NCBI GenBank assembly: GCA_963723105.1
Contig: CAVRPK010000004.1
Span: forward strand, 4,765-68,764
DNA: 64,000 nt
Source of the DNA: an uncultured Candidatus Micrarchaeota archaeon
GTDB lineage: Archaea; Micrarchaeota; Micrarchaeia; Anstonellales; Bilamarchaeaceae
Direction: 5' to 3'
A program made the position numbers and the translations under genes. Numbering within the stretch: the stretch's first letter is position 1; each line of letters opens with the position of its first letter. The notes under the pieces were generated by a model that searched no databases, was not told the DNA's origin, and saw nothing but the letters and a program-made list of their open reading frames with translations. Shown in pieces: positions 1-64,000 of this stretch.

Positions 1-344
1 ATCACATTTTCGATGTACTGATAATATTCTTCTTTAGTCTCGCCTTTTTTTGCATAAACCTGGATACCTTCTTCTGCCAGAGCAGCTGCAACATCATCTT
101 GCGTTGATAGTGGGTTGCAACTTGCAATTGCAACTTTTGCCCCTCCTGCAACAAGTGTTCGAACAAGCACTGCTGTTTCTTTTGTCACATGCAAAGCAAG
201 TCCAATTACCATTCCATCAAAAGGCTGCTCAGCTTTGAATCTATCTCGAATTTTTAACAGTATTGGCATGTTGCGCTCTGCATATTCTATATTTAGCGCT
301 CCTTGTTTTGCCAGTCCCATATCTTTTACTTCATAATCAGTCAT
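1..344 (-). CDS. ahcY: S-adenosyl-L-homocysteine hydrolase, N-terminal 114 codons (gene continues beyond window edge)
   Basis: Not in the ORF track because it runs off the edge. My translation of the minus strand from ATG 344-342 gives MTDYEVKDMGLAKQGALNIEYAERNMPILLKIRDRFKAEQPFDGMVIGLALHVTKETAVLVRTLVAGGAKVAIASCNPLSTQDDVAAALAEEGIQVYAKKGET. This matches the conserved SAHH N-terminal region (HxTxxTAVLxxTL, SCNxxSTQD). Confidence 0.85.
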   Translation of the reverse strand, partial: MTDYEVKDMGLAKQGALNIEYAERNMPILLKIRDRFKAEQPFDGMVIGLALHVTKETAVLVRTLVAGGAKVAIASCNPLSTQDDVAAALAEEGIQVYAKKGETKEEYYQYIENV

Positions 345-438
345 GGAAATTAGTTGCTCCTATGCTATTAAATTCATTTCTAGTTTCCAAAATAGATATC
401 AGATTTATATATGTACGTTTTCATATATATTCGATTTA

Positions 439-795
439 ATGGATATGATTCACAAACCCAAATCTCCAAAGGACACAGAAAAAGTCCTTCTTCGAGAGAT
501 GTTTTCAGTATTGCTACTTTGGCTGATTTCAAAAAAAGAAGTCCATGGCTATGAACTAATGAAAATACTGGATGAGGATGGGGGGTTTGCTATGGTTGCT
601 TCAAGTAAAATATATCCTCTACTAGCACAGCTAACCAAGAAGGGTCTGATTTCGAGCAAGAAGAAAATGCAGGGAAAAAGAGCAAGAAAAAGCTATAGTA
701 TAACTTCAAAAGGTTTGGTGCATATCAAAAAATCGAAAAAATGTCTACATGAAAGCAAATTAAAATCACAATTTCTAAAGGAGATGTTAAGATGA
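439..795 (+). CDS. PadR-family winged-helix transcriptional regulator
   Basis: Same frame as track ORF 343..795. I moved the start to ATG 439 (MDMIHKPK) because 343-438 overlaps the divergent ahcY start. HGYELMKIL, SKIYPLLAQLTKKGLI and GKRARKSYSITSKG form the PadR signature. The stop overlaps the next start (ATGA at 792-795). Confidence 0.8.
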   Translation: MDMIHKPKSPKDTEKVLLREMFSVLLLWLISKKEVHGYELMKILDEDGGFAMVASSKIYPLLAQLTKKGLISSKKKMQGKRARKSYSITSKGLVHIKKSKKCLHESKLKSQFLKEMLR

Positions 796-1493
796 ACGAA
801 GAAGCAATGAACCTGCAAAGTGTTACCAAGACCTACGAAATGGGTGAGGGCATCAAAGTCCATGCACTTCGGGATATAACTCTTAAAATTTTCAAAAACG
901 ACTTTGTTTCCATCCTTGGTCCAAGCGGATCTGGAAAATCGACACTTCTCCACGTAATGGGACTTTTGGATACTCCGACTTCTGGAAAAAGATACATTGA
1001 TGGAGTTGAAACAAGTACTATGGATGATGATGCGCAGGCAAAAATCCGAGGAGAAAAAATTGGATTTGTTTTTCAGACATTCAATTTAATTTCTTCTCTT
1101 ACTGCTCTTGAAAATGTGGAGCTTCCATTAATTCTGAGAACTGGTGATGGCCAAAAACGAAGAGACAAGGCTGCAAAATTACTTGAAGATGTTGGGCTTG
1201 GAGATCGTCTTGATCATCTTCCAGGTCAACTGTCTGGTGGCCAGAGACAAAGAGTTGCAATTGCAAGAGCTCTTGTCAATGATCCTGAAATAGTGCTTGC
1301 TGATGAGCCTACTGGAAACCTTGATTCCAAAACCGGACACGAGGTCCTTGCAATCTTTAGTGATCTTCACAAGCAAGGCAGAACAATAATCATAATTACA
1401 CATGATGAGTATATTGCAAAACAGACGAAGAGAATGTTGAAATTAAAAGACGGCCGGATTAATGACGGCCAAAGTAAAGGTGCACGAAAATGA
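792..1493 (+). CDS. ABC transporter ATP-binding protein (MacB/LolD-type)
   Basis: Walker A GPSGSGKST, signature LSGGQRQR, Walker B IVLADEPTGNLD, H-loop ITHD. ATGA overlaps with both neighbouring genes. Confidence 0.9.
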   Translation: MNEEAMNLQSVTKTYEMGEGIKVHALRDITLKIFKNDFVSILGPSGSGKSTLLHVMGLLDTPTSGKRYIDGVETSTMDDDAQAKIRGEKIGFVFQTFNLISSLTALENVELPLILRTGDGQKRRDKAAKLLEDVGLGDRLDHLPGQLSGGQRQRVAIARALVNDPEIVLADEPTGNLDSKTGHEVLAIFSDLHKQGRTIIIITHDEYIAKQTKRMLKLKDGRINDGQSKGARK

Positions 1494-2938
1494 CTATGAA
1501 AAATATATTATTGGTTTTATTATTGTTTGGAGCCTCTTTTGCAGGCTTATCCATTGAAGAGTATTCAGTTACTAAGGATGTTTTCAAGCCCGGAGAGCCT
1601 GGTGTTGCAACTGTAACTGTTAGCAATCCAACTGGAGCAGAGCGTATTACCTCAATTACTCTTTCGGTTCAAAGTCCCTCCGAACTTATTGTGACAAGCG
1701 CTCCAAAGCTTGCCGATATTGATGCTGGCGGAACTGCAATTATTTCCATTCCATTTAAGGTGGCAGCTAATGCCAAGCCTGGTATCTATACTATCCATGC
1801 CTTCTTTACAGGATACAAAAGTACTGGAGCTGTTGGGAATGCTCAAACTACAGTAAATGGTGTATCTATTCCAGTAACTGTTGTCAATGAGCCTGAGCTA
1901 TCATATTCAATGGGAACAACTCTCCTCACTGGATTTGACGATGTTGTTCTTACAATAACCAATAATGGAGGAACTGCCAAGAATGTAAAACTCAGCATGC
2001 CAGGAAATGTTTCCATTTATGGTGCTGATCAGGTTTATATCGGAGATATTAAGGACTCTGCAACTGTTGATCTTCTTCTTGATTCAAGGGATGTCCAAGA
2101 TGGCGCAACAAATGTTTTGGTATTTTTGACATATAATGATGAAATCGGAATTGCCCATACTGATGATGCATCTCTCAGGATGACAGTTAGAAATGAAAAA
2201 CTCGATGTTTCATTTACTCAGAAAACAGATCTCATGACAAGAAGTGAAAGCACACTTACTCTTGAAGTAAAAAACAATGGTGACGAAACCATCCAGGATG
2301 TTCGTCTGAATTTTGATGACGATTCACTTAGGTTAAAGGATGTTTCAGAATTCCAGTTTGGTGATCTTGAGCCTGGAGAAAGTGCAACTGCTTCTGCCCT
2401 GGTATATACTGAACTTGAGCCAGGACTTAATCTTGTTCCTTCAAATGTTGAATGGATCAAAAAAGATGTTCTAAATGAGGAATCAAGAAATATTGCCCTT
2501 AATGTAAATTCAGATGCAGAGGTTGCAGTATTCCTGGAAGCAAAACCAATCCCGCTAACAATTGGTCAGGAGCACACTATATCTGTTTTAGTATCAAACC
2601 TTGGTTCATTTCCAATTGAGAATGTCGATGTTTCACTTTCATCTCCGGCAATGCGCTCTCTTGATATTTCTGATGTACAGTATATCGGAGGTCTTCAGAG
2701 AGATGACTTCTCAACTGTTCAGTTTTTGATGGAAGCAGATGCAACTGAAACAGGCTCTTATCCAGTATACATAACTGTTAACTACAGAGATTCATCTGGG
2801 GAATGGAAATCAGAAGTAATCAAACAGAATATCACAATATATGGTGCTGTTCAAAGTGACGGAGATCCACTTCCATTGATTGGACTGATTGTCATTGTTG
2901 TTGTCGGAGTTTGGCACTTTAAGTTTCGAAAAAAGTAA
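1490..2938 (+). CDS. Surface-exposed repeat protein (CARDB/COG1361 S-layer-like domains) associated with the ABC transporter
   Basis: N-terminal signal/anchor (LLVLLLFGASFAG). Four beta-rich modules each carry an N-x-G motif (VSNPTGAERITSITL, ITNNGGTAKNVKL, VKNNGDETIQDVRL, VSNLGSFPIENVDV). C-terminal TM plus basic tail (LIGLIVIVVVGVWHFKFRKK). The family assignment is from memory of COG1361-ABC operons. Confidence 0.6.
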   Translation: MTMKNILLVLLLFGASFAGLSIEEYSVTKDVFKPGEPGVATVTVSNPTGAERITSITLSVQSPSELIVTSAPKLADIDAGGTAIISIPFKVAANAKPGIYTIHAFFTGYKSTGAVGNAQTTVNGVSIPVTVVNEPELSYSMGTTLLTGFDDVVLTITNNGGTAKNVKLSMPGNVSIYGADQVYIGDIKDSATVDLLLDSRDVQDGATNVLVFLTYNDEIGIAHTDDASLRMTVRNEKLDVSFTQKTDLMTRSESTLTLEVKNNGDETIQDVRLNFDDDSLRLKDVSEFQFGDLEPGESATASALVYTELEPGLNLVPSNVEWIKKDVLNEESRNIALNVNSDAEVAVFLEAKPIPLTIGQEHTISVLVSNLGSFPIENVDVSLSSPAMRSLDISDVQYIGGLQRDDFSTVQFLMEADATETGSYPVYITVNYRDSSGEWKSEVIKQNITIYGAVQSDGDPLPLIGLIVIVVVGVWHFKFRKK

Positions 2939-2950
2939 GGTGAAAAAACT

Positions 2951-4162
2951 TTGAATCTCTTGGACATGATAAAATTCAGTCTTACTTCCCTGACACACCA
3001 GAAACTCCGTTCATTTCTGACTGTGCTTGGGGTAATTGTAGGCATATCATCAGTGATCCTACTGGTAGGGCTTGTCCAGGGATTAAAGTTTGATATTTTA
3101 GAGCAGCTTGAAGACTTTGGTCCAAGGACATTACTCATCACCCCCAGATCAACTTCTGGCGGTGGAGGAATTGGCGCATCTTCCTCATTTCTGCCAAGTT
3201 CTGGAAAACTCTTTGAAAAGGATTATGAGCGGATAAAGCGAATGCCAGAAATTCAAAGCATTACGAAAGTCATATCCGGGCAAAAAACCATCAAATACAA
3301 GGACGAATCGATAAGCGCTTCAATCTTTGGTATCGAAGCAGGACTATTTGACGATACTGTTCCAGTTGAGATAGATTCAGGAAGATTCCTTGAAGATAGT
3401 GACCGGGGAGTTGCAGCTATTGGTGATGATATTGCTACTGGATTTGATGAAGATGTGAGGACCCAGTCAAACCTTTATCTTGGAGAGGAAAAATTCAAAG
3501 TTATAGGAGTACTAAAACCCACTGGAAATTCATTTGCACCTATTGATAATGTTATTTTTATTTCAATTGATGATGCTAAGGACTTATTCAACAGAACCCT
3601 TTTGGATGGCGAAATCTCTGCAATCCGGCTGACACTCAAAGAGGGAACTGATGTTGATGCTGCAACTGAAGAAGTTGAAAATATAATGATGGCATCTCAT
3701 CGTGTTACTGAAGATGAAAAAGATTTTGGAGTAATAAGTCCAAAATTCATAAATGAACGATTTACGGAAGTTTTGGATCTGATCACGCTATTTCTTGGTG
3801 CAATTGCATCTATTTCCCTTATTGTTGGCGGAATCGGAATTTCAAACACCATGTTCATGAGCGTCATGGAAAGGCGCAAGGAAATTGGAACTATGAAAGC
3901 AGTTGGAGCAACCACATCGCAAATCCGAAATATCTTTGTTGTTGAGGCCAGTATAATTGGACTTCTTGGCGGAATTCTTGGATTTATGCTTGCAATTGTT
4001 GTTGGATATATAATCACGCTATTTGAGGTAGCTTTCATTTTTGATCCTCTTGTTATTGCAGGATCAATAATATTCTCAATGGCAATTGGCCTGATCTCAG
4101 GAACATTTCCTGCGATTGAAGCAGCAAAAGTCGATCCAATGATCGCACTGAGGTATGAATAA
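2951..4162 (+). CDS. ABC transporter permease, MacB/FtsX-type
   Basis: N-terminal TM, large extracytoplasmic domain, and C-terminal FtsX module (GISNTMFMSVMERRKEIGTMKAVGAT). The TTG start gives MNLLDMIKFSL, which parallels the paralog start MNLIDVMIYGL. Confidence 0.85.
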   Translation: MNLLDMIKFSLTSLTHQKLRSFLTVLGVIVGISSVILLVGLVQGLKFDILEQLEDFGPRTLLITPRSTSGGGGIGASSSFLPSSGKLFEKDYERIKRMPEIQSITKVISGQKTIKYKDESISASIFGIEAGLFDDTVPVEIDSGRFLEDSDRGVAAIGDDIATGFDEDVRTQSNLYLGEEKFKVIGVLKPTGNSFAPIDNVIFISIDDAKDLFNRTLLDGEISAIRLTLKEGTDVDAATEEVENIMMASHRVTEDEKDFGVISPKFINERFTEVLDLITLFLGAIASISLIVGGIGISNTMFMSVMERRKEIGTMKAVGATTSQIRNIFVVEASIIGLLGGILGFMLAIVVGYIITLFEVAFIFDPLVIAGSIIFSMAIGLISGTFPAIEAAKVDPMIALRYE

Positions 4163-5388
4163 TGAATCTAATAGACGTAATGATCTACGGACTGAAAAAC
4201 CTCTCCAACCGCAGCATGCGCAGTTGGCTTACGATCATTGGTATGGTTATTGGAGTAATTGCTATTGTAGTTATTTTGTCTATTAGTGAAGGATTCAACA
4301 AAGATATTCTGGATCAGATGTCTGCATTTGGTGCAGATCAGATGATTATATTTCCAATATCTGATATAAGTCAGGCCTTTAGCGGAGGAGGATCTATTGC
4401 ATCGCCTCAGACAAGTGGAAAATTATTCCAGGAAGATGCTGATGATGTCGAGAATATCCCAGGGGTGAAAAATGTTGTCCGCTCTATTTTTGGCAGGGCC
4501 ACCCTTTCTTTCAAGGATAAAAATATCACGGCAACCATCATTGGTGTTGACCGGAACATGTTTGACATGTACGGCGATTATATCGAAGTTGAATCAGGTC
4601 GGATTTTCAAAGACGGAGAGAGAAATGTTGCGTTTTTTGCAGCTGATGCTGCAACTGAATATTTTGGAAACGACAAGATAGAATCCGGGAGTGTCATAAA
4701 GCTAAACGGCAAGAATTACCGTGTTGTTGGCATCCAGAAAAAAATAGGCACTTCACTTTCACAGGCAGATGATTCCTCAATATACATCCCATTTGATGAT
4801 GCAAGGGATCTATTCGAAGATCAGTTCCTTGATGATGAAGTTGGGTATATGATGGTTCAGATTGATGAAGGATTTGATGCCGATGAAATCAAGGAAAAAA
4901 TAGAGATAAAACTAGCAGACAATCATCATGTTCGTCTTGATGACAAGGACTTTTCAGTAATCACTTCAGAACAAATTTCTGAAATTGTAGGTACTGTCCT
5001 TCTTAGTGTACAATTAGTTTTGGCAGCAGTTACTCTCATTGCTTCAGTTGTTGGTGCAATTGGAATTGCAAATACAATGTTCATGAATGTTCTTGAGAGG
5101 ATAAAGGAAATCGGAATTCTCAAATCTGTCGGTGCTCGAAGAAACGATATTTTGAAGATCTTCCTAGTTGAAAGTGCAATGATAGGTCTTGCCGGCGGAA
5201 CAATAGGTTTGATTCTTGGTTATATCGCACTTGAGCTTTTGGTGGAATTCTTTGGCGTTCCAGCATTTCTTAGGTTGAGAATCGTTGCATTTGTGTTTCT
5301 CTTTTCAGTTGGAACCGGAGTTCTTGCAGGATTTATTCCTGCATGGCGCGCTGCAAAGCTGGATCCTGTAGATGCACTCAAATTCTGA
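4162..5388 (+). CDS. ABC transporter permease, MacB/FtsX-type (paralog)
   Basis: Same architecture as 2951..4162, with GIANTMFMNVLERIKEIGILKSVGAR. TAATG overlap with the upstream gene. Confidence 0.85.
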   Translation: MNLIDVMIYGLKNLSNRSMRSWLTIIGMVIGVIAIVVILSISEGFNKDILDQMSAFGADQMIIFPISDISQAFSGGGSIASPQTSGKLFQEDADDVENIPGVKNVVRSIFGRATLSFKDKNITATIIGVDRNMFDMYGDYIEVESGRIFKDGERNVAFFAADAATEYFGNDKIESGSVIKLNGKNYRVVGIQKKIGTSLSQADDSSIYIPFDDARDLFEDQFLDDEVGYMMVQIDEGFDADEIKEKIEIKLADNHHVRLDDKDFSVITSEQISEIVGTVLLSVQLVLAAVTLIASVVGAIGIANTMFMNVLERIKEIGILKSVGARRNDILKIFLVESAMIGLAGGTIGLILGYIALELLVEFFGVPAFLRLRIVAFVFLFSVGTGVLAGFIPAWRAAKLDPVDALKF

Positions 5389-5390
5389 AT

Positions 5391-6950
5391 TTATAATTTG
5401 CCAGCAGCAGCTGCTACTGTTTTGAGAAATGCTTCTGTATCCTTTTGATCTGTTAGTGCAGTTATTCTAATTAGTGCTGGATGTTCCGACCATCGCTCTT
5501 GCGGGAGGAAGGAAATTCCCGGAACGCAATTGATTACTGGAAGATCATGTTTTAGCGAAAACTCCGCGAGCCATTTTGCCTGATTAAATTTAGCTCCAAA
5601 CTTAGTTAGTCCATGAAATCCAAATCCAATGTAAAATGAAGCAAGTGTATTTGGATCAACATGGTCGATCTTTCCAGAATGATCATAATAGCGTGCCAGA
5701 TACACTCCATCTATTTTTCGAAGTGCTCTTGCAATCCCAAGTAGATTTGCATTTGCAGCTTTTCTTCTTTTATCCATATATCCAACATCTATACTAAGGG
5801 CAGAATCATCTGTTTCAATTTTCATTATGTAATCTAATAATCCTCTTTGAATTGGATTTGGAACAAGGCCAAGAGTTGGCTGAACAGAATTATCCAGGCA
5901 TGTAAAATAGTCCTCTCTATGTTCTGGGTAGAATGATTTTGGCCAAAGCATCCTAAGTGCTCCAAGTCTTAGTCCACATAACCCCTGTCCTTTTGATGCT
6001 GTTTCAAAAACGCCAACTGGAACTTCTATTTTCTCATCTATTGCAATTTCTATTGGGTCAAGTGGTTTGCCATCTGGTCTGAATGTTTCATATGCAGTAT
6101 CAAAGAATGCAATTATCGGTCTTCCTTCTTTTTCTGATTGCCGCCTAATAATTTCCATTGTCTCCACAATTACTTCTCTTGGGGTAGCAGATCCAATCGG
6201 GTTTCCAATGGTTGTTGTAACTACGCATTTGATCTCTGTTCCGTTTGAAGAGTTTTGCTCCAGCACTTTTTGAAGTGACTTCGGGTCTGGCACACCATCA
6301 TCTCTCAATTCGAAATTTCTAAGCGTTGCATTTCTGTAATATGCTGCGCCTAAATGTATTATGTATATCCAGTCATGAACAGCTACTGCATGTTCTGGCC
6401 GAAGAAGAGCTGGCGCAAGTCCATAGTGTGCTGCCTGGCTGCCTCCAGCTGTGATTAGTACTTTAACTTCAACAAATTTTCCCAAATCCTTTCTAACGCT
6501 TGCCGGATCTGAGAGGTTTACTCCTTTCAAATATTGTCTAAGTTGTGGAATCCCATATGAAGCCGTATAGCTGCAAGATGTCCTATCCTTTGCAGCGCTC
6601 ATACTTTCTCTCATACATTCCATAAGAGTAGGGTTTGGCGGAAATTCTGGGTATGTATTGGGGTTTCCAAGAGACATTCCAACCAGTCTAACTGCTTTTT
6701 CGTGATCTTTTCCACCAGCTGCTTTTACCTCATTCCATATCACTTGTGGGTTTTCTCCGGAGTTTCTAATTATTGTTTCCACGCGTGCCAGATCTCCAAG
6801 CACACTTCTCAGTGCAACTTTATTTTGTGCATTTACTTTCTCAAAAACAGGTTCAAGTCCAGTTACCCTCAATGTAGTTCTAGACATCCTTCCAAATGTT
6901 CTGCTGGCATCTCTTCTATATTCTGCAGTTCTAAACTGGCACTCTCCCAT
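5391..6950 (-). CDS. PLP-dependent aminotransferase, class I/II fold, unusually long (519 aa)
   Basis: SYGIPQLRQYL, ITAGGSQAAH, FFDTAYETF and the PLP-lysine motif ETASKGQGLCGLRLG (SxSKxxxxxGxRxG). The N-terminal ~100 aa are unassigned and the true start could be an internal Met. Confidence 0.7.
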   Translation of the reverse strand: MGECQFRTAEYRRDASRTFGRMSRTTLRVTGLEPVFEKVNAQNKVALRSVLGDLARVETIIRNSGENPQVIWNEVKAAGGKDHEKAVRLVGMSLGNPNTYPEFPPNPTLMECMRESMSAAKDRTSCSYTASYGIPQLRQYLKGVNLSDPASVRKDLGKFVEVKVLITAGGSQAAHYGLAPALLRPEHAVAVHDWIYIIHLGAAYYRNATLRNFELRDDGVPDPKSLQKVLEQNSSNGTEIKCVVTTTIGNPIGSATPREVIVETMEIIRRQSEKEGRPIIAFFDTAYETFRPDGKPLDPIEIAIDEKIEVPVGVFETASKGQGLCGLRLGALRMLWPKSFYPEHREDYFTCLDNSVQPTLGLVPNPIQRGLLDYIMKIETDDSALSIDVGYMDKRRKAANANLLGIARALRKIDGVYLARYYDHSGKIDHVDPNTLASFYIGFGFHGLTKFGAKFNQAKWLAEFSLKHDLPVINCVPGISFLPQERWSEHPALIRITALTDQKDTEAFLKTVAAAAGKL

Positions 6951-7107
6951 AATACAACCCCAAACAAGAATTAGAATAAGTAATATCTCGCGCCTTTTTT
7001 AACTCCACACCACACGAACTCAGAAATTCCGTCAATCGCCACTGTAAAAATGCATTGTTTTCCAGTTAGCTATTTATACTTTCCTAATTTAAGTCAGAAA
7101 TGATTCT

Positions 7108-9159
7108 ATGGATTTAATTGTTGCAGAAAAACCTAGGGTAGCGGAAAAGATTGCTAATGCTATAGGTGAATCGGTTAAGAAAAAGTCATACAAAGGAGTC
7201 TATTACTACGAGGCAAAAAGAAACGGGCAAGAGTTTATGGTTGCCCCAGCTGTTGGTCATGTTTATACTCTTGTTGAAAAAGAAAAAACCCGAGGTTACC
7301 CCATTTTTGATATAGAATGGGTGCCTGCTTATGAAGCATCAAAAGAAGCAGCATATACCAAAGGCTATGTAGAGCTTATTCAAAAACTTGGAAAAAGCGC
7401 AGACACTTTCGTCTCAGCTTGCGACTATGATATTGAAGGAAGTACAATTGCATACAATGTATTTCGTTTTGCAACAACTATCCGCGAAGGACAGAGAATG
7501 AAGTTCTCAGCGTTGACTCAGGGAGATCTTGAAGCTGCTTATGATGACCGCGCGGAGTTTGATTATTCTAATGCATATGCTGGTGAAGCAAGGCACATAA
7601 TTGACTGGTATTATGGTATCAATTTAAGCCGGGCTCTTATGGGAGCTCTTCGTGCTGCTCATAGATATAAAGTCATGTCAGTCGGACGTGTTCAGGGACC
7701 TGCACTTTCTCTTTTATCTAATTTAGAATCAAGCATTCGTGCTTTTGTTCCAACTCCTTATTGGGAATTAATTACTAAAATCAAAGATGTAGATTTCAAG
7801 CACAAAAAAGATCGTTTCCTTGATGATGAATCCGCATCAATATCAATGGATAATACCAAGTCTACTGGAAAAGTTTCTAAGGTTGATAAAAAAGAGCAAA
7901 AGATTGCGCCGAACCCTAATTTCGACTTAACTGCTTTGCAGGTTGAAGCATACAAGCTTTTCAAATTCTCTCCATCAAGGACATTGGAACTTTCCCAGCA
8001 TCTTTACGAAGCTTCTCTAATTACTTATCCAAGAACTTCTTCAAATCAAATCCCATCATCGATCAAACTTGGTCCGATTCTGACTGCACTTGAAAAGAAC
8101 AAGGACTATTCAGCATTAATCAAAAAGATCAAAGCAAACAAATGGACAAAACCAATTCAAGGAAAGAAAAAAGATCCAGCACATCCTGCAATTCATCCAA
8201 CTGGCCAAGCTCCCGGTTCCATTGATCCACACCAAAAGAATCTCTATGATCTTATTGTCAAAAGATTTTTGGCATCATTTGCTACTCCTGCAAAGAGAGC
8301 TCGAAACAGAGTTGAAGTTGAAAGCGGCGGCGAGGAATATGCTGCATCTGGAAGCAGAATTGTAGAGCCTGGCTGGACTGAATTTTATGGAAAGTACTAT
8401 ACAACTGAAGATGTTGAGCTTCCTGAATTCAAGGAAGGAGAATCAGTGAAACTTTCCAAAGTGGAAAAAACAAAGAAAGAAACAAAACCACCAAAACGAT
8501 TTACTCAAGCTTCAATCGTTTCCGAACTTGAAAAAAGGCATTTAGGGACCAAGGCAACTCGTTCTGTGGTTGTTGATACGCTTTTCAAAAGAGGATATGC
8601 AGAAGGCAAATCCATTGAAGTGAGTGACTTCGGGCTTAAAGTATCTGATGTTCTTCAGAAATATGCCCCAGAAATCCTTGATGAGAATTTGACAAGATCA
8701 CTTGAAGAAAAAATGGAACTTATTCAAGCCGGCAAACTTGATAAGGAAGAAGTCATTAGTGAGTCTCGGGAGCTTCTGACTGGAATTCTTAATAAGTGGA
8801 AGAAAAACGAAGCAGAAATTGGTGCCAGTCTTCTTGATGCTCTTCAAACTACCCTGGAGCAGGAAAGCTTGGTTGGTCCTTGTGATAAGTGCGATAAGAA
8901 GCTTCGTATAATCAGAATGAAATTCAAAAAACAATTCATTGGTTGCCATGGATATCCAAATTGCAGAAATACCTATCCTCTTCCAACTGGCGCATATGTT
9001 AAGCCAACTGGAAAAGAGTGTACTGCTTGCAGCAAGCCAACTATAAATGTTAAAAAGGGCCGGATTAGATATACTATGTGTATTGATCCGAATTGTCCGT
9101 CAAAAGCAGATTGGCGCAAGAAGAGTGGTAGTCGCAATGAGAAAGATAGCAAATCATGA
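7108..9159 (+). CDS. topA: DNA topoisomerase IA (archaeal TopA/Topo III-like)
   Basis: TOPRIM N-terminus MDLIVAEKPRVAEKIA, acidic cluster ACDYDIEGS, catalytic-Tyr region LITYPRTSS, and C-terminal Cys4 zinc ribbons (CDKCDKK..CHGYPNC and CTAC..CIDPNC). Confidence 0.9.
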   Translation: MDLIVAEKPRVAEKIANAIGESVKKKSYKGVYYYEAKRNGQEFMVAPAVGHVYTLVEKEKTRGYPIFDIEWVPAYEASKEAAYTKGYVELIQKLGKSADTFVSACDYDIEGSTIAYNVFRFATTIREGQRMKFSALTQGDLEAAYDDRAEFDYSNAYAGEARHIIDWYYGINLSRALMGALRAAHRYKVMSVGRVQGPALSLLSNLESSIRAFVPTPYWELITKIKDVDFKHKKDRFLDDESASISMDNTKSTGKVSKVDKKEQKIAPNPNFDLTALQVEAYKLFKFSPSRTLELSQHLYEASLITYPRTSSNQIPSSIKLGPILTALEKNKDYSALIKKIKANKWTKPIQGKKKDPAHPAIHPTGQAPGSIDPHQKNLYDLIVKRFLASFATPAKRARNRVEVESGGEEYAASGSRIVEPGWTEFYGKYYTTEDVELPEFKEGESVKLSKVEKTKKETKPPKRFTQASIVSELEKRHLGTKATRSVVVDTLFKRGYAEGKSIEVSDFGLKVSDVLQKYAPEILDENLTRSLEEKMELIQAGKLDKEEVISESRELLTGILNKWKKNEAEIGASLLDALQTTLEQESLVGPCDKCDKKLRIIRMKFKKQFIGCHGYPNCRNTYPLPTGAYVKPTGKECTACSKPTINVKKGRIRYTMCIDPNCPSKADWRKKSGSRNEKDSKS

Positions 9160-10358
9160 AGTTGAAGGAAAAACTGTCTTAGTACGTGTTGATCTCAATT
9201 GTCCTCTTGAAAATGGCAAAATCACTTCTCATATACGTATTGACGCACATGCAGTTACTCTAAAAAATCTCAGTGATCGTGGTGCGAAAGTAGTCGTTCT
9301 CTCCCACCAGGGTCGAAAAGGAGCTGATGATTTTGTTACTCTTGAGCAGCATTCAAAAATTCTTCAGGATATACTAGGGCGCGAGGTTCTATTTGTACCT
9401 GACATGATTGGTCCTGTTGCTATTGAAGCGATTTCAAAAACTAAAAAACGGCCAAATTCTTGTTCTTGATAATGTGCGTCATCTTCGCTGCGAAACTGCC
9501 CATCCACATGCAAAGGGTGAAATTGTTTATCATCTTTCTCCTCTTGCAGATTATTTTGTTTTGGATGCATTATCTGTTGCTCACAGAGCACACTCAAGCA
9601 TCATAGGTTTCAAGGATAAGATTCCTTGTTTTGCCGGAGATGTTCTTGCAGAAGAGCTTGATGCAGTCGACAAGATCCGCCAGAGCGACGACGTAACATT
9701 TATCTTTGGCGGCTCCAAGGTTAAAGATTCATTTAAAGTAATGGACAAATGGCTTACTGATGGCAGGGCAAAAAAAATTCTCGTTGGTGGGGCGCTTTCA
9801 GTTCTATTGCTTCGTGCAAATGGCAGCAATATAGGCGGCTCAAGTGAATATTTAAAAGAATCAGGACTTGACAAATACCTTCCAGCTGCAATTAAGATGA
9901 TTGAAAAATATGATGGAAAAATTCATCTTCCAACTGACGTTGGACTTTCATTTAAGAAAGAAGAGCATGGCCGTCAGGTTGTTTGGGAGCGGGTAGAATC
10001 AGACGTTTCAAAAATAGAAACCGGTCAAATCTGGGACATTGGTGAAAAGTCCACAAAAGAGTACTCAGATGCAATCTCTTCTTCCAAATGCATTGTGATG
10101 AATGGCCCTGTTGGAGTTTATGAAATTGATAAATTTTCAAAAGGAACAAAAACAATTCTTGATTCAATTGCAAAGACCAGTGTCTTTTCACTTCTTGGAG
10201 GCGGTCATACGCTTGCTGCTCTTGAAAAATTTAATATTGATAAAAACCAGTTTGGTTATGTGAGCTTATCCGGCAAAGCCCTTATTGCATATCTGTGCGG
10301 AGACAATCTTCCAGGCCTTGTTTCACTGGAAGAAAATGAGAAGCTCTTTGATATGTAA
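9137..10358 (+). pseudogene. pgk: Phosphoglycerate kinase interrupted by a +1 frameshift in an A5 run (9436-9440); a true pseudogene or an assembly error
   Basis: Track ORFs 9047..9469 and 9408..10358 together encode one PGK. Frame A reads MRKIANHEVEGKTVLVRVDLNCPL..HQGRKG..IGPVAIEAISK. Frame B continues LKNGQILVLDNVRH..FIFGGSKVKD..GGGHT. Removing one A restores AIEAISKLKNGQILVLDNVR. ATG 9137 overlaps the topA end by 23 nt. Confidence 0.85.
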
Positions 10359-10402
10359 AGTTTTATATATAATCGTGCAACTAACTAGGCAGGGGTGACT
10401 CT

Positions 10403-11515
10403 ATGAACCTGGATACAGATATTGTTGAAACTGTCAGAAAAGAACACGGCGAGGAAAAAGTAATTCTATCATTGGAACAAAAAGGTTTCTGTGTCTCCCT
10501 TCTAAAAAACGGAGAAACAAGTGAAAAAGAAGTTCGCAATGTAAAAGAGTTTGCTGATCTTATAAAATCATCTTCTGTGTCCTGGGTCGACTATATCGTA
10601 GAAGATATTGCGCGGGATGCTCCAAAGGTTTCAACTTCACTAGGTTTTAGCGAGCAGCTTATCAACACACTTATTACACGTACCTCAGAAAGTGGTTATG
10701 AAGATCTTGATTCTGAGATGGGTCTTCTTGTTCCTGTTATTTTTGCAAAAGGTTTTGACGTTAGAATCGATTACATGATTCTTCTTATTCGTAAAAACGT
10801 AGTTGTCACTATACACACAACCAAATCTACCAGGTTCTTCAGATTGAGGCGCTATGGGAAAATTTTCATGAAGAAGATTAAGCTTAAGCTTTCAAAACAA
10901 GACAAGATAACTCAAATAATTTCTCGTCTTCTGGATGAAAACAACAGCAGAAACTTTGATACCCTTCGTGGAATAGAAATTGCTGCAGATAAAATAAGTG
11001 AAATGCTCTCTCGAACAGATTCAGATCGTGAAGAAGTTGGAAAGGAAATTCACAAGATGAAACATGCACTTATGATTTACATGAATGGTCTTTGGGAAAC
11101 CATTGATGTGCTCAACACATTACGTTATGGAGACCCAGAGCTTCTCAGTGATAATAGGAGGCTTCTCGAGCGTATCGGCGCGCTTACTATTGAAACCAAT
11201 TATCAGATTGAACTTGCAGAACACATGAGCCAGGTGCTATCAAGTGGCCTTGAGGTTATGCAAAGCATTTACAACAACCAATTGCAGCTATTGAATAATC
11301 GGCTTTCACTTCTTGTTGCATATCTTACTATCATTGGTACTGCGGTTCTTGTTCCAAATACTGTTGCAACTATCTTTGGTGTTCCATTCTTTGATTTTGG
11401 TCCTGATTTTCTTCCATTTTATTACGCAATTATCATTGGTTCTACCTTGATCTCTCTGATACTTGCTTATATGTGGGTTAGGACTACTGGTCTTCTTCCT
11501 AAAGATCCAGAATAA
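10403..11515 (+). CDS. CorA-like divalent cation transporter, divergent (GVP in place of GMN)
   Basis: Large cytoplasmic N-domain plus two C-terminal TMs. The loop TVATIFGVPFFDF sits where CorA has YGMNF. SD-like AGGGGTGA lies 5 nt upstream of the ATG. Confidence 0.55.
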   Translation: MNLDTDIVETVRKEHGEEKVILSLEQKGFCVSLLKNGETSEKEVRNVKEFADLIKSSSVSWVDYIVEDIARDAPKVSTSLGFSEQLINTLITRTSESGYEDLDSEMGLLVPVIFAKGFDVRIDYMILLIRKNVVVTIHTTKSTRFFRLRRYGKIFMKKIKLKLSKQDKITQIISRLLDENNSRNFDTLRGIEIAADKISEMLSRTDSDREEVGKEIHKMKHALMIYMNGLWETIDVLNTLRYGDPELLSDNRRLLERIGALTIETNYQIELAEHMSQVLSSGLEVMQSIYNNQLQLLNNRLSLLVAYLTIIGTAVLVPNTVATIFGVPFFDFGPDFLPFYYAIIIGSTLISLILAYMWVRTTGLLPKDPE

Positions 11516-11605
11516 TTTTTTCTTATTTTCTTTATCTACTGCTGATTTTGCCAATTCATAAACTATATAAATATTCTTGTTCAAACCCAAAACCCGGCGA
11601 TCTAT

Positions 11606-12922
11606 ATGAAAAGAACAATGTTTGTGCAAAGAGCAAAGGATTTGCTAACTAGGCCTATTACTTTCAAAGGTGCAGTAGAATTTATTTCAAAACTTTTTAA
11701 GCCAAATGAAATCGTTCCTATGGCTGAGCCAATAATAAAGACCCAACCAAAAGAGCGTACTGTTGATTCTGGTCTTTTTTTCCCAAATAAGCAGTCTGCA
11801 AGAACTCCTTCTCTCACTGAGCAGGGAGAGCGATATAGGAAAAATGCAGAGCGGCTCCGTAAATTTGATGCTGAACATGAGGCAAATGAACTTGATCTAA
11901 AGGCTGCTGAAAAATTCATTGAAGCTGGCCTTCTTGGAAAAGCCGAGGAAATTGGCTTAGAGTTCAAGGAGCGCGGAAGCTTTATGATCGCTGCAAAGAT
12001 ACTTTCCAATTCTGGTGCTATTCCATTCTTTGAGCTTTTGGATAATCTTGTTGAGATGGGACTACCCAAAATTGCCCAGAGAATTATCACTGAATGTTCT
12101 GGCCCAAGGGGGCTTGTGAAATATAATGAAATGTATAAACCTGCTCCAGCAGCACTAGCACAGGCATTCTCTGACCAAGAACTTATAACTTATTCAAAGA
12201 AAATGCTGCTTCAGAGGAAGAGGCATCATGTTTTCCAGCTTGCTGAAATCACTGAGAATGCAGGAAGGTTCAATGCTGCTTCTTCTCTGTATGATTCTCT
12301 TGGAATGCACAAGACAAGTACAAAGGCCAGGATAAAGGCTCATGTTGCGGATGAGAACTACCTGGATGCAGCACAACTTGCCTTAGTATATAATATGGAA
12401 GTTGAAGCACGTGATTTGGGTTTCGAAGCAGCAAAGGCAGGACAAATCATTGTTTCAGCAGAAATCTTCAATCTTACTGGAGATAAAAAAACTGCCCATG
12501 CATTTGCAGCACAGGCAGCAACTCAGTCTGGGGATGACCCTGCTGCAGTTGAACTCTTCTTCAAGTCTGCAGATTATGGCTCTCTTTTCCTTATGAGTGG
12601 ACCTGATAAGGATCTTCTTATTTCATGCTCCAGGAAGGCTCTGACTGATGCTCTTCGCCACCTTTCAAATGACAATCTTCAATTATCATATTTCCACTCT
12701 CACAGGCCTGAGATTCTCGAAGGCGCGCTCCTGCTCTTTGAAGCTGGAAACAAGCAGGAAGCATTTGAATTTGCAAGTTCTATGAGGATGCTTGCCGATA
12801 GGCTCTCAAGTCCATTCTGCTTTGAAGTTGCTAAGAGAATATATGAGCGTGGTGCAGTAAGTCTGCTGCGAAAACAGTCTCTTGCACCAGTAATTCCATT
12901 GCGTTCGTCTGCTGCAGCATAA
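11606..12922 (+). CDS. Hypothetical alpha-helical repeat protein (438 aa)
   Basis: Long ORF with a TATA-like ACTATATAAATA about 30 nt upstream. Ala/Leu-rich helical repeats and no motif I recognise. Confidence 0.6.
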   Translation: MKRTMFVQRAKDLLTRPITFKGAVEFISKLFKPNEIVPMAEPIIKTQPKERTVDSGLFFPNKQSARTPSLTEQGERYRKNAERLRKFDAEHEANELDLKAAEKFIEAGLLGKAEEIGLEFKERGSFMIAAKILSNSGAIPFFELLDNLVEMGLPKIAQRIITECSGPRGLVKYNEMYKPAPAALAQAFSDQELITYSKKMLLQRKRHHVFQLAEITENAGRFNAASSLYDSLGMHKTSTKARIKAHVADENYLDAAQLALVYNMEVEARDLGFEAAKAGQIIVSAEIFNLTGDKKTAHAFAAQAATQSGDDPAAVELFFKSADYGSLFLMSGPDKDLLISCSRKALTDALRHLSNDNLQLSYFHSHRPEILEGALLLFEAGNKQEAFEFASSMRMLADRLSSPFCFEVAKRIYERGAVSLLRKQSLAPVIPLRSSAAA

Positions 12923-13031
12923 TATTAATCCGTCAATTGCCGACAGGTAACCGAAAAGTATTTAAATCCGTGTGCCTATTTTAAGTTTAGCAAATTTTAA
13001 AAATGTTTACTATATTTTGGGAGGATTAAAT

Positions 13032-13958
13032 ATGTCAGCAACTGGTTCTCAAGCTACCAAGAAATGTCCGGAATGCGGAAGCAAGAGAATAGTACGGGAT
13101 TATGAAAAAGGAGAGTTGATTTGTTCGCAATGCGGTCTTATTATCGCCGAAAATATCCATGATATGGGTCCTGAATGGCGTGCCTTTGATGCAGAACAAA
13201 AAGAGAAGAAAGCTCGAGGTGGAGCTCCAATCAAGTTCATGAGGCCAAACAAAGGTCTTGTTACTGAGATTGATCAATACAACCGAGATATTCGAGGAGG
13301 TAAGATCAGTCCCAAGAAACAGGCTCAGCTATATCGTATGAGAAAATGGCACAAGAGAGTCTCTATTGCAACTTCAATGGAAAGAAACCTGGTTATTGCT
13401 CTAGCTGAGCTTGACCGTGTGGCATCTTCATTGGGACTTCCAGAAAACATCAAAGAAAGCGCAGCACTTCTGTATAGGAGAGCTGTTAAGGAAGAACTCA
13501 TTCGAGGAAGACTTATTGAAAGCGTTGTTGCAGCAGTTATTTATGCTATATGCAGACTTCAGGGAATTCCAAGAACACTTGATGAAATATCTCGTGCATC
13601 TGGTATTGAGAAAAAGGAAATTGGGCGAGCATACAGATTCCTTAAGGCAGAACTTAAGATCGATGTTCCTCTAACTGACCCAGCTCAATATGTTCCAAAG
13701 TTTGCAACTGCACTTAAGCTTGGTCCTGAAGTTCAGGAAGAAGCAATTAAGCTGATCAAAAAAGCTCTTAAGAAAGGTCTTATCTCTGGCCGTGGTCCAA
13801 CTGGTGTTGCGGCAGCAGCACTGTACATTGCAAGTGCAATGCACGGAGAGAAAAAGACTCAGAAGGAAGTTGCTGATGTTGCTGGAGTGACTGAGGTTAC
13901 AATCCGAAACAGATACAGGGAACTTAAGAAAGAGCTTGGTCTCAAAGTTAATCTCTAA
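13032..13958 (+). CDS. tfb: Transcription initiation factor IIB (TFB)
   Basis: Zn ribbon CPECGS..CSQCG, a B-linker and two cyclin-fold repeats (LGLPENIKESAALLYRRA and LKLGPEVQEEAIKLIKKA). Start moved to ATG 13032 (MSATGSQ), preceded by GGGAGG (13019-13024) and ATTTTAAAAAT (12994-13004). Confidence 0.95.
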   Translation: MSATGSQATKKCPECGSKRIVRDYEKGELICSQCGLIIAENIHDMGPEWRAFDAEQKEKKARGGAPIKFMRPNKGLVTEIDQYNRDIRGGKISPKKQAQLYRMRKWHKRVSIATSMERNLVIALAELDRVASSLGLPENIKESAALLYRRAVKEELIRGRLIESVVAAVIYAICRLQGIPRTLDEISRASGIEKKEIGRAYRFLKAELKIDVPLTDPAQYVPKFATALKLGPEVQEEAIKLIKKALKKGLISGRGPTGVAAAALYIASAMHGEKKTQKEVADVAGVTEVTIRNRYRELKKELGLKVNL

Positions 13959-13959
13959 A

Positions 13960-13978
13960 TTTTTTTCTTTATTTTCTA
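13960..13978 (+). terminator. Oligo-T archaeal terminator after tfb
   Basis: A T7 run starts 2 nt after the TAA stop and is followed by further T-tracts (tttttttctttattttc). Confidence 0.4.
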
Positions 13979-13997
13979 ATTTTTCAGTTGTGGTCTT

Positions 13998-14225
13998 ATG
14001 CAGATATTTCCGAAAAAATTCGATAAAAAGGAATGGCTTGTTCTGATTGTTGCATTTCTAATTAACTCAACTATTTTTGCAGTACTTGAATATGGCTATG
14101 GGATTCGATTAGAATTTGGTGTGATATTGAATGTTGTAATAAAAACATTAATTCTGGTTCTTGTTACCTATCCTGTTGTTCGTGGGATCTACCTTCGCTT
14201 GGATCTTGCTAGATTTCTCAAGTAA
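13998..14225 (+). CDS. Small membrane protein (75 aa, 2 TM)
   Basis: The ORF has two clear hydrophobic helices (WLVLIVAFLINSTIFAVL and VVIKTLILVLVTYPVV). No homology recognised. Confidence 0.45.
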   Translation: MQIFPKKFDKKEWLVLIVAFLINSTIFAVLEYGYGIRLEFGVILNVVIKTLILVLVTYPVVRGIYLRLDLARFLK

Positions 14226-14227
14226 AG

Positions 14228-14491
14228 TTACTTTTTTGAGCGCAGCCTTGTTACTACGAATACGATTACTGACAGGATCAGGCTTGTTAGAGCAATTGCC
14301 CCTATCCAGGTATGCCTGATGTCGCATGGCGCCAGCATTAAAAGGCAATTCCAATCCCCTCCAAATATTATGGATGAGGGACAGCAATATTCTCCGGGCA
14401 GTGCATATACTTGTTTTGGAATTACTACATATCCTACAAATGCAACTGCTGAAGCAATTATCCAATAGTAAATCATTTTCATTTTTTCCAT
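14228..14491 (-). CDS. Small membrane protein (87 aa)
   Basis: N- and C-terminal TM helices flank a Cys-containing loop. Preferred over the overlapping 124-aa ORF 14148..14522, which lacks such features. Confidence 0.4.
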   Translation of the reverse strand: MEKMKMIYYWIIASAVAFVGYVVIPKQVYALPGEYCCPSSIIFGGDWNCLLMLAPCDIRHTWIGAIALTSLILSVIVFVVTRLRSKK

Positions 14492-14804
14492 GAAAACTAG
14501 TATGATTATGCTCCATTATCAAAATTATGAAATACTTCGGTCATTACCGTATCAGATTGATAAGTATCATCATAGAGTTCCAGGATCACTCCCAGCTCCC
14601 AAATTCTTACGAATTCGAGACTCTCAGTTTGTCGAACAATCATCACGTAATGATGAATTGTCTAAGAATGCTTTAAATATGGTCTATGGGTTTGGTTGGC
14701 ACATCTAACTAGAGCGAACAAAAGGACTGGAGAATGAGGATGCCATGACAAAAACTTAATAATCCTGATGATATATCTTGAGTAGACTTGACTCATGTGA
14801 TTCC

Positions 14805-15194
14805 ATGGCAGAAAAAAATCAACAAATCAATGCAAAAAAATTTTGTTTCAAATGTGGAGCAGAAATTTTTGAAGAAGCAGAGATATGTCCGAAATGCGGC
14901 GTAAGGCAATTTACACCAGTATCTGAAGTTAATGTAAGCTCAGTTACATCAAGCAGAGGTACTACGAGTCCAGGCATAGCTACGATACTAAGTTTTCTCT
15001 TTCCTGGTCTAGGTCACATTTATCTCGGAGATATATTCTTCGGATTAATAATTATGGTTTTATACGCTTGCTCGTGGGGCCTTGCCATTCTTACTGCTTT
15101 CATATGTTCTCCAATTCCCATACTCTTATGGCTTTGGTCCATGTATGATTCATATAATCTAGCACTAAAGATAAACAAAGGAGAAGTCGAATAG
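14805..15194 (+). CDS. Zinc-ribbon membrane protein (TM2-like)
   Basis: CFKCGAEIFEEAEICPKCG zinc ribbon, then two TMs with FLFPGLGHIYLGD. ATG 14805 is preferred over the TTG at 14778. Confidence 0.55.
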   Translation: MAEKNQQINAKKFCFKCGAEIFEEAEICPKCGVRQFTPVSEVNVSSVTSSRGTTSPGIATILSFLFPGLGHIYLGDIFFGLIIMVLYACSWGLAILTAFICSPIPILLWLWSMYDSYNLALKINKGEVE

Positions 15195-15204
15195 TACTTT
15201 TTTA

Positions 15205-15519
15205 TCATCCGTACTGGGTATCCTGCTCTACTGGCTTGGAATGAACTGGCTTTGGAAACAGAGACTGCACAAAAGTATTGACTTCATTGTGAAGGTTGAG
15301 GACTAGCTGCTGATATGTAAGGAAATCAGTCTTATCCAGTTTTGTATTAGACAATCTCATATTTCTTGTCTGAAGCGAAACTCCTTTCTCACTTACTTTC
15401 TTATCCTCAACATAACTAATAGTTGCAATATACGGAACTCCATTCAATTCCTTATCCAGCATTTTGTTTATCCTATCAATTCTTTCTTTAATCTCTTTTT
15501 TCTCTTCCATGATCTTCAC
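15205..15519 (-). CDS. Hypothetical protein (104 aa)
   Basis: ORF only, with a charged coiled-coil N-terminus. No motif recognised. Confidence 0.4.
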   Translation of the reverse strand: MKIMEEKKEIKERIDRINKMLDKELNGVPYIATISYVEDKKVSEKGVSLQTRNMRLSNTKLDKTDFLTYQQLVLNLHNEVNTFVQSLFPKPVHSKPVEQDTQYG

Positions 15520-15612
15520 CTTTTTTGAACTATGTGATTAGACTCATAATAATCTGCCACCAGTTAAAAACCGTACCGAAAGCAATAAAATCACGCAAGC
15601 GGTTTTCTACTT

Positions 15613-16554
15613 ATGAAAGCGCTTATCTTTGCGGAAGGCAATGGTTTTGGCCATGCTTCCCGCGATTCAATTATTTCAGAAAAATTCAATTTTCCTATCA
15701 TGACCTTTGGCAATGGGGCCCAATTCTGCAAAATGAATGATATTGATTTGATAGAAATTCCTGCTCCATACACTATCAAAAAAGTAAAAAACAGAGTCAA
15801 GATAGTAACAAATCCTGGGGAGATACTGAAGCTGGCGAGTCCCAAAACAATCCAATCAATCAAAGAGCATTTCGCAGATTATGATTACATCATCGTAGAT
15901 GGCTCTCCTCTTGGCCTGGCAATTTCTATGGCCATGAAAAAGAAAGCAATATACATCACCAATGATACCTCATCCTTGGTTGGCATCAATGGAAAAGTTT
16001 CAAAAAAAGTTGCAGCTTCTCTATATAATCAAATATTATCCTATCCGGAAAAAATAGTTATTCCTGATTTTTCTCCTCCGCTTACAGTAACTTCAAAAAA
16101 TCTAAATCCAAACCTTCCGATGGTTTTCAGCGGACCACTCGTCAAGAAAAGAAAACAAATCTCTCATAAAAAGAAAATCATAGTTGCAGGAAGGCTTGAA
16201 GAAGAGCTTCGGCCATTTCTTGGAGATGATGCACTATATGGGAATACTGTGGAACATCTAAGTTCTTACTATCGGGACTGCGAAGTTGTAATATGCCATG
16301 GTGGACACACAACAATCATGGAAGCTCTTTCATTTGGAAAACCTGTCATTGTTATTGAAAACTCAAAGCATACTGAGAGATACAACAATGCACTGGTTCT
16401 TGAAGAAAAAAATGTTGGAATTGTTTTAGAAAAATACATTCTCACAAGAGAAAGCCTGCATTCTGCAATTGAATATGCAAAAACCCTGGATCACTCAAGA
16501 CTTTCATTATACAAAAAACAATCAAAACCAAATCTGGATGTTTTTTCTCTTTAG
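15613..16554 (+). CDS. GT-B glycosyltransferase (MurG/GT28-GT1-like, archaeal MJ1255-type)
   Basis: N-terminal EGNGFGHASRD and C-terminal ICHGGHTTIMEALSFGKPVIVI nucleotide-sugar binding motifs. Confidence 0.7.
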   Translation: MKALIFAEGNGFGHASRDSIISEKFNFPIMTFGNGAQFCKMNDIDLIEIPAPYTIKKVKNRVKIVTNPGEILKLASPKTIQSIKEHFADYDYIIVDGSPLGLAISMAMKKKAIYITNDTSSLVGINGKVSKKVAASLYNQILSYPEKIVIPDFSPPLTVTSKNLNPNLPMVFSGPLVKKRKQISHKKKIIVAGRLEEELRPFLGDDALYGNTVEHLSSYYRDCEVVICHGGHTTIMEALSFGKPVIVIENSKHTERYNNALVLEEKNVGIVLEKYILTRESLHSAIEYAKTLDHSRLSLYKKQSKPNLDVFSL

Positions 16555-16591
16555 TAGGGTTTTTAACCTTAGGATGTCATATTTTTCATAA

Positions 16592-16651
16592 GTGATGAAA
16601 AAGCAATACCTCTGAGGGTTTGCCCCCTATGAAGAAGATCTTGAGTACTGA
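16592..16651 (+). ncRNA. Candidate C/D-box sRNA (2'-O-methylation guide)
   Basis: Lies in a 233-nt intergenic region. C box GTGATGA is at 16592-16598, followed by 13 nt, then D' CTGA at 16612-16615. After another 13 nt comes C' ATGAAGA at 16629-16635 (6/7 match), then 12 nt, then D CTGA at 16648-16651. A TATA-like TTTTTAA at 16560-16566 lies about 28 nt upstream. Confidence 0.5.
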
Positions 16652-16713
16652 CAAAAAGAAATCAAGAGACTTGAAACAAATTCAAGGTAATCTTGAGTTC
16701 TGACAAAAAGAAA
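16638..16713 (+). repeat. 24-nt direct repeat, two copies (23/24 identical), 52-nt period
   Basis: ATCTTGAGTaCTGACAAAAAGAAA at 16638-16661 and ATCTTGAGTtCTGACAAAAAGAAA at 16690-16713. Both continue into CTTGAAA; copy 1 has an 8-nt insertion first. Copy 1 covers the D guide and D box of the sRNA candidate. Confidence 0.8.
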
Positions 16714-16727
16714 CTTGAAATGCTTTT

Positions 16728-16772
16728 GATATAAAAAAAGGAGGAACGCCATCCAAGTTTTTGGCGTCCCTC
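16728..16772 (-). terminator. Hairpin plus U-tract terminator downstream of the acidic secreted protein gene
   Basis: On the minus strand, 15 nt after the stop at 16788, there is a GC-rich stem GAGGGACGCCA/TGGCGTTCCTC (one bulge) with a 9-nt loop, followed by CTTTTTTTAT. Confidence 0.5.
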
Positions 16773-16787
16773 TAAACATCTGGCCTA

Positions 16788-17648
16788 TTAATCCTCTTCT
16801 TCTTCGGATTCGTCGTCCTCAGATTCGTCTTCATCTTCAGATTCGTTTTCGGATTCATCTTCATCCTCAGAGTCATCTTTGGATTTTCCTGTTTTATCCT
16901 TTGTTTTTTCTTCTGTTTTTGTCTTATTCTGGCTCTTAGTCACATTCCCTTTTCCATTTTCTGATTCAGTTTCGTTTTCATCAAACTCATCCTCATCAGT
17001 TTCTGTCTCATTGCCCTTGTTCATTTTTTTCTGCTCTTTATATTCCTCTTTTTCCTGAACTTTTTCCTCATGCCTCTCCTGGTTCATTATGGAGTTGTTT
17101 AGAGCACGTAGCACTCCGTCCTTTGCTGATTCAGGTACTTTTTCATAAACTCTCTGCAGTACGGTTATGCTGTTTCTAAGCTGGGTTTCAACTTCCTCAA
17201 TATCTTCTTCATCTGCACTGCCTTCTTCAATAGCTCCCTCAAGCTCTTGCTGGGCATCTTCCATCTCATCATTCTGCTCCTCAGTAAGATTTTCTACTGC
17301 AGCAAGGGTTTCATTGGCCTCAGATTCTTTTCCTTCTGCTAAGAGCTGCTGGTATTTTTTAGTCATAACATGCGCTTCAACTGCACGAAGCTTTCCATAT
17401 TTTGCATGCTTTTTTGCTTTCTCAGCTTTGTCGAGTGTGAAAAACTTATCCACATTTTCAAAGAACCTCTGGAATCCATAACCCAGATCTCCAGGAAGTG
17501 CTCCTACTTCCTCCTCAACAAATGATAATTCTTCTTGAACTACAGTTTCATTACTAACTACTGTAACATTGCTTTCATTTGTTTCAGTTACCGCAAAAAC
17601 TGGAACTGCCAGAACTGCCAAAACAAGTACAAACATCATAATCTTCAT
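16788..17648 (-). CDS. Secreted acidic helical protein with poly-Asp/Glu/Ser tail
   Basis: Start moved to MKIMMFVLVLAVLAVPVFA (signal peptide). The body is helical and Glu-rich, ending in SEDEDESENESEDEDESEDDESEEEED. It resembles the DUF5667-type secreted proteins I remember from CPR/DPANN genomes, but I am not certain of that. Confidence 0.6.
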   Translation of the reverse strand: MKIMMFVLVLAVLAVPVFAVTETNESNVTVVSNETVVQEELSFVEEEVGALPGDLGYGFQRFFENVDKFFTLDKAEKAKKHAKYGKLRAVEAHVMTKKYQQLLAEGKESEANETLAAVENLTEEQNDEMEDAQQELEGAIEEGSADEEDIEEVETQLRNSITVLQRVYEKVPESAKDGVLRALNNSIMNQERHEEKVQEKEEYKEQKKMNKGNETETDEDEFDENETESENGKGNVTKSQNKTKTEEKTKDKTGKSKDDSEDEDESENESEDEDESEDDESEEEED

Positions 17649-17742
17649 ACATATCATCTCCATCCCAACTGGGACGAACAAATAAAAGCGTGAACAGAAT
17701 ATAATCTGTTCAGGGAACAAGCGTGAACTTTGGAGAATCTGG

Positions 17743-18576
17743 ATGAACAAAGCATTTTTTTTGCTTTTAGTACTTGCGTCTTCTGCCTATTCATCAGATT
17801 TAATCACACTTGATGTTGAACGCTCTGGTTTAACTTCAGTCATACTTTCGCTTGAAGGTGGTGGATCATCATCAGTATTCATCCCGCAAGATTCGTCAAA
17901 TTTCCGGATTGTGGGAGGATCTTACAAGATTGTAAATAATACAGCAACCATATCAGCAGGTCCATCTGGATTCACAACTTTTTCATATTCCTCATCTGAA
18001 CTTACGACGAAAACATCAAGCAGCTGGAAGCTTTTCTTTACTGCACCTGAGAATTCAATTGTATCTGTTTACATGCCAGCACACGCTGAAATTTTATCCT
18101 CCTCTCCAAAACCAGTAAAGGTTTCTGCAGATGATTCCAGAGCCTCGCTCGAATTTCAAGGTGGACAGATCAGTCTTGAATATGAACTTAAGAATCCTCC
18201 AGAGCCAGAGCAATCCGACTCAGGACTCATTCTTCCCTCAGTAATTATTCTTGCAATGTCAATAGTTATTGCAGCCTATCTGCTGCGGACTAAAAGTCAC
18301 GAACGACAAGTATCAGAAAAAAAACCTTCACTTGGATTGACTTCTGGAAAAAAGGAGATGATGGAAACATTTAATGAAAATGACAAGATCATCGTAGACT
18401 ATCTTCTTTCCTGCGAGGGCAAATCAAAAAGAAATGATCTTGAGAAGAAGACTGCAATCAGTAAATCAAGTCTGGCCAAAGCGATAAACCGGCTTGAAAA
18501 AAGAAAAATAATCGAGATAGACAGAACTTCTACTACTCATTTTGTGAAGCTCTCAGAGTATTTCCTAAAACTTTAA
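17743..18576 (+). CDS. Membrane-anchored winged-helix regulator (signal peptide, beta-rich ectodomain, TM, cytoplasmic wHTH; COG2512-like)
   Basis: Signal FFLLLVLASSAYS and TM ILPSVIILAMSIVIAAYLL. C-terminal FNENDKIIVDYLLSCEGKSKRNDLEKKTAISKSSLAKAINRLEKRKIIEI is a MarR/wHTH-like motif. Paralog of 56220..57101. Confidence 0.65.
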   Translation: MNKAFFLLLVLASSAYSSDLITLDVERSGLTSVILSLEGGGSSSVFIPQDSSNFRIVGGSYKIVNNTATISAGPSGFTTFSYSSSELTTKTSSSWKLFFTAPENSIVSVYMPAHAEILSSSPKPVKVSADDSRASLEFQGGQISLEYELKNPPEPEQSDSGLILPSVIILAMSIVIAAYLLRTKSHERQVSEKKPSLGLTSGKKEMMETFNENDKIIVDYLLSCEGKSKRNDLEKKTAISKSSLAKAINRLEKRKIIEIDRTSTTHFVKLSEYFLKL

Positions 18577-18606
18577 TCCATTAATTATGTCCAAATACGA
18601 ACTTTT

Positions 18607-18617
18607 CCATTTAAATA
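18607..18617 (+). promoter_or_regulatory. TATA box/BRE (CCATTTAAATA) for 18642 gene
   Basis: Lies about 29 nt upstream of ATG 18642 with no SD, which suggests a leaderless mRNA. Confidence 0.5.
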
Positions 18618-18641
18618 TTTTCTACAACAATATTCATCCTA

Positions 18642-19142
18642 ATGTCTTCTCACAAAGTTTCAATTCAGCTATCCAAAGTCCCAGATTCACTTGGAGATAA
18701 AAGACTTGACGGATTGCTCAAGCGAGCGCGGAGAATCAGCTTTACAAGATTAATGTCAACTGATCCAAATAACATCCAACTGCCTATCCCAACGCATCTT
18801 CTTCTAACCAAATCTGGTGAGATTTATCTGTTTATATATACTCTTCAAAATGGTGATGGGCTTGATACCAACCTATATGCAAAAACTGCAGAAATATTCG
18901 GGCCTCTTGATGTAAATAGGAATTTCCGGCGGCAAATATCCCTAAAGTATGGATGGGTAGATACGCAAGATCCGAACGAGCGACAGCTTGCTTATGACAA
19001 AATGAATTCTCTTGATGTTGCATTTTCATATGCTTTGGATTTGCGTGATCTATGTGCTTCGCAGAGAATTGCACTTGAGGCAATTGCCAAATGCGATATG
19101 GAAACTCTTCAGAGAGTTTGCCCAGCTTGGCAGATGGCATAA
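18642..19142 (+). CDS. Hypothetical protein (166 aa)
   Basis: ORF with its own TATA. No motif recognised. Confidence 0.5.
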   Translation: MSSHKVSIQLSKVPDSLGDKRLDGLLKRARRISFTRLMSTDPNNIQLPIPTHLLLTKSGEIYLFIYTLQNGDGLDTNLYAKTAEIFGPLDVNRNFRRQISLKYGWVDTQDPNERQLAYDKMNSLDVAFSYALDLRDLCASQRIALEAIAKCDMETLQRVCPAWQMA

Positions 19143-19248
19143 CTGTTTTTCTCAAGTGTATGCGCTCAAAAAATCTCTCAAAAAATATGCGCGTCTACAG
19201 AAAAAACCCCAAGACTTTTTTATTTCAGATTAGTTAGTATTCCATCTT

Positions 19249-19755
19249 ATGCGAAATTTTCTGTTTGGTTTTTCATCTGGCCTCATAATCTTTTTCTTAA
19301 TCTCTACATTCTTTCTTCAACCTGAAATCAATCCTGTTTTTTCTCCTGAAGATGGATCTGAAATCATTAACCTAATCAAAAATGCAGAAGAATCTATTGA
19401 AATTGAAATGTATGTTTTTACTTCAAGAGATGTTGTTGATGAGCTGGAAAAAGCAAAAAACCGCGGAGTCAAAATTCGACTAATAATAGAACGAAGCACA
19501 ATCAGCGGAAGCAACAAACAAATTTTTGAAGAACTCCAGGCAAAGGGATTCAACGTCAGATATGCAAGCAAAACCTACAAGCTTACTCATTCCAAATTCA
19601 TGATTATTGACAATAAATCTGTCTTGGTAGGCTCTCACAATTTCAGCAATTCTGCTCTTTTCAAAAACCGGGAAGCATCAGTAATTATCTCTGAATCAAG
19701 TACAGTATCTGAATTCCTTTCTGTTTTCGAACTTGACTGGGCAATTGCATCATGA
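19249..19755 (+). CDS. Phospholipase D-family single-HKD nuclease (Nuc-like), membrane-anchored or secreted
   Basis: N-terminal hydrophobic segment GLIIFFLISTFFL. HKD motif HSKFMIIDNKSVLVGSHNFS. Its 168-aa size matches homodimeric Nuc-type endonucleases. Confidence 0.75.
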   Translation: MRNFLFGFSSGLIIFFLISTFFLQPEINPVFSPEDGSEIINLIKNAEESIEIEMYVFTSRDVVDELEKAKNRGVKIRLIIERSTISGSNKQIFEELQAKGFNVRYASKTYKLTHSKFMIIDNKSVLVGSHNFSNSALFKNREASVIISESSTVSEFLSVFELDWAIAS

Positions 19756-19756
19756 T

Positions 19757-19767
19757 CCATTTAAATT
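19757..19767 (+). promoter_or_regulatory. TATA box/BRE (CCATTTAAATT) for 19797 gene
   Basis: Lies about 34 nt upstream of ATG 19797. Confidence 0.45.
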
Positions 19768-19796
19768 TCTATTGTACCACAATGCTCTAAGAGACT

Positions 19797-20639
19797 ATGG
19801 CAAAAAGACTAATGCTTGGAAAAAATGAAAAGGTAGATATCAAAGAGCATTTAACGAAAAAAAAGCAGAAATATCAGCTTTTAGATGCAGACAAAATGCT
19901 TTCTATGGATACGAAAAAACTACCAATCAATGAAGCATGCGAACAGCTGCTTTCTAATTTATTCGGTAGCACTTCTTCTCCTGAAATAATAGATGCTGTT
20001 GCCGATTTCCTGAAAGAATCAACCTCTATGGATGATCTTGATATCCGAACCAAGCTAGTTCCCCAACTCCTTGCTTTATACTATCGCAGCATGCCAAAAA
20101 TGCGAACAACTCATAAAAAACCAAATCTTTCTTCGGCATTCATGGGTCTCTCTTCTGAAATGAGAAAGATGTCCATACAAGAATTAGGGAAATATAAGGT
20201 TGGAATTGTTTTTAGGAATTATGAAGAAGAAACCGGAAGAACTCATGATGTGAGGGTTTCACATTATGATTATGATCCAACTGGAAACGCACAGCCAACT
20301 CCTAATTTTGAAGGAATTCCAAATATGCGGACTGTATCAACATATGATTTTACTCTAAAGAGATTATGGACCGCAGATAGAATACTGAAAGCGTCTGCTA
20401 CAATCATTGCAGCGGCTGGAATTGCCTGGTATCTTGCTTCAGCATTTGGGTATCCGCCTCCGCACAGATTACTTGTTCCATCGCAGAGAACTGAACTTAT
20501 GCAAAATTATGAAGATGATTCCTGCAGAAGAATCGGCCCATTCCACAACCTTGGCGATTCCCTGCTATCAACAGAGATCAGCCTCAAGCGTGCAAAGATT
20601 CTTTGTGCTGAAGAATTATACAGAAAAAACAATCCCTAG
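19797..20639 (+). CDS. Hypothetical protein with one C-proximal TM (280 aa)
   Basis: ORF with TM ASATIIAAAGIAWYLASAFGY. No motif recognised. Confidence 0.5.
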   Translation: MAKRLMLGKNEKVDIKEHLTKKKQKYQLLDADKMLSMDTKKLPINEACEQLLSNLFGSTSSPEIIDAVADFLKESTSMDDLDIRTKLVPQLLALYYRSMPKMRTTHKKPNLSSAFMGLSSEMRKMSIQELGKYKVGIVFRNYEEETGRTHDVRVSHYDYDPTGNAQPTPNFEGIPNMRTVSTYDFTLKRLWTADRILKASATIIAAAGIAWYLASAFGYPPPHRLLVPSQRTELMQNYEDDSCRRIGPFHNLGDSLLSTEISLKRAKILCAEELYRKNNP

Positions 20640-21646
20640 CTTCTCTGGATGACATATCTTCCATAAAGCTTTGCAAATATCCTGTATTTGCCCCGGTCAA
20701 GCTTTACAATCTGCCCGCGATCCAGCAATCTTTTGATTAGTGCTGTTATTGGGCCAAGAGGCTTTCCAAGCTCTACTGCAATCTCAGATACATGCATGCT
20801 TTCATTTTTTGCAAGAACCAGCAGTATTTCTTTTTCAGCACCAGGAGTTTCCTGATACATTTTTCCAAACCATTCACGGGAGAGCATACTCATAATATAT
20901 GGAAGATAAGCAAGGTAATGTCCTTTTGAAATAACTTTTTCATTGTCCCGAAGCCTTGCATATATGTGGTGGCAGACTGTTTTGAAAAGAAGTGGATTTC
21001 CCTGTGTATCATTCATTATTGAGTTGAAGCATTCTTCTCCCATCTTTGGCGATTCCTTTCCAAGAGCTTTTTCAACAACTTCATGCCCCTCGTGCTCTTC
21101 AAATGCACCAATCTTCATTTTTTTGACTACTGAAGAGCTGAATTTGAATTCCCTGGTCGAGCTTAGTACAAAACCAGCTGTTTTTTCTCCCCAGACTTCC
21201 TTCAGTTCTTTTTCTATCTCTGAAATAGCATCATTTGACTTCTTCATTTTATCAATATCATCGATGAAAAACACAGTTCCAAAGTGTTTTCCGCCCATTT
21301 CAATGACTTCAATAAGCTCTTTCACTGTTTTTGGAGCTGTTTTGCCTATCTTGGCCCCTGGAATCACTCTCATTTCATTATATAACTTGTCTATAGTTAC
21401 TCCCAAGCTCTCTCCTTTCTCTACTTTGGTATATGGCGCTAGGATGCCGCTTTTCTCTGCCAAATAGCCAAAATGGCGAAGAAGTGTTGTTTTTCCAGTG
21501 CCAGGTACTCCAAATACTAAAATCCCTCCTCCTTGCTTTGAGGTTGCTTCATTTGCGAAACTGTTAAATATGCGAACTTCGTCTTTCCTACCAGCTATTT
21601 CTTTGGGGTTTTCGTCCCAAAGTACGAACGGATTTGGGCCTTTCAT
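20636..21646 (-). CDS. AAA+ 'archaeal ATPase' (Arch_ATPase/ORC-like) with C-terminal winged helix
   Basis: Walker A GVPGTGKTTLL and Walker B TVFFIDDIDK. The C-terminal ESMHVSEIAVELGKPLGPITALIKRLLDRGQIVKLDRGKYRI is wHTH-like. Confidence 0.7.
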   Translation of the reverse strand: MKGPNPFVLWDENPKEIAGRKDEVRIFNSFANEATSKQGGGILVFGVPGTGKTTLLRHFGYLAEKSGILAPYTKVEKGESLGVTIDKLYNEMRVIPGAKIGKTAPKTVKELIEVIEMGGKHFGTVFFIDDIDKMKKSNDAISEIEKELKEVWGEKTAGFVLSSTREFKFSSSVVKKMKIGAFEEHEGHEVVEKALGKESPKMGEECFNSIMNDTQGNPLLFKTVCHHIYARLRDNEKVISKGHYLAYLPYIMSMLSREWFGKMYQETPGAEKEILLVLAKNESMHVSEIAVELGKPLGPITALIKRLLDRGQIVKLDRGKYRIFAKLYGRYVIQRS

Positions 21647-21751
21647 TGCAAAACCTCATGTTTGTCAAAATATGATAAAAGTCCCCAATTCTCCGCAAAA
21701 ACGCTTGTTTTTGTTAAAATATCCATGTTCTTTACCACCGTGGTATTGTTT

Positions 21752-21790
21752 CTACAACAATAAACTACAACGTATGTAGTTTTTGTAGTT
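21752..21790. promoter_or_regulatory. Composite dyad element (2x CTACAAC, 2x GTAGTT) upstream of the giant-gene TATA
   Basis: CTACAAC occurs at 21752-58 and 21765-71, and GTAGTT at 21776-81 and 21785-90. Nested inverted repeats are AAACTAC (21762-68)/GTAGTTT (21776-82) and CTACAA (21752-57)/TTGTAG (21783-88). Confidence 0.45.
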
Positions 21791-21813
21791 TCTATAAGTA
21801 CTATGAACATAAA

Positions 21814-21824
21814 CATTTTTAAAG
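21814..21824 (+). promoter_or_regulatory. TATA box (CATTTTTAAAG) for giant gene
   Basis: Lies about 26 nt upstream of ATG 21846. Confidence 0.5.
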
Positions 21825-21845
21825 AACTGGAGACCCGAATTATCT

Positions 21846-24800
21846 ATGAGCGTTAACAAGTATGTTTTCGGAGCATTGGTGTTCCTATTACTGGTTGGCA
21901 GTGTATCTGCTGGCTTCTTTGGAGCACAAACCGATATGGAGAGTCAAGTAGTCGTAGTTCCAGACGAGACAGGTTTATTGCTGAACATCAGCGTATTGAC
22001 ATTTGAACCTGCAGTTAGTACTGGTGGAACTAATATCAGAGACGTCATGCAACAGATTGTTACTGACTGTCAGGCTGAAGGCGGGGATCTCCAAGCTTGT
22101 ATTAATAGAGAATCTATAGCAAGGACTGCTTCATCTACAGGCTACCAAATGAATCTAACTTCTCTTCAAAACGCTCGTGTTACTGTAGAAATTTACAATC
22201 CAATGACCCAAGGATATACTCAAGTTACTAACTGTGGGGACCTTACTACTAATATTCATGGACTTGCATCTATTCCTGCAGAATCTGGTCAAACTGAAAC
22301 AGTAGACAATTGGTACGCTCAATGTGATCTTTCTGAAGCTGTTGAAGGACAAACCCGCTCTTCATTTAGGGTAATGTATCTCCCAGCAGATTCTACTAAT
22401 ATCAGTATGAGTTTTACACAATACGAATATGACAATGCACAAGTATCTGTTTCAAGTGCATTCACAGCAAGCTTAAACAGTGCAATAAATGGACTTGCTC
22501 AGAGTGAAACACTTCCATGTGTTGGTGTATTCCTTATACTTGGACTTCTATTATCATCATTATACTTTTCAGGCAAGTCACCAATATCACTTCTTGATAT
22601 TACTACTCCAAGGCTACCTGCTCCAAAAGGTGTTACGGCCGGAGGACAAATGCTCATGCCTTTTGGTTATACGGAAATGAAAAGAACAACAAAGGCAAAG
22701 ATGGCAGCAGCTGCCGGTGCACTTGCTGTTTCTGCAGGTGCAATAGCAAATTCAAGAAGAGGAGATTCTGTTCTAAATAGATTAAATGGCAGAGTTGCAG
22801 GACTTAATGGAACTGCAGCAGACAGAGCAGCTGGAGATGTTGCAGAAGGAAGAAGAATCGCAAGTTCTCTCATTACAGCTGGTCGAACTGCCGGAATGAG
22901 CGAGCAGGAACTTGAGAGACTTGCAGCAAGACTACCATATCATTATGGAGACGAAGAGCACAGAACTATTGCTCAACTTCTCGAACGTCTACAAGGTATG
23001 GGCGGCAGAGAAAGATTAATGGCATTAACACTCAAGGACTATATGCTTGGTCTAAGACAATATCAATCTCTTGAAGTTCTTACAGCACATCCAGATATAG
23101 GAAAGAGAAGTGCAGTTCACCAGAGAATGTCCAACGTGCTTACAAAAACTGTTGGTGTTAACAGATATGCAATCATCGGTGGTTTTGTTCCTGGTACGCT
23201 TGACTCTACTGTCAGAACTGGAAGAGTAGTTGGAAGAATGGGTAAAGGAATGGTTACTCATGCTCCAGAGCTTGCAAAAGCAACTGCAAGGACAACAATG
23301 TCTATGCTCGGAGGCAGAAAGATAGCAGAAGAGCGTGGAAGAAGCGGATCTGCTGTTGCTTGGGTAAATCAACAAGCATCAAAGAATCCGGCATCACTTA
23401 TCATTGGACAGGCATTCCCTGTTAGTGACAAGATGGGCCATCTTTACAACCAGCTTAACAAAGAAGCTCACAACGACTCAATGAGATATGTGCTCAAGCA
23501 GCTCTACAAGAAAATGGGAATGAAATTCAATGTGTCTTCAGAAGAGCTTGCAACAATGGGACACATCGATGTTGATATCCTAAAAAGATCTGGATTCAAA
23601 CAAACCGCAGAACTTGCAGCACTTGAGAAAGAAATCGGAAGAGTACTTTCAAACTCTACATTCAACTCACAGCAAAAACTTTCTGCACTTACTAGTCTTG
23701 CAGAATCTCATGGAGCTCACATTGATCACCAGATGCTTCTCTTTGCACAAAAGCTTGAGGCAATCAACACCTCTGGACATGACGATCATGTCAAGCTTAT
23801 CATGCTTCAGGAGGAGATGGAAAGACAGAACAAAGTCAGGCTTGCAACCTATGCAACTGGCCATGTTAATGACGATACATTCGTCAGCCATGTTGGTGGA
23901 GACACACTTCGTGGAAGTCAGGTCTGGGAGACAATGGTTCTTCGTACTATGATCTATGATCATGAGAATGGACAGGTTCATGGTGGCGGAATTAAGGAAG
24001 AGCTTTTATCAGCCAGACTTAATGTTGCAAACAGACTTGGTTCACTTGATCCTTCATCTTCAATGCACGAGCTTCCAGAGCACATGAGAAATGCTGGTCA
24101 GCTCAAAGCAGTAACTGCAAGAAACAAGCACGACCTTATCGAACTTTTCACAGCAGAAGGGCGAGAAGCATTCCAGCGAAATCAAGGTAAAAGTATCACT
24201 ACTGCTTCAATCGGTGACATAGTTGGATTCATGGCTGGTGGTGAACTTAACCGTACTGGTCATGTTGACAAAAAAACTGGACGTATGGTTTGGTGGGGAG
24301 CTGATATGGAACTTGCTTCTCCAGCACACTTTACCAAGGTCGATACAAAGAGACACTGGGTTAAAGATCTTAATCCAGCAGAGAACTTTGCAATTGGTCA
24401 GTGGACTGAATCCAGAATGACTAAGAGCTATGTTCCTCACTTTGATGCAGCACAAGAAGCACAACTTGATAGAATGTCTGGTTCCAGTGGATGGACAAAT
24501 GAGCAGAGAACCAATGAGAAAAAGAAACTCATGGTAGCATCTGAACTTTCCAAAGATATGGAGCAAAGATTCAACTCACAGTTTGGCCACAACACATATG
24601 GAACAACAAGGGAAACTACGAGGTTCTATAATGGTGTACTTTCTGGCTTTATGGAAAAAGCTCTTGAAGAAAAAGGTCTTTCAGCAAATCATCCAGACCT
24701 TAGATTCATTAAAGAGATGGATACCACAAACCCAGATCATCTTGCAAAGCTTAGAGATCTTATGGTTACACACAAGAAAGAGTATGAAGCTGTTCTTAGT

Positions 24801-26555
24801 AGACCTGTTAGCTATGATGATATTGCAAAATCAAACAAAGCAATGGTCATGCTTCATGAAGGTGGTTTTGCATATTACTCTAAGGGTATGATGCTCAGTG
24901 ATGCAGACCGTGTCATGGCTGGAGAAGTTTCACTTCGAGATGACAAGGGCCAGCTTCGTAAATTCGTTCCAGAAGATGTTCCAGTCAACTTTGCTGGCCG
25001 TGATGACCTTATGAGACAATATCAAAAGGTCGGAGGATCTAAGGATCCAAATGAATGGAAATCATTCATAGGCGAAGCAACTAAATGGGCAAAGGAAGGT
25101 GGATACAGCTACGACAAGGAGAAGGTGCTTGCAGCAGTTCTCTGGAGTCAAGCCGGTGCAACTTATAACTACTCCGACTACTGGAAGCACAGTGCAGTTA
25201 CTGTTGCTCCAAAGAGAGAAGTTACTCCAATTGCACCATCTCCAATGAGATTCTTCGGAGCAGAAGGACATACATTCACTACTATGATGAAGCCATTTAG
25301 AGACATTGGACTTCATGGTGGGGACTACATTTCCAAAGTTGCACTTGCAGCAGGTGGTTCTCTACAGAAAGCATCCTATGATATTACTCCAACTTCAGAG
25401 TACTATAGGCAACACTCATGGCAACTTTCCAGCAAGATCATGTCTGGTCAGGATATGAAAGGTCTATCTGAAGCAGAGAAAGTAGCATACAGGAATGTTG
25501 CAACTCAGCACTACGCATATCACCAGGTGTGGGACTATGCAATCGACAGAAACCCATGGAGAACATCAACTTCATTTGGTACTCACCAATCATGGGCTTC
25601 ATTCTTCCACTTTGGTCCAGCATCAAACTTTGATGTTCGTGATAACCTTCGAGGATACATGGGCAAGGGTGAATATGCAAACTTCATGTCACTCTATGGT
25701 TTCCCAATGAATGCTGCTGCAAAGCTGATGAAACCTTATGCAGGTATGGTCAGAGGTATGCAGATGTCTATGCAAGGTTATGCATCCAAATGGGATCAAA
25801 CGCCTGATGCACTTAAGCAATGGAACTTCACTGAACCAAGACTTCGAGAAGCTATGCAGTCAATTAATCCATTTTCTGCTAAATGGTTCTCAGGTAAAAC
25901 TTCGGAGAGGGTTGCCAAGCTTAATGTCTTTGGTGGAAGTCTTGAGCAGCACCAGCTTGCAGGTAATGACTACATGGGTGGTCTTAAGCAGGCTCCTCAG
26001 GATATATTCCTACAGAGAAAGGGTGTTTATGCATCTGCTAGAACTGGTGAAACAAATCCAGGAGCTAGCTTCATGGACTATAGGGCAAACCTACACGTTG
26101 ATGCTCCAATGGCAGAGTACCTGATCAGAAACAACGAAGCAGCCTACAAATATGATAAACAGATTCAGTCTGAGGCTATGAACAACACCACAAGGAGAAC
26201 AGTTTCTGCTGAGGCACTTTCTCTTAGAAGAGATCAGGAGCTTCGTGGATTCGGCGCAATGCAGAACCCACTTTATGGTTGGGCTAACCCACTTGCATTC
26301 CTATGGCATGCACCGGTACCACTGTTCCCACAGTCACTTACTCCAAAGGATATCATTGGAAATGCAGTGAAGAAACACAAGCATGGCCATGGTGGATCTT
26401 GGGAGCAATCTGTTGCTAATGCAGGAACAGGAGTTGCTCGTGGAACAAAGAGGCTTCTACAACCCCATCTCATTGCAAGACAGGTCTACTGTCCTAAGTG
26501 TGGCCGTGGTGGTCTTAGAGGTGCAACCTGTCAGTGCGGACAGACCCTCTATTAG
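21846..26555 (+). CDS. Giant orphan membrane-tethered protein (1569 aa) with C-terminal zinc ribbon
   Basis: One uninterrupted 4.7-kb ORF. Signal/anchor FGALVFLLLVGSVSAG, a ~200-aa ectodomain, and TM LPCVGVFLILGLLLSSLYF. An A/G/R-rich linker leads into ~1250 aa rich in M/H/W/Y/G, ending in CPKCGRGGLRGATCQCG. No catalytic motif recognised. Confidence 0.8.
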   Translation: MSVNKYVFGALVFLLLVGSVSAGFFGAQTDMESQVVVVPDETGLLLNISVLTFEPAVSTGGTNIRDVMQQIVTDCQAEGGDLQACINRESIARTASSTGYQMNLTSLQNARVTVEIYNPMTQGYTQVTNCGDLTTNIHGLASIPAESGQTETVDNWYAQCDLSEAVEGQTRSSFRVMYLPADSTNISMSFTQYEYDNAQVSVSSAFTASLNSAINGLAQSETLPCVGVFLILGLLLSSLYFSGKSPISLLDITTPRLPAPKGVTAGGQMLMPFGYTEMKRTTKAKMAAAAGALAVSAGAIANSRRGDSVLNRLNGRVAGLNGTAADRAAGDVAEGRRIASSLITAGRTAGMSEQELERLAARLPYHYGDEEHRTIAQLLERLQGMGGRERLMALTLKDYMLGLRQYQSLEVLTAHPDIGKRSAVHQRMSNVLTKTVGVNRYAIIGGFVPGTLDSTVRTGRVVGRMGKGMVTHAPELAKATARTTMSMLGGRKIAEERGRSGSAVAWVNQQASKNPASLIIGQAFPVSDKMGHLYNQLNKEAHNDSMRYVLKQLYKKMGMKFNVSSEELATMGHIDVDILKRSGFKQTAELAALEKEIGRVLSNSTFNSQQKLSALTSLAESHGAHIDHQMLLFAQKLEAINTSGHDDHVKLIMLQEEMERQNKVRLATYATGHVNDDTFVSHVGGDTLRGSQVWETMVLRTMIYDHENGQVHGGGIKEELLSARLNVANRLGSLDPSSSMHELPEHMRNAGQLKAVTARNKHDLIELFTAEGREAFQRNQGKSITTASIGDIVGFMAGGELNRTGHVDKKTGRMVWWGADMELASPAHFTKVDTKRHWVKDLNPAENFAIGQWTESRMTKSYVPHFDAAQEAQLDRMSGSSGWTNEQRTNEKKKLMVASELSKDMEQRFNSQFGHNTYGTTRETTRFYNGVLSGFMEKALEEKGLSANHPDLRFIKEMDTTNPDHLAKLRDLMVTHKKEYEAVLSRPVSYDDIAKSNKAMVMLHEGGFAYYSKGMMLSDADRVMAGEVSLRDDKGQLRKFVPEDVPVNFAGRDDLMRQYQKVGGSKDPNEWKSFIGEATKWAKEGGYSYDKEKVLAAVLWSQAGATYNYSDYWKHSAVTVAPKREVTPIAPSPMRFFGAEGHTFTTMMKPFRDIGLHGGDYISKVALAAGGSLQKASYDITPTSEYYRQHSWQLSSKIMSGQDMKGLSEAEKVAYRNVATQHYAYHQVWDYAIDRNPWRTSTSFGTHQSWASFFHFGPASNFDVRDNLRGYMGKGEYANFMSLYGFPMNAAAKLMKPYAGMVRGMQMSMQGYASKWDQTPDALKQWNFTEPRLREAMQSINPFSAKWFSGKTSERVAKLNVFGGSLEQHQLAGNDYMGGLKQAPQDIFLQRKGVYASARTGETNPGASFMDYRANLHVDAPMAEYLIRNNEAAYKYDKQIQSEAMNNTTRRTVSAEALSLRRDQELRGFGAMQNPLYGWANPLAFLWHAPVPLFPQSLTPKDIIGNAVKKHKHGHGGSWEQSVANAGTGVARGTKRLLQPHLIARQVYCPKCGRGGLRGATCQCGQTLY

Positions 26556-26558
26556 TTC

Positions 26559-26565
26559 TTTTTTT
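26559..26565 (+). terminator. T7 run between the giant gene and the SLT gene (possible attenuating terminator)
   Basis: ttttttt starts 4 nt after the TAG stop, inside a 37-nt gap. Confidence 0.3.
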
Positions 26566-26592
26566 ATTTATTCTCTTTCATATTTTTAGTGT

Positions 26593-29202
26593 ATGAGAAT
26601 CATCCTTTTGTTTGCTTTAGGCCTAGTGCTTATTTCCGGATGTTTGCAATCTGTTGGTGGAGATAGTTATACAACTGATTATGCAAATGATTTGGCACGT
26701 GTTGCTATAACTGATCCTGATCAGGTTGCACAGTGTGAATTTGGAAAATGCTGGTGCATGGTCTGTGAAAACGGAACTAATATTTTTGGAAGCTCTATTA
26801 CAAGTTTGATCGGTGGATACTGCTATCTTGAGCAAGACTGCAATGAAACTGTTTCACATTCACTTTATTCTACAAATGAAACTCCAAGTCTTTCAATTCG
26901 TGGTTTTATGATAGGCCAAGGTCCTACAATTGCTGATTTTGCAGATGCAACTCCATATTGTTCCTATCGACTTAACATGGCTGTTCAGTTTTTGAGCGCA
27001 ACAGAAGAGTCTCCATATCTTCTTCCAGATGCAGGGCGGTCAATGTGCCTTCTTAGCAAGGATGTTATGCCTGTCTATGTTCTCTACAGCGGTGGAGAAA
27101 ATATCAACAATACAAGAGCCCGGATGGTTGGTGAAGTGCTTGGAACAGAAGGTGATGATCTGTTTCTAGGAAGGCTTTCTGATGGTCCTGTTGGTCCTGT
27201 TGTTGTAGTTACTGAAATAGATTTCAATCGCAGTGATGTTAGCCAAATTGCAGATCAGGTTCGTGCAGTAAATGACGGCTGTCGAAATGTACGATCTGGT
27301 GATGATGCTCGGGTCAATTGCTGGGTTGCAGTTTCTCCAAAGTTCAATGACTTTGATTCTCTAAATGCAGTAATGGCACAGGTTGGAGATCAGGTTGATC
27401 TTATTTCCTTTGGAGTAAATGGGAAATATGTTGATGCATGTACTAATAACAGAATTAATACTGGAAAGATGATGAATCAAATTCGAAACTATACAACTTA
27501 TGCACTTTATAATCTCAGTAAACCAACAATTATTCCATATGTTTTATTTGATCCTGGAACTTCTGATGTTGGTGGATGCAACTGGACTGAGGCTGATGTA
27601 GTTTCAGCATATGCTGCATTCTGGCCAAATGGAATTCAATCTTTGCAGCAAAAAGGACTGATCGGAATTGCTCCTTATTCATTTAATTCAAGTGATTATG
27701 GATACATTGCAAATCCACTTGGATGCAATGCCTGTTCTGTTGGTTCGAGCGATGCAAGAATGCGCGCATGGTATGGCTGGTGTCAAAGTTATACAAATGT
27801 TTCAGGAAGAAACTCCCCACATCCAGGTGGTGGAACTCCAATAATTTTCCCAAATGCTTCTGGTGGTTATTGTGATTTCAATGCCCAGGCAGACTATTTG
27901 CTTCGGGAAGTGAGCTTTATGGATTCAGGTTCAAACAGGGATCTTATGAATCCTCAAACTCCAGATGTTAGGCCAGCTGGCGATCCGCTCTTTCGCTGCA
28001 GTGCATGCGTTAATTATAATTTGAGTCTTGATGCACTATCTCACTTTTCATTTGATCCAAACGAGGGAGCACCTCCAGAGCGATACTGCACTGCATTTCC
28101 GCAAATTGAGCATTGGGCAGATGCTAGAAATTTAGACCCTATGTTTGTTCGGGCAGTTATACTTACTGAAAGTGGTTTTGATCCATGTGCTGCTGCAAGA
28201 GTTTGCCGTGGCGGTTATGATGATGGCCAATGTTTCCAACCTGGTCCTGGGGTAGATGAGTGTTATGCAAAACCTGCATATAATGAAATGTGGGATCCTG
28301 ATGTTACCTGCAATGTAAACCTTACTCCAGCAGCAAACTCCAATTCAGATAATCCTGATTGGCGTTGGTGTGCCTTTGGTTTGATGCAGGTTATCAAACC
28401 TCCCTATACATACTGGCCTGCATCTGCTCATCCAGACGGTGTAGATGGAACATACCTTGATATTTATGAGCAAACTGGTTTCTATCCGCAAGAGCTTGAT
28501 TCAGTTAAGGCATGCGCAAATCCAAGCGGCGAATACAATCCATTTAATCCAAGCCATTCCATTTGCGCAGGTACTCTTGGAATTGCAAGTCAGCTTCGTT
28601 CTGCCAGAGGGATAGTGGATTCATCTCATAGTGCCGGACTACTTAATTGGGATGCTGGTGATGTTGAGAAAAATGAACTATTTGCATACTATATCGTCGG
28701 TCACCTGTATACTGGTTTCTGGGGCGCTGCAAATAGACATAATGTTGGTAGTATTCCAGCTCCATGTGGTATTGGGACAATTGGAAATGGGGATTGTCTT
28801 CTCCAGGAATTCCATAAGGCATGGACAGTTACTGATGAATACTGTGAATCTGATGATGGGCAAGCCGATACAATAGCCTGCAGTGGTGATCATCCAAGAG
28901 TGGATCCTCCAGAAGCATGTTATGGATATACTGATATCCTTCTATTTTATCAAGATTGTATACAGCCGTTCTTGCAAAGAGAGGCTGATCCTGGAAAAGA
29001 AAAAATGGAAGCATATTTGTGGCTTCGTGGATGCCCGAATAATATGTGTCCGGATGGTCAGGCTTTAATCAATGCAATCTGCACACCTGATGCAACTGGC
29101 CAGGTTGATCCAAGTCTTTGCATTGGTCCAAATCAACCTTTAGTAACTGGAAATCCATACATAATAGATGAGGAAGCTGAGGAAGAAACTCCAGAAGAAT
29201 GA
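26593..29202 (+). CDS. Secreted Cys-rich lipoprotein with SLT/GH23 lytic transglycosylase-like domain (869 aa)
   Basis: Lipobox signal LVLISGC. About 40 Cys in total. SLT core RAVILTESGFDPCAAA (catalytic Glu codon at 28168-28170) and FGLMQV (28375-28392) are separated by a ~70-aa Cys-rich insertion. Confidence 0.7.
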   Translation: MRIILLFALGLVLISGCLQSVGGDSYTTDYANDLARVAITDPDQVAQCEFGKCWCMVCENGTNIFGSSITSLIGGYCYLEQDCNETVSHSLYSTNETPSLSIRGFMIGQGPTIADFADATPYCSYRLNMAVQFLSATEESPYLLPDAGRSMCLLSKDVMPVYVLYSGGENINNTRARMVGEVLGTEGDDLFLGRLSDGPVGPVVVVTEIDFNRSDVSQIADQVRAVNDGCRNVRSGDDARVNCWVAVSPKFNDFDSLNAVMAQVGDQVDLISFGVNGKYVDACTNNRINTGKMMNQIRNYTTYALYNLSKPTIIPYVLFDPGTSDVGGCNWTEADVVSAYAAFWPNGIQSLQQKGLIGIAPYSFNSSDYGYIANPLGCNACSVGSSDARMRAWYGWCQSYTNVSGRNSPHPGGGTPIIFPNASGGYCDFNAQADYLLREVSFMDSGSNRDLMNPQTPDVRPAGDPLFRCSACVNYNLSLDALSHFSFDPNEGAPPERYCTAFPQIEHWADARNLDPMFVRAVILTESGFDPCAAARVCRGGYDDGQCFQPGPGVDECYAKPAYNEMWDPDVTCNVNLTPAANSNSDNPDWRWCAFGLMQVIKPPYTYWPASAHPDGVDGTYLDIYEQTGFYPQELDSVKACANPSGEYNPFNPSHSICAGTLGIASQLRSARGIVDSSHSAGLLNWDAGDVEKNELFAYYIVGHLYTGFWGAANRHNVGSIPAPCGIGTIGNGDCLLQEFHKAWTVTDEYCESDDGQADTIACSGDHPRVDPPEACYGYTDILLFYQDCIQPFLQREADPGKEKMEAYLWLRGCPNNMCPDGQALINAICTPDATGQVDPSLCIGPNQPLVTGNPYIIDEEAEEETPEE

Positions 29203-30300
29203 CTAGCTTAGCCATTCTTTATTTTCTATTTTTTGTTTTATGTATTCTCCAACAAAAGTAAGTCTTTGTCCTTGAAGAGCATCCTGCTCAATCTTTTTCT
29301 TGGTCTTTAGAACAAGTTTTAGTTCGCGAACCCAGTCCTTGTGCCTGTTGATCCAAGGGTAGCTCATCATTTCTTCAGCTCTTTTGATGTCTACATCCTT
29401 AGCTTTAATCGTTAGCTTATCAAGGAAACTAAATTCAGTAATATCACTCATAGTAACTCCGATAAATCTAGATTCCGGAACTGCAAAGTCACGCCCCAGG
29501 TAAGCAAGATTCATGCTTCCTGTCTTTATTGTCCAGTAGATGTACCATCCCCAGGCATCACAGTCCATGAGGCAGTAAACTGGCAATTTTTTGTCAGCTA
29601 GTTTTCGAAGCAGTCTTCTGGTTCCTCTGGTGGATTGTCCCTTTGGAGTAACAAGAAGGCAATTTTCTTCCTTCCAGAATTTATCCTCATTTAGTCTCTG
29701 CCAAAGCGCATCCTTTTCAACTACTAGAACATAATCAGCTTCTAAGCTTTCAATTTCCATACCATTGTCAACATCACTTGGAATACTCCAGCCGCTTCGT
29801 CCTTGTTTTGCCAGATCTATTATTGTTTCCTCTCCACCGAATTTATCTAGGATTTTCATATTTCCGGCAAGGAATCCCTTTCGATCTGTTGTCAAATGCA
29901 AATCTTCTCTCTTAATCTTTAGCGCAACTTCAAGGTCTTCAATAAGTCCGTTTGATTCACTTTGCTCTGTAAATAAGTCTTCATCAAGGTTTTCTCCAAG
30001 ACTGAACTTAAGCTGGTAAAACAGACCTCTGATTGATGTGTGAAGGTCCTGAGCTAGAAATTGCTTTGTTTTTGCTGCAATTGCAACTGTCTGCATGAAT
30101 GTTCTTGCCTGTGCAACGCTCAAATATTTCCTCGTTTCTTTTTTCTCTCCGGTTCTAAGACAGCCATATCCCTCATCATAAATAGTATTGCTTTTTGTCC
30201 TCAAAGTTGTTTCAAATGTTGGCCCTTCTCCTGCGTCAATCTGCTTTACCATTCCTCGTCCAAGCTCTTCAAGCTTTTTCATTGCCTTGGAATCACTCAT
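29203..30300 (-). CDS. top6A: DNA topoisomerase VI subunit A (Spo11-like)
   Basis: 5Y-CAP region IRGLFYQL, Toprim VVEKDALWQRL, DxD LMDCDAWGWYIY and PKGQSTRGTRRLL. The stop abuts the SLT gene stop with no spacer. Confidence 0.9.
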   Translation of the reverse strand: MSDSKAMKKLEELGRGMVKQIDAGEGPTFETTLRTKSNTIYDEGYGCLRTGEKKETRKYLSVAQARTFMQTVAIAAKTKQFLAQDLHTSIRGLFYQLKFSLGENLDEDLFTEQSESNGLIEDLEVALKIKREDLHLTTDRKGFLAGNMKILDKFGGEETIIDLAKQGRSGWSIPSDVDNGMEIESLEADYVLVVEKDALWQRLNEDKFWKEENCLLVTPKGQSTRGTRRLLRKLADKKLPVYCLMDCDAWGWYIYWTIKTGSMNLAYLGRDFAVPESRFIGVTMSDITEFSFLDKLTIKAKDVDIKRAEEMMSYPWINRHKDWVRELKLVLKTKKKIEQDALQGQRLTFVGEYIKQKIENKEWLS

Positions 30301-31921
30301 TTGCTTCAGCCTCCTCTACATTAGGTTTCTTTGACTTATCCGCTTCCTTATCCTCTACCTTAGGTTTCTCCGGGGGTTTTATCTCTTCTTTTTTTGACTC
30401 TGTATATTTGTCTTCAACGATTTCTCTAAGTTCTTTTGCAATTCTCTCTGGTTTTCTTTGAGTGAGGGAAGCGAGATCATTTGACAGTTGCTCAATGTAT
30501 CTGCTCACAACCTTTTTCTTTGTGGCAATTTCATTTGCCTTTTTCCTTCCAGAAATAAATCTTTGAATTCCACGAGAAGCTTCCATAACAGCAAATTTTA
30601 TCTCTGCCATTAGGTCCTCTTCACTTGCAAGTGCTTGTTTTCCGGCACTTGTATATGGAACATGTACAGAAACTACATTCACAAGTACTGCAATGGGCTC
30701 CTCATCAAAATTACGAATATTATATCTTTTCCAGTCAATAGTCTTTATTGTTTCAGTAATTGCACATCCGCCTGCATCAAACAAAAGAGGCACCTTATTT
30801 GCAAACCTCATAACTTCTCCTCGTTTATTTGCAGCAGCAACACCTCCGCCATAAGCAATTCCAACTTCAACTGAAAATGGAATTCCTCCTCGATAAACCT
30901 TGGGGCTTCTCTGGGTGATTACCAAAACTTCTGGATTGAAAATGTTTCTAAAAGATGCTTCTACCTGTTCTCTTCCAATTGGAACTAGAGAGTCTGTTGA
31001 AGGTGCGATCCATTTGACCTTTTCAATTGCACCAACTATTGCCTCTGCATCTTCCCAGCTCATCTTGTCTGGTCTTTTGTTGAAATCAATTTCTGGTAGC
31101 ATGCTTTTGAGGTCTTCAACCTTAGCAGCACTAACTCTTGCAAAAGTATTCTGAAGAAATGATGATATTCTCTTGTGTTCTACTGAATGCTTTGCAAATT
31201 CAAGAAGATCATGCGGTTTGATTCCAAGTGGGTGCGGTTTTATCTCATATGCTTTCTTTGGATTTATTTCAACTGATCTTGGAAATACTGTTTTTTCATT
31301 ATTTGGTTCGGTCAAAGATATGATGCAATGCGGATTTGCAAGAGCTGTTCTTCGAAGATATTCAAAGATACCATAATTGCTCCTTTCATACCGAACATCT
31401 TTGTATTCAGAAATAACAGTCAGGCCATGTTCCTCTGTATCTGTTTCTTCTGTAACCTCAATTATCGGTTTATTTTTCTTAAAATCCATTGAAATTATTG
31501 CAGTCAGTTTTTTTCCACCGTGTGATGTAATTGCTTTTGTTGATTGTCCAGTAGTAATATATGAGAACATAGTACATGCAGCAGCACCAATACCCTGCTG
31601 TCCTCTTTGTTGAATATATCTGTGGAATTTGGTTCCAGCGAGCATTTGCCCAAGAGCCTTTCCAAGGTGTGATTTTGGAATTCCAGGTCCATTATCGCTG
31701 ATAGTTACTTTGTAGTGGTCCTTTCCAAGTTCCTCAACCTGTACTGAAATTTCCGGGAGAATTCCTGCTTCTTCACAAGCATCCAGGCCATTTGTCACAA
31801 ATTCATGCACTATCATTGTTAGAGAACGAACCTTTCCTGAAAATCCAAGCATTTGTCTATTTTTCTTGAAAAATTCAGCTACTGAGTGTTCTCTGAATTG
31901 TTTGAATACGTCGTCTTCCAT
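30293..31921 (-). CDS. top6B: DNA topoisomerase VI subunit B (GHKL ATPase)
   Basis: Bergerat-fold motifs EFVTNGLDACEE, DNGPGI and GQQGIGAAA. Lys/Glu-rich C-terminal tail. 8-nt overlap with top6A. Confidence 0.9.
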   Translation of the reverse strand: MEDDVFKQFREHSVAEFFKKNRQMLGFSGKVRSLTMIVHEFVTNGLDACEEAGILPEISVQVEELGKDHYKVTISDNGPGIPKSHLGKALGQMLAGTKFHRYIQQRGQQGIGAAACTMFSYITTGQSTKAITSHGGKKLTAIISMDFKKNKPIIEVTEETDTEEHGLTVISEYKDVRYERSNYGIFEYLRRTALANPHCIISLTEPNNEKTVFPRSVEINPKKAYEIKPHPLGIKPHDLLEFAKHSVEHKRISSFLQNTFARVSAAKVEDLKSMLPEIDFNKRPDKMSWEDAEAIVGAIEKVKWIAPSTDSLVPIGREQVEASFRNIFNPEVLVITQRSPKVYRGGIPFSVEVGIAYGGGVAAANKRGEVMRFANKVPLLFDAGGCAITETIKTIDWKRYNIRNFDEEPIAVLVNVVSVHVPYTSAGKQALASEEDLMAEIKFAVMEASRGIQRFISGRKKANEIATKKKVVSRYIEQLSNDLASLTQRKPERIAKELREIVEDKYTESKKEEIKPPEKPKVEDKEADKSKKPNVEEAEANE

Positions 31922-32028
31922 TCAATATCCTCTTTTACTTCTACTGGTCTTCTTGCATATTGTATTTCCTTTCCCATATTAATACTTATCTTTGGCTAGA
32001 GCCATTAAACACCATCTTTTAAAATATT

Positions 32029-32535
32029 TTGAAGATAATTAGTTTTATGCGCTTTTGGCAAAAAAAACATCAGCCTAAGTTTAATTCTGGAAATGCTCCA
32101 AGTATTACTAGTGGAACATCCAAAGTTCCGATGGCAGAATCTCTAAGAAAAAAAGCAAAAGTCGCAATCTTTGATGATGTTGCTGAAATTATTGAAGCAT
32201 ATTCCGTTTTTCTAGGCGAATCAGAAGTGTGCATAGTTTCCAGAGAACCTGTATGCTCTGTTTCTGATGCAATTGCAGTCTTTCGTTCTAACCATCCTAA
32301 CTTTGTTATAACTGATCTTTCACTTACTGTTGGTGGAACTGAAGGCTTTGAGATACTTGATCAGATAAGAACTATTGACCCAGAAGTTCCAGTTGTTCTC
32401 TCAACTTCTGCTTATTCTCATACCTCAGTTGATGAAATTTGTGTAAAAATTAGGGCCAAAGGTTATGATGCTGTTTTTGAAAAAAGGGATGGAGATGGAA
32501 TTGCAGAATTTTTCAGATCTCGGTTCAGCTCCTGA
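32029..32535 (+). CDS. Orphan response-regulator receiver domain protein
   Basis: KVAIFDDV acidic pocket, phospho-acceptor Asp in FVITDLSL, VVLSTSA and AVFEK. The true start may be an internal Met. No kinase gene in the window. Confidence 0.65.
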   Translation: MKIISFMRFWQKKHQPKFNSGNAPSITSGTSKVPMAESLRKKAKVAIFDDVAEIIEAYSVFLGESEVCIVSREPVCSVSDAIAVFRSNHPNFVITDLSLTVGGTEGFEILDQIRTIDPEVPVVLSTSAYSHTSVDEICVKIRAKGYDAVFEKRDGDGIAEFFRSRFSS

Positions 32536-33046
32536 ATTTGGCCTCTAAAATCTTTCTTCTTGCTTTTGATAAATATGCAAGAACTGAGGCATGCTGAGAT
32601 CCATTTATGATCATTGATATTGCTTCTTTAGCATAATTTATTGTTTCAACATTTGAAATAATCCCAATTGTGCTTCCATAAACGCTGATGAAAGAATCTG
32701 TTGCATCTTCTATTGCTATTTTTATTTTTCCATCATCTCCAATAACTCTTCCTTTCATTCTTGTTATTGTCTTCTCTGTTGAAGCAAGTTCGCGAAGTGA
32801 AATCAAATAAAATGTGTTTTCTGGCTTTAGTAGCATGAAAGCTTTTCTTGGCTCAAAACCTCTTCCAATTGCCTTTACTATATCTTGTGCAAAGAATACA
32901 TCTGCAGGTTCTCCCACAATTTCTACTTCGCTATCGCTGATCTTTAGTGAAACGTTGCATTTTTCTTCAATCTTTTCTTTTGTTTTTTTGTTAGTTCCAA
33001 TTAAAATTTTAATTCGTTCTTCTGGAATTCGTATTATCTCGCTCAT
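32525..33046 (-). CDS. KH-domain RNA-binding protein (archaeal Dim2/Pno1-like)
   Basis: Two KH modules (IRIPEERIKILIGTNKKTKEKIEE and RVIGDDGKIKIAIED). 173 aa. Confidence 0.75.
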   Translation of the reverse strand: MSEIIRIPEERIKILIGTNKKTKEKIEEKCNVSLKISDSEVEIVGEPADVFFAQDIVKAIGRGFEPRKAFMLLKPENTFYLISLRELASTEKTITRMKGRVIGDDGKIKIAIEDATDSFISVYGSTIGIISNVETINYAKEAISMIINGSQHASVLAYLSKARRKILEAKFRS

Positions 33047-33828
33047 TTTGCAATCCTCTTTAATATTTTCTTAATCTCTGCATCGCTTTCAGAATTTAGT
33101 CTTTCTCTGGCAGCTTTTTTCACTTCTTCATCATCAATTCCCTCAAGTGCTTTGGCAGCCGATGCTCTTGCATTTTTATCCCAATGAGAAAGCAATATGA
33201 TGAATGCTTTTTTCACTTCAGGTTCTTCCTTTATTGTTGAAATTGCTTCAATTGCACTATTCTGATTTTTTCCAATATCTCCCCTGGCAAAAATAACCAA
33301 TTCTTTTTTCAGAAATCTGGAAAGTTCAGCTTCTTTGATAAATGCTACATGGGCCAGCGCAACTGGAGCATCATCACTGTTTCTTAGCATATTCATCATG
33401 TAGCTATATATTGTTTTTTTATACTCGTCTTGAGTCACTAATCTTTTGAGAGCACTTCCAACACTTTCAAATATGTCATATTTTTTGTTGAGTGCAATTT
33501 CAAGAAATTCTCCGAATTCATCCTCCCACTTTCCATCGAGCATCATCATTGAGCTGTAAAGTGAAATGAATTTAGAAGGCAGTCCGAATTTTTCTCCTTC
33601 GGGATTTGACAATACTGATACTGCTACTCTCATCAATGCAAATCTTTCTTCTTCCAGTTTTTCAAGTTCAATTCCTGGTTTTTTGGTAGCGGCATATGAC
33701 CCCATTATCTTCCAAAAGAGATCCCGAATATTCATATCTGGGGAAAGTTCAAATTTATCCAGCCCCAACTTCTTTCGCTCTTCTGGGACCTCATCGTCTA
33801 TATCGCCGCCAAATGCTTCCTTTGGCAT
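33043..33828 (-). CDS. Hypothetical helical (HEAT-like) protein
   Basis: ORF coupled to the KH gene by a 4-nt overlap. The C-terminal ARASAAKALEGIDDEEVKKAARERL is HEAT-like. Confidence 0.5.
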   Translation of the reverse strand: MPKEAFGGDIDDEVPEERKKLGLDKFELSPDMNIRDLFWKIMGSYAATKKPGIELEKLEEERFALMRVAVSVLSNPEGEKFGLPSKFISLYSSMMMLDGKWEDEFGEFLEIALNKKYDIFESVGSALKRLVTQDEYKKTIYSYMMNMLRNSDDAPVALAHVAFIKEAELSRFLKKELVIFARGDIGKNQNSAIEAISTIKEEPEVKKAFIILLSHWDKNARASAAKALEGIDDEEVKKAARERLNSESDAEIKKILKRIAK

Positions 33829-33850
33829 ACAATATCTATCATCATCCTTG

Positions 33851-33860
33851 TTTATAAAAA
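33851..33860 (+). promoter_or_regulatory. TATA box (TTTATAAAAA) for GGR-family gene
   Basis: Lies about 27 nt upstream of ATG 33883. Confidence 0.5.
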
Positions 33861-33882
33861 CATTTTGAATAATCGATATCCA

Positions 33883-34902
33883 ATGCCTGATTATGATATT
33901 GTGATTATAGGCTCTGGTCCAGCTGGTCTATCCTGTGCCAGAACTCTTGCCAAATCCAACCTTTCTGTTCTTGTTCTTGAGAAAAACGACCAGCTTGGGA
34001 AGAAAATTTGCTCCGGGGAGATATCTCCCAAAGTGCTTCCTGATGAAAAATTTGATCGGGGCCATCCCTGGAAGAGCATGGTTGTTGGAACTGATACTAC
34101 AAAGCACACAGTACATTTTGATCGTCCTTACCTATGGACTATTGGAAGGTATGAGTTTGAAAGCTACCTTATGAGCAAAACAGATGCAGATATTCATTTT
34201 TCTGAACTTGTTACTGAGATTACAAACAAGTATGTCAAAACAGACAAGGCAAAATATTCATACAAATATCTTATTGGTGCGGATGGATCATTTTCAAAAG
34301 TCCGTGAATTTTTGTCTCTTCCAACAAAACATATTGTTGGTTGGGCGTTTCACGTAGTATTAGAAAAGCCTGCCAACGAGTTTCATCTTTACTGGCTTCC
34401 CAAATCATTTCCAAAATGTTATGGGTATGTGATGTCAAAAAACAAAGATCAGACGATGGTGGGAGTTGCAACTACGGGTGAAAATTTTGATCATGATTTT
34501 GCCCGAAGAACAAAAATCTGGGTAGAAAATCAATTTTCTCTTGACACTAATCTGCTAAGATCTGAATCTATGAAGGGCAATGCAGATTATCGGGGCTGGA
34601 ACTTTGGTAATATCTTTCTGGTTGGAGATGCAGGCGGGTTTCTTAATCCACTAACTACTGAGGGAATCTATTATGCTGTTAAAAGCGGAGAGGGTGCTGC
34701 GAAGCATATTCTTGGCAACAGTGGCGGGCAAAAAATAATGGATAAATTAGTCAGTACTCACAAATGGCAGGTCCTGATTTTTGATCTTGCAACAAATACT
34801 AAACTTCCATTTTGCTGGATTATCAATTGGATCCTTCAAGATCCAAGAAAAGGAATAAGAAGAAAAATCTTTGATTTTGTCCTCTGGAAATTAATTGCTT
34901 AG
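33883..34902 (+). CDS. Geranylgeranyl reductase-family FAD-dependent oxidoreductase
   Basis: YDIVIIGSGPAGLSCA..LVLEK (GxGxxG) and GDAGGFLNPLTTEGIYYA. Start moved to ATG 33883. Confidence 0.75.
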   Translation: MPDYDIVIIGSGPAGLSCARTLAKSNLSVLVLEKNDQLGKKICSGEISPKVLPDEKFDRGHPWKSMVVGTDTTKHTVHFDRPYLWTIGRYEFESYLMSKTDADIHFSELVTEITNKYVKTDKAKYSYKYLIGADGSFSKVREFLSLPTKHIVGWAFHVVLEKPANEFHLYWLPKSFPKCYGYVMSKNKDQTMVGVATTGENFDHDFARRTKIWVENQFSLDTNLLRSESMKGNADYRGWNFGNIFLVGDAGGFLNPLTTEGIYYAVKSGEGAAKHILGNSGGQKIMDKLVSTHKWQVLIFDLATNTKLPFCWIINWILQDPRKGIRRKIFDFVLWKLIA

Positions 34903-35459
34903 TCCTTCCACTTGATGCTGCATCCACATGAAGGATTGAATTCTGCCGTGATCTCTTCTCCTGCAAGAAGTTTTTTTATTGCATCTTCAATTTCACTGGT
35001 TTTTCCTTCTCCGTGAGATTCTGCATGAGCATCATCGAATCTTCCGTGGTACTTGAGTTTAAGTTCTGAATCAAATAAGTAAGGGTCTGGAGTGCACATT
35101 GCTCCATATGCCTTTGCAATTTCCTGTGTTTTGTCGATCAGATAATGGAAATTGAACTTGTATTTTTCTGCATATTCCTTCATTTTCTCAAAACTGTCTT
35201 CTGGGTATTTTACTGAATCATTAGAATTGATCGCAACAACCTGTAAACCTTGTTTTCCATATTTGCTTTGCAGCTCTACTATGTAATCCATTTTAGGAAC
35301 AACATAAGGGCAGTGGTTGCACATGAAAATTATCAAAACTGCTTTTTTACCTCTGAATTCTTCCAAAGAATGATTTTTTCCATCAATCCCATTAAGATCA
35401 AAAGTTGGTGCCTCATTATCCCTTTCCAAAACTCTGTCATTTGAATATTCCAGGCTCAT
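34899..35459 (-). CDS. Thioredoxin-fold thiol-disulfide oxidoreductase (TlpA/redoxin-like)
   Basis: CNHCPYV CxxC motif in a redoxin-like context (GKKAVLIIFMCNHCPYV). ATGA overlap with the hicB-like gene. Confidence 0.65.
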   Translation of the reverse strand: MSLEYSNDRVLERDNEAPTFDLNGIDGKNHSLEEFRGKKAVLIIFMCNHCPYVVPKMDYIVELQSKYGKQGLQVVAINSNDSVKYPEDSFEKMKEYAEKYKFNFHYLIDKTQEIAKAYGAMCTPDPYLFDSELKLKYHGRFDDAHAESHGEGKTSEIEDAIKKLLAGEEITAEFNPSCGCSIKWKD

Positions 35460-35695
35460 TTTTTCATCCTCGAATCCTTTGTTTTTCTTACGCTGCTTTC
35501 AGGTCCATTATTATTTTTGTGCTTTGGTCTTTTGGATGCTAGTTCCGTCAAGTAGAGTCCGATCATTTCACGAATGGCATTTTTTGCATCCTTTTTCTCA
35601 TCAACCTGGACACTGCAACCTGGAAGCTCTGGAACAGAAACCATGAATTTATCTTCTACTTTTGTAATATCTACTTCATAACCTTCTATTTTCAT
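35456..35695 (-). CDS. HicB-like (UPF0150) antitoxin-family protein lacking a DNA-binding domain
   Basis: VSVPELPGCSVQVDEKKDAKNAIREMIGLYL matches the HicB N-domain pattern (LPGCxxxGxTxEEAxxNxxEAI). It has a basic tail instead of an RHH/HTH domain. Confidence 0.6.
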   Translation of the reverse strand: MKIEGYEVDITKVEDKFMVSVPELPGCSVQVDEKKDAKNAIREMIGLYLTELASKRPKHKNNNGPESSVRKTKDSRMKK

Positions 35696-36657
35696 AATCT
35701 CAACTCTCTTCTTTTTTCTTCAAACTTATCCAATTCTACCCCGCTTTCCACAAGCTTTGCCTTTAAAACTGATCTGTTCAGTTGCGTTTGTGCCTTGTGC
35801 GACCTTTGAATGCACATTATCTTGTCTCCTCTTCTAAAGAGGGTTCCGTGGTTTGATTCTCTCATTTTTTCAAACCCAAGTGCTTCAACAACTTTTGTAA
35901 AATCATTCGGATACATTGGCTTGCCCCTGTACTTTGTTTCTTTTTTATTCAACTCTTCTACTTGCTCTTGTTCTTCGAGATCAAGCAGTCTTGCAATATC
36001 ATGATACTCATCGAGCAAAATCCCTGGGAAAATTTTGAAGTCTGCCCATACTGGCAGGGGCTTCTCATTTGCTTTGGACCAAGTTGTAATCATATTTTTC
36101 TTTGTGCCAATTGATTCAAGTTCTGCTATGAACTCATCTTCATCTGGAATAAGTAAGATATTGGGCCAACTGCCAAAAAGTTTCTTTTTGGTTTCCGTAT
36201 CAAGATCCAGATATTCTATAAATTCAACTCTGGTTTCAATTGAATCAACGCCAAACATGGCCTCTGCCTGTCCTGCGATTTTTTCATCATCAATTCCAAT
36301 GGATTTGAGAAGCTCAATCGTTTTTTTGCTGGCCTTCAGCTCACTATCTACCAACCTGAATGTCCTTTTCCTTTTCTGCTCTTGTTTCCTTCTTTTTGTT
36401 TCTCTATGTGTGACTGCTTCTGATAATGCTGCCAGACTTAGAATGATATTTTTTGCTTTTTGCAATCTTTCCCTGCTTTTCTTTTCCTTTGCCTCTTGTT
36501 TGCAGCAGTTTTGGTATAAAAAATGAAGTGTGCTGTTTGATTTAATTGCTTTCTCTATCCCAAATTCTTTTGCAACTTCTATTGCCTCTGATTGAATTAT
36601 TGGATCAAGCTGCCTGATTTTAACCTTTTTGAGCAGGTCAATATCCCCATTATCCAT
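35692..36657 (-). CDS. 321-aa protein with long helical N-terminal region and HicA-like C-terminal domain
   Basis: The C-terminal FTKVVEALGFEKMRESNHGTLFRRGDKIMCIQRSHKAQTQLNRSVLKAKLVESGV resembles HicA (xxLxxxGFxxxRxxGSHxxF..xxlkxilkqxG). The N-terminal 250 aa are coiled-coil/helical. ATGA overlap with the hicB-like gene. Confidence 0.5.
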   Translation of the reverse strand: MDNGDIDLLKKVKIRQLDPIIQSEAIEVAKEFGIEKAIKSNSTLHFLYQNCCKQEAKEKKSRERLQKAKNIILSLAALSEAVTHRETKRRKQEQKRKRTFRLVDSELKASKKTIELLKSIGIDDEKIAGQAEAMFGVDSIETRVEFIEYLDLDTETKKKLFGSWPNILLIPDEDEFIAELESIGTKKNMITTWSKANEKPLPVWADFKIFPGILLDEYHDIARLLDLEEQEQVEELNKKETKYRGKPMYPNDFTKVVEALGFEKMRESNHGTLFRRGDKIMCIQRSHKAQTQLNRSVLKAKLVESGVELDKFEEKRRELRL

Positions 36658-36735
36658 GATATTATATCGTAACTATCGAATTTAACCGTTTCTTTTTTAA
36701 TTCTGAGGTGTGATCTCCGTCTATTGGTTGATTCT

Positions 36736-37005
36736 ATGGCAATTGTAGTAAAGAGAAGAGGAAAAAACGAAACATATGATGATCGAAAGATCTATGGTTC
36801 TATTTATGCAGCATGTAAAGATTGTGATCTTGGAGAAAAGGAATCAGAAAAAATTGCTGAAAAGACCTGCTCCGAAGTGAAAAAATTTCTCCAAGGAAAA
36901 AAAGAGGTCAATTCAACTGAAATCTTTGGTTTTGTACTACAAAAGCTTGCTAAGGAACACGAGGCTGTGGCATTCATGTACCAGACTCACAGGGATATTG
37001 TATAG
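36736..37005 (+). CDS. Stand-alone ATP-cone domain protein
   Basis: MAIVVKRRGKNETYDDRKIYGSIYAAC..STEIFGFVLQKL..AFMY fits the ATP-cone pattern (VxKRDGxxExFxxxKI..). Confidence 0.6.
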   Translation: MAIVVKRRGKNETYDDRKIYGSIYAACKDCDLGEKESEKIAEKTCSEVKKFLQGKKEVNSTEIFGFVLQKLAKEHEAVAFMYQTHRDIV

Positions 37006-37014
37006 GAGAAGCCT

Positions 37015-38457
37015 ATGAACGTTATAGCATGCGGAAACAAAAACACTGCGCAGGCTGCTAAAGAAGTAATGGATAAAGGCGGAAATGCCTTTGATGGAAT
37101 TGTTGCTGCCTGTTTTGCAAGTACGGTTACAGAGCCAATGCTTACATCTCTTGGGGGCGGCGGAATTGGATTATTGCGTTTTCCAACAGGCAAGACAAAA
37201 TGCATTGATTTTCTAACTGATTATTCAAGATCCAAATCTCATGTGGATGCAGAAAAGATAGTAGTAAGCTTTGGAGGTGAAAAACAAGTTTTTTACCTTG
37301 GTTATGGTTCACTAGGGGTACCTGGTTGCCTTGATGGCTTTCTTCACATGCACAAACACTATTGTACAATGGATCTTGCTACTCTTCTTGCTCCTTCAAT
37401 AAGATTTGCAAAAGGACATAAACTGGATAACTTCCAGGCCTTTGTGTTTCAAGTACTTGAGACATTTTGTATGTATACTGATGAGTCAAAAGAAGTATTT
37501 GCACCCAATGGCATTCTTCTCAAGGGAGATGATGTAATAAAAAATCTGAAACTTGCTTCCTTTCTTGAGGCTCTTGCAAATGATAAACAATCTGCATTAC
37601 AATCCTTTCGAGAGGCAACTACAACTACCGTTGCAGGGAAGATGAGCACTCTTACCCCAGAGGATTTGGAGAGCTATCAGGTTTTTGAGCGCGAACCACT
37701 TTCAATGAATTATAATAACTATGAGCTGGCACTTACCCCCCCACCATCTGCAGGCGGACTTTTGATTGCTCATGGTTTAAAGTTTCTGGAAAATAAACTT
37801 GAAGGAATCAAACACAATTCTCCTGAGCATATCAAACTTTTAGTAGAATCAACGAAATACTCAAACTCACAAAGAACAAGGGAATTTTTCAAAGGACTTC
37901 TATTTGAGGAAGGATTTTGGAAGAAATCCCTTGATCGGCTTGGCGGCACAACTCACATCAGTATCATTGATTCTGAAGGAAATGCTGCTAGCATAACCAC
38001 AAGCAATGGCCAGGGGGCAGGAATAATGGTAAAAGGAACTGGCATAATGCTCAACAATTTTGCAGCAGAGCCGGATCTCATGCAATATAAAGATGTTTAT
38101 CTACCTGGAAAAAGAATAACGAGTATGATGTGCCCTTCTATAATAAGCAAACATGGCCAGATATATGCAGTGTTGGGTAGTGGGGGAAGTAACAGAATAA
38201 GGAGTGCAATGCTCCAGAGCATCTCTAATCTTACTGATTTCAAAATGTCTCCTCAAGAAACAACAGATGCAAGTAGAGTGCATTTTGAAGATAACCTTCT
38301 ACAAGTTGAAAGTGGCATCTCTCCAAAAGGTCTTGAAGAATACAAGACTAATCTGTGGACTGAAAACACAAACTTTTATTTTGGTGGAGTTCACATAGCT
38401 GGAATCAATGAGGCAGGAGGGGACCAAAGAAGAGGTGGGGTCGTAATTCTCTCTTAA
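37015..38457 (+). CDS. ggt: Gamma-glutamyltranspeptidase family protein
   Basis: Autoprocessing/catalytic Thr context LGGTTHISIIDSEGNAASITTSNG, plus MMCPSII and LGSGGSNRI. Confidence 0.8.
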   Translation: MNVIACGNKNTAQAAKEVMDKGGNAFDGIVAACFASTVTEPMLTSLGGGGIGLLRFPTGKTKCIDFLTDYSRSKSHVDAEKIVVSFGGEKQVFYLGYGSLGVPGCLDGFLHMHKHYCTMDLATLLAPSIRFAKGHKLDNFQAFVFQVLETFCMYTDESKEVFAPNGILLKGDDVIKNLKLASFLEALANDKQSALQSFREATTTTVAGKMSTLTPEDLESYQVFEREPLSMNYNNYELALTPPPSAGGLLIAHGLKFLENKLEGIKHNSPEHIKLLVESTKYSNSQRTREFFKGLLFEEGFWKKSLDRLGGTTHISIIDSEGNAASITTSNGQGAGIMVKGTGIMLNNFAAEPDLMQYKDVYLPGKRITSMMCPSIISKHGQIYAVLGSGGSNRIRSAMLQSISNLTDFKMSPQETTDASRVHFEDNLLQVESGISPKGLEEYKTNLWTENTNFYFGGVHIAGINEAGGDQRRGGVVILS

Positions 38458-38504
38458 GCACTAATTGAGAAAATATATTAATATTCCATTGTAAATTATT
38501 CTTT

Positions 38505-39281
38505 ATGGCAGCTCCTCGTTCCAGAACTCGAAGAAGAACTCCTTCTCCTCCGGTATATTCCCCAAGAGCAGTTACCCCTAGGAGATCTCAACCCAAGGGA
38601 AGATCAAGATCCAAGGAAGTTCCAAGAAGAGTGGTACGTTCTCCAGAAAGTACCCGTGCTGCAATGAGAGCACAAGCACTTCATGATCTATCAAGCACCA
38701 GGCCTCAAACTAGGATAAGGGGTCTTTTTGTGCTTGGAGACCTTCGTGATGCATCTTCTGCAGGGCGCGTTTCAGGATTTCTTACTGATGAAAATGGGGC
38801 TGTTCGAAGAGCAGCTGCTATTGCTCTTGGTACTATGGGAGATCGAAGTGCTGGACGTAACTTGGTTCGTGCTTTGAGAGATGGAGAGCCTGCTGTTCGT
38901 GAAGCTGCGGCAGCTGCCATAGGGAACCTTGGCGAGCCTCAAGCAGTTCGTTATCTCATTCTTCGTCTTCGAGATCCAAATGCAGCAGTTCGAAGAGCAG
39001 CTATCCACTCACTTGGACAAATTGGAGATGTTAGGGCAACTCCTGCACTAAGTGCGAGGTTAGTTGGTGGAACTGTTTCAGGCCAAGTACTTCCTGTGGA
39101 TCCTGATCATTACAATAGAATTGAAATTGCGCGCGCTCTTCGGCAAATTGCCGATCCAAATGCACTTCCTGCTCTTGATCGAGCAAGGCGATATGATCAA
39201 AATGCATTGGTTCGAAGATATGCTCTTGATGCTCATCGTGAGATAACTGCTGCACAACAGACTGCAGAAGCCGGAGAGTAA
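38505..39281 (+). CDS. HEAT-repeat (PBS-lyase type) protein with Arg/Pro/Ser-rich N-terminus
   Basis: MAAPRSRTRRRTPSPPVYSPRAVTPRRSQPKGRSRSK is followed by repeats VRRAAAIALGTMGD, VREAAAAAIGNLGE and VRRAAIHSLGQIGD. Local GC is clearly above that of the neighbours. Confidence 0.7.
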   Translation: MAAPRSRTRRRTPSPPVYSPRAVTPRRSQPKGRSRSKEVPRRVVRSPESTRAAMRAQALHDLSSTRPQTRIRGLFVLGDLRDASSAGRVSGFLTDENGAVRRAAAIALGTMGDRSAGRNLVRALRDGEPAVREAAAAAIGNLGEPQAVRYLILRLRDPNAAVRRAAIHSLGQIGDVRATPALSARLVGGTVSGQVLPVDPDHYNRIEIARALRQIADPNALPALDRARRYDQNALVRRYALDAHREITAAQQTAEAGE

Positions 39282-39283
39282 TA

Positions 39284-40057
39284 ATGGATTTTTTTGAAGC
39301 AATAATCCTCGGTATCATCCAGGGTATTGCAGAATGGCTTCCTATAAGCTCTGAAGCAATGGTTACCCTTGCTGGAAAGTTTCTTTTTAATACAGAATAT
39401 AAGGAAGCACTTGGTACTGCAATTTGGCTTCATAGCGGCACCACTCTATCTGCTATTATCTATTTCCGTAACGATGTTATTACAATAATAAAAAGCATTT
39501 TTAGTGGAAACCGAAGTTTATTGTTTTTTTTGACAATTGCAACTTTATCCACATCAATAAGTGCAATTCCTCTTTTGCTTCTTGCATTTTCAATAGAGCT
39601 TCCTGATGTTCTATTTACTCTTTTTATCGGGATTTTTTTGCTTCTCATCTCTTATCTTCAAAAAAGCAAACACATCTCAAAATCAGATGATTCAACAACT
39701 TCAAAAAAAGCAGTTATATCTGGCATTGTTCAAGGTTTTGCAGTTCTTCCTGGAGTGAGCAGATCTGGATTGACTGTTGCAGCATTGCTTTCTCAAAAGT
39801 TTTCATTGAAGGAATCCCTTAGGTTAAGTTTTTTGATGAGCATTCCAGTTACTGGCGGAATCCAGATCTTTCTTCCTCTTGTAAGCGATGGTTTCAGTAT
39901 AACTGCTCCTTTGATTCTTGGAAGTCTTGTTGCTTGTGCTGTGGGGCTTTTGACTATAAAAACACTGATGGAATTTGCACAGCGCATTAGTTTTGTCCGG
40001 GCAACATTTGCTCTTGGTGTTATTGTTATTCTTCTTGCAATAGTTCTTGCACTGTAA
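39284..40057 (+). CDS. uppP: Undecaprenyl-diphosphatase (UppP/BacA family)
   Basis: MDFFEAIILGIIQGIAEWLPISSEAM and the PGVSRSG motif. Multi-TM. Confidence 0.85.
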   Translation: MDFFEAIILGIIQGIAEWLPISSEAMVTLAGKFLFNTEYKEALGTAIWLHSGTTLSAIIYFRNDVITIIKSIFSGNRSLLFFLTIATLSTSISAIPLLLLAFSIELPDVLFTLFIGIFLLLISYLQKSKHISKSDDSTTSKKAVISGIVQGFAVLPGVSRSGLTVAALLSQKFSLKESLRLSFLMSIPVTGGIQIFLPLVSDGFSITAPLILGSLVACAVGLLTIKTLMEFAQRISFVRATFALGVIVILLAIVLAL

Positions 40058-40922
40058 ATGATGCCCAAACCGGATAATGGTCCGAGACTTCTTCAGCCTG
40101 CGATTGGTTTAATTCATATACTAAATCAAATCTGAAAACTCCACTTTGAATATATTCATCTACTGTAGAGTTTGTTATGATTATCCTGTCATAATTGCAT
40201 ACTGTTGATTTTGTTGTCGTATCCTCATCCTTTATCAGCCAGATATACTCTCTAAGCGAAACGTTGTCGCTGTCTTTCAAATAATTGCAATCTGCATTAA
40301 GGTCGCCAAGAATAATGAAGTCTTCTTCGTCTGGATATTCTGCCATAGAATGATTCAAGACAATTGGCAGCGCATCTAATTCCTGAGGGGTTTCATCTGG
40401 GTCACTGTGGAATACAAGAAGTACAAAGTCAAATTCTTCAGAAACAAATCTTGCGATGTAAGGCTCTCTATGAAATTTGTCTTTAGTATCATTGAAAGTA
40501 TAATTTGAGAGCAGCTCAATTTTGCTGTTATATATGTAGGCATATTGTTCTTTGCTGGAGGTTCTACCAAGCCTTGGCCCTACTGTGTAATTGTATTTTT
40601 CTCCTGGCAGTGAGTTTATCCTTTCTATAAGAAGAGGCAGAGCGCTCTGGTCTTTGTCTCTGATTTCCTGCATTGCTATAATGTCAAAATTTCTCATGGT
40701 TTTTGCCAGGATTTCCATTACTTCTTCTTTCTCTGATTTTGATTTTCCAAAAATCTGAACATTAAATGCAGCAATTGTTATGTTTTCCAGCTCGCTTGTA
40801 TTCTTTTCAAAAACAGTATGATTATCCTCGCCAGAATCATTTATTATTGGCTGCTCATTTTCAATAGTAGTAACACATCCAAAAACCAAAAACACAAGAA
40901 TTACAATGCCTACTTTATTCAT
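40026..40922 (-). CDS. Secreted DNase I-like endonuclease (EEP superfamily), lipobox signal
   Basis: Signal VFLVFGC. EEP motifs IAAFNVQIFG, IIAMQEIRD, ILGDLNADCNY and SDHYPVWASF. The 3' end overlaps uppP convergently by 32 nt. Confidence 0.8.
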   Translation of the reverse strand: MNKVGIVILVFLVFGCVTTIENEQPIINDSGEDNHTVFEKNTSELENITIAAFNVQIFGKSKSEKEEVMEILAKTMRNFDIIAMQEIRDKDQSALPLLIERINSLPGEKYNYTVGPRLGRTSSKEQYAYIYNSKIELLSNYTFNDTKDKFHREPYIARFVSEEFDFVLLVFHSDPDETPQELDALPIVLNHSMAEYPDEEDFIILGDLNADCNYLKDSDNVSLREYIWLIKDEDTTTKSTVCNYDRIIITNSTVDEYIQSGVFRFDLVYELNQSQAEEVSDHYPVWASFTVQELLQEE

Positions 40923-40952
40923 GCTGCCTTTCTACAATGTTAAAGAATAAGA

Positions 40953-42164
40953 TTATTCTCTTTTCTTTCTGTATGGTTTTTTTCCTCGCACAGGACGCTT
41001 TCCTCTAGTGTCCCTGCTTGGCCTTCTGCCTGAATCTCTTGAGGGTCTTTCTCTTGGACTATGATCAATTCCATGCTTCATCCACGCGAAATCCGGGTGA
41101 TCATCAGCATGTCTTTCTTTTACTGTTTCTACTCTCTGGACAAAGTTGACTACCTTGCCCTCAGCACCCATTCTTCCAGTTCTGCCTACTCTATGAAGGT
41201 GCGTTTCTTCACTTTCTGCTTTATCATAATTGATTATAAGTCCAACTTCATCAATATGCAGTCCTCTGGCAGCAACATTTGTTGCAACAAGAATGTCAAT
41301 TTTCCCTTCTTTGAATTTTGATAAGACTGCGTTTCTTCTTGACTGACTCATATCTCCCTGAAGCATATCTACATTCTTGAATCCTTTGAATGAAAGTTTT
41401 TCTTCAAGCCACATGGTGCCTCTTTTTGTTTCCATGAAAATGATTGTTTTTACTCCTATATGTGATTTCAGGACACGAAGAAGTTCTGAGAATTTTTCTC
41501 TTCTGATTGTTTCAACGTGCTCTTCTTTTATTGATGCAACAACCTCTATCTCTCCAATTTCAATTGTTTTTGCATTTGGAATATACTTTGATGCAATATT
41601 GAGAATACTTTCATCAATCGTTGCCGAGATTAAAAGCATTGTTCTTTGATCTGGAAGCTGTGCTAGGATATCCGTCATTTCATCTGCAAATCCCATGTCA
41701 AGCATGTGATCTGCTTCATCAAGAATAATAGTATCAAACTCCTTGATTGAAACAACCCCTCTTCTGTTTAGATCAAGAAGTCTTCCTGGAGTTGCAACTA
41801 AGATGTCTACTCCCCCTTTCAAGTCCCTGATCTGGACAGTTATGCTATGTCCTCCATAAACAGCAAATACTCTCATTTGATGGACTATTCCAATAGATTG
41901 AAGTTCTTTACATACCTGAAGAGCAAGTTCTCTTGTTGGAGTTAGTATAAGTCCTTTTTTTGAACTTCCAGAAGCAATTCTTTCTATTATTCCAATTCCA
42001 AATGCTGCTGTTTTTCCGGTTCCAGTCTGACTTCTAACAATCAGGTTATGTCCTTCCATAATCTCTGGTACTGCCTTTTCCTGCACTTCAGTTGGTTCTT
42101 CATAACCTAATTTTTCAAGTGCTTCTAATGTCTTCCTATTTAATTTTAAATCGCTAAATTTCAT
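40953..42164 (-). CDS. DEAD-box ATP-dependent RNA helicase
   Basis: Q-motif region, SQTGTGKT, ILDEADHML, SAT and HRVGRTGR. Arg-rich C-terminal tail. Confidence 0.9.
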   Translation of the reverse strand: MKFSDLKLNRKTLEALEKLGYEEPTEVQEKAVPEIMEGHNLIVRSQTGTGKTAAFGIGIIERIASGSSKKGLILTPTRELALQVCKELQSIGIVHQMRVFAVYGGHSITVQIRDLKGGVDILVATPGRLLDLNRRGVVSIKEFDTIILDEADHMLDMGFADEMTDILAQLPDQRTMLLISATIDESILNIASKYIPNAKTIEIGEIEVVASIKEEHVETIRREKFSELLRVLKSHIGVKTIIFMETKRGTMWLEEKLSFKGFKNVDMLQGDMSQSRRNAVLSKFKEGKIDILVATNVAARGLHIDEVGLIINYDKAESEETHLHRVGRTGRMGAEGKVVNFVQRVETVKERHADDHPDFAWMKHGIDHSPRERPSRDSGRRPSRDTRGKRPVRGKKPYRKKRE

Positions 42165-42225
42165 TATCTCACTTTTTGGTAAAAAGAGTAATTCTATGTA
42201 ATTATCTCTTTACTTATATATAAAC

Positions 42226-42795
42226 CTATTCATTTTTTACAAAAATCGCTATCATGAGTAATCCCACTAAAATGAAGGCTTCTCCGCAAACAAAATCCCA
42301 AAGAGGAGCTTCTCTTTCTTGTTTTGATGGTGGTTTGGTTTCATTGATTGGTTTATCTGGTACTGTTCCTCCAGCAGAAACATTGTTGAATCCAGCATCT
42401 TTCTCTGTTTTGCCTTCTGTGCATACTCCATTTGATGCTTCTGCGCATCTATCTGCAGTCTTAAAACATTCGATCATTTCTGCATTGTTGCAATCTCTTG
42501 CATCTGATCCTGTTTTGAACAATTCCTTGCATGTACTGAGTCTGCTCACACATTCGTCCATATGAGGACAGCTTCCAAGTGCATACTTTATGCTCATCAT
42601 TGGATATGTAGTTGCAAGGCAACCTGTTCCAGTTTCCTGGATTGCCTCGTAGCATTCCTTATCCATTTTCCCGCTTTCATCAAATGGACAATCATTGCAT
42701 GATTTGGTAAATGAATCAAGTGCGCAACTTCCAGCAAAAGAAATGGCGCTAAGAGCTATTATAACAAGGCCAATTAGGAATATTCGAGTTAGCAT
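42226..42795 (-). CDS. Secreted Cys-rich protein with C-terminal TM anchor
   Basis: Signal peptide, about 16 Cys, and C-terminal TM FILVGLLMIAIFV. No homology recognised. Confidence 0.5.
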   Translation of the reverse strand: MLTRIFLIGLVIIALSAISFAGSCALDSFTKSCNDCPFDESGKMDKECYEAIQETGTGCLATTYPMMSIKYALGSCPHMDECVSRLSTCKELFKTGSDARDCNNAEMIECFKTADRCAEASNGVCTEGKTEKDAGFNNVSAGGTVPDKPINETKPPSKQEREAPLWDFVCGEAFILVGLLMIAIFVKNE

Positions 42796-42829
42796 AACTC
42801 AAATTCTGTGTACTCATTTTAATATTTTG

Positions 42830-43981
42830 TCATTTTGCCAATTCGTATATCCTTTCAATATCCTCTGATTTCAATCTAACAAAACTGCCTCTTCTTCCAG
42901 ATCCAGCACAGATTTTTGCCATTTCCCCGAATTTTTCATTATCGATATTTAGCTCGGACAGAGAGGTTGGAAGTCCAAGTTCTCCGAAGAATTCCCTTGT
43001 TTTTTCTATTGCCGAAATTGCCATATCCTCATCGCAGCATTCATCAATTTTCCATACTTCTCTTGCAAATTGGGCAAATCTTGAAATATCCTGTTTAACT
43101 ACGTATCTCATCCATGCAGGGAAAATAATCGCAAGTCCGGCTCCGTGTGGAATGTCATAAAATGCGCTGAGCTGATGCTCTATTCCATGAGATGCCCAGT
43201 CTTCTTCTCTTCCTGTTCCGAGAAGTCCAGTATGTGCAAGAGTGCTTGCCCACATCAGGTTTGCCCGAGCATCATAATCTTCCGGCTCGCCCATAACTAT
43301 TCTTCCATTTTTTATTATTGACCTAAGAGCACCTTCACAAAGTTTGTCTGTCAAATCAACTGAACTCGAATTAGTAAAATATCTCTCAAAAATATGCGCC
43401 ATCATATCTGCAATTCCATTTGCAGTCTGATCTTTTGAGACTGAGTATGTCAGCTCTGGATTCAGTATGGCAAACTTTGGCCTTATGTTTCCATGCGATG
43501 AAGCTTTTCTTGGTCCATCTTCATTAGTTATTACTGTTGCATTGCTTGCTTCAGAGCCTGCTGCAGATATTGTCAAAACAACTCCAACTGGAAGTGATTT
43601 TTCAATTATTTTCCCTTCAAAGAAATCCCAAACATCCCCATCATAAACTGCTCCAGCTCCAATTGCCTTTGCCGAATCTATTACGCTTCCTCCTCCAACT
43701 GCAAGGATGCAATCTACTGATTCCTTTTTGCAAAGTTCTATCCCTTCTTTGACTAAACTAAGTCTTGGATTTGGAACAACTCCAGAAAGTTCAACAAAAT
43801 CAACGTTCGCCTTTTTCAGACTCTCTGTGATTCGATCATAAAGTCCGTTTTTCTTTATGCTTCCGCTGCCATAGTGCAAAAGCACCTTTTTTCCAAGCTT
43901 GCCTATCTCTTTTCCAACTCGATTTTCTGTTTCTTTTCCAAAAATAATTTTTGTCTCACACTGATACTCGAAATTTTCCAT
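42830..43981 (-). CDS. Iron-containing alcohol dehydrogenase (butanol DH/YqhD-like)
   Basis: AVGGGSVIDSAKA and His-rich metal sites (ADMMAHIFERY, WASHGIEHQLS). Start moved to MENFEY (ATG 43981), which removes the overlap with 44073. Confidence 0.85.
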   Translation of the reverse strand: MENFEYQCETKIIFGKETENRVGKEIGKLGKKVLLHYGSGSIKKNGLYDRITESLKKANVDFVELSGVVPNPRLSLVKEGIELCKKESVDCILAVGGGSVIDSAKAIGAGAVYDGDVWDFFEGKIIEKSLPVGVVLTISAAGSEASNATVITNEDGPRKASSHGNIRPKFAILNPELTYSVSKDQTANGIADMMAHIFERYFTNSSSVDLTDKLCEGALRSIIKNGRIVMGEPEDYDARANLMWASTLAHTGLLGTGREEDWASHGIEHQLSAFYDIPHGAGLAIIFPAWMRYVVKQDISRFAQFAREVWKIDECCDEDMAISAIEKTREFFGELGLPTSLSELNIDNEKFGEMAKICAGSGRRGSFVRLKSEDIERIYELAK

Positions 43982-44072
43982 TATTTGATCACCATGTTTA
44001 TCATTTAAATATTCTCTAATTTTCATTGCAAAATAAAGCGTCTTATATGATTTTACCTGCCATATTGCATCT

Positions 44073-44915
44073 ATGAAGAGCAACTGGGATAAGGCAGCTT
44101 CTAACTATGTCGATATAATAGGAGAAACTGGAAGCCATTCACAAAGAACGTATATTACTCCTGCAATGCTAGAAATGGTTGGGGATATAAAGGACAAAAA
44201 AGTTCTTGATCTTGGCTGTGGTGAAGGCTATTTCTCAAGAAAAGTTGCAGAACTTGGGGCAGAAGTTATTGGGATTGACATATCTGCAGAACTAGTGAAA
44301 ATTGCAAAGGAAAAGGAAAAAAGAAAGTCTCTTGGAATCAAATATCATAATTTGAGTTCCGAAAGTCTTGATGGCATAAAAGATTCATCCTTTGATCTTA
44401 TTGTATCCAACATGGTTCTTCATAATGTCAAGAATCTGGAAGCTACTTTTGCAGAATGCTCACGTGTTCTCAAAAATAATGGCCGTTTGATATTTGTAAT
44501 TATCCATCCCCTGGTCGATACAATGAAGATGGCTTCATTTGACAATGATCTCCAAGGGCTTTTCGTCAAGCTCAGAATTTATGGCAAGCAATGCACTGTT
44601 CCACATCGTACTCACTGGAACAAGGGAGTTGTTCTCTATCACCGTCCATTTCAATATTATTTTAATCATCTGTTCAAAAGTGGCTTTTCTATATCCAAAT
44701 TTGATGAAATTTCATTAAAGCATAGGTCTCCTATGGCAGAAGCCTCACTTGTAAGTCGTCTTCTTATGCGATTAAATGTATTTGGCAAATTCTTTTTTCC
44801 TGATAAATCTGTGAAATCAATAATCGGAAATGAAACTGTTCTTGAATTCTGGGAACAGATGCCTTCTTTTGTTGCAATCGAGGCAACCAAAAATTCTAAA
44901 GAAGCTCAAGACTAA
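44073..44915 (+). CDS. Class I SAM-dependent methyltransferase
   Basis: Motif I VLDLGCGEGYF, acidic loop VIGIDIS and post-I IVSNMVLH. Confidence 0.75.
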   Translation: MKSNWDKAASNYVDIIGETGSHSQRTYITPAMLEMVGDIKDKKVLDLGCGEGYFSRKVAELGAEVIGIDISAELVKIAKEKEKRKSLGIKYHNLSSESLDGIKDSSFDLIVSNMVLHNVKNLEATFAECSRVLKNNGRLIFVIIHPLVDTMKMASFDNDLQGLFVKLRIYGKQCTVPHRTHWNKGVVLYHRPFQYYFNHLFKSGFSISKFDEISLKHRSPMAEASLVSRLLMRLNVFGKFFFPDKSVKSIIGNETVLEFWEQMPSFVAIEATKNSKEAQD

Positions 44916-45657
44916 GAGCCATTATCGCCATTCCCAGAAACAGGCCAAGAATTGACAGATGTGCATGACTTTCTTCTTTTAGAGATAGTGGAAGAAGCTC
45001 ATCAAAGCTGATGAATATCATGATTCCTGCAACAAATGCAAGAAGAAGGGACATGATATCTGTTGTGAGGAAAGGTGCCAGGATCAATATTCCTATGACT
45101 GCACCAACTGGTTCTGCAACCCCTGATAAAAGAGATATCCAGAATGCCTTTGCCTTGCTCTTAGTTGCATAATATATTGGCATAGCAACTGCAATTCCTT
45201 CTGGGATATTGTGCATTGCAATTGCAAAAGCAAGAGGAACTCCGACAGATATATCTCCAAGTGCGCTTACAAAAACTGCAAGGCCCTCTGGGAAATTGTG
45301 GATTGCTATTCCTATTGCTGTGAAAACACCTGCAGTCATTAGTTTTTTGTTTTTCTTGTCTACCTTGACATGCTCGCCAATGTAGTTGTGCGGCATTAGA
45401 AAATCAATTGCCATGATGAAAATGATTCCAATAAAAAATGCCAGATTAGCAGGTCCAAATCCCACTCCTTCAATTGCCGTTGCAAGAAGTTCTGCAAAAG
45501 AAACATATATCATAACACCGGCAGAAAGTCCCAGTGCAAAGACCAGGTATTTCTTTTTGAAATTTGTGATAAATAGTGAGATGAGGCTTCCAATTCCTGT
45601 TGAAAGTCCTGCGAGTATTGTAAGTGCCAGGGGTATTTCTATGTTCCCAATTTCCAT
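44896..45657 (-). CDS. zupT: ZIP-family zinc transporter
   Basis: HNFPEGLAV and HNIPEGIAV motifs with 8 TMs. Start moved to MEIGNIEIP (ATG 45657). Confidence 0.85.
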   Translation of the reverse strand: MEIGNIEIPLALTILAGLSTGIGSLISLFITNFKKKYLVFALGLSAGVMIYVSFAELLATAIEGVGFGPANLAFFIGIIFIMAIDFLMPHNYIGEHVKVDKKNKKLMTAGVFTAIGIAIHNFPEGLAVFVSALGDISVGVPLAFAIAMHNIPEGIAVAMPIYYATKSKAKAFWISLLSGVAEPVGAVIGILILAPFLTTDIMSLLLAFVAGIMIFISFDELLPLSLKEESHAHLSILGLFLGMAIMALSLELL

Positions 45658-45835
45658 AATATCAGTTCTTCTGGTCAATTCAATCCTATTAGAATTTAAA
45701 AAACAGACGCCTTGGAGAGGGGCCATGGTTTTAGGATGGCACCTTCACCAAACGTGCAACTTCCAGTACTTTCGTGCAAAATGTTTTTGCTAGCAATTTG
45801 ACTATATAGTAAGAAAGTACGGGCGGCCCAGAAAG

Positions 45836-45845
45836 CAATTTAAAT
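45836..45845 (+). promoter_or_regulatory. TATA box (CAATTTAAAT) for 45867 gene
   Basis: Lies about 26 nt upstream of ATG 45867. Confidence 0.5.
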
Positions 45846-45866
45846 CAAGGCTTGTAGATATCTCCA

Positions 45867-46832
45867 ATGGCTCTACTACCTAGAATACTGATGCTGCTGC
45901 TGATTTTAGTATCATCATCCTATGCAGGTGATGGTACTGGTGTCGATCCGATCCTTGAATCAGTTGGTATTGAAAAGCCTGCAGAGTGGAATGGCTGGAG
46001 CCAGGAGCAGAAACATGACTATCTTCAAGGAATGGGCATTTATCCAATCTCCGGAGAAAAGTACCAAGGCCAAGCCAATATCACTGGATTCTTTGATTGG
46101 TTGGGTGTTGAGAGGCCTGATGGCTGGGAAAACCTAAGTTTCGAAGAGAAAAGTGCATTTGTAGAAAGCACATTATCTGAAAATGAAAAGACGGAAGATC
46201 CGGCTTTAGTAAATTTTAAATTTGCAGAGTGGATAGTAATTCTCTCAAGTGTATTCATCCTAATCGCAGGATTTTTACCTGCAAAAAGCACAATCAGAAG
46301 TTTTGGCCGGCTTTTTAGTTTATATCTATTTCCAGTTCTTCTTATTCTCCTGGCAATTCTCTTTCCATGGAAGACTACTTTTGTGGAAATGGGCCGGTGG
46401 GCAGAATATCTTCTGATATTCCTGCTCTTCATCAAACCCTTATCAGTTGTCTTCTCTATCAAGCAACTCTCAAAGGTTATTATGTTCAGGCAAGAGCTGG
46501 GACTTTCATGCTTCTGGCTTTTCCTGATTCACGCACTAGGGCGTATAATTATCACTCCTCTCGGTTTAGAGAAGCTAATTGGAGTTCCATATCTTCTCTG
46601 GGGAGTTATTGCAGCTATTGCCCTGATTATTCTTGCCATAACTTCGAATAAAAAATCAATCATGCTCCTCAAAAGCAACTGGAAAAAGGTTCAGTCACTA
46701 GCTTACTTTGCGCTTTTTGCAACTTTGCTTCATACGAGTATTGTAAGTGGCGAGATGATTAAACTCTATATTGTGTTTGGTATCTTCATTTTATTAAAAA
46801 TCCTGGAGTGGAAGAGAATAATCATTCGGTGA
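45867..46832 (+). CDS. Membrane protein: secreted N-domain plus polytopic C-half (possibly YedZ/ferric-reductase-like)
   Basis: Signal LLLILVSSSYA and 5-6 TMs in the C-half with conserved His residues (FWLFLIHALG, LLHTS). The family call is tentative. Confidence 0.4.
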   Translation: MALLPRILMLLLILVSSSYAGDGTGVDPILESVGIEKPAEWNGWSQEQKHDYLQGMGIYPISGEKYQGQANITGFFDWLGVERPDGWENLSFEEKSAFVESTLSENEKTEDPALVNFKFAEWIVILSSVFILIAGFLPAKSTIRSFGRLFSLYLFPVLLILLAILFPWKTTFVEMGRWAEYLLIFLLFIKPLSVVFSIKQLSKVIMFRQELGLSCFWLFLIHALGRIIITPLGLEKLIGVPYLLWGVIAAIALIILAITSNKKSIMLLKSNWKKVQSLAYFALFATLLHTSIVSGEMIKLYIVFGIFILLKILEWKRIIIR

Positions 46833-46842
46833 TTTGCGGACC

Positions 46843-46852
46843 AAATAAAAAA
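46843..46852 (-). terminator. Oligo-T terminator after tRNA-Asn
   Basis: The minus strand reads TTTTTTATTT starting 7 nt after the tRNA 3' end. Confidence 0.5.
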
Positions 46853-46858
46853 CAGAAA

Positions 46859-46982
46859 CGCCTCGGGGAGGATTCGAACTTCCGGCCTGCTGATGTCTGT
46901 AACTGAATAATCAGTTTTGATCCAACTTTTTCCAAAAGTTGGAATAACAGTCAGCCGCTCTAACCAGCTGAGCTACCGAGGC
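46859..46982 (-). tRNA. tRNA-Asn(GUU) with 50-nt canonical (37/38) intron
   Basis: The minus strand reads GCCTCGG-TA-GCTC-AGCTGGTTA-GAGC-G-GCTGA-CTGTTA. The intron follows at 46895-46944. The 3' exon is A-TCAGC-AGGCC-GGAAG-TTCGAAT-CCTCC-CCGAGGC-G. There is one A:C mismatch in the T stem. Confidence 0.8.
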
Positions 46983-47032
46983 ATATAGCTTCGGTAGCGC
47001 ATTGAACGAAGTTCAATCCAATCTACCGAGGC
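46983..47032 (-). other. Structured 50-nt element upstream of tRNA-Asn that begins with an exact copy of the tRNA 5' end (GCCTCGGTAG)
   Basis: The minus strand reads GCCTCGGTAG-ATTGGA-TTGAAC-TTC-GTTCAA-TGCG-CTACCGAAGC-TATAT and then the tRNA. A 9/10-bp outer stem encloses a 6-bp hairpin. TATA TTTATAA (47066-47060) lies about 31 nt upstream of the first copy. Confidence 0.6.
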
Positions 47033-47066
47033 AATTAAGGGATATTTGATGATATGTAGTTATAAA

Positions 47067-47198
47067 TCATCCTTCTTCGCAAAGACCCCATCCGCAACCT
47101 TCGCACTCAAGACAGCCTTCCTTGTGTGCTAGCTTATTCTGACAGACTGGGCAAATGCCTTCGCTTACAAATTTCCGAACTTTCTCATCGTTAGTCAT
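47067..47198 (-). CDS. Small zinc-ribbon protein (43 aa), below the ORF-track cutoff
   Basis: My translation gives MTNDEKVRKFVSEGICPVCQNKLAHKEGCLECEGCGWGLCEEG, with CxxC..CxxCxxC. Its ATG overlaps the stop of 47195..47602 (ATGA). Confidence 0.5.
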   Translation of the reverse strand: MTNDEKVRKFVSEGICPVCQNKLAHKEGCLECEGCGWGLCEEG

Positions 47199-47602
47199 TC
47201 TGCCCCAACAACACTCTTGAGGCCTTTGATTATGCCTTCAGACTTTGCTTTCCAGCCCATAAGGAATCCACTAAGTCCATCCATACCTCCTAGCATGGAT
47301 AAAAGTTCCTCTGCAGAGCCAAGTACATCACTATCTGATTCAAGCCCTGGATTCTGGAAAAGGGTTTTTAGAAGACCAACAACTCCTCTTTTTGTATACA
47401 ATGACTTTCCATCTCTGGTTTTCTGTGACCATTTTTTGATAAATGTCTTTGTTTTTGCACTACTTAAGAATGATTCTGAATCATTTGATTTTTGTGATTC
47501 TGGAGGTTTCTGAGTTGTTTCAGGCTCTTTTTCTTTAGTTGTTTGTGTCGTGACGGGTCTAAATTGGCCAAGGAATCCACTGAACATGACTGTAGAACTC
47601 AT
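47195..47602 (-). CDS. Hypothetical protein (135 aa), low-complexity T/K/E/S-rich middle
   Basis: ORF only. Translationally coupled to the downstream zinc-ribbon ORF. Confidence 0.45.
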   Translation of the reverse strand: MSSTVMFSGFLGQFRPVTTQTTKEKEPETTQKPPESQKSNDSESFLSSAKTKTFIKKWSQKTRDGKSLYTKRGVVGLLKTLFQNPGLESDSDVLGSAEELLSMLGGMDGLSGFLMGWKAKSEGIIKGLKSVVGAE

Positions 47603-47620
47603 AACAAGTTTATAAATATT

Positions 47621-48154
47621 TCACAGGCCAAGGTCTTCAAGGATTTTTCTGGTTTTGAATTTGCTATCATCAATCTTCTTCGAAACCTTGATAATTTCAA
47701 TTCCATTTGGTTTGAGGAATTCTTTTTGGTCATACCCATATGCAATTACATCTGGCCTGATGAACTCAATCATCTCCTCTGGATTCTCAAAACCAGACAG
47801 TGCAAGGTCAACCATTTTCAGAGAGCCTACCATAATCTTCCTGTAATCTTGTCCATGAATGGGCTCACGGTTTTTCTTTCGAATCATCTCGTCTTTTGCA
47901 ACTGCCACAATGAGTAGGTCTCCCTGTTTTTTTGCTTCTTCAAGTGTGAATATGTGTCCTATATGAAGAATGTCAAAAACTCCTCCAGTCAGCACAACCC
48001 TTATCTTTTTCCGCTCTTCATCCTTGATGAAAAACCTCCCTTTTTTCTCAATCAGTAGTTTTCGCTCTGACTCTGGCAGGAAATGGTATGCATCTTCTGG
48101 AATTCCAGCATATTGAAGCTGCATAAGAAAAAGCTTTTTGACAGTTTTCTTCAT
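47621..48154 (-). CDS. Cytidylyltransferase-family nucleotidyltransferase (RibL-like FAD synthase / TagD-like)
   Basis: VLTGGVFDILHIGHIFTLEEAKKQGDLLIVAVAKD carries the (H/T)xGH motif. A ~40-aa N-terminal extension is present. Confidence 0.7.
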   Translation of the reverse strand: MKKTVKKLFLMQLQYAGIPEDAYHFLPESERKLLIEKKGRFFIKDEERKKIRVVLTGGVFDILHIGHIFTLEEAKKQGDLLIVAVAKDEMIRKKNREPIHGQDYRKIMVGSLKMVDLALSGFENPEEMIEFIRPDVIAYGYDQKEFLKPNGIEIIKVSKKIDDSKFKTRKILEDLGL

Positions 48155-48218
48155 GCTTATCTCTTAGTTGCCTGATTTTTTAAACAATACTTATAATCTT
48201 TTCCTGGGAGTTTCCATC

Positions 48219-49772
48219 ATGAGGCTCTACATAGTTGCAATGCTGATGGCAGCTCTAATCTTCGGCTGCGTAAGTGAGGACAACCCTCCTGAAAATACTC
48301 CTAATAACCCTGCCGAACTTCCAAAACCTGATTGTATTGATTCTGATGGGCTTGATGAATCGATAAAAGGTACTGTAACTTTCAACGGTACTGAATATCC
48401 TGATACCTGTGATGATGAATCAACTGTCAAAGAATATTTCTGCAATGGAAATTCTCTTGAAATAAAACAGATTTCCTGTAAAGAAACCGAAGAGTGTATA
48501 TCAGGAAAATGTGTTGAAAAAGAAGAACCTGTACCCGAGCCTGCTCCAGAGCCCAAATGCATTGAAACAGATTCTGGATCTGACTATTACAACTATGGTT
48601 CTGTAAATCATAATGATCAGCTTTATCATGATGTTTGCCAGGGCAATTATGATCTTTTGGAATACTACTGTGATAATGATGAACTCAAACAAACAACCCA
48701 CCATTGTTCAACTGGAGAAAAATGCGAAGAAGGAAAATGTATCAGCCTTGATAAAACTTGTGAAGAAACAGACGCAAATGATCCAACCTTATATGGCACT
48801 GTAACTCAGTATGGCGGCGGAATGGTAATATACTCTGAACATGATTCATGTATTGACGAGCAAAATAGATTGGAGTTCTACTGTGATTCAAATTCAATAA
48901 TGAATAAGACTGAGTCTTGTCCATCTGATACTTACTGCTACAATGGAGTTTGCAGGTCAATTTGCCAGGATAATGATGATGGTGAAAACTATTTTGTTGC
49001 ATCTTCTGCCAGTGAAAAAACCGAAGTTTTCGTTGACTACTGCAAGGATGAAAACACACTAATAGAATATTACTGTTCTGGAAATGTGCTTCTTGAGAGA
49101 TCACAAAATTGTGATTATTGCTTTGAAGGGCGCTGCGTTAAGCTATCCGATATCAAATGCAAGGAATACTCAAAATCAACACAACTGACTGTTGATTCAG
49201 AATTAATTGAAGAAAAGAACGACACATGCGCTGGTACTAAACTTAGGGATTATTTCTGTTTTGAAAATGAGATTGATTACGTTAATGAAGTGTGTGATGA
49301 TCTTTGCATTAATGCTGAGTGTGTCGAGATAACTGAAGAAGCGTGCTTTGATCTGGATCTTCTTGATCCAAATGGAAGCTCCCACGTTGCATCATCTGTA
49401 ATTCTGACTACCAATACTAGTGTCAAAGACACTCGTGAAGATTACTGCCTCAATGACATTACTCTGGTCGAGTATCTTTGTGACGGCTCTGGCTTTGAAA
49501 CTGAATATGTTACATGTTCCGAAGATGACAAATGTGTTGATGGTGCATGCATATATCCATACACATGCACTGAGACTGATGGTGGACAGTCAATTGTTCC
49601 TGGAGAAGCGTCAATTTGGGATGGAGATACTTTAATCAGGACTGAACATGATGCGTGCATGAGCGATGGCCGTGTTTTTGATGCATATTGTTCTGATGGA
49701 AAAGTGAAATTCATCGCACTTGATTGTCCTGATGGGACTAATTGCGATAGTGAAACTAGACAATGTAATTAG
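48219..49772 (+). CDS. Secreted lipoprotein made of seven ~65-aa Cys-rich repeats
   Basis: Start moved to MRLYIVAMLMAALIFGC (lipobox), with GGGAG 9 nt upstream. The repeat pattern C-x-(D/E)-(S/T)-D..G-x-V..Y-x-D-x-C..L-x-E-Y-(Y/F)-C..C..G-x-C occurs 7 times. Confidence 0.7.
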   Translation: MRLYIVAMLMAALIFGCVSEDNPPENTPNNPAELPKPDCIDSDGLDESIKGTVTFNGTEYPDTCDDESTVKEYFCNGNSLEIKQISCKETEECISGKCVEKEEPVPEPAPEPKCIETDSGSDYYNYGSVNHNDQLYHDVCQGNYDLLEYYCDNDELKQTTHHCSTGEKCEEGKCISLDKTCEETDANDPTLYGTVTQYGGGMVIYSEHDSCIDEQNRLEFYCDSNSIMNKTESCPSDTYCYNGVCRSICQDNDDGENYFVASSASEKTEVFVDYCKDENTLIEYYCSGNVLLERSQNCDYCFEGRCVKLSDIKCKEYSKSTQLTVDSELIEEKNDTCAGTKLRDYFCFENEIDYVNEVCDDLCINAECVEITEEACFDLDLLDPNGSSHVASSVILTTNTSVKDTREDYCLNDITLVEYLCDGSGFETEYVTCSEDDKCVDGACIYPYTCTETDGGQSIVPGEASIWDGDTLIRTEHDACMSDGRVFDAYCSDGKVKFIALDCPDGTNCDSETRQCN

Positions 49773-49780
49773 GTGAAAAT

Positions 49781-50266
49781 ATGTTATTGCCAAAACAACA
49801 ACTGGAAAATGCAAATGTAGTGGAAGTGCTTAATTCAAGCCAATACCAGCCTTCTGGAGTTGACATCTCTCTTAAGGAAGTTTATTCCTTCAAGAATGCC
49901 GGAGTAATTGATTTTGATAACAAAGACCGAAAAATCAGCGAGGTAGAGCCATTATCTTTTGATGGTGATTTTGTTACTCTAAAGCCTGGAGCATACAAGG
50001 TAATATTCAATGAATATGTAAGAATTCCAAAAGATGTTGCAGGGCTTTGTCTTCCACGCTCTTCACTCTTGCGCTGCGGAGTTACACTTGAATGCGCAGT
50101 CTGGGATCCAGGTTATGAAGGCCGAAGTGAGGCTCTTCTTCTTGTTAAAAATGAGCACGGTATAAAATTCAAAAAAGATGCAAAAATAGGCCAGATGGTC
50201 TTCATCAAACTGGCCGAAGCAACAAACTCTACGTATGAAGGAGTTTACAAAGGAGAAAACAAATAA
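49781..50266 (+). CDS. dUTPase/dCTP deaminase-family protein
   Basis: PSGVDISL, LPRSSLLRCGV and AVWDPGYEGRSE motifs of the trimeric dUTPase/Dcd fold. Confidence 0.75.
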   Translation: MLLPKQQLENANVVEVLNSSQYQPSGVDISLKEVYSFKNAGVIDFDNKDRKISEVEPLSFDGDFVTLKPGAYKVIFNEYVRIPKDVAGLCLPRSSLLRCGVTLECAVWDPGYEGRSEALLLVKNEHGIKFKKDAKIGQMVFIKLAEATNSTYEGVYKGENK

Positions 50267-51568
50267 TTATTTCAAAAACTTATCAATTATTCCCCCTAAA
50301 CTTCCCTTTCTTTCGACAAATGTATAGTTTATGTCTAGAACTGGGATATCTATCTTCAGAATGCTTCCAAGATGCATAGGAGTTCCTGAGACTACTAATT
50401 CTGCTTCGCTATTTTTTATTGTCTTGATAAGCTCTTCTCTCTGTTTTCCATAATAGCCCAAAGAAGGAACGACGTCTCCCATATGATCATATTTTTCATA
50501 AGCTTCTTTGATGCTTCCAACTGCGGATGGTCTTGGATCAATGATGTCTGCACCGCATCTTGCAGCATATTCAAATCCTGCACCAAATCTCATGCCTCCA
50601 TGAGTGATTGTAGGGCCATCCTCAATCACAATAACCTTCTTTCCATAGATGTTTCTCTCTTCGATTGGTGAGAGCTCCATATCGCTTTCAATAACTTCTG
50701 CGTTTGGGTTTACCTTTTCTACATTTTTCATGATTCTATTAACATCTGTTGGATTCTCGCTTGTTTTGTTGATGATTATCACATCTGCTGCTCTGAAGTT
50801 TGTTTCTCCTGGATAATACCACATTTCATTTCCTGGACGAAGAGCATCGGTCACTGTAATATAAAGATCTGGTTTGTAGAACGGAATGTCATTATTTCCT
50901 CCATCCCAGATTATCACATCTGATTCTTTTTCTGCTTCTTTGAGAATAGCTTCATAGTCAATTCCAGAAAATACTATGACTCCATCCTTCAAGTGCGGCT
51001 CATACTCCTCCCGCTCTTCTATTGTGCAGTTGTGCAAATCAAGATCCTCGATTGTAGCGAATCTCTGTACCTTCTGTTTTACGAGGTCTCCATAAGGCAT
51101 GGGATGCCTGATAACGACAAATTTCACATTTTTTTCTTTGAGCTTTTTTGTAATTGCTCTGGTTACTGTAGTTTTTCCAACTCCGGTCCGAACTCCTGTA
51201 ACTGCGATTATTTTTTTGCTGCTCTTAATCATGGTTTCTATTGGTCCAAGAAGAACGAAACTTGCTCCACATGCTTGCGATCTGCATGCCAGATGCATTA
51301 CATACTCGTGTGAAACATCCGAATATGAGAAATAAACTTCATCAATTTTTTTCTCAGTAATATGCTTTTCAAGGTCTTTTTCCTCAAAGATCGGAATGCC
51401 GTTTGGGTATAATTCTCCTGCAAGTTCTGCAGGATACTTCCTGTTTGCAATATTTGGAATCTGGGTTGCAGTGAATCCAACCACCTCGTAATTTTTATTT
51501 TTTCTAAAAAATACATTGAAGTTGTGAAAATCTCTGCCGGCTGCTCCAAGAATAAGTACTTTTCTCAT
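50267..51568 (-). CDS. COG2403-type predicted GTPase / cyclic 2,3-diphosphoglycerate synthetase-like protein
   Basis: MRKVLILGAAGRDFHNFN N-terminus and P-loop VTGVRTGVGKTTV. The family is assigned from memory. Confidence 0.55.
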   Translation of the reverse strand: MRKVLILGAAGRDFHNFNVFFRKNKNYEVVGFTATQIPNIANRKYPAELAGELYPNGIPIFEEKDLEKHITEKKIDEVYFSYSDVSHEYVMHLACRSQACGASFVLLGPIETMIKSSKKIIAVTGVRTGVGKTTVTRAITKKLKEKNVKFVVIRHPMPYGDLVKQKVQRFATIEDLDLHNCTIEEREEYEPHLKDGVIVFSGIDYEAILKEAEKESDVIIWDGGNNDIPFYKPDLYITVTDALRPGNEMWYYPGETNFRAADVIIINKTSENPTDVNRIMKNVEKVNPNAEVIESDMELSPIEERNIYGKKVIVIEDGPTITHGGMRFGAGFEYAARCGADIIDPRPSAVGSIKEAYEKYDHMGDVVPSLGYYGKQREELIKTIKNSEAELVVSGTPMHLGSILKIDIPVLDINYTFVERKGSLGGIIDKFLK

Positions 51569-51619
51569 AAACTGATTTTGATCAAATAGGTTTTTTATTC
51601 TATTCTGTAAAATCTAGAT

Positions 51620-52495
51620 ATGAGAATAGTTATCGCACTTGGAGGAAATGCTCTTTTGCCAAAAGGAGCCAAAGGCACTGCAGAGGAGCAATTGGGCTCT
51701 GCAAAACAAGTTGTTATGCAGATAGAAGAGATGCTCAAAGCCAACCAAGTAGTCTTGACTCACGGAAATGGGCCTCAGGTTGGGAACCTGCTATTACAAC
51801 AACAAGGGACAAAAGAAGTTCCAGAGATGCCCCTTGATGTTCTTGGTGCAATGACTCAGGGCCAGATAGGTTATTTTATTGCCAGCGCTATTTCCCTTAC
51901 TGGTCTTCATTCATCTACTCTTATTACTAGGGTTGTTGTTGATCAAGAAGATCCAGCGTTTGCAAATCCTACTAAACCAATTGGTCCTTTTTATGAAACC
52001 GCAGTTCGTCCAAATATGAGAATGGATGCTGGAAGGGGGTATCGGCTGGTAGTTCCTTCGCCAAAACCAGTTAAAATCAGGGAACATGATGCAATATCAG
52101 CTCTTCTTGAAAAAGGATTTGTCGTGATAGCTGTTGGTGGGGGCGGAATTCCAATCAAAGAAAACGGAGAAGGACTTGAGGCAGTAATAGATAAAGATCA
52201 GGCAACATCACTTCTTGCAAATCAGGTGGAAGCCGGTCTTCTTGTTTTTGTCACTTCAGTTGACAATGTCTATCTTGATTTTGGAAAACCAACTCAAAGA
52301 TCTATTTCACATACTTCTATTGATATTCTGAAAAAATACTTGCAATCTGGGCATTTTGCAGAAGGAAGTATGAAACCAAAAGTCGAAGCAGCAATTAAAT
52401 TTGTAGAGAATGGCGGCAAAAAAGCAATCATATGTTCAATCAACAACATCAAAGCTGCCATAGATGGAAAAGCAGGTACTGCCATCTCCAAGTGA
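51620..52495 (+). CDS. arcC: Carbamate kinase
   Basis: MRIVIALGGNALL and VLTHGNGPQVGNLLLQ are characteristic of the amino-acid-kinase fold. At 291 aa it is slightly short. Confidence 0.8.
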   Translation: MRIVIALGGNALLPKGAKGTAEEQLGSAKQVVMQIEEMLKANQVVLTHGNGPQVGNLLLQQQGTKEVPEMPLDVLGAMTQGQIGYFIASAISLTGLHSSTLITRVVVDQEDPAFANPTKPIGPFYETAVRPNMRMDAGRGYRLVVPSPKPVKIREHDAISALLEKGFVVIAVGGGGIPIKENGEGLEAVIDKDQATSLLANQVEAGLLVFVTSVDNVYLDFGKPTQRSISHTSIDILKKYLQSGHFAEGSMKPKVEAAIKFVENGGKKAIICSINNIKAAIDGKAGTAISK

Positions 52496-52499
52496 TCAT

Positions 52500-53396
52500 A
52501 TGCTCAATGATATCATTATGGCAATTGGAAACACTCCACTAGTCCGAATCAATAAACTGACTCCAAATCCAAAAACAACCATATATGCTAAACTAGAAGG
52601 TTTTAATCCAACTGGAAGTATCAAAGATCGTATTGCTTTGAAGATGATTGAACAGGCAGAAAAAAACGGAGATTTATCAAAAGGAAAAACAATACTTGAG
52701 CCTACTTCTGGAAACACTGGAGTTTCACTAGCAATGATAGGAACTGTCAAAGGTTATGATGTTGAAATTGTCATGAACAGTGCAGTTTCTATTGAAAGGC
52801 GCCAAATGATCCGTGCATTCGGTGCTAAAGTAACTTTGACAGACAGTGACCTTGGAACTGATGGTGCGATTCTAAAAGCCAAAGAACTAGTCAAAAAATA
52901 TCCCGATAAATATTTCATGCCAGATCAGTTTTCTAACGAATACAATAAACTGGCTCACTACAAGACTACTGCCGAAGAAATCTGGAAACAGACAAATGGG
53001 AATGTGGATTATCTGGTTTCATCAATTGGAACATCTGGGACAATAATGGGAGTCGGAAGATATCTGAAAGAAAAAAATCCAAATGTTAAAATTGTTTGCG
53101 CGCACCCTGTCAAGGGCCACTATATCCAGGGCTTGAAAAATATGGATGAGGCAATAGTTCCATCTATTTATGATCCTTCTAAAATTGACGAAACTATCAT
53201 GGTTGAAACTCATGTTGCATTTGAAACTGCGAGAAAAATCGTGAGAAATGAAGGGATTTTTATTGGAATGAGCAGCGGAGCAGCAATGTATGCTGCAATT
53301 GAAATTTCAAAGAAAGCAGAATCTGGAAACATTGTAGTTATATTCCCTGATAGGGGAGAGAAATATCTGAGTACTGGTTTATTTGAAGTAGATTAA
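52500..53396 (+). CDS. cysK: Cysteine synthase / O-acetylserine sulfhydrylase-family PLP enzyme
   Basis: PLP lysine in NPTGSIKDR, plus EPTSGNTG and GMSSGAA. Start moved to ATG 52500. Confidence 0.8.
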   Translation: MLNDIIMAIGNTPLVRINKLTPNPKTTIYAKLEGFNPTGSIKDRIALKMIEQAEKNGDLSKGKTILEPTSGNTGVSLAMIGTVKGYDVEIVMNSAVSIERRQMIRAFGAKVTLTDSDLGTDGAILKAKELVKKYPDKYFMPDQFSNEYNKLAHYKTTAEEIWKQTNGNVDYLVSSIGTSGTIMGVGRYLKEKNPNVKIVCAHPVKGHYIQGLKNMDEAIVPSIYDPSKIDETIMVETHVAFETARKIVRNEGIFIGMSSGAAMYAAIEISKKAESGNIVVIFPDRGEKYLSTGLFEVD

Positions 53397-53812
53397 ACAT
53401 CTAATATTACGGATGCCTTCCATCCTTCTTCCGTTTTTTCGAGTTTGTACATGTGCCAGCTTACTGCTTTAACATCTGTTATCCATTCATGCTTCTCTTG
53501 ATCCAATTCCTCTCCGACTAGTTCTGCTTCAAGTGAATTTCCTGTGATCTTAATTGTATATTTACTAAAAACAAGACATTCGGAATCCTTGTAAAATAGC
53601 AATTCCTGCATGAAATTATGCAACAACCTCTCACGGTCTTTTCCAGAAATCGATATTTTTTTTGTTATTTTTTCTTCTATTGTTTTAAGGTCATCAACCA
53701 TTGAAGCTGTAACTGCTTTTGCGGCACTCTCAAAGAGCTCTTCAAGAGTGTTTCCTGTTGCTTCGAAAGTGACGTCTGCAATTGCGACTCCGTCAACAAA
53801 TTTATATGGCAT
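53393..53812 (-). CDS. Archease (RtcB activator)
   Basis: MPYKFVDGVAIADVTFEATGNTLEELFESAAKA is the archease N-terminus. Start moved to ATG 53812, immediately after the rtcB stop. Confidence 0.85.
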   Translation of the reverse strand: MPYKFVDGVAIADVTFEATGNTLEELFESAAKAVTASMVDDLKTIEEKITKKISISGKDRERLLHNFMQELLFYKDSECLVFSKYTIKITGNSLEAELVGEELDQEKHEWITDVKAVSWHMYKLEKTEEGWKASVILDV

Positions 53813-53813
53813 T

Positions 53814-55271
53814 TTATCCCTTGATATTTCCAATTGGAATAAGCTTTGCAACTTTCTTTGAAATTCCAGCACTAGTTGCAGACTCAATGACTTCGTCTAT
53901 TTTTTTGTATGCTCCGCCTGCTTCTTCTGCCAAACCTTTGAATGATACTGCTTTGATGTAAATTCCTTTTTTCTCCATGTCCTTTTGGAGTTGTTCTCCC
54001 TGATATGTCCTTTTTGCCTGAGCTCTGCTCATAACTCTTCCAGATCCGTGTGCTGTTGTGAACCAAGTATCTGCTGCATTATCCACGCCAGCAAGAAGCC
54101 ATGAACCTGTTTCCATACTTCCTCCAATGAGTATTGGCTGTCCATCCTCACGGTATAACTCTGGAATTTCTTCTCTTCCTGGACCAAATGCTGCAGTTGC
54201 ACCTTTTCTGTGGACTATGAGTTCTTTCATCTCTCCATTAACATTGTGCTTTTCAACTGAAGCGCGATTATGGCATATATCATATATCTGGTGCATTTCA
54301 AGTTCTTCTGCGCTTTTTCCAAACACATTTGCAAATGTTTCTCTAACTCCATGTAATATCGTCTGCCTGTTTGCAAATCCCATGTTTACTGCACAGTTCA
54401 TAGCTGAGAAATAATCCTGCCCTTCTTTTGATTTGAATGGGGCGCATGCAAGTTCTCGATCAAGAATTTTTATCCCGTATTTGCTTTGCATAACATCCAG
54501 GAATAAGTCTAGATAGTCTGATGCAACCTGGTGGCCAAATCCTCTGCTTCCGCAGTGGAACATAATAACTACCTGATCAGGAAATAATCCCCATTTTTTT
54601 GCAAGTTCGCTGTTTTCTATATTCTCTTCTTTGACATGCTGTATCTCAAGGTAGTGATTTCCTGAGCCAAGCGTTCCAACCTGCCCAAGTCCTCTTTTTA
54701 TTGCTTTTTCGCTTACCTTACTTGAATCAGCATTTTCAACAGAACCTTTCATTTCAGTTCTCTCAAGGTCTTCCTCCCATCCAAGTCCTTTTTCAATACA
54801 CCATTTTGAGCCTTGTTCCATCACCTGCTTGAATTCCTGCGGAGAAAGTCTCATTTTACTTTTTCCGCCAACTCCTGCAGGTATCCTCCTAAACAATGTG
54901 TCAACTAGTTCATGGAGTTTGGGTTTAACCTCATCAATTGTCAGATTGGTTCGAATAAGTCTCATACCGCAGTTGATATCAAATCCAATCCCGCCTGGGC
55001 TAATGACTCCCTCTTCAGTATCCATTGCAGCAACCCCGCCAATCGGGAACCCATACCCCGAATGTCCATCTGGCATACAATATGCATAATTGACAATTCC
55101 AGGAAGTGTTGCAACATTTGTTATCTGATCATAAACATGATCGTCCATCTGATCAAGAATTTTTTTGCTTGCAATGATTCTGGCAGGAACTCTCATTCCT
55201 TGTTTGTAATCCTTTGAAATTTCCCAAATATAATCACTAATTTTTGTGAACTGTGGTTTTTTGAAATCCAT
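53814..55271 (-). CDS. rtcB: RNA-splicing ligase RtcB
   Basis: MPDGHSGYGFPIGG, CGSRGFGHQ and TTAHGSGR (guanylylated His region). 485 aa with no intein. Confidence 0.95.
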   Translation of the reverse strand: MDFKKPQFTKISDYIWEISKDYKQGMRVPARIIASKKILDQMDDHVYDQITNVATLPGIVNYAYCMPDGHSGYGFPIGGVAAMDTEEGVISPGGIGFDINCGMRLIRTNLTIDEVKPKLHELVDTLFRRIPAGVGGKSKMRLSPQEFKQVMEQGSKWCIEKGLGWEEDLERTEMKGSVENADSSKVSEKAIKRGLGQVGTLGSGNHYLEIQHVKEENIENSELAKKWGLFPDQVVIMFHCGSRGFGHQVASDYLDLFLDVMQSKYGIKILDRELACAPFKSKEGQDYFSAMNCAVNMGFANRQTILHGVRETFANVFGKSAEELEMHQIYDICHNRASVEKHNVNGEMKELIVHRKGATAAFGPGREEIPELYREDGQPILIGGSMETGSWLLAGVDNAADTWFTTAHGSGRVMSRAQAKRTYQGEQLQKDMEKKGIYIKAVSFKGLAEEAGGAYKKIDEVIESATSAGISKKVAKLIPIGNIKG

Positions 55272-55344
55272 AATAAACCCCTCAAAATGAGTACGTTAAA
55301 GTTAACAGATAACTAAATTAAAGTTAGCACCTATATTTATCTCT

Positions 55345-55836
55345 ATGTCCGAAATAAAAAGCCTTGCTGATGCGGCTCGTTCTATTGCAAAAAGCGGGAG
55401 CTCTAAGAATGCCTGGTCAAAACTAAAAACCTGGGCAGGTTCACAAAACCATCCATCTGCTATGAAAGTGGCAGTTATGCAATTTTTAGATGCTCACGGC
55501 ACAAGTCCTGATGCAGTTGCCGTTCTTCCAGAAGTGCTTCGTACTGCCTCACGAATTCCATTTGAAGGCGATGAGAGAAAAACACTTATTGATATGACTG
55601 ACCGCGCTTTCAAATCTATTGAACTTAACACTGCCTCAGCAAGACAATTGCCAATTTCGGATAATCGTCCTGCTCCCATACTTTCACTAAATCCTATGAA
55701 GCAAGGATCTTCAGATATTTATGCTCCAGTGCATCATTCAAAGGATGTGGCGAGCCTCATCGAAGCAAGAAATACTTTATTCCATGTTAATGATCATTTA
55801 CTCAAAAAGGTGAAGAAAGATGAAAAATCTTATTGA
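55345..55836 (+). CDS. Hypothetical protein (163 aa)
   Basis: ORF only. First gene of a 5-gene same-strand cluster. Confidence 0.45.
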   Translation: MSEIKSLADAARSIAKSGSSKNAWSKLKTWAGSQNHPSAMKVAVMQFLDAHGTSPDAVAVLPEVLRTASRIPFEGDERKTLIDMTDRAFKSIELNTASARQLPISDNRPAPILSLNPMKQGSSDIYAPVHHSKDVASLIEARNTLFHVNDHLLKKVKKDEKSY

Positions 55837-56218
55837 ATCTGAATATTTTGTACTATCTGCTGACAAGGGAGAAGCACTAGTTCGCTCACTTATTTCTAAG
55901 ATGCAAGCTCAGGCAAGTGATGCTCCACGGGTCTCTAGGCCTAAATCAAAGCGATCATCAACTTCTCAAAGTTCTTCAGAATCAAAGACAACAAAAAAGA
56001 AAACAGTCAAGAAAAAAGCTGCGAAAAAGAAACAAGCTAAGAGAAAATCAGTGCAAAAGCCTGTTCGAAAAAAACCAGCCACTAAAAAACCTGTAAAAAA
56101 GCCAGTTAAGAAAAAACCAGCGAAAAAGAAGCCAATGCGAAAAAAACCTATCAGGAAACAACTGGTGAAAAAGAAAACAGTCAAAAAAACCAAGAAGAAA
56201 TCCAAAAAGAAGAGATAA
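55820..56218 (+). CDS. Highly basic Lys-rich protein with KKP-repeat tail (histone H1-tail-like)
   Basis: A ~45-aa N-domain is followed by KKKTVKKKAAKKKQAKRK..KKPATKKPVKKPVKKKPAKKKPMRKKP..KKSKKKR. Confidence 0.55.
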   Translation: MKNLIESEYFVLSADKGEALVRSLISKMQAQASDAPRVSRPKSKRSSTSQSSSESKTTKKKTVKKKAAKKKQAKRKSVQKPVRKKPATKKPVKKPVKKKPAKKKPMRKKPIRKQLVKKKTVKKTKKKSKKKR

Positions 56219-56219
56219 A

Positions 56220-57101
56220 ATGTTCTCAAAATTCTTCTTTCTTTCACTTATTCTCCTAACTCTCTCATTTGCTACCATCGATAATCTTTCAATTACTTCA
56301 TCTGTTGATCAATCTGGCGAATCTAACATTCTGATAAAATCTTCATTTTCAAATTCCGAATCTAAAGAAATCTTTCTCAATTTGTCTGCTCCTGTTGATT
56401 CTGTATTTGTAAAAGACAGGAGCGGACTTTCGATTGAACATTCCATTGTCAGCCAAGGAAAAAATTCAATCATAACAGCAACAGTGCCATATGATTATCT
56501 TCAATTTGAAATTTCTTCAAATTCATTTACCATGAAAAACGCATCCCGCTGGGATTATGATTTTTCTATTTCTGCATCTGAGAACATATCCTCTCTTTCA
56601 GCTTCATTATCGCTTCCCAAAGGCGCCAAACTCAAAGGAACTAATGGAGCAGTTGAAGCAACTGATTCACTAATTGTATCATGGAGTACGAATGATCTTG
56701 ATACTAATCATAAATCTAGGATGTATGTGTCCTATGAGCTTTTTGAGGTTGAAGATGACTTAACCCCTATCATCATGCTTGGAGCTGGATGTGTTCTTGC
56801 GATACTAGTAATATCATATCTAAGAAATTCAAAAACAAAAACCACTGTTGCTATGCCTAAAACAGATTTCCTAGAATCCCACAGTTTATTCAAAACCTTA
56901 GAAGAGAATGATAAGGAAATAGTCCGTGAAATCTACAGGCAAAAAGGCAAAACAACTCAATCCCATCTTTATCTGCAAACTCATATTGCTAAGGCAACCC
57001 TTTCTAGAAGAATCAATTCACTGGAAAATCGTGGCATATTAAAAAAATCACAAAAAGGCAACAGGAATCTGATCACTCTGACTGATGTTTTTAAGCAGTA
57101 A
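56220..57101 (+). CDS. Membrane-anchored winged-helix regulator (paralog of 17743..18576)
   Basis: Signal FFFLSLILLTLSFA, a beta-rich ectodomain, TM IIMLGAGCVLAILVISYL, and C-terminal LEENDKEIVREIYRQKGKTTQSHLYLQTHIAKATLSRRINSLENRGIL. Confidence 0.65.
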   Translation: MFSKFFFLSLILLTLSFATIDNLSITSSVDQSGESNILIKSSFSNSESKEIFLNLSAPVDSVFVKDRSGLSIEHSIVSQGKNSIITATVPYDYLQFEISSNSFTMKNASRWDYDFSISASENISSLSASLSLPKGAKLKGTNGAVEATDSLIVSWSTNDLDTNHKSRMYVSYELFEVEDDLTPIIMLGAGCVLAILVISYLRNSKTKTTVAMPKTDFLESHSLFKTLEENDKEIVREIYRQKGKTTQSHLYLQTHIAKATLSRRINSLENRGILKKSQKGNRNLITLTDVFKQ

Positions 57102-57236
57102 TGTTTCGCTATTGTTTCACACTTCTTCTTTTTCTTCGTCGTAACTTGTTCCACTTGTTTCAGGGAAAATATAAATACCGTTCCAGGAAACTTCCATCAA
57201 TCATCTGGCAGTTTTGTGCAGATGGGGGTGAAAAAT

Positions 57237-58157
57237 ATGGATTATAAATTTGTGATACTTGCACTTTTGCTTGTACCTGTGGCTTCTGCCAATCCCGGTA
57301 TGTTTGATATGGAAAAGGGGGATGGTCTTGAAGCTGCGATGGACAATGTGGCGTGTAGGGCTGGATTTACAGTTGGGGTTCTTGAATCTCATATATCAAT
57401 TCTTGGAGCAGATGAACTTCAGGATGACGTTGATGAGATTGAAGAAGATGTAGATGAACTTCAAGAGCTTGCTGATGAAGGTGATGTTTCTGGATTTAGG
57501 GAACATGTGCATGGAGATTATTCACAGCACATGAAAAATGCCAGACAAAATACTCTTCAATACAGGAACCAGGGCAATATGACTCATGGTGTCAAAGCCC
57601 AGCTCCGGGATGCCTATAATGGCCTTCATGAAGATTTCGAGGCATGCAACTCTGAATCTATGGGAAGATTCGCACAGGCAAAAATTGACGGTTATGAGAA
57701 AGTCCTTGAGCGAGCAGATGATGTGTCAGAGGATCTTTCTGAAAAAGGAGTAGATACAACTGCGCTTGATGCTCTTATAGCAGATGCAGAGGATGAAATT
57801 GTTGATCCATTGAAGGATGCTGTTGATGAAGCTGAAACTACAGAAGAGCTTCGTGAAGCACTTGGTTCCTATTGCCTGTTCAATGGCTGTACAAATGGCA
57901 TCAACTTCCACTTTGCAGCTAACTGGCAAATCGAAAAGCTTGATTCAATCCTTGATCTGATTGAGGATGATGCAGAAGAAGCAGGACTTTCTGATGATTG
58001 GGATGCTGCAGATGACTATCTAGTTACTGCATCTGAAAATCTTGAGGATGTCGGTACAGACCAGTATGAAGGAACTGAACATGATGATGTTTGGGACAAC
58101 ATTCGCTTGGCGTCTGGTGCTCTCAAGGATATCATATCTACACTGAGGTCAGGATGA
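57237..58157 (+). CDS. Secreted acidic helical protein
   Basis: Start moved to MDYKFVILALLLVPVASA, with GGGGGTG 7 nt upstream. Asp/Glu-rich helical body. Confidence 0.6.
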   Translation: MDYKFVILALLLVPVASANPGMFDMEKGDGLEAAMDNVACRAGFTVGVLESHISILGADELQDDVDEIEEDVDELQELADEGDVSGFREHVHGDYSQHMKNARQNTLQYRNQGNMTHGVKAQLRDAYNGLHEDFEACNSESMGRFAQAKIDGYEKVLERADDVSEDLSEKGVDTTALDALIADAEDEIVDPLKDAVDEAETTEELREALGSYCLFNGCTNGINFHFAANWQIEKLDSILDLIEDDAEEAGLSDDWDAADDYLVTASENLEDVGTDQYEGTEHDDVWDNIRLASGALKDIISTLRSG

Positions 58158-58495
58158 TGAATGTTGCATTGTTCATTATGGGCGGTCTGGCAGTTTTACT
58201 GCTTTTTGGTTGTGTGGGTCCTGCAAACGGCCCCAAAGAAGTAGTAAGCGGGCCAGATGACTATACTGATGCTCCAAGTCAGCCAGCAGGTGAGCTGGGT
58301 GATGCTGAGATCTCCACATCTGAGAGCGAGGATCTTGATGATGTTCTTCCAGAAGAAGACCTTCTCATTCCTCCTCCGGAAGAGGAACCTGAAGAATCTG
58401 AAAGCAGTATTACTATAGATGTTTCAGATGTATTTGTTGAAGAAGGTTCTGATATGGATATCATAAGTGAAGAGGAAATCATCGAACCTATCTAA
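58154..58495 (+). CDS. Small acidic lipoprotein (113 aa)
   Basis: MMNVALFIMGGLAVLLLFGC lipobox followed by an E/D/S/P-rich sequence. ATGA overlap with the upstream gene. Confidence 0.55.
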   Translation: MMNVALFIMGGLAVLLLFGCVGPANGPKEVVSGPDDYTDAPSQPAGELGDAEISTSESEDLDDVLPEEDLLIPPPEEEPEESESSITIDVSDVFVEEGSDMDIISEEEIIEPI

Positions 58496-58555
58496 TTTTT
58501 TCTTTTTTCCTTACTTTTATAAGTTCTACGGATAAATGTTCAGCTAGGTGAAATT

Positions 58556-58717
58556 ATGTCAATTGTAGCTTTTGATGAATTTAAAGGAAATAAACTCATT
58601 GTTCTCAAGAGAGATGAAGAGGATCAGTATGCATTTAAATTTGGTAAAGGAAAGGCAAGACTTATCGTCGAGAATTTTGAGGCAATAAAGAAATTCGCAG
58701 AAGAAGAAGAAGGATAA
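58556..58717 (+). CDS. Small conserved-looking protein (53 aa), below the ORF-track cutoff
   Basis: My translation gives MSIVAFDEFKGNKLIVLKRDEEDQYAFKFGKGKARLIVENFEAIKKFAEEEEG. SD-like AGGTGA lies 5 nt upstream. Confidence 0.45.
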   Translation: MSIVAFDEFKGNKLIVLKRDEEDQYAFKFGKGKARLIVENFEAIKKFAEEEEG

Positions 58718-58751
58718 TTTAAAAATTCTTTTTCTCAAATGCATTTTCCAA

Positions 58752-58962
58752 GCTCCTGTAGTCTAGTGACCTTTTTGACTTACGTCCTTCTAAGGGCAAA
58801 AATCTCAACCAAAAAGCCCTGAGGAAAACGAGTCAAATGGTTGGACATCCCGGTCAAGGATATCAGACTCTCAGCAAACTTTTAGGAAAAGTTTGATCAA
58901 AACTAATTAGCTAAAAGTTTGAGGGAACTCTGAGGACCCGGGTTCGAATCCCGGCGGGAGCA
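58752..58962 (+). tRNA. tRNA-Glu(CUC) with two introns (D-loop and canonical 37/38)
   Basis: Exon 1 is GCTCCTG-TA-GTCT-AGT, followed by an 82-nt intron at 58768-58849. Exon 2 is CCGGTCAA-GGAT-A-TCAGA-CTCTCA, followed by a 54-nt intron at 58874-58927. Exon 3 is C-TCTGA-GGAC-CCGGG-TTCGAAT-CCCGG-CGGGAGC-A. The mature tRNA is 75 nt. Splice boundaries are good to about 2 nt. Confidence 0.75.
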
Positions 58963-59073
58963 ATTATACTTTACGAGCAAAGACCACATTTAGTAATATA
59001 TACTGTTATAAGCGACTCTTCTTAGTCCCTCTCTTCTTTTGATATATTTTTTGAATAAAGCTGAAACTTTTTG

Positions 59074-59469
59074 TTATTCTCGTGTTTCTTTTTTCAATCG
59101 CTTCTTTTTTATATCATAATATCTCTTATTGTGAACACAAAAAATTCTATTATTCTTTATCCATTTAGCTCTTTCGTGTTTAATAAAATCTTCAATCCCT
59201 TTTTTATAAATGAAATCGATATTTTCAAGCATGCTCATGCCATACTTAGTTCTGTACCGTTCATCTATTTTTTTTAATCTTGTACATGGGAATTTTTCAC
59301 ATTTAATTGAACAATATTTCCAGTTGTTTTTCTGGAGAATTTTACAATTCTTGATTGTGCATTTTTTACAATCTGTTAATCTACATCCAGGACATTTATT
59401 TTTGTCTCTAAGATGTGCTATGCATAAGGAACAATTCATTCCGCATGGAGCAATTAAATTTGATTTCAT
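59074..59469 (-). CDS. Cys-rich DUF3795-like protein
   Basis: CGMNCSLC..CPGC..CKKC..C cluster at the N-terminus. Sits in a very AT-rich region. Confidence 0.5.
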   Translation of the reverse strand: MKSNLIAPCGMNCSLCIAHLRDKNKCPGCRLTDCKKCTIKNCKILQKNNWKYCSIKCEKFPCTRLKKIDERYRTKYGMSMLENIDFIYKKGIEDFIKHERAKWIKNNRIFCVHNKRYYDIKKKRLKKETRE

Positions 59470-59576
59470 GTGGATCCGTTCTGAGTGAAATTTTTAAATA
59501 TGATTCTATACCTATGCACGGCGGGATCATTTATTCGTTTATGGATATTAAATAAAATTATTTCCTCTGGCTACTG

Positions 59577-60536
59577 TTATTGTCCTGCATAAGTGGCTAC
59601 GATTGGATCTCCATCCCCAGTATAAGAATAGTAATCCTCATTCACTTTCACTATTGATACTGTTGCAGAAACCTCTTCAGAGACAGTTACGGTGATATAC
59701 GGTCCGTTACCACAGCCACATGCTCCAACCCCGCAGATTCTCATCGGAGCATCTACGACGAAATATTCTTTAGTGCCAGCCTTTTCCACAAGAATCTCAA
59801 ACATCCCTTCTTTGGTCTGCCCATCTGTTGTGTTCATATCAGTGAATGGCCTTCCTTTCCAGCAGTCAAATGCTGTGCCGTTGGCAAATTCCATGTTCCA
59901 TCTACACTTTCTGTAGTATGACTTTTCTCCTAGAGAAATATCTTTGCATTCAGTACTCACAACGACCAATCCCTGATCAGGCACTTCTATTGTGATAGTT
60001 CCATCTCCACTGTAGTTTTTTTCATTAGAATAATCATTGTCAAGAATTCCGCAGACTTCAAAGGTATAATCTCCTGGAATTCTGGTTTTCATTGAGAATT
60101 GAGGTATTCCGTATTCATCCAATGGAATGTAAAGATTTCTCCATTGTTTATCTACCCTTTCTCTATCCATGATGGGTTCTCCTGAATCATAGTCCTCCCA
60201 GAATCTTTCCGGAAGTTCTGTTGGTTTCACACATGCAATTTTTTGTAATGGTGGCTCCTCACCTTCTTGAGTGTGCAATATCCATGAGAAAGTGGCAATG
60301 CCACTGCTTTTGTCATATGTTCCCTCGCTTCCAACAACCTTGTAATCTGCATCGTCATATTCTACATTCTCTTCCTCTTCAGTTGGCCCAAACAAATCTG
60401 GATCTATATCAGTTGGGTTTCCTAAAAAGGAATCAATTGGATTGTTGAAAGCATTCTGCATACATCCAAAAGTGAAGAAAAAAGATAAGATGATCGTAAG
60501 TATGAATCCTTTTTCTATGAGTTTACTTGAGCGCAT
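59577..60536 (-). CDS. Secreted lipoprotein, hypothetical (319 aa)
   Basis: Lipobox FFFTFGC. Beta-rich with scattered Cys. No homology recognised. Confidence 0.55.
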   Translation of the reverse strand: MRSSKLIEKGFILTIILSFFFTFGCMQNAFNNPIDSFLGNPTDIDPDLFGPTEEEENVEYDDADYKVVGSEGTYDKSSGIATFSWILHTQEGEEPPLQKIACVKPTELPERFWEDYDSGEPIMDRERVDKQWRNLYIPLDEYGIPQFSMKTRIPGDYTFEVCGILDNDYSNEKNYSGDGTITIEVPDQGLVVVSTECKDISLGEKSYYRKCRWNMEFANGTAFDCWKGRPFTDMNTTDGQTKEGMFEILVEKAGTKEYFVVDAPMRICGVGACGCGNGPYITVTVSEEVSATVSIVKVNEDYYSYTGDGDPIVATYAGQ

Positions 60537-60640
60537 ATTGACTTATCTTAAGGAAGCTATAAAACTCTTTTTCAGAGTCATTTTCTGGCGAAATTGACTC
60601 TATGATCGCTTCGGCGGAGTATATATATCTCAAGTTTGTT

Positions 60641-60859
60641 TTAGAAGTAGATCAAAACTCCCAGTATCCCATGGATCATGGCAAAAATTATTCCTACTGC
60701 TGCCAGACGAGAATGCCATTCAAAAGGAATTCTTCGTATGCCTCTTTTGTTCAGAATGGCAACTGCAGCAGAAAGCAGGATAAAAAATAAAGTAAATATG
60801 CCAAGATACATTATCAGAGGCTTGCCTAAGATCTGGAAATATGTTATTTCAGTTAACAT
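60641..60859 (-). CDS. Small 2-TM membrane protein downstream of the cytochrome b5-like gene
   Basis: Two hydrophobic helices with His residues (FEWHSRLAAVGIIFAMIHGILG). 11-nt overlap with the upstream gene. Confidence 0.45.
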   Translation of the reverse strand: MLTEITYFQILGKPLIMYLGIFTLFFILLSAAVAILNKRGIRRIPFEWHSRLAAVGIIFAMIHGILGVLIYF

Positions 60860-61211
60860 CTTCTAGCTCTCCTATGTAATAATTATCCAACCAATCATGT
60901 GCGTTTTGGGAATGTGGTGTGCCAGAGCCCATAGGTCTTGTTTCAAAAAGCACTGTTGCATCAGTTCCACATCCTTTGAGTATTGTCTCTCCTCCTGGGT
61001 GCGGGGATATGGCGTCAGTAACATCGTATACTTTGCCATCGATCACCATCCAGCAGTCATTGCTTGAATTATGTTGCGAAATGCTCTCAAGAGTATGGCT
61101 ACTGACATTCGTAAAAGTACTATTGTTCTGCTCTGCTGGTTGTTCCGCTACACACCCATTTAGTAACATGAGCGTTAGGAACAGGCCAAAGCCAATATAT
61201 TTATTTTTCAT
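60849..61211 (-). CDS. Cytochrome b5-like heme-binding lipoprotein
   Basis: Lipobox MLLNGC. DCWMVIDGKVYDVTDAISPHPGG is the cytochrome b5 HPGG motif. Confidence 0.7.
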   Translation of the reverse strand: MKNKYIGFGLFLTLMLLNGCVAEQPAEQNNSTFTNVSSHTLESISQHNSSNDCWMVIDGKVYDVTDAISPHPGGETILKGCGTDATVLFETRPMGSGTPHSQNAHDWLDNYYIGELEDVN

Positions 61212-61341
61212 ATTTGGAAAATAATCAAAGTAAGATTAAATAGTATTCTAATTTATCTGTTCATTTGCATTGGTATTCAAATGCTTTAGAAATTATTCCA
61301 TGTAATTCCAGTGCACCATGTGCAAACCAAATCAGGATTGA

Positions 61342-61350
61342 CATTTAAAT
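61342..61350 (+). promoter_or_regulatory. TATA box (CATTTAAAT) for MFS gene
   Basis: Lies about 25 nt upstream of ATG 61371. Confidence 0.5.
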
Positions 61351-61370
61351 GTAATCAGATTATCTCAATT

Positions 61371-62516
61371 ATGGGCAAGCAGAAAAATGGGAAGAAGAAT
61401 GTTTTTCTTTTAGGTGCAACCAGTTTTCTAAACGATTTTAGCAGCGAGATGATAATGCCGATTCTGCCATTTTTTCTTTCATCTCTAGGAGCGCCAGTGG
61501 TTCTGATAGGGCTAGTTGGAGGACTTCGTGATTCTCTCGGCAGTATATTGAAGGTTCTCTTTGGCTATCTTTCAGATAAAACAGGCAAAAGAAAACCTTT
61601 TGTTTATGCCGGATATCTAACATCTGCATTCTTCAAATTACTGCTGGCATTTTCCCCCAATGCATTATTTGCTCTTTCCTCAGCATCACTTGAGCGAATA
61701 GGAAAAGGCATGCGCAATGCACCCAGAGATGCAATGATCGGTCAATTTATGCCTAAAAAAACGGGTACGGGTTTTGGGATTCATCAAATGATGGATACTG
61801 CAGGTGCTATACTTGGTTCACTTGCTGTTTTGATCATGATCGGATATCTGGCCATGAGCTATGATCTGATAATAGCACTGGCTGCTCTGCTTGCAATTCT
61901 TTCAATAGGTCCATTATTTCTGGTCAAAGAACCTATCTTCAAACCATATCAAAACAACTATGGGTTTAGGTCAGCATTATCCAAGCTGCCCGGGAATCTA
62001 TTAGCATTTACAATTATTGCCTCGCTTTTTTCTTTGGCAAATTTCAGCTATATGTTCTTCATACTGAAAGCGCAGGTTAGTGAGGACATAGTAACTGCCA
62101 TTGCACTTTATGTTGTATTCAACGTTTTCTTTGCTATATTCGCATATCCCATCGGAAAGTATGCTGACAAAGTAGGAAAACGTAAAGTATTGATATTTGG
62201 CTATGTCCTTTTTGCCCTTGTTTCATTTGCATTTGTATTCTATTCTGGATTATATGCACTTCTTATATTATTCATTCTCTACGGCATAGCAAATGCTGCA
62301 GTAAAGGGAGTAGAGCGAGCATATGTTGTAGATCTGTCCCCTGCAAATCTCAAGGCCACTTCAATCGGCACTTTCCAGCTGATGACTGGTCTTGCTGCTC
62401 TTCCAGCGAGCATAATAGCAGGGTATCTTTGGGAAGCCATATCTCCGGAAGCAACATTTATGTTTGGGGCTGTAGTTTCATTTGGGGCGACCATCTTGTT
62501 AGCACTTAAAAAATAA
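61371..62516 (+). CDS. MFS transporter
   Basis: About 12 TMs with the loop motif GYLSDKTGKRKP (MFS motif A-like). Start moved to ATG 61371. Confidence 0.8.
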   Translation: MGKQKNGKKNVFLLGATSFLNDFSSEMIMPILPFFLSSLGAPVVLIGLVGGLRDSLGSILKVLFGYLSDKTGKRKPFVYAGYLTSAFFKLLLAFSPNALFALSSASLERIGKGMRNAPRDAMIGQFMPKKTGTGFGIHQMMDTAGAILGSLAVLIMIGYLAMSYDLIIALAALLAILSIGPLFLVKEPIFKPYQNNYGFRSALSKLPGNLLAFTIIASLFSLANFSYMFFILKAQVSEDIVTAIALYVVFNVFFAIFAYPIGKYADKVGKRKVLIFGYVLFALVSFAFVFYSGLYALLILFILYGIANAAVKGVERAYVVDLSPANLKATSIGTFQLMTGLAALPASIIAGYLWEAISPEATFMFGAVVSFGATILLALKK

Positions 62517-62582
62517 AAATCCTCATAATAACATTTCTAATTTTATCTAAAGACTTTAAAAAATTGGCAAGAAAATAATATC

Positions 62583-63815
62583 ATGCAAAAGCACATTGTG
62601 TCATTATTGGTCTTTAGTCTGCTTATCTCTGGTTGTGTGCAGGGTTCAGAACCTCGCTCTGATGCAGATGTAAAAAGTACTGCCAGTAATGATGGGGTGC
62701 CTGAAGTCACAGAAACAAAAGAATCACCAAAAGAACTCCCCAAAGGAATCCTGGTAGATGAAATTCCTGAAAACGCAGATGTAATATTCGGCTCAATAAG
62801 ATATGTGCTGAATGATATGGCTTGTTTGAACGAGGATTATGAACTCAAAGACAATTTCATCAATGATCCTGATTGCAATGGAAAAATATATGCTTCGGAT
62901 GGTCAGCTGGCTTCTTTAGTTCAGCTTTTTACTATGGATATTGAAACAGGTCATGTTGAGCAGATAACAAATACGGATTGTTTTTTCGTCAACGGACAGG
63001 TGGTGGACTCAAAAACCATTATGGCTATTGCGATATGTTCTGATACTGATGGTAATGGAAGGCTCAATCATCAAGATCAGCCACAACTCTATATGCTGGA
63101 TATGGGAACTGAAAATATGGATTGCCTTACATGTGGTTTGGATCTAATTGCCATAAACAATCCAGATTATTCTTCTGTGAATAAAAAAATACTCTTCTCA
63201 TCGGGAATAGAACCTGGGATGAATAATCACCTATTTACAATTGATTCTGATAAAAATCTTGTTCAGTTGACTAATGATAGTGAATATCTGGATTTTGACT
63301 GTTCCTGGTCAGAAGATGGGACTAAGATTGTCGCTAGCAGATTGCCAAATCAGGAATTTCCATTTTCCATTCCGTCACAGGTATGGCTAATGGATGCGGA
63401 TGGAACAAATATGGAAAAAATAACTGATGGAGGAAAAAACCCAGAAGGAGAAGAAAATCAAGGTCCCTATCCGATAGGAATTGATGCTGATCCTGATTTA
63501 AGTCCTGATAATCATGAAATAGTTTTCTCAAGATTAAAGACAGGAAAGCAAAATGGATTTGGAATCTTTGAACTGGTTATTGTTGATGTTGATACCAAGG
63601 AAGAAAGAATCCTGGATTCAAAGTATGCAAACATGGTGCCTGAATGGAAGAGCAGAGGAATCCTCCTTTTGCGTCAAATAGGGGAAGACTTTAGCAGTCC
63701 GACTGATGTAAAACAAGCTCTATATCTATACAAAGATGGAACTTTTGAGGATTTGGAAGGCTATCCATATAATGTATTTCCTCTTGGCGCTTATAGTGGC
63801 AGCTGGATAGAGTAA
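62583..63815 (+). CDS. Lipoprotein with TolB-like (PD40/WD40-like) beta-propeller repeats
   Basis: Lipobox LLISGC. Repeats resemble PD40 (DFDCSWSEDGTKIVASR and DADPDLSPDNHEIVFSR). Confidence 0.6.
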   Translation: MQKHIVSLLVFSLLISGCVQGSEPRSDADVKSTASNDGVPEVTETKESPKELPKGILVDEIPENADVIFGSIRYVLNDMACLNEDYELKDNFINDPDCNGKIYASDGQLASLVQLFTMDIETGHVEQITNTDCFFVNGQVVDSKTIMAIAICSDTDGNGRLNHQDQPQLYMLDMGTENMDCLTCGLDLIAINNPDYSSVNKKILFSSGIEPGMNNHLFTIDSDKNLVQLTNDSEYLDFDCSWSEDGTKIVASRLPNQEFPFSIPSQVWLMDADGTNMEKITDGGKNPEGEENQGPYPIGIDADPDLSPDNHEIVFSRLKTGKQNGFGIFELVIVDVDTKEERILDSKYANMVPEWKSRGILLLRQIGEDFSSPTDVKQALYLYKDGTFEDLEGYPYNVFPLGAYSGSWIE

Positions 63816-63872
63816 TTATATACTCAATTGTTCTACAGAAAATATCAAAATGAATGTTAGTGAGGTTGAAAA

Positions 63873-64000
63873 ATGACAAAAACTGAAGAAAATCTAAAGG
63901 CTGCTTTTGCAGGAGAAAGTCAGGCAAGGAACAAATACACTTATTATGCAAAAGTCGCAAGAAAGGCAGGATATCACTACATTGCCAAAATCTTTGAGGA
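63873..64000 (+). CDS. rbr: Rubrerythrin, N-terminal fragment (continues beyond window end)
   Basis: MTKTEENLKAAFAGESQARNKYTYYAKVARKAGYHYIAKIFE is the ferritin-like diiron helix 1. SD-like TGAGGT lies upstream. Confidence 0.8.
   Translation, partial: MTKTEENLKAAFAGESQARNKYTYYAKVARKAGYHYIAKIFE

Follow-up and report, generated by a model that had tools for sequence, protein, structure and literature searches.

Positions 58752-58962 of the window (the whole stretch of DNA analysed here, 64,000 nt) very probably represent a genuine tRNA-Glu(CUC) gene with two protein-spliced introns, one in the D-loop and one beside the anticodon. Such a gene had been proposed in a preliminary description of this DNA. 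The observation as such is confirmed, and its interpretation is supported with a probable shift of the D-loop intron by 1 nt. The evidence consists of the anatomy of the sequence, covariation among related genes, orthologues with an empty site, and the presence of the splicing enzymes. The parts of the gene are:

58718..58725, plus strand: putative TATA-like box TTTAAAAA, located 34 to 27 nt before the first nucleotide of the tRNA
58752..58766, plus strand: exon 1, tRNA positions 1-15, comprising the acceptor 5' strand GCTCCTG, U8 A9, the D-stem 5' strand GTCT, and A14 G15 (boundary from the bulge-helix-bulge cut rule)
58767..58848, plus strand: intron 1, 82 nt, in the D-loop, probably at 15/16 (relaxed HBh' motif)
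58849..58873, plus strand: exon 2, tRNA positions 16-37, comprising the D-loop remainder CCCGGTCAA, the D-stem 3' strand GGAT, A26, the anticodon stem 5' strand TCAGA, C32 U33, CUC, and A37 (sequence reading and ARAGORN)
58874..58927, plus strand: intron 2, 54 nt, at the canonical position 37/38 (strict hBHBh' motif)
58928..58962, plus strand: exon 3, tRNA positions 38-73, comprising C38, the anticodon stem 3' strand, the variable loop GGAC, the T arm CCGGG-TTCGAAT-CCCGG, the acceptor 3' strand CGGGAGC and the discriminator A; CCA is not encoded (sequence reading and ARAGORN)

When the segments 58752-58767, 58850-58873, and 58928-58962 are joined, a sequence of 75 nt results which ARAGORN calls as tRNA-Glu(ctc), with an acceptor stem of 7 bp, a D stem of 4 bp, an anticodon stem of 5 bp, and a T stem of 5 bp. 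The cloverleaf is fully paired, its acceptor, anticodon, and T stems are devoid of mismatches, and it forms upon removal of 82 nt from the D-loop and of 54 nt after position 37. The anticodon loop CU-CUC-AC has 7 nt with U33 in place, and the variable region has 4 nt. The genome carries one uninterrupted tRNA-Glu(UUC), with the D arm GTCTAGTCCGGTCAAGGAT, from which the spliced D arm differs by at most 1 nt. The CUC anticodon in a loop of 7 nt, the D-loop, which is of the type found in archaeal tRNA-Glu, and the short variable loop together point to tRNA-Glu as the identity of the product. Two introns, a spliced product of 75 nt, a D-loop typical for archaeal tRNA-Glu, and a mature share of 36% of the gene (75 of 211 nt) had all been claimed previously, and they are reproduced here.

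The unspliced locus 58752-58962 was missed both by ARAGORN and by the Rfam tRNA model. At permissive thresholds, Rfam recovered the T arm alone, through partial matches of tmRNA-like and mascRNA-like type. Deletion of one intron at a time led ARAGORN to the wrong calls Ser(gga) and Val(tac), and its placement of introns at this locus is therefore unreliable.

Intron 2 has the geometry of a textbook strict motif as set out in PMC4090602. The anticodon stem (58863-58867:58929-58933) serves as helix h. The central helix H (58868-58871:58922-58925, 4 bp) pairs positions 32-35 (CUCU) with AGGG and is flanked on opposite strands by two closed bulges of 3 nt each, a 5' bulge at 58872-58874 (CAG, that is C36-A37-G) and a 3' bulge at 58926-58928 (AAC, that is A-A-C38). 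On the intron side, the motif is closed by helix h' with 11 bp (58875-58885:58911-58921, CAAACTTTTAG:CTAAAAGTTTG). The MFE fold of the whole precursor gives a near-identical structure for this intron. The geometry is kept in 19 orthologues and paralogues whose introns measure 28-151 nt, and the central helix follows the anticodon, being CTCT:AGGG or CTCT:GGAG versus CTTT:AAAG in UUC genes. The canonical intron at 58874-58927 stands as it was first described. It also served to calibrate the cut rule, by which each 3-nt bulge is cleaved behind its second nucleotide; at intron 2, this rule yields the required anticodon loop of 7 nt.

The interior of intron 2 consists of the hairpin AAACTTTT-AGG-AAAAGTTT and the tail GATCAAAAC (query positions 119-172). 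This hairpin-plus-tail interior is a second repeated intron module, which is found elsewhere in the same genome (C1:224945-224998, C2:112867-112916, and C1:149484-149523), and more copies exist in relatives.

Intron 1 shows a related but relaxed arrangement. Its helix H (58761-58764:58843-58846) pairs GTCT, tRNA positions 10-13, with GGAC at the 3' end of the intron. It is followed by a 5' bulge of 3 nt at 58765-58767 (AGT; AGN among relatives) and by the 4-bp helix h' (58768-58771:58839-58842, GACC:GGTT), so that the 5' site lies in a 3-nt bulge between two helices. Further inside are the helices 58774-58781:58830-58837, 58785-58789:58821-58825, and 58793-58797:58816-58820. The 3' "bulge" at 58847-58849 (ATC) is open and leads directly into exon 2. 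Folded without constraints, the entire 211-nt precursor has an MFE structure (-74.3 kcal/mol) in which the acceptor, anticodon, and T stems appear together with H, the AGT bulge, h', and the three nested inner helices. This structure contains the pairing of TTTGACT with AGTCAAA (58774-58780 with 58831-58837) which had been noticed at the outset, and this pairing changes from AU to GC in 6 of 17 relatives.

Covariation was analyzed in 17 genes from congeneric genomes, each with a homologous intron at this D-loop position (12 orthologous tRNA-Glu(CUC), two tRNA-Glu(UUC), two tRNA-Gly(CCC), and one tRNA-Gln(UUG)). From a MAFFT alignment of these, RNAalifold independently predicted H and h' split by the 3-nt bulge. 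Over the full structure of intron 1, 87% of the cells are paired and 12 pairs have changed on both sides. None of 500 column shuffles reached the observed pairing values, and in registers slid by 1-3 columns at most 51% of the cells pair. Compensatory changes affect h' (GACC:GGTT/GGTC, AACC:GGTT, AAAC:GTTT, AGCC:GGCT, and GGCC:GGCC) as well as the central helix H (ATCT:GGAT).

No conserved helix closing the 3' site of intron 1 was found among the related genes; the site is left unclosed because U8 A9 cannot pair with C17 C17a. With no second outer helix h at this site, intron 1 belongs to the relaxed HBh' (bulge-helix-loop) class, which requires an endonuclease of broad specificity. The MFE fold contains a competing small hairpin, ATCC:GGAT (58847-58850:58858-58861), in which the 3' site would be hidden. 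We considered this hairpin as a closing helix and rejected it, as it is not conserved in relatives. A reading of the TGAGG / CCTTCT core as a C/D-box or K-turn was likewise discarded, as inspection revealed neither a C box (RUGAUGA) nor tandem G.A pairs.

The D-loop intron had been placed at 58768-58849. Its length and its type of position hold, while the exact junction probably needs correction: the more probable coordinates are 58767-58848, between positions 15 and 16, with C16 in the mature tRNA. The two candidate introns have identical lengths, and the tRNAs differ in nucleotide 16 alone (C versus U). Applied to intron 1, the bulge rule reads AG|N...NN|N, which is AG|U...AU|C in this gene. 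The alternative, an intron at exactly 58768-58849 between positions 16 and 17 and a mature tRNA with U16 from exon 1, conflicts with the cut rule as calibrated at intron 2 and with the conserved H/bulge/h' geometry, both of which lead to 15/16, even though it would render the entire D arm GTCTAGTCCGGTCAAGGAT identical to that of the intronless tRNA-Glu(UUC) from the same genome. Nucleotide frequencies argue in the same direction. The nucleotide after AG is distributed as T9 G8 C1 A1 among 19 intron-bearing genes, and the nucleotide before CCGG as C10 A5 T4, to be compared with C7 T6 A4 G0 at position 16 of 17 intronless Glu genes. The nucleotide before CCGG fits position 16 of the intronless genes (p = 0.63), whereas the one after AG differs from it (p about 0.005; for G alone, 8/19 versus 0/17, Fisher p = 0.003), these p-values being indicative only because the sequences are phylogenetically related. 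In the closest relatives, C is constant before CCGG and the nucleotide after AG is variable (T, T, A), while one near pair fits 16/17: the intron-minus gene of G021 has C16, and the intron-plus gene of G018 has C straight after AG. We regard the junction at 16/17 as unlikely and use 58767-58848 in what follows. A strict motif placed at the 58768-58849 junction was also tried; its helix H would be TCTA:GACA with two mismatches, and the register 1 nt upstream was preferred.

Orthologues with an empty site exist. In at least seven congeneric genomes, exon 1 is directly joined to exon 2 (GTCTAGNCCGGTCAAGGAT, that is GTCTAG-N-CCGGTCAAGGAT), and one of these intron-minus genes scores 52.9 bits on the Rfam tRNA model. 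The orthologues L063, L057, and L056 gave no Rfam match, presumably owing to other introns. Two protein genes, 56169-57098 and 57102-58154, are located upstream of the tRNA in the window, and the same two genes precede it in five intron-minus and six intron-plus genomes. The two forms are thus alleles of one orthologous locus and not paralogues. Gain or loss at this tRNA-Glu site is seen, as the same flanking genes occur with and without the intron, and a maximum-likelihood tree of a neighbour gene implies at least two changes of the D-loop intron state, which is indicative, as it is based on one gene and 12 taxa. The proposed non-canonical D-loop intron of 82 nt is thus borne out by its relaxed splice motif, by compensatory changes, and by empty-site orthologues.

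The same data bear on the question of whether the 82 nt are removed at all. One could imagine that the canonical intron alone is excised and that the 82 nt persist in the tRNA, where GUCU:GGAC would close a giant D-loop and ATCCCGGTCAAGGAT would serve as an additional linker. The GUCU:GGAC helix is indeed stable and conserved, but a 3-nt bulge and an adjoining 4-bp helix, both conserved, mark an endonuclease site and not a D-loop. Moreover, in the orthologues that lack the intron the D arm is normal and has G18 G19 within CCGGTCAA, elements which would be displaced in the retained form. We know of no precedent for a functional tRNA with a giant retained insert in its D-loop, and we consider retention hardly conceivable.

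Several related loci deviate from the arrangement in the window. A close relative (L056, G052:C2, about 7447-7477) has a mini-intron of 33 nt at the same D-loop site, the ends of which are as in the window (AGA-GGCC...GGCC-GGAC-ATC). In L055 (G045:C79), the D-loop intron has about 97 nt with an unrelated interior. In both genomes, the splice-site ends are retained and the interior is deleted or replaced. Some tRNA-Glu(CUC) orthologues, namely L007, L011, L019, and L023 (from G011, G002, G008, and G015), are additionally interrupted in the T-loop by a third intron, which follows GGGTTCAAA. In L058 (G049:C6) and L061 (G033:C2), the tRNA 5' end (GCTCCTGT...) is partly repeated in the leader upstream of tRNA-Glu, and a hairpin comes after this repeat. 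Two loci, L002 (G013:C14:4-214) and L004 (G024:C30:1-138), are 100% identical to the window over the tRNA locus including both introns. Each of them is at a contig end, and the adjacent protein genes of G013 show only 77-91% amino-acid identity to those of the window. These features point to assembly breaks or chimeras at a sequence which the strains have in common, or to a very recent exchange of the tRNA locus.

The two enzymes of the ligation step which had been reported 3.5 kb upstream of the tRNA were confirmed by Pfam; they are encoded on the opposite strand:

53814..55271, minus strand: rtcB (tRNA-splicing ligase), 485 aa; Pfam PF01139, E = 8.3e-168, full-length
53393..53887, minus strand: archease (RtcB activator), open reading frame as listed, the true start being probably just after the rtcB stop; Pfam PF01951, E = 8.7e-39

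The endonuclease of broad specificity that was expected elsewhere in the genome is probably encoded by the frame G000:C2:117493-118671 (392 codons, 389 aa from the first Met), a full-length homologue of the epsilon2 EndA from ARMAN-2. Its residues 5-389 align to residues 8-387 of 4fz2_A (E = 3.7e-131). The motifs FRIYFPG, H..H, and KKTFILA (containing Y, H, and K, respectively) are conserved, and so are K224 (the K in VIKTGFKFG) and D357 (the D in AISDRES), two residues needed for dimerisation of the epsilon2 enzyme (PMC3239211). Judged by these features, the protein is likely to be a three-unit splicing endonuclease of the epsilon2 type, and its match to the ARMAN-2 enzyme is also the basis on which we would assign the genome to Micrarchaeota. 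The structure of ARMAN-2 EndA is available (4FZ2; PMC3488258), and the enzyme was shown in vitro to cut both strict and relaxed motifs (PMC3239211, PMC12397907). Because the 3' site of intron 1 has no outer helix, its cleavage would rely on this ability to accept relaxed substrates, which was demonstrated for other substrates (pre-tRNA-Cys 59/60; PMC3239211). A second, small EndA-like protein (162-170 aa; G000:C2:206076-206588) is encoded outside the window. It has a match to the catalytic domain PF01974 (37.7 bits), and its best solved relative is the alpha4 EndA from M. jannaschii (E = 5.5e-10).

For the gene as a whole, we infer transcription, cleavage at exactly these phosphates, and ligation in the following manner. 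Transcription would probably start from the TATA-like box about 30 nt upstream and yield a precursor of about 211 nt. We take the box at 58718..58725 to be a putative archaeal promoter; an A/T box of like type is found at equal upstream distance in the orthologous genes of 18 other genomes. In the precursor, the anticodon region and the 3' end of intron 2 would form the strict bulge-helix-bulge motif. At its 3' end, intron 1 has a mimic of the D-stem 3' strand, GGAC, to which GUCU (positions 10-13) would bind. The 5' site of intron 1 would thereby be exposed in a bulge of 3 nt (A14 G15 | U) flanked by two helices, with its 3' site located 2 nt past the central helix in an unclosed loop. The three-unit epsilon2 endonuclease may then cut all four sites, and the three exons may be ligated by RtcB with archease, to be followed by the addition of CCA. 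After splicing, the D stem would refold with its true 3' strand GGAU. The predicted exon joins are ...GUCUAG to (N)CCGGUCAA and ...CUCUCA to CUCUGA.

A different view would be that the gene is a pseudogene, the tRNA having been inactivated by an 82-nt repeat insert, with GAG being read by tRNA-Glu(UUC) alone. The insert in the D-loop does belong to a multi-copy family (see below), and an intronless tRNA-Glu(UUC) is present in the same genome. However, the exons are intact and nearly invariant in at least 12 insert-carrying genomes, in which the interior of the insert diverges; the splice motif at the ends of the insert is kept by compensatory change; the acceptor, anticodon, and T stems are perfect; the promoter box is conserved; and the matching endonuclease is retained in the same genomes. 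We thus consider inactivation very improbable and treat the gene as functional.

Intron 1 is a member of a family of structured introns of about 80 nt, which occurs in at least nine tRNA species and at three positions of the tRNA. Its interior is homologous to introns at 37/38 of tRNA-Asn(GUU), Leu(CAA), His(GUG), Val(GAC), Gln(UUG), and Pro, and members are also found among T-loop introns, as in the tRNA-Glu(CUC) orthologue of G008. Overall, the hosts are tRNAs for Glu, Gly, Gln, Asn, Leu, His, Val, and Pro (identities read by hand from the anticodon loops), with insertions at D-loop, 37/38, and T-loop sites. Homologous introns thus reside in different tRNAs and at different positions, as in a transposed family. 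The family alignment (A2) comprises 30 sequences, and the element itself consists of three helices nested about a GGGCAAAAA...AAAAAGCCC hairpin. With a covariance model of the family (R1), a single copy is detected in the genome under study (G000), and an nhmmer profile search of this genome likewise returned no paralogue besides the copy at 58767-58848. Copies are present in 33 of 40 congeneric genomes (0-21 each). In a sample of 121 genomes of the order, matches were confined to the same GTDB family (21 genomes, 9 of 41 genera). The D-loop copies are restricted to tRNAs with a D arm starting with GTCTAG (Glu, Gln, Gly), a sequence which pairs with the element's own 3' end (GGAC). This restriction would be consistent with a choice of target by base-pairing, for example by reverse splicing, or by ligation followed by reverse transcription or recombination. 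In L066 (G102:C6:19262-19572), at least four head-to-tail copies of the family core with a period of 77 nt are located in a tRNA intron at a contig end, which could reflect either a real tandem amplification or an effect of the assembly.

We see an even chance that the D-loop intron, rather than being a passive spacer, is a copy of an element of about 80 nt which can pass, at the DNA or RNA level, from one tRNA gene to another inside a single GTDB family of Micrarchaeota. The apparent mobility of this structured family is inferential and reaches past the finding on tRNA-Glu. Within the literature available to us, a search for publications on the mobility of tRNA introns in Micrarchaeota found none beyond the ARMAN-2 papers. 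If true, the element would be well suited to studying the spread of tRNA introns in archaea, which is an unsolved question.

The assembly G000, from a small DPANN archaeon of Micrarchaeota type, has 1.12 Mb in eight contigs, with 39% GC and a completeness of 66% by marker estimate. A second copy of the CUC exons is absent from this assembly, and the gene is apparently the sole tRNA-Glu(CUC) gene of the genome, a provisional statement since the assembly is incomplete (66%). GAG accounts for 31% of the Glu codons in the long open frames of the genome. Standard tools detect about 20-27 tRNAs genome-wide, many of which carry introns, so that hidden, interrupted tRNA genes are the rule in this genome, and probably about half of the tRNA set is likewise hidden from such tools. 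The window contains a further intron-containing tRNA at 46859-46982 on the minus strand (Rfam tRNA, 55.2 bits), which ARAGORN assigns as Asn(gtt) with an intron of 50 nt.

A GAG-specific tRNA, apparently the only one of its genome, thus escapes both ARAGORN and Rfam, and tRNAs hidden by introns bias estimates of completeness and of codon capacity for such DPANN genomes. Since one and the same tRNA occurs with no D-loop intron or with one of 33 nt, 82 nt, or about 97 nt, the orthologues form a series of natural substrates for the epsilon2 endonuclease. They also provide an orthologous presence/absence case in which the gain and loss of archaeal tRNA introns can be studied.

With respect to known systems, the phenomenon is not new: multi-intron tRNAs in Micrarchaeota, relaxed motifs, and related introns across tRNAs are already established. 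The tRNA-Glu(CUC) gene is a well-supported example of an archaeal tRNA spliced by proteins, which is mechanistically ordinary, if extreme. Canonical archaeal introns with a bulge-helix-bulge motif at 37/38 are reportedly exemplified by tRNA-Trp from Haloferax volcanii and tRNA-Met from Methanocaldococcus jannaschii, as Marck and Grosjean are said to have described in 2003. Intron 2 has the same geometry, with positions 32-35 paired, two 3-nt bulges, and a central helix of 4 bp; nothing essential differs, its interior being the repeated hairpin-plus-tail module.

The closest parallel in enzyme type is ARMAN-2 (Candidatus Micrarchaeum acidiphilum), for which disrupted tRNA genes with multiple and non-canonical introns have been described together with the epsilon2 endonuclease (Fujishima et al. 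2011, PMC3239211). The genome analysed here shares the lineage-type enzyme (full-length match to 4FZ2), the combination of strict motifs at 37/38 with relaxed motifs at non-canonical sites, and the large share of interrupted tRNA genes. The examples studied in vitro for ARMAN-2 are tRNA-Ile(UAU) at 37/38 and tRNA-Cys at 59/60 (hBH type), and T-loop introns are included in the figures (PMC3239211). Unlike these, intron 1 interrupts the D-loop (15/16), its motif is of the mirror-image form HBh', and it is much longer (82 nt) than the tested substrates (13-25 nt).

The Thermoproteales are the second point of comparison, as far as their multiple-intron tRNA genes and "transposed" intron families are covered in the account of PMC4090602 (Sugahara et al. 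2008; Fujishima et al. 2010). According to that account, they share with our case several introns per tRNA and relaxed motifs of the HBh' and hBH types, and the occurrence of the intron 1 family in different tRNAs and at different sites parallels their "transposed" introns (PMC4090602). They differ in belonging to another phylum, in using an (alpha-beta)2 endonuclease in place of the epsilon2 type, and in having short introns, whereas members of the present family share an internal structure of about 80 nt, conserved as three nested covarying helices, and are present or absent at one orthologous locus within a genus.
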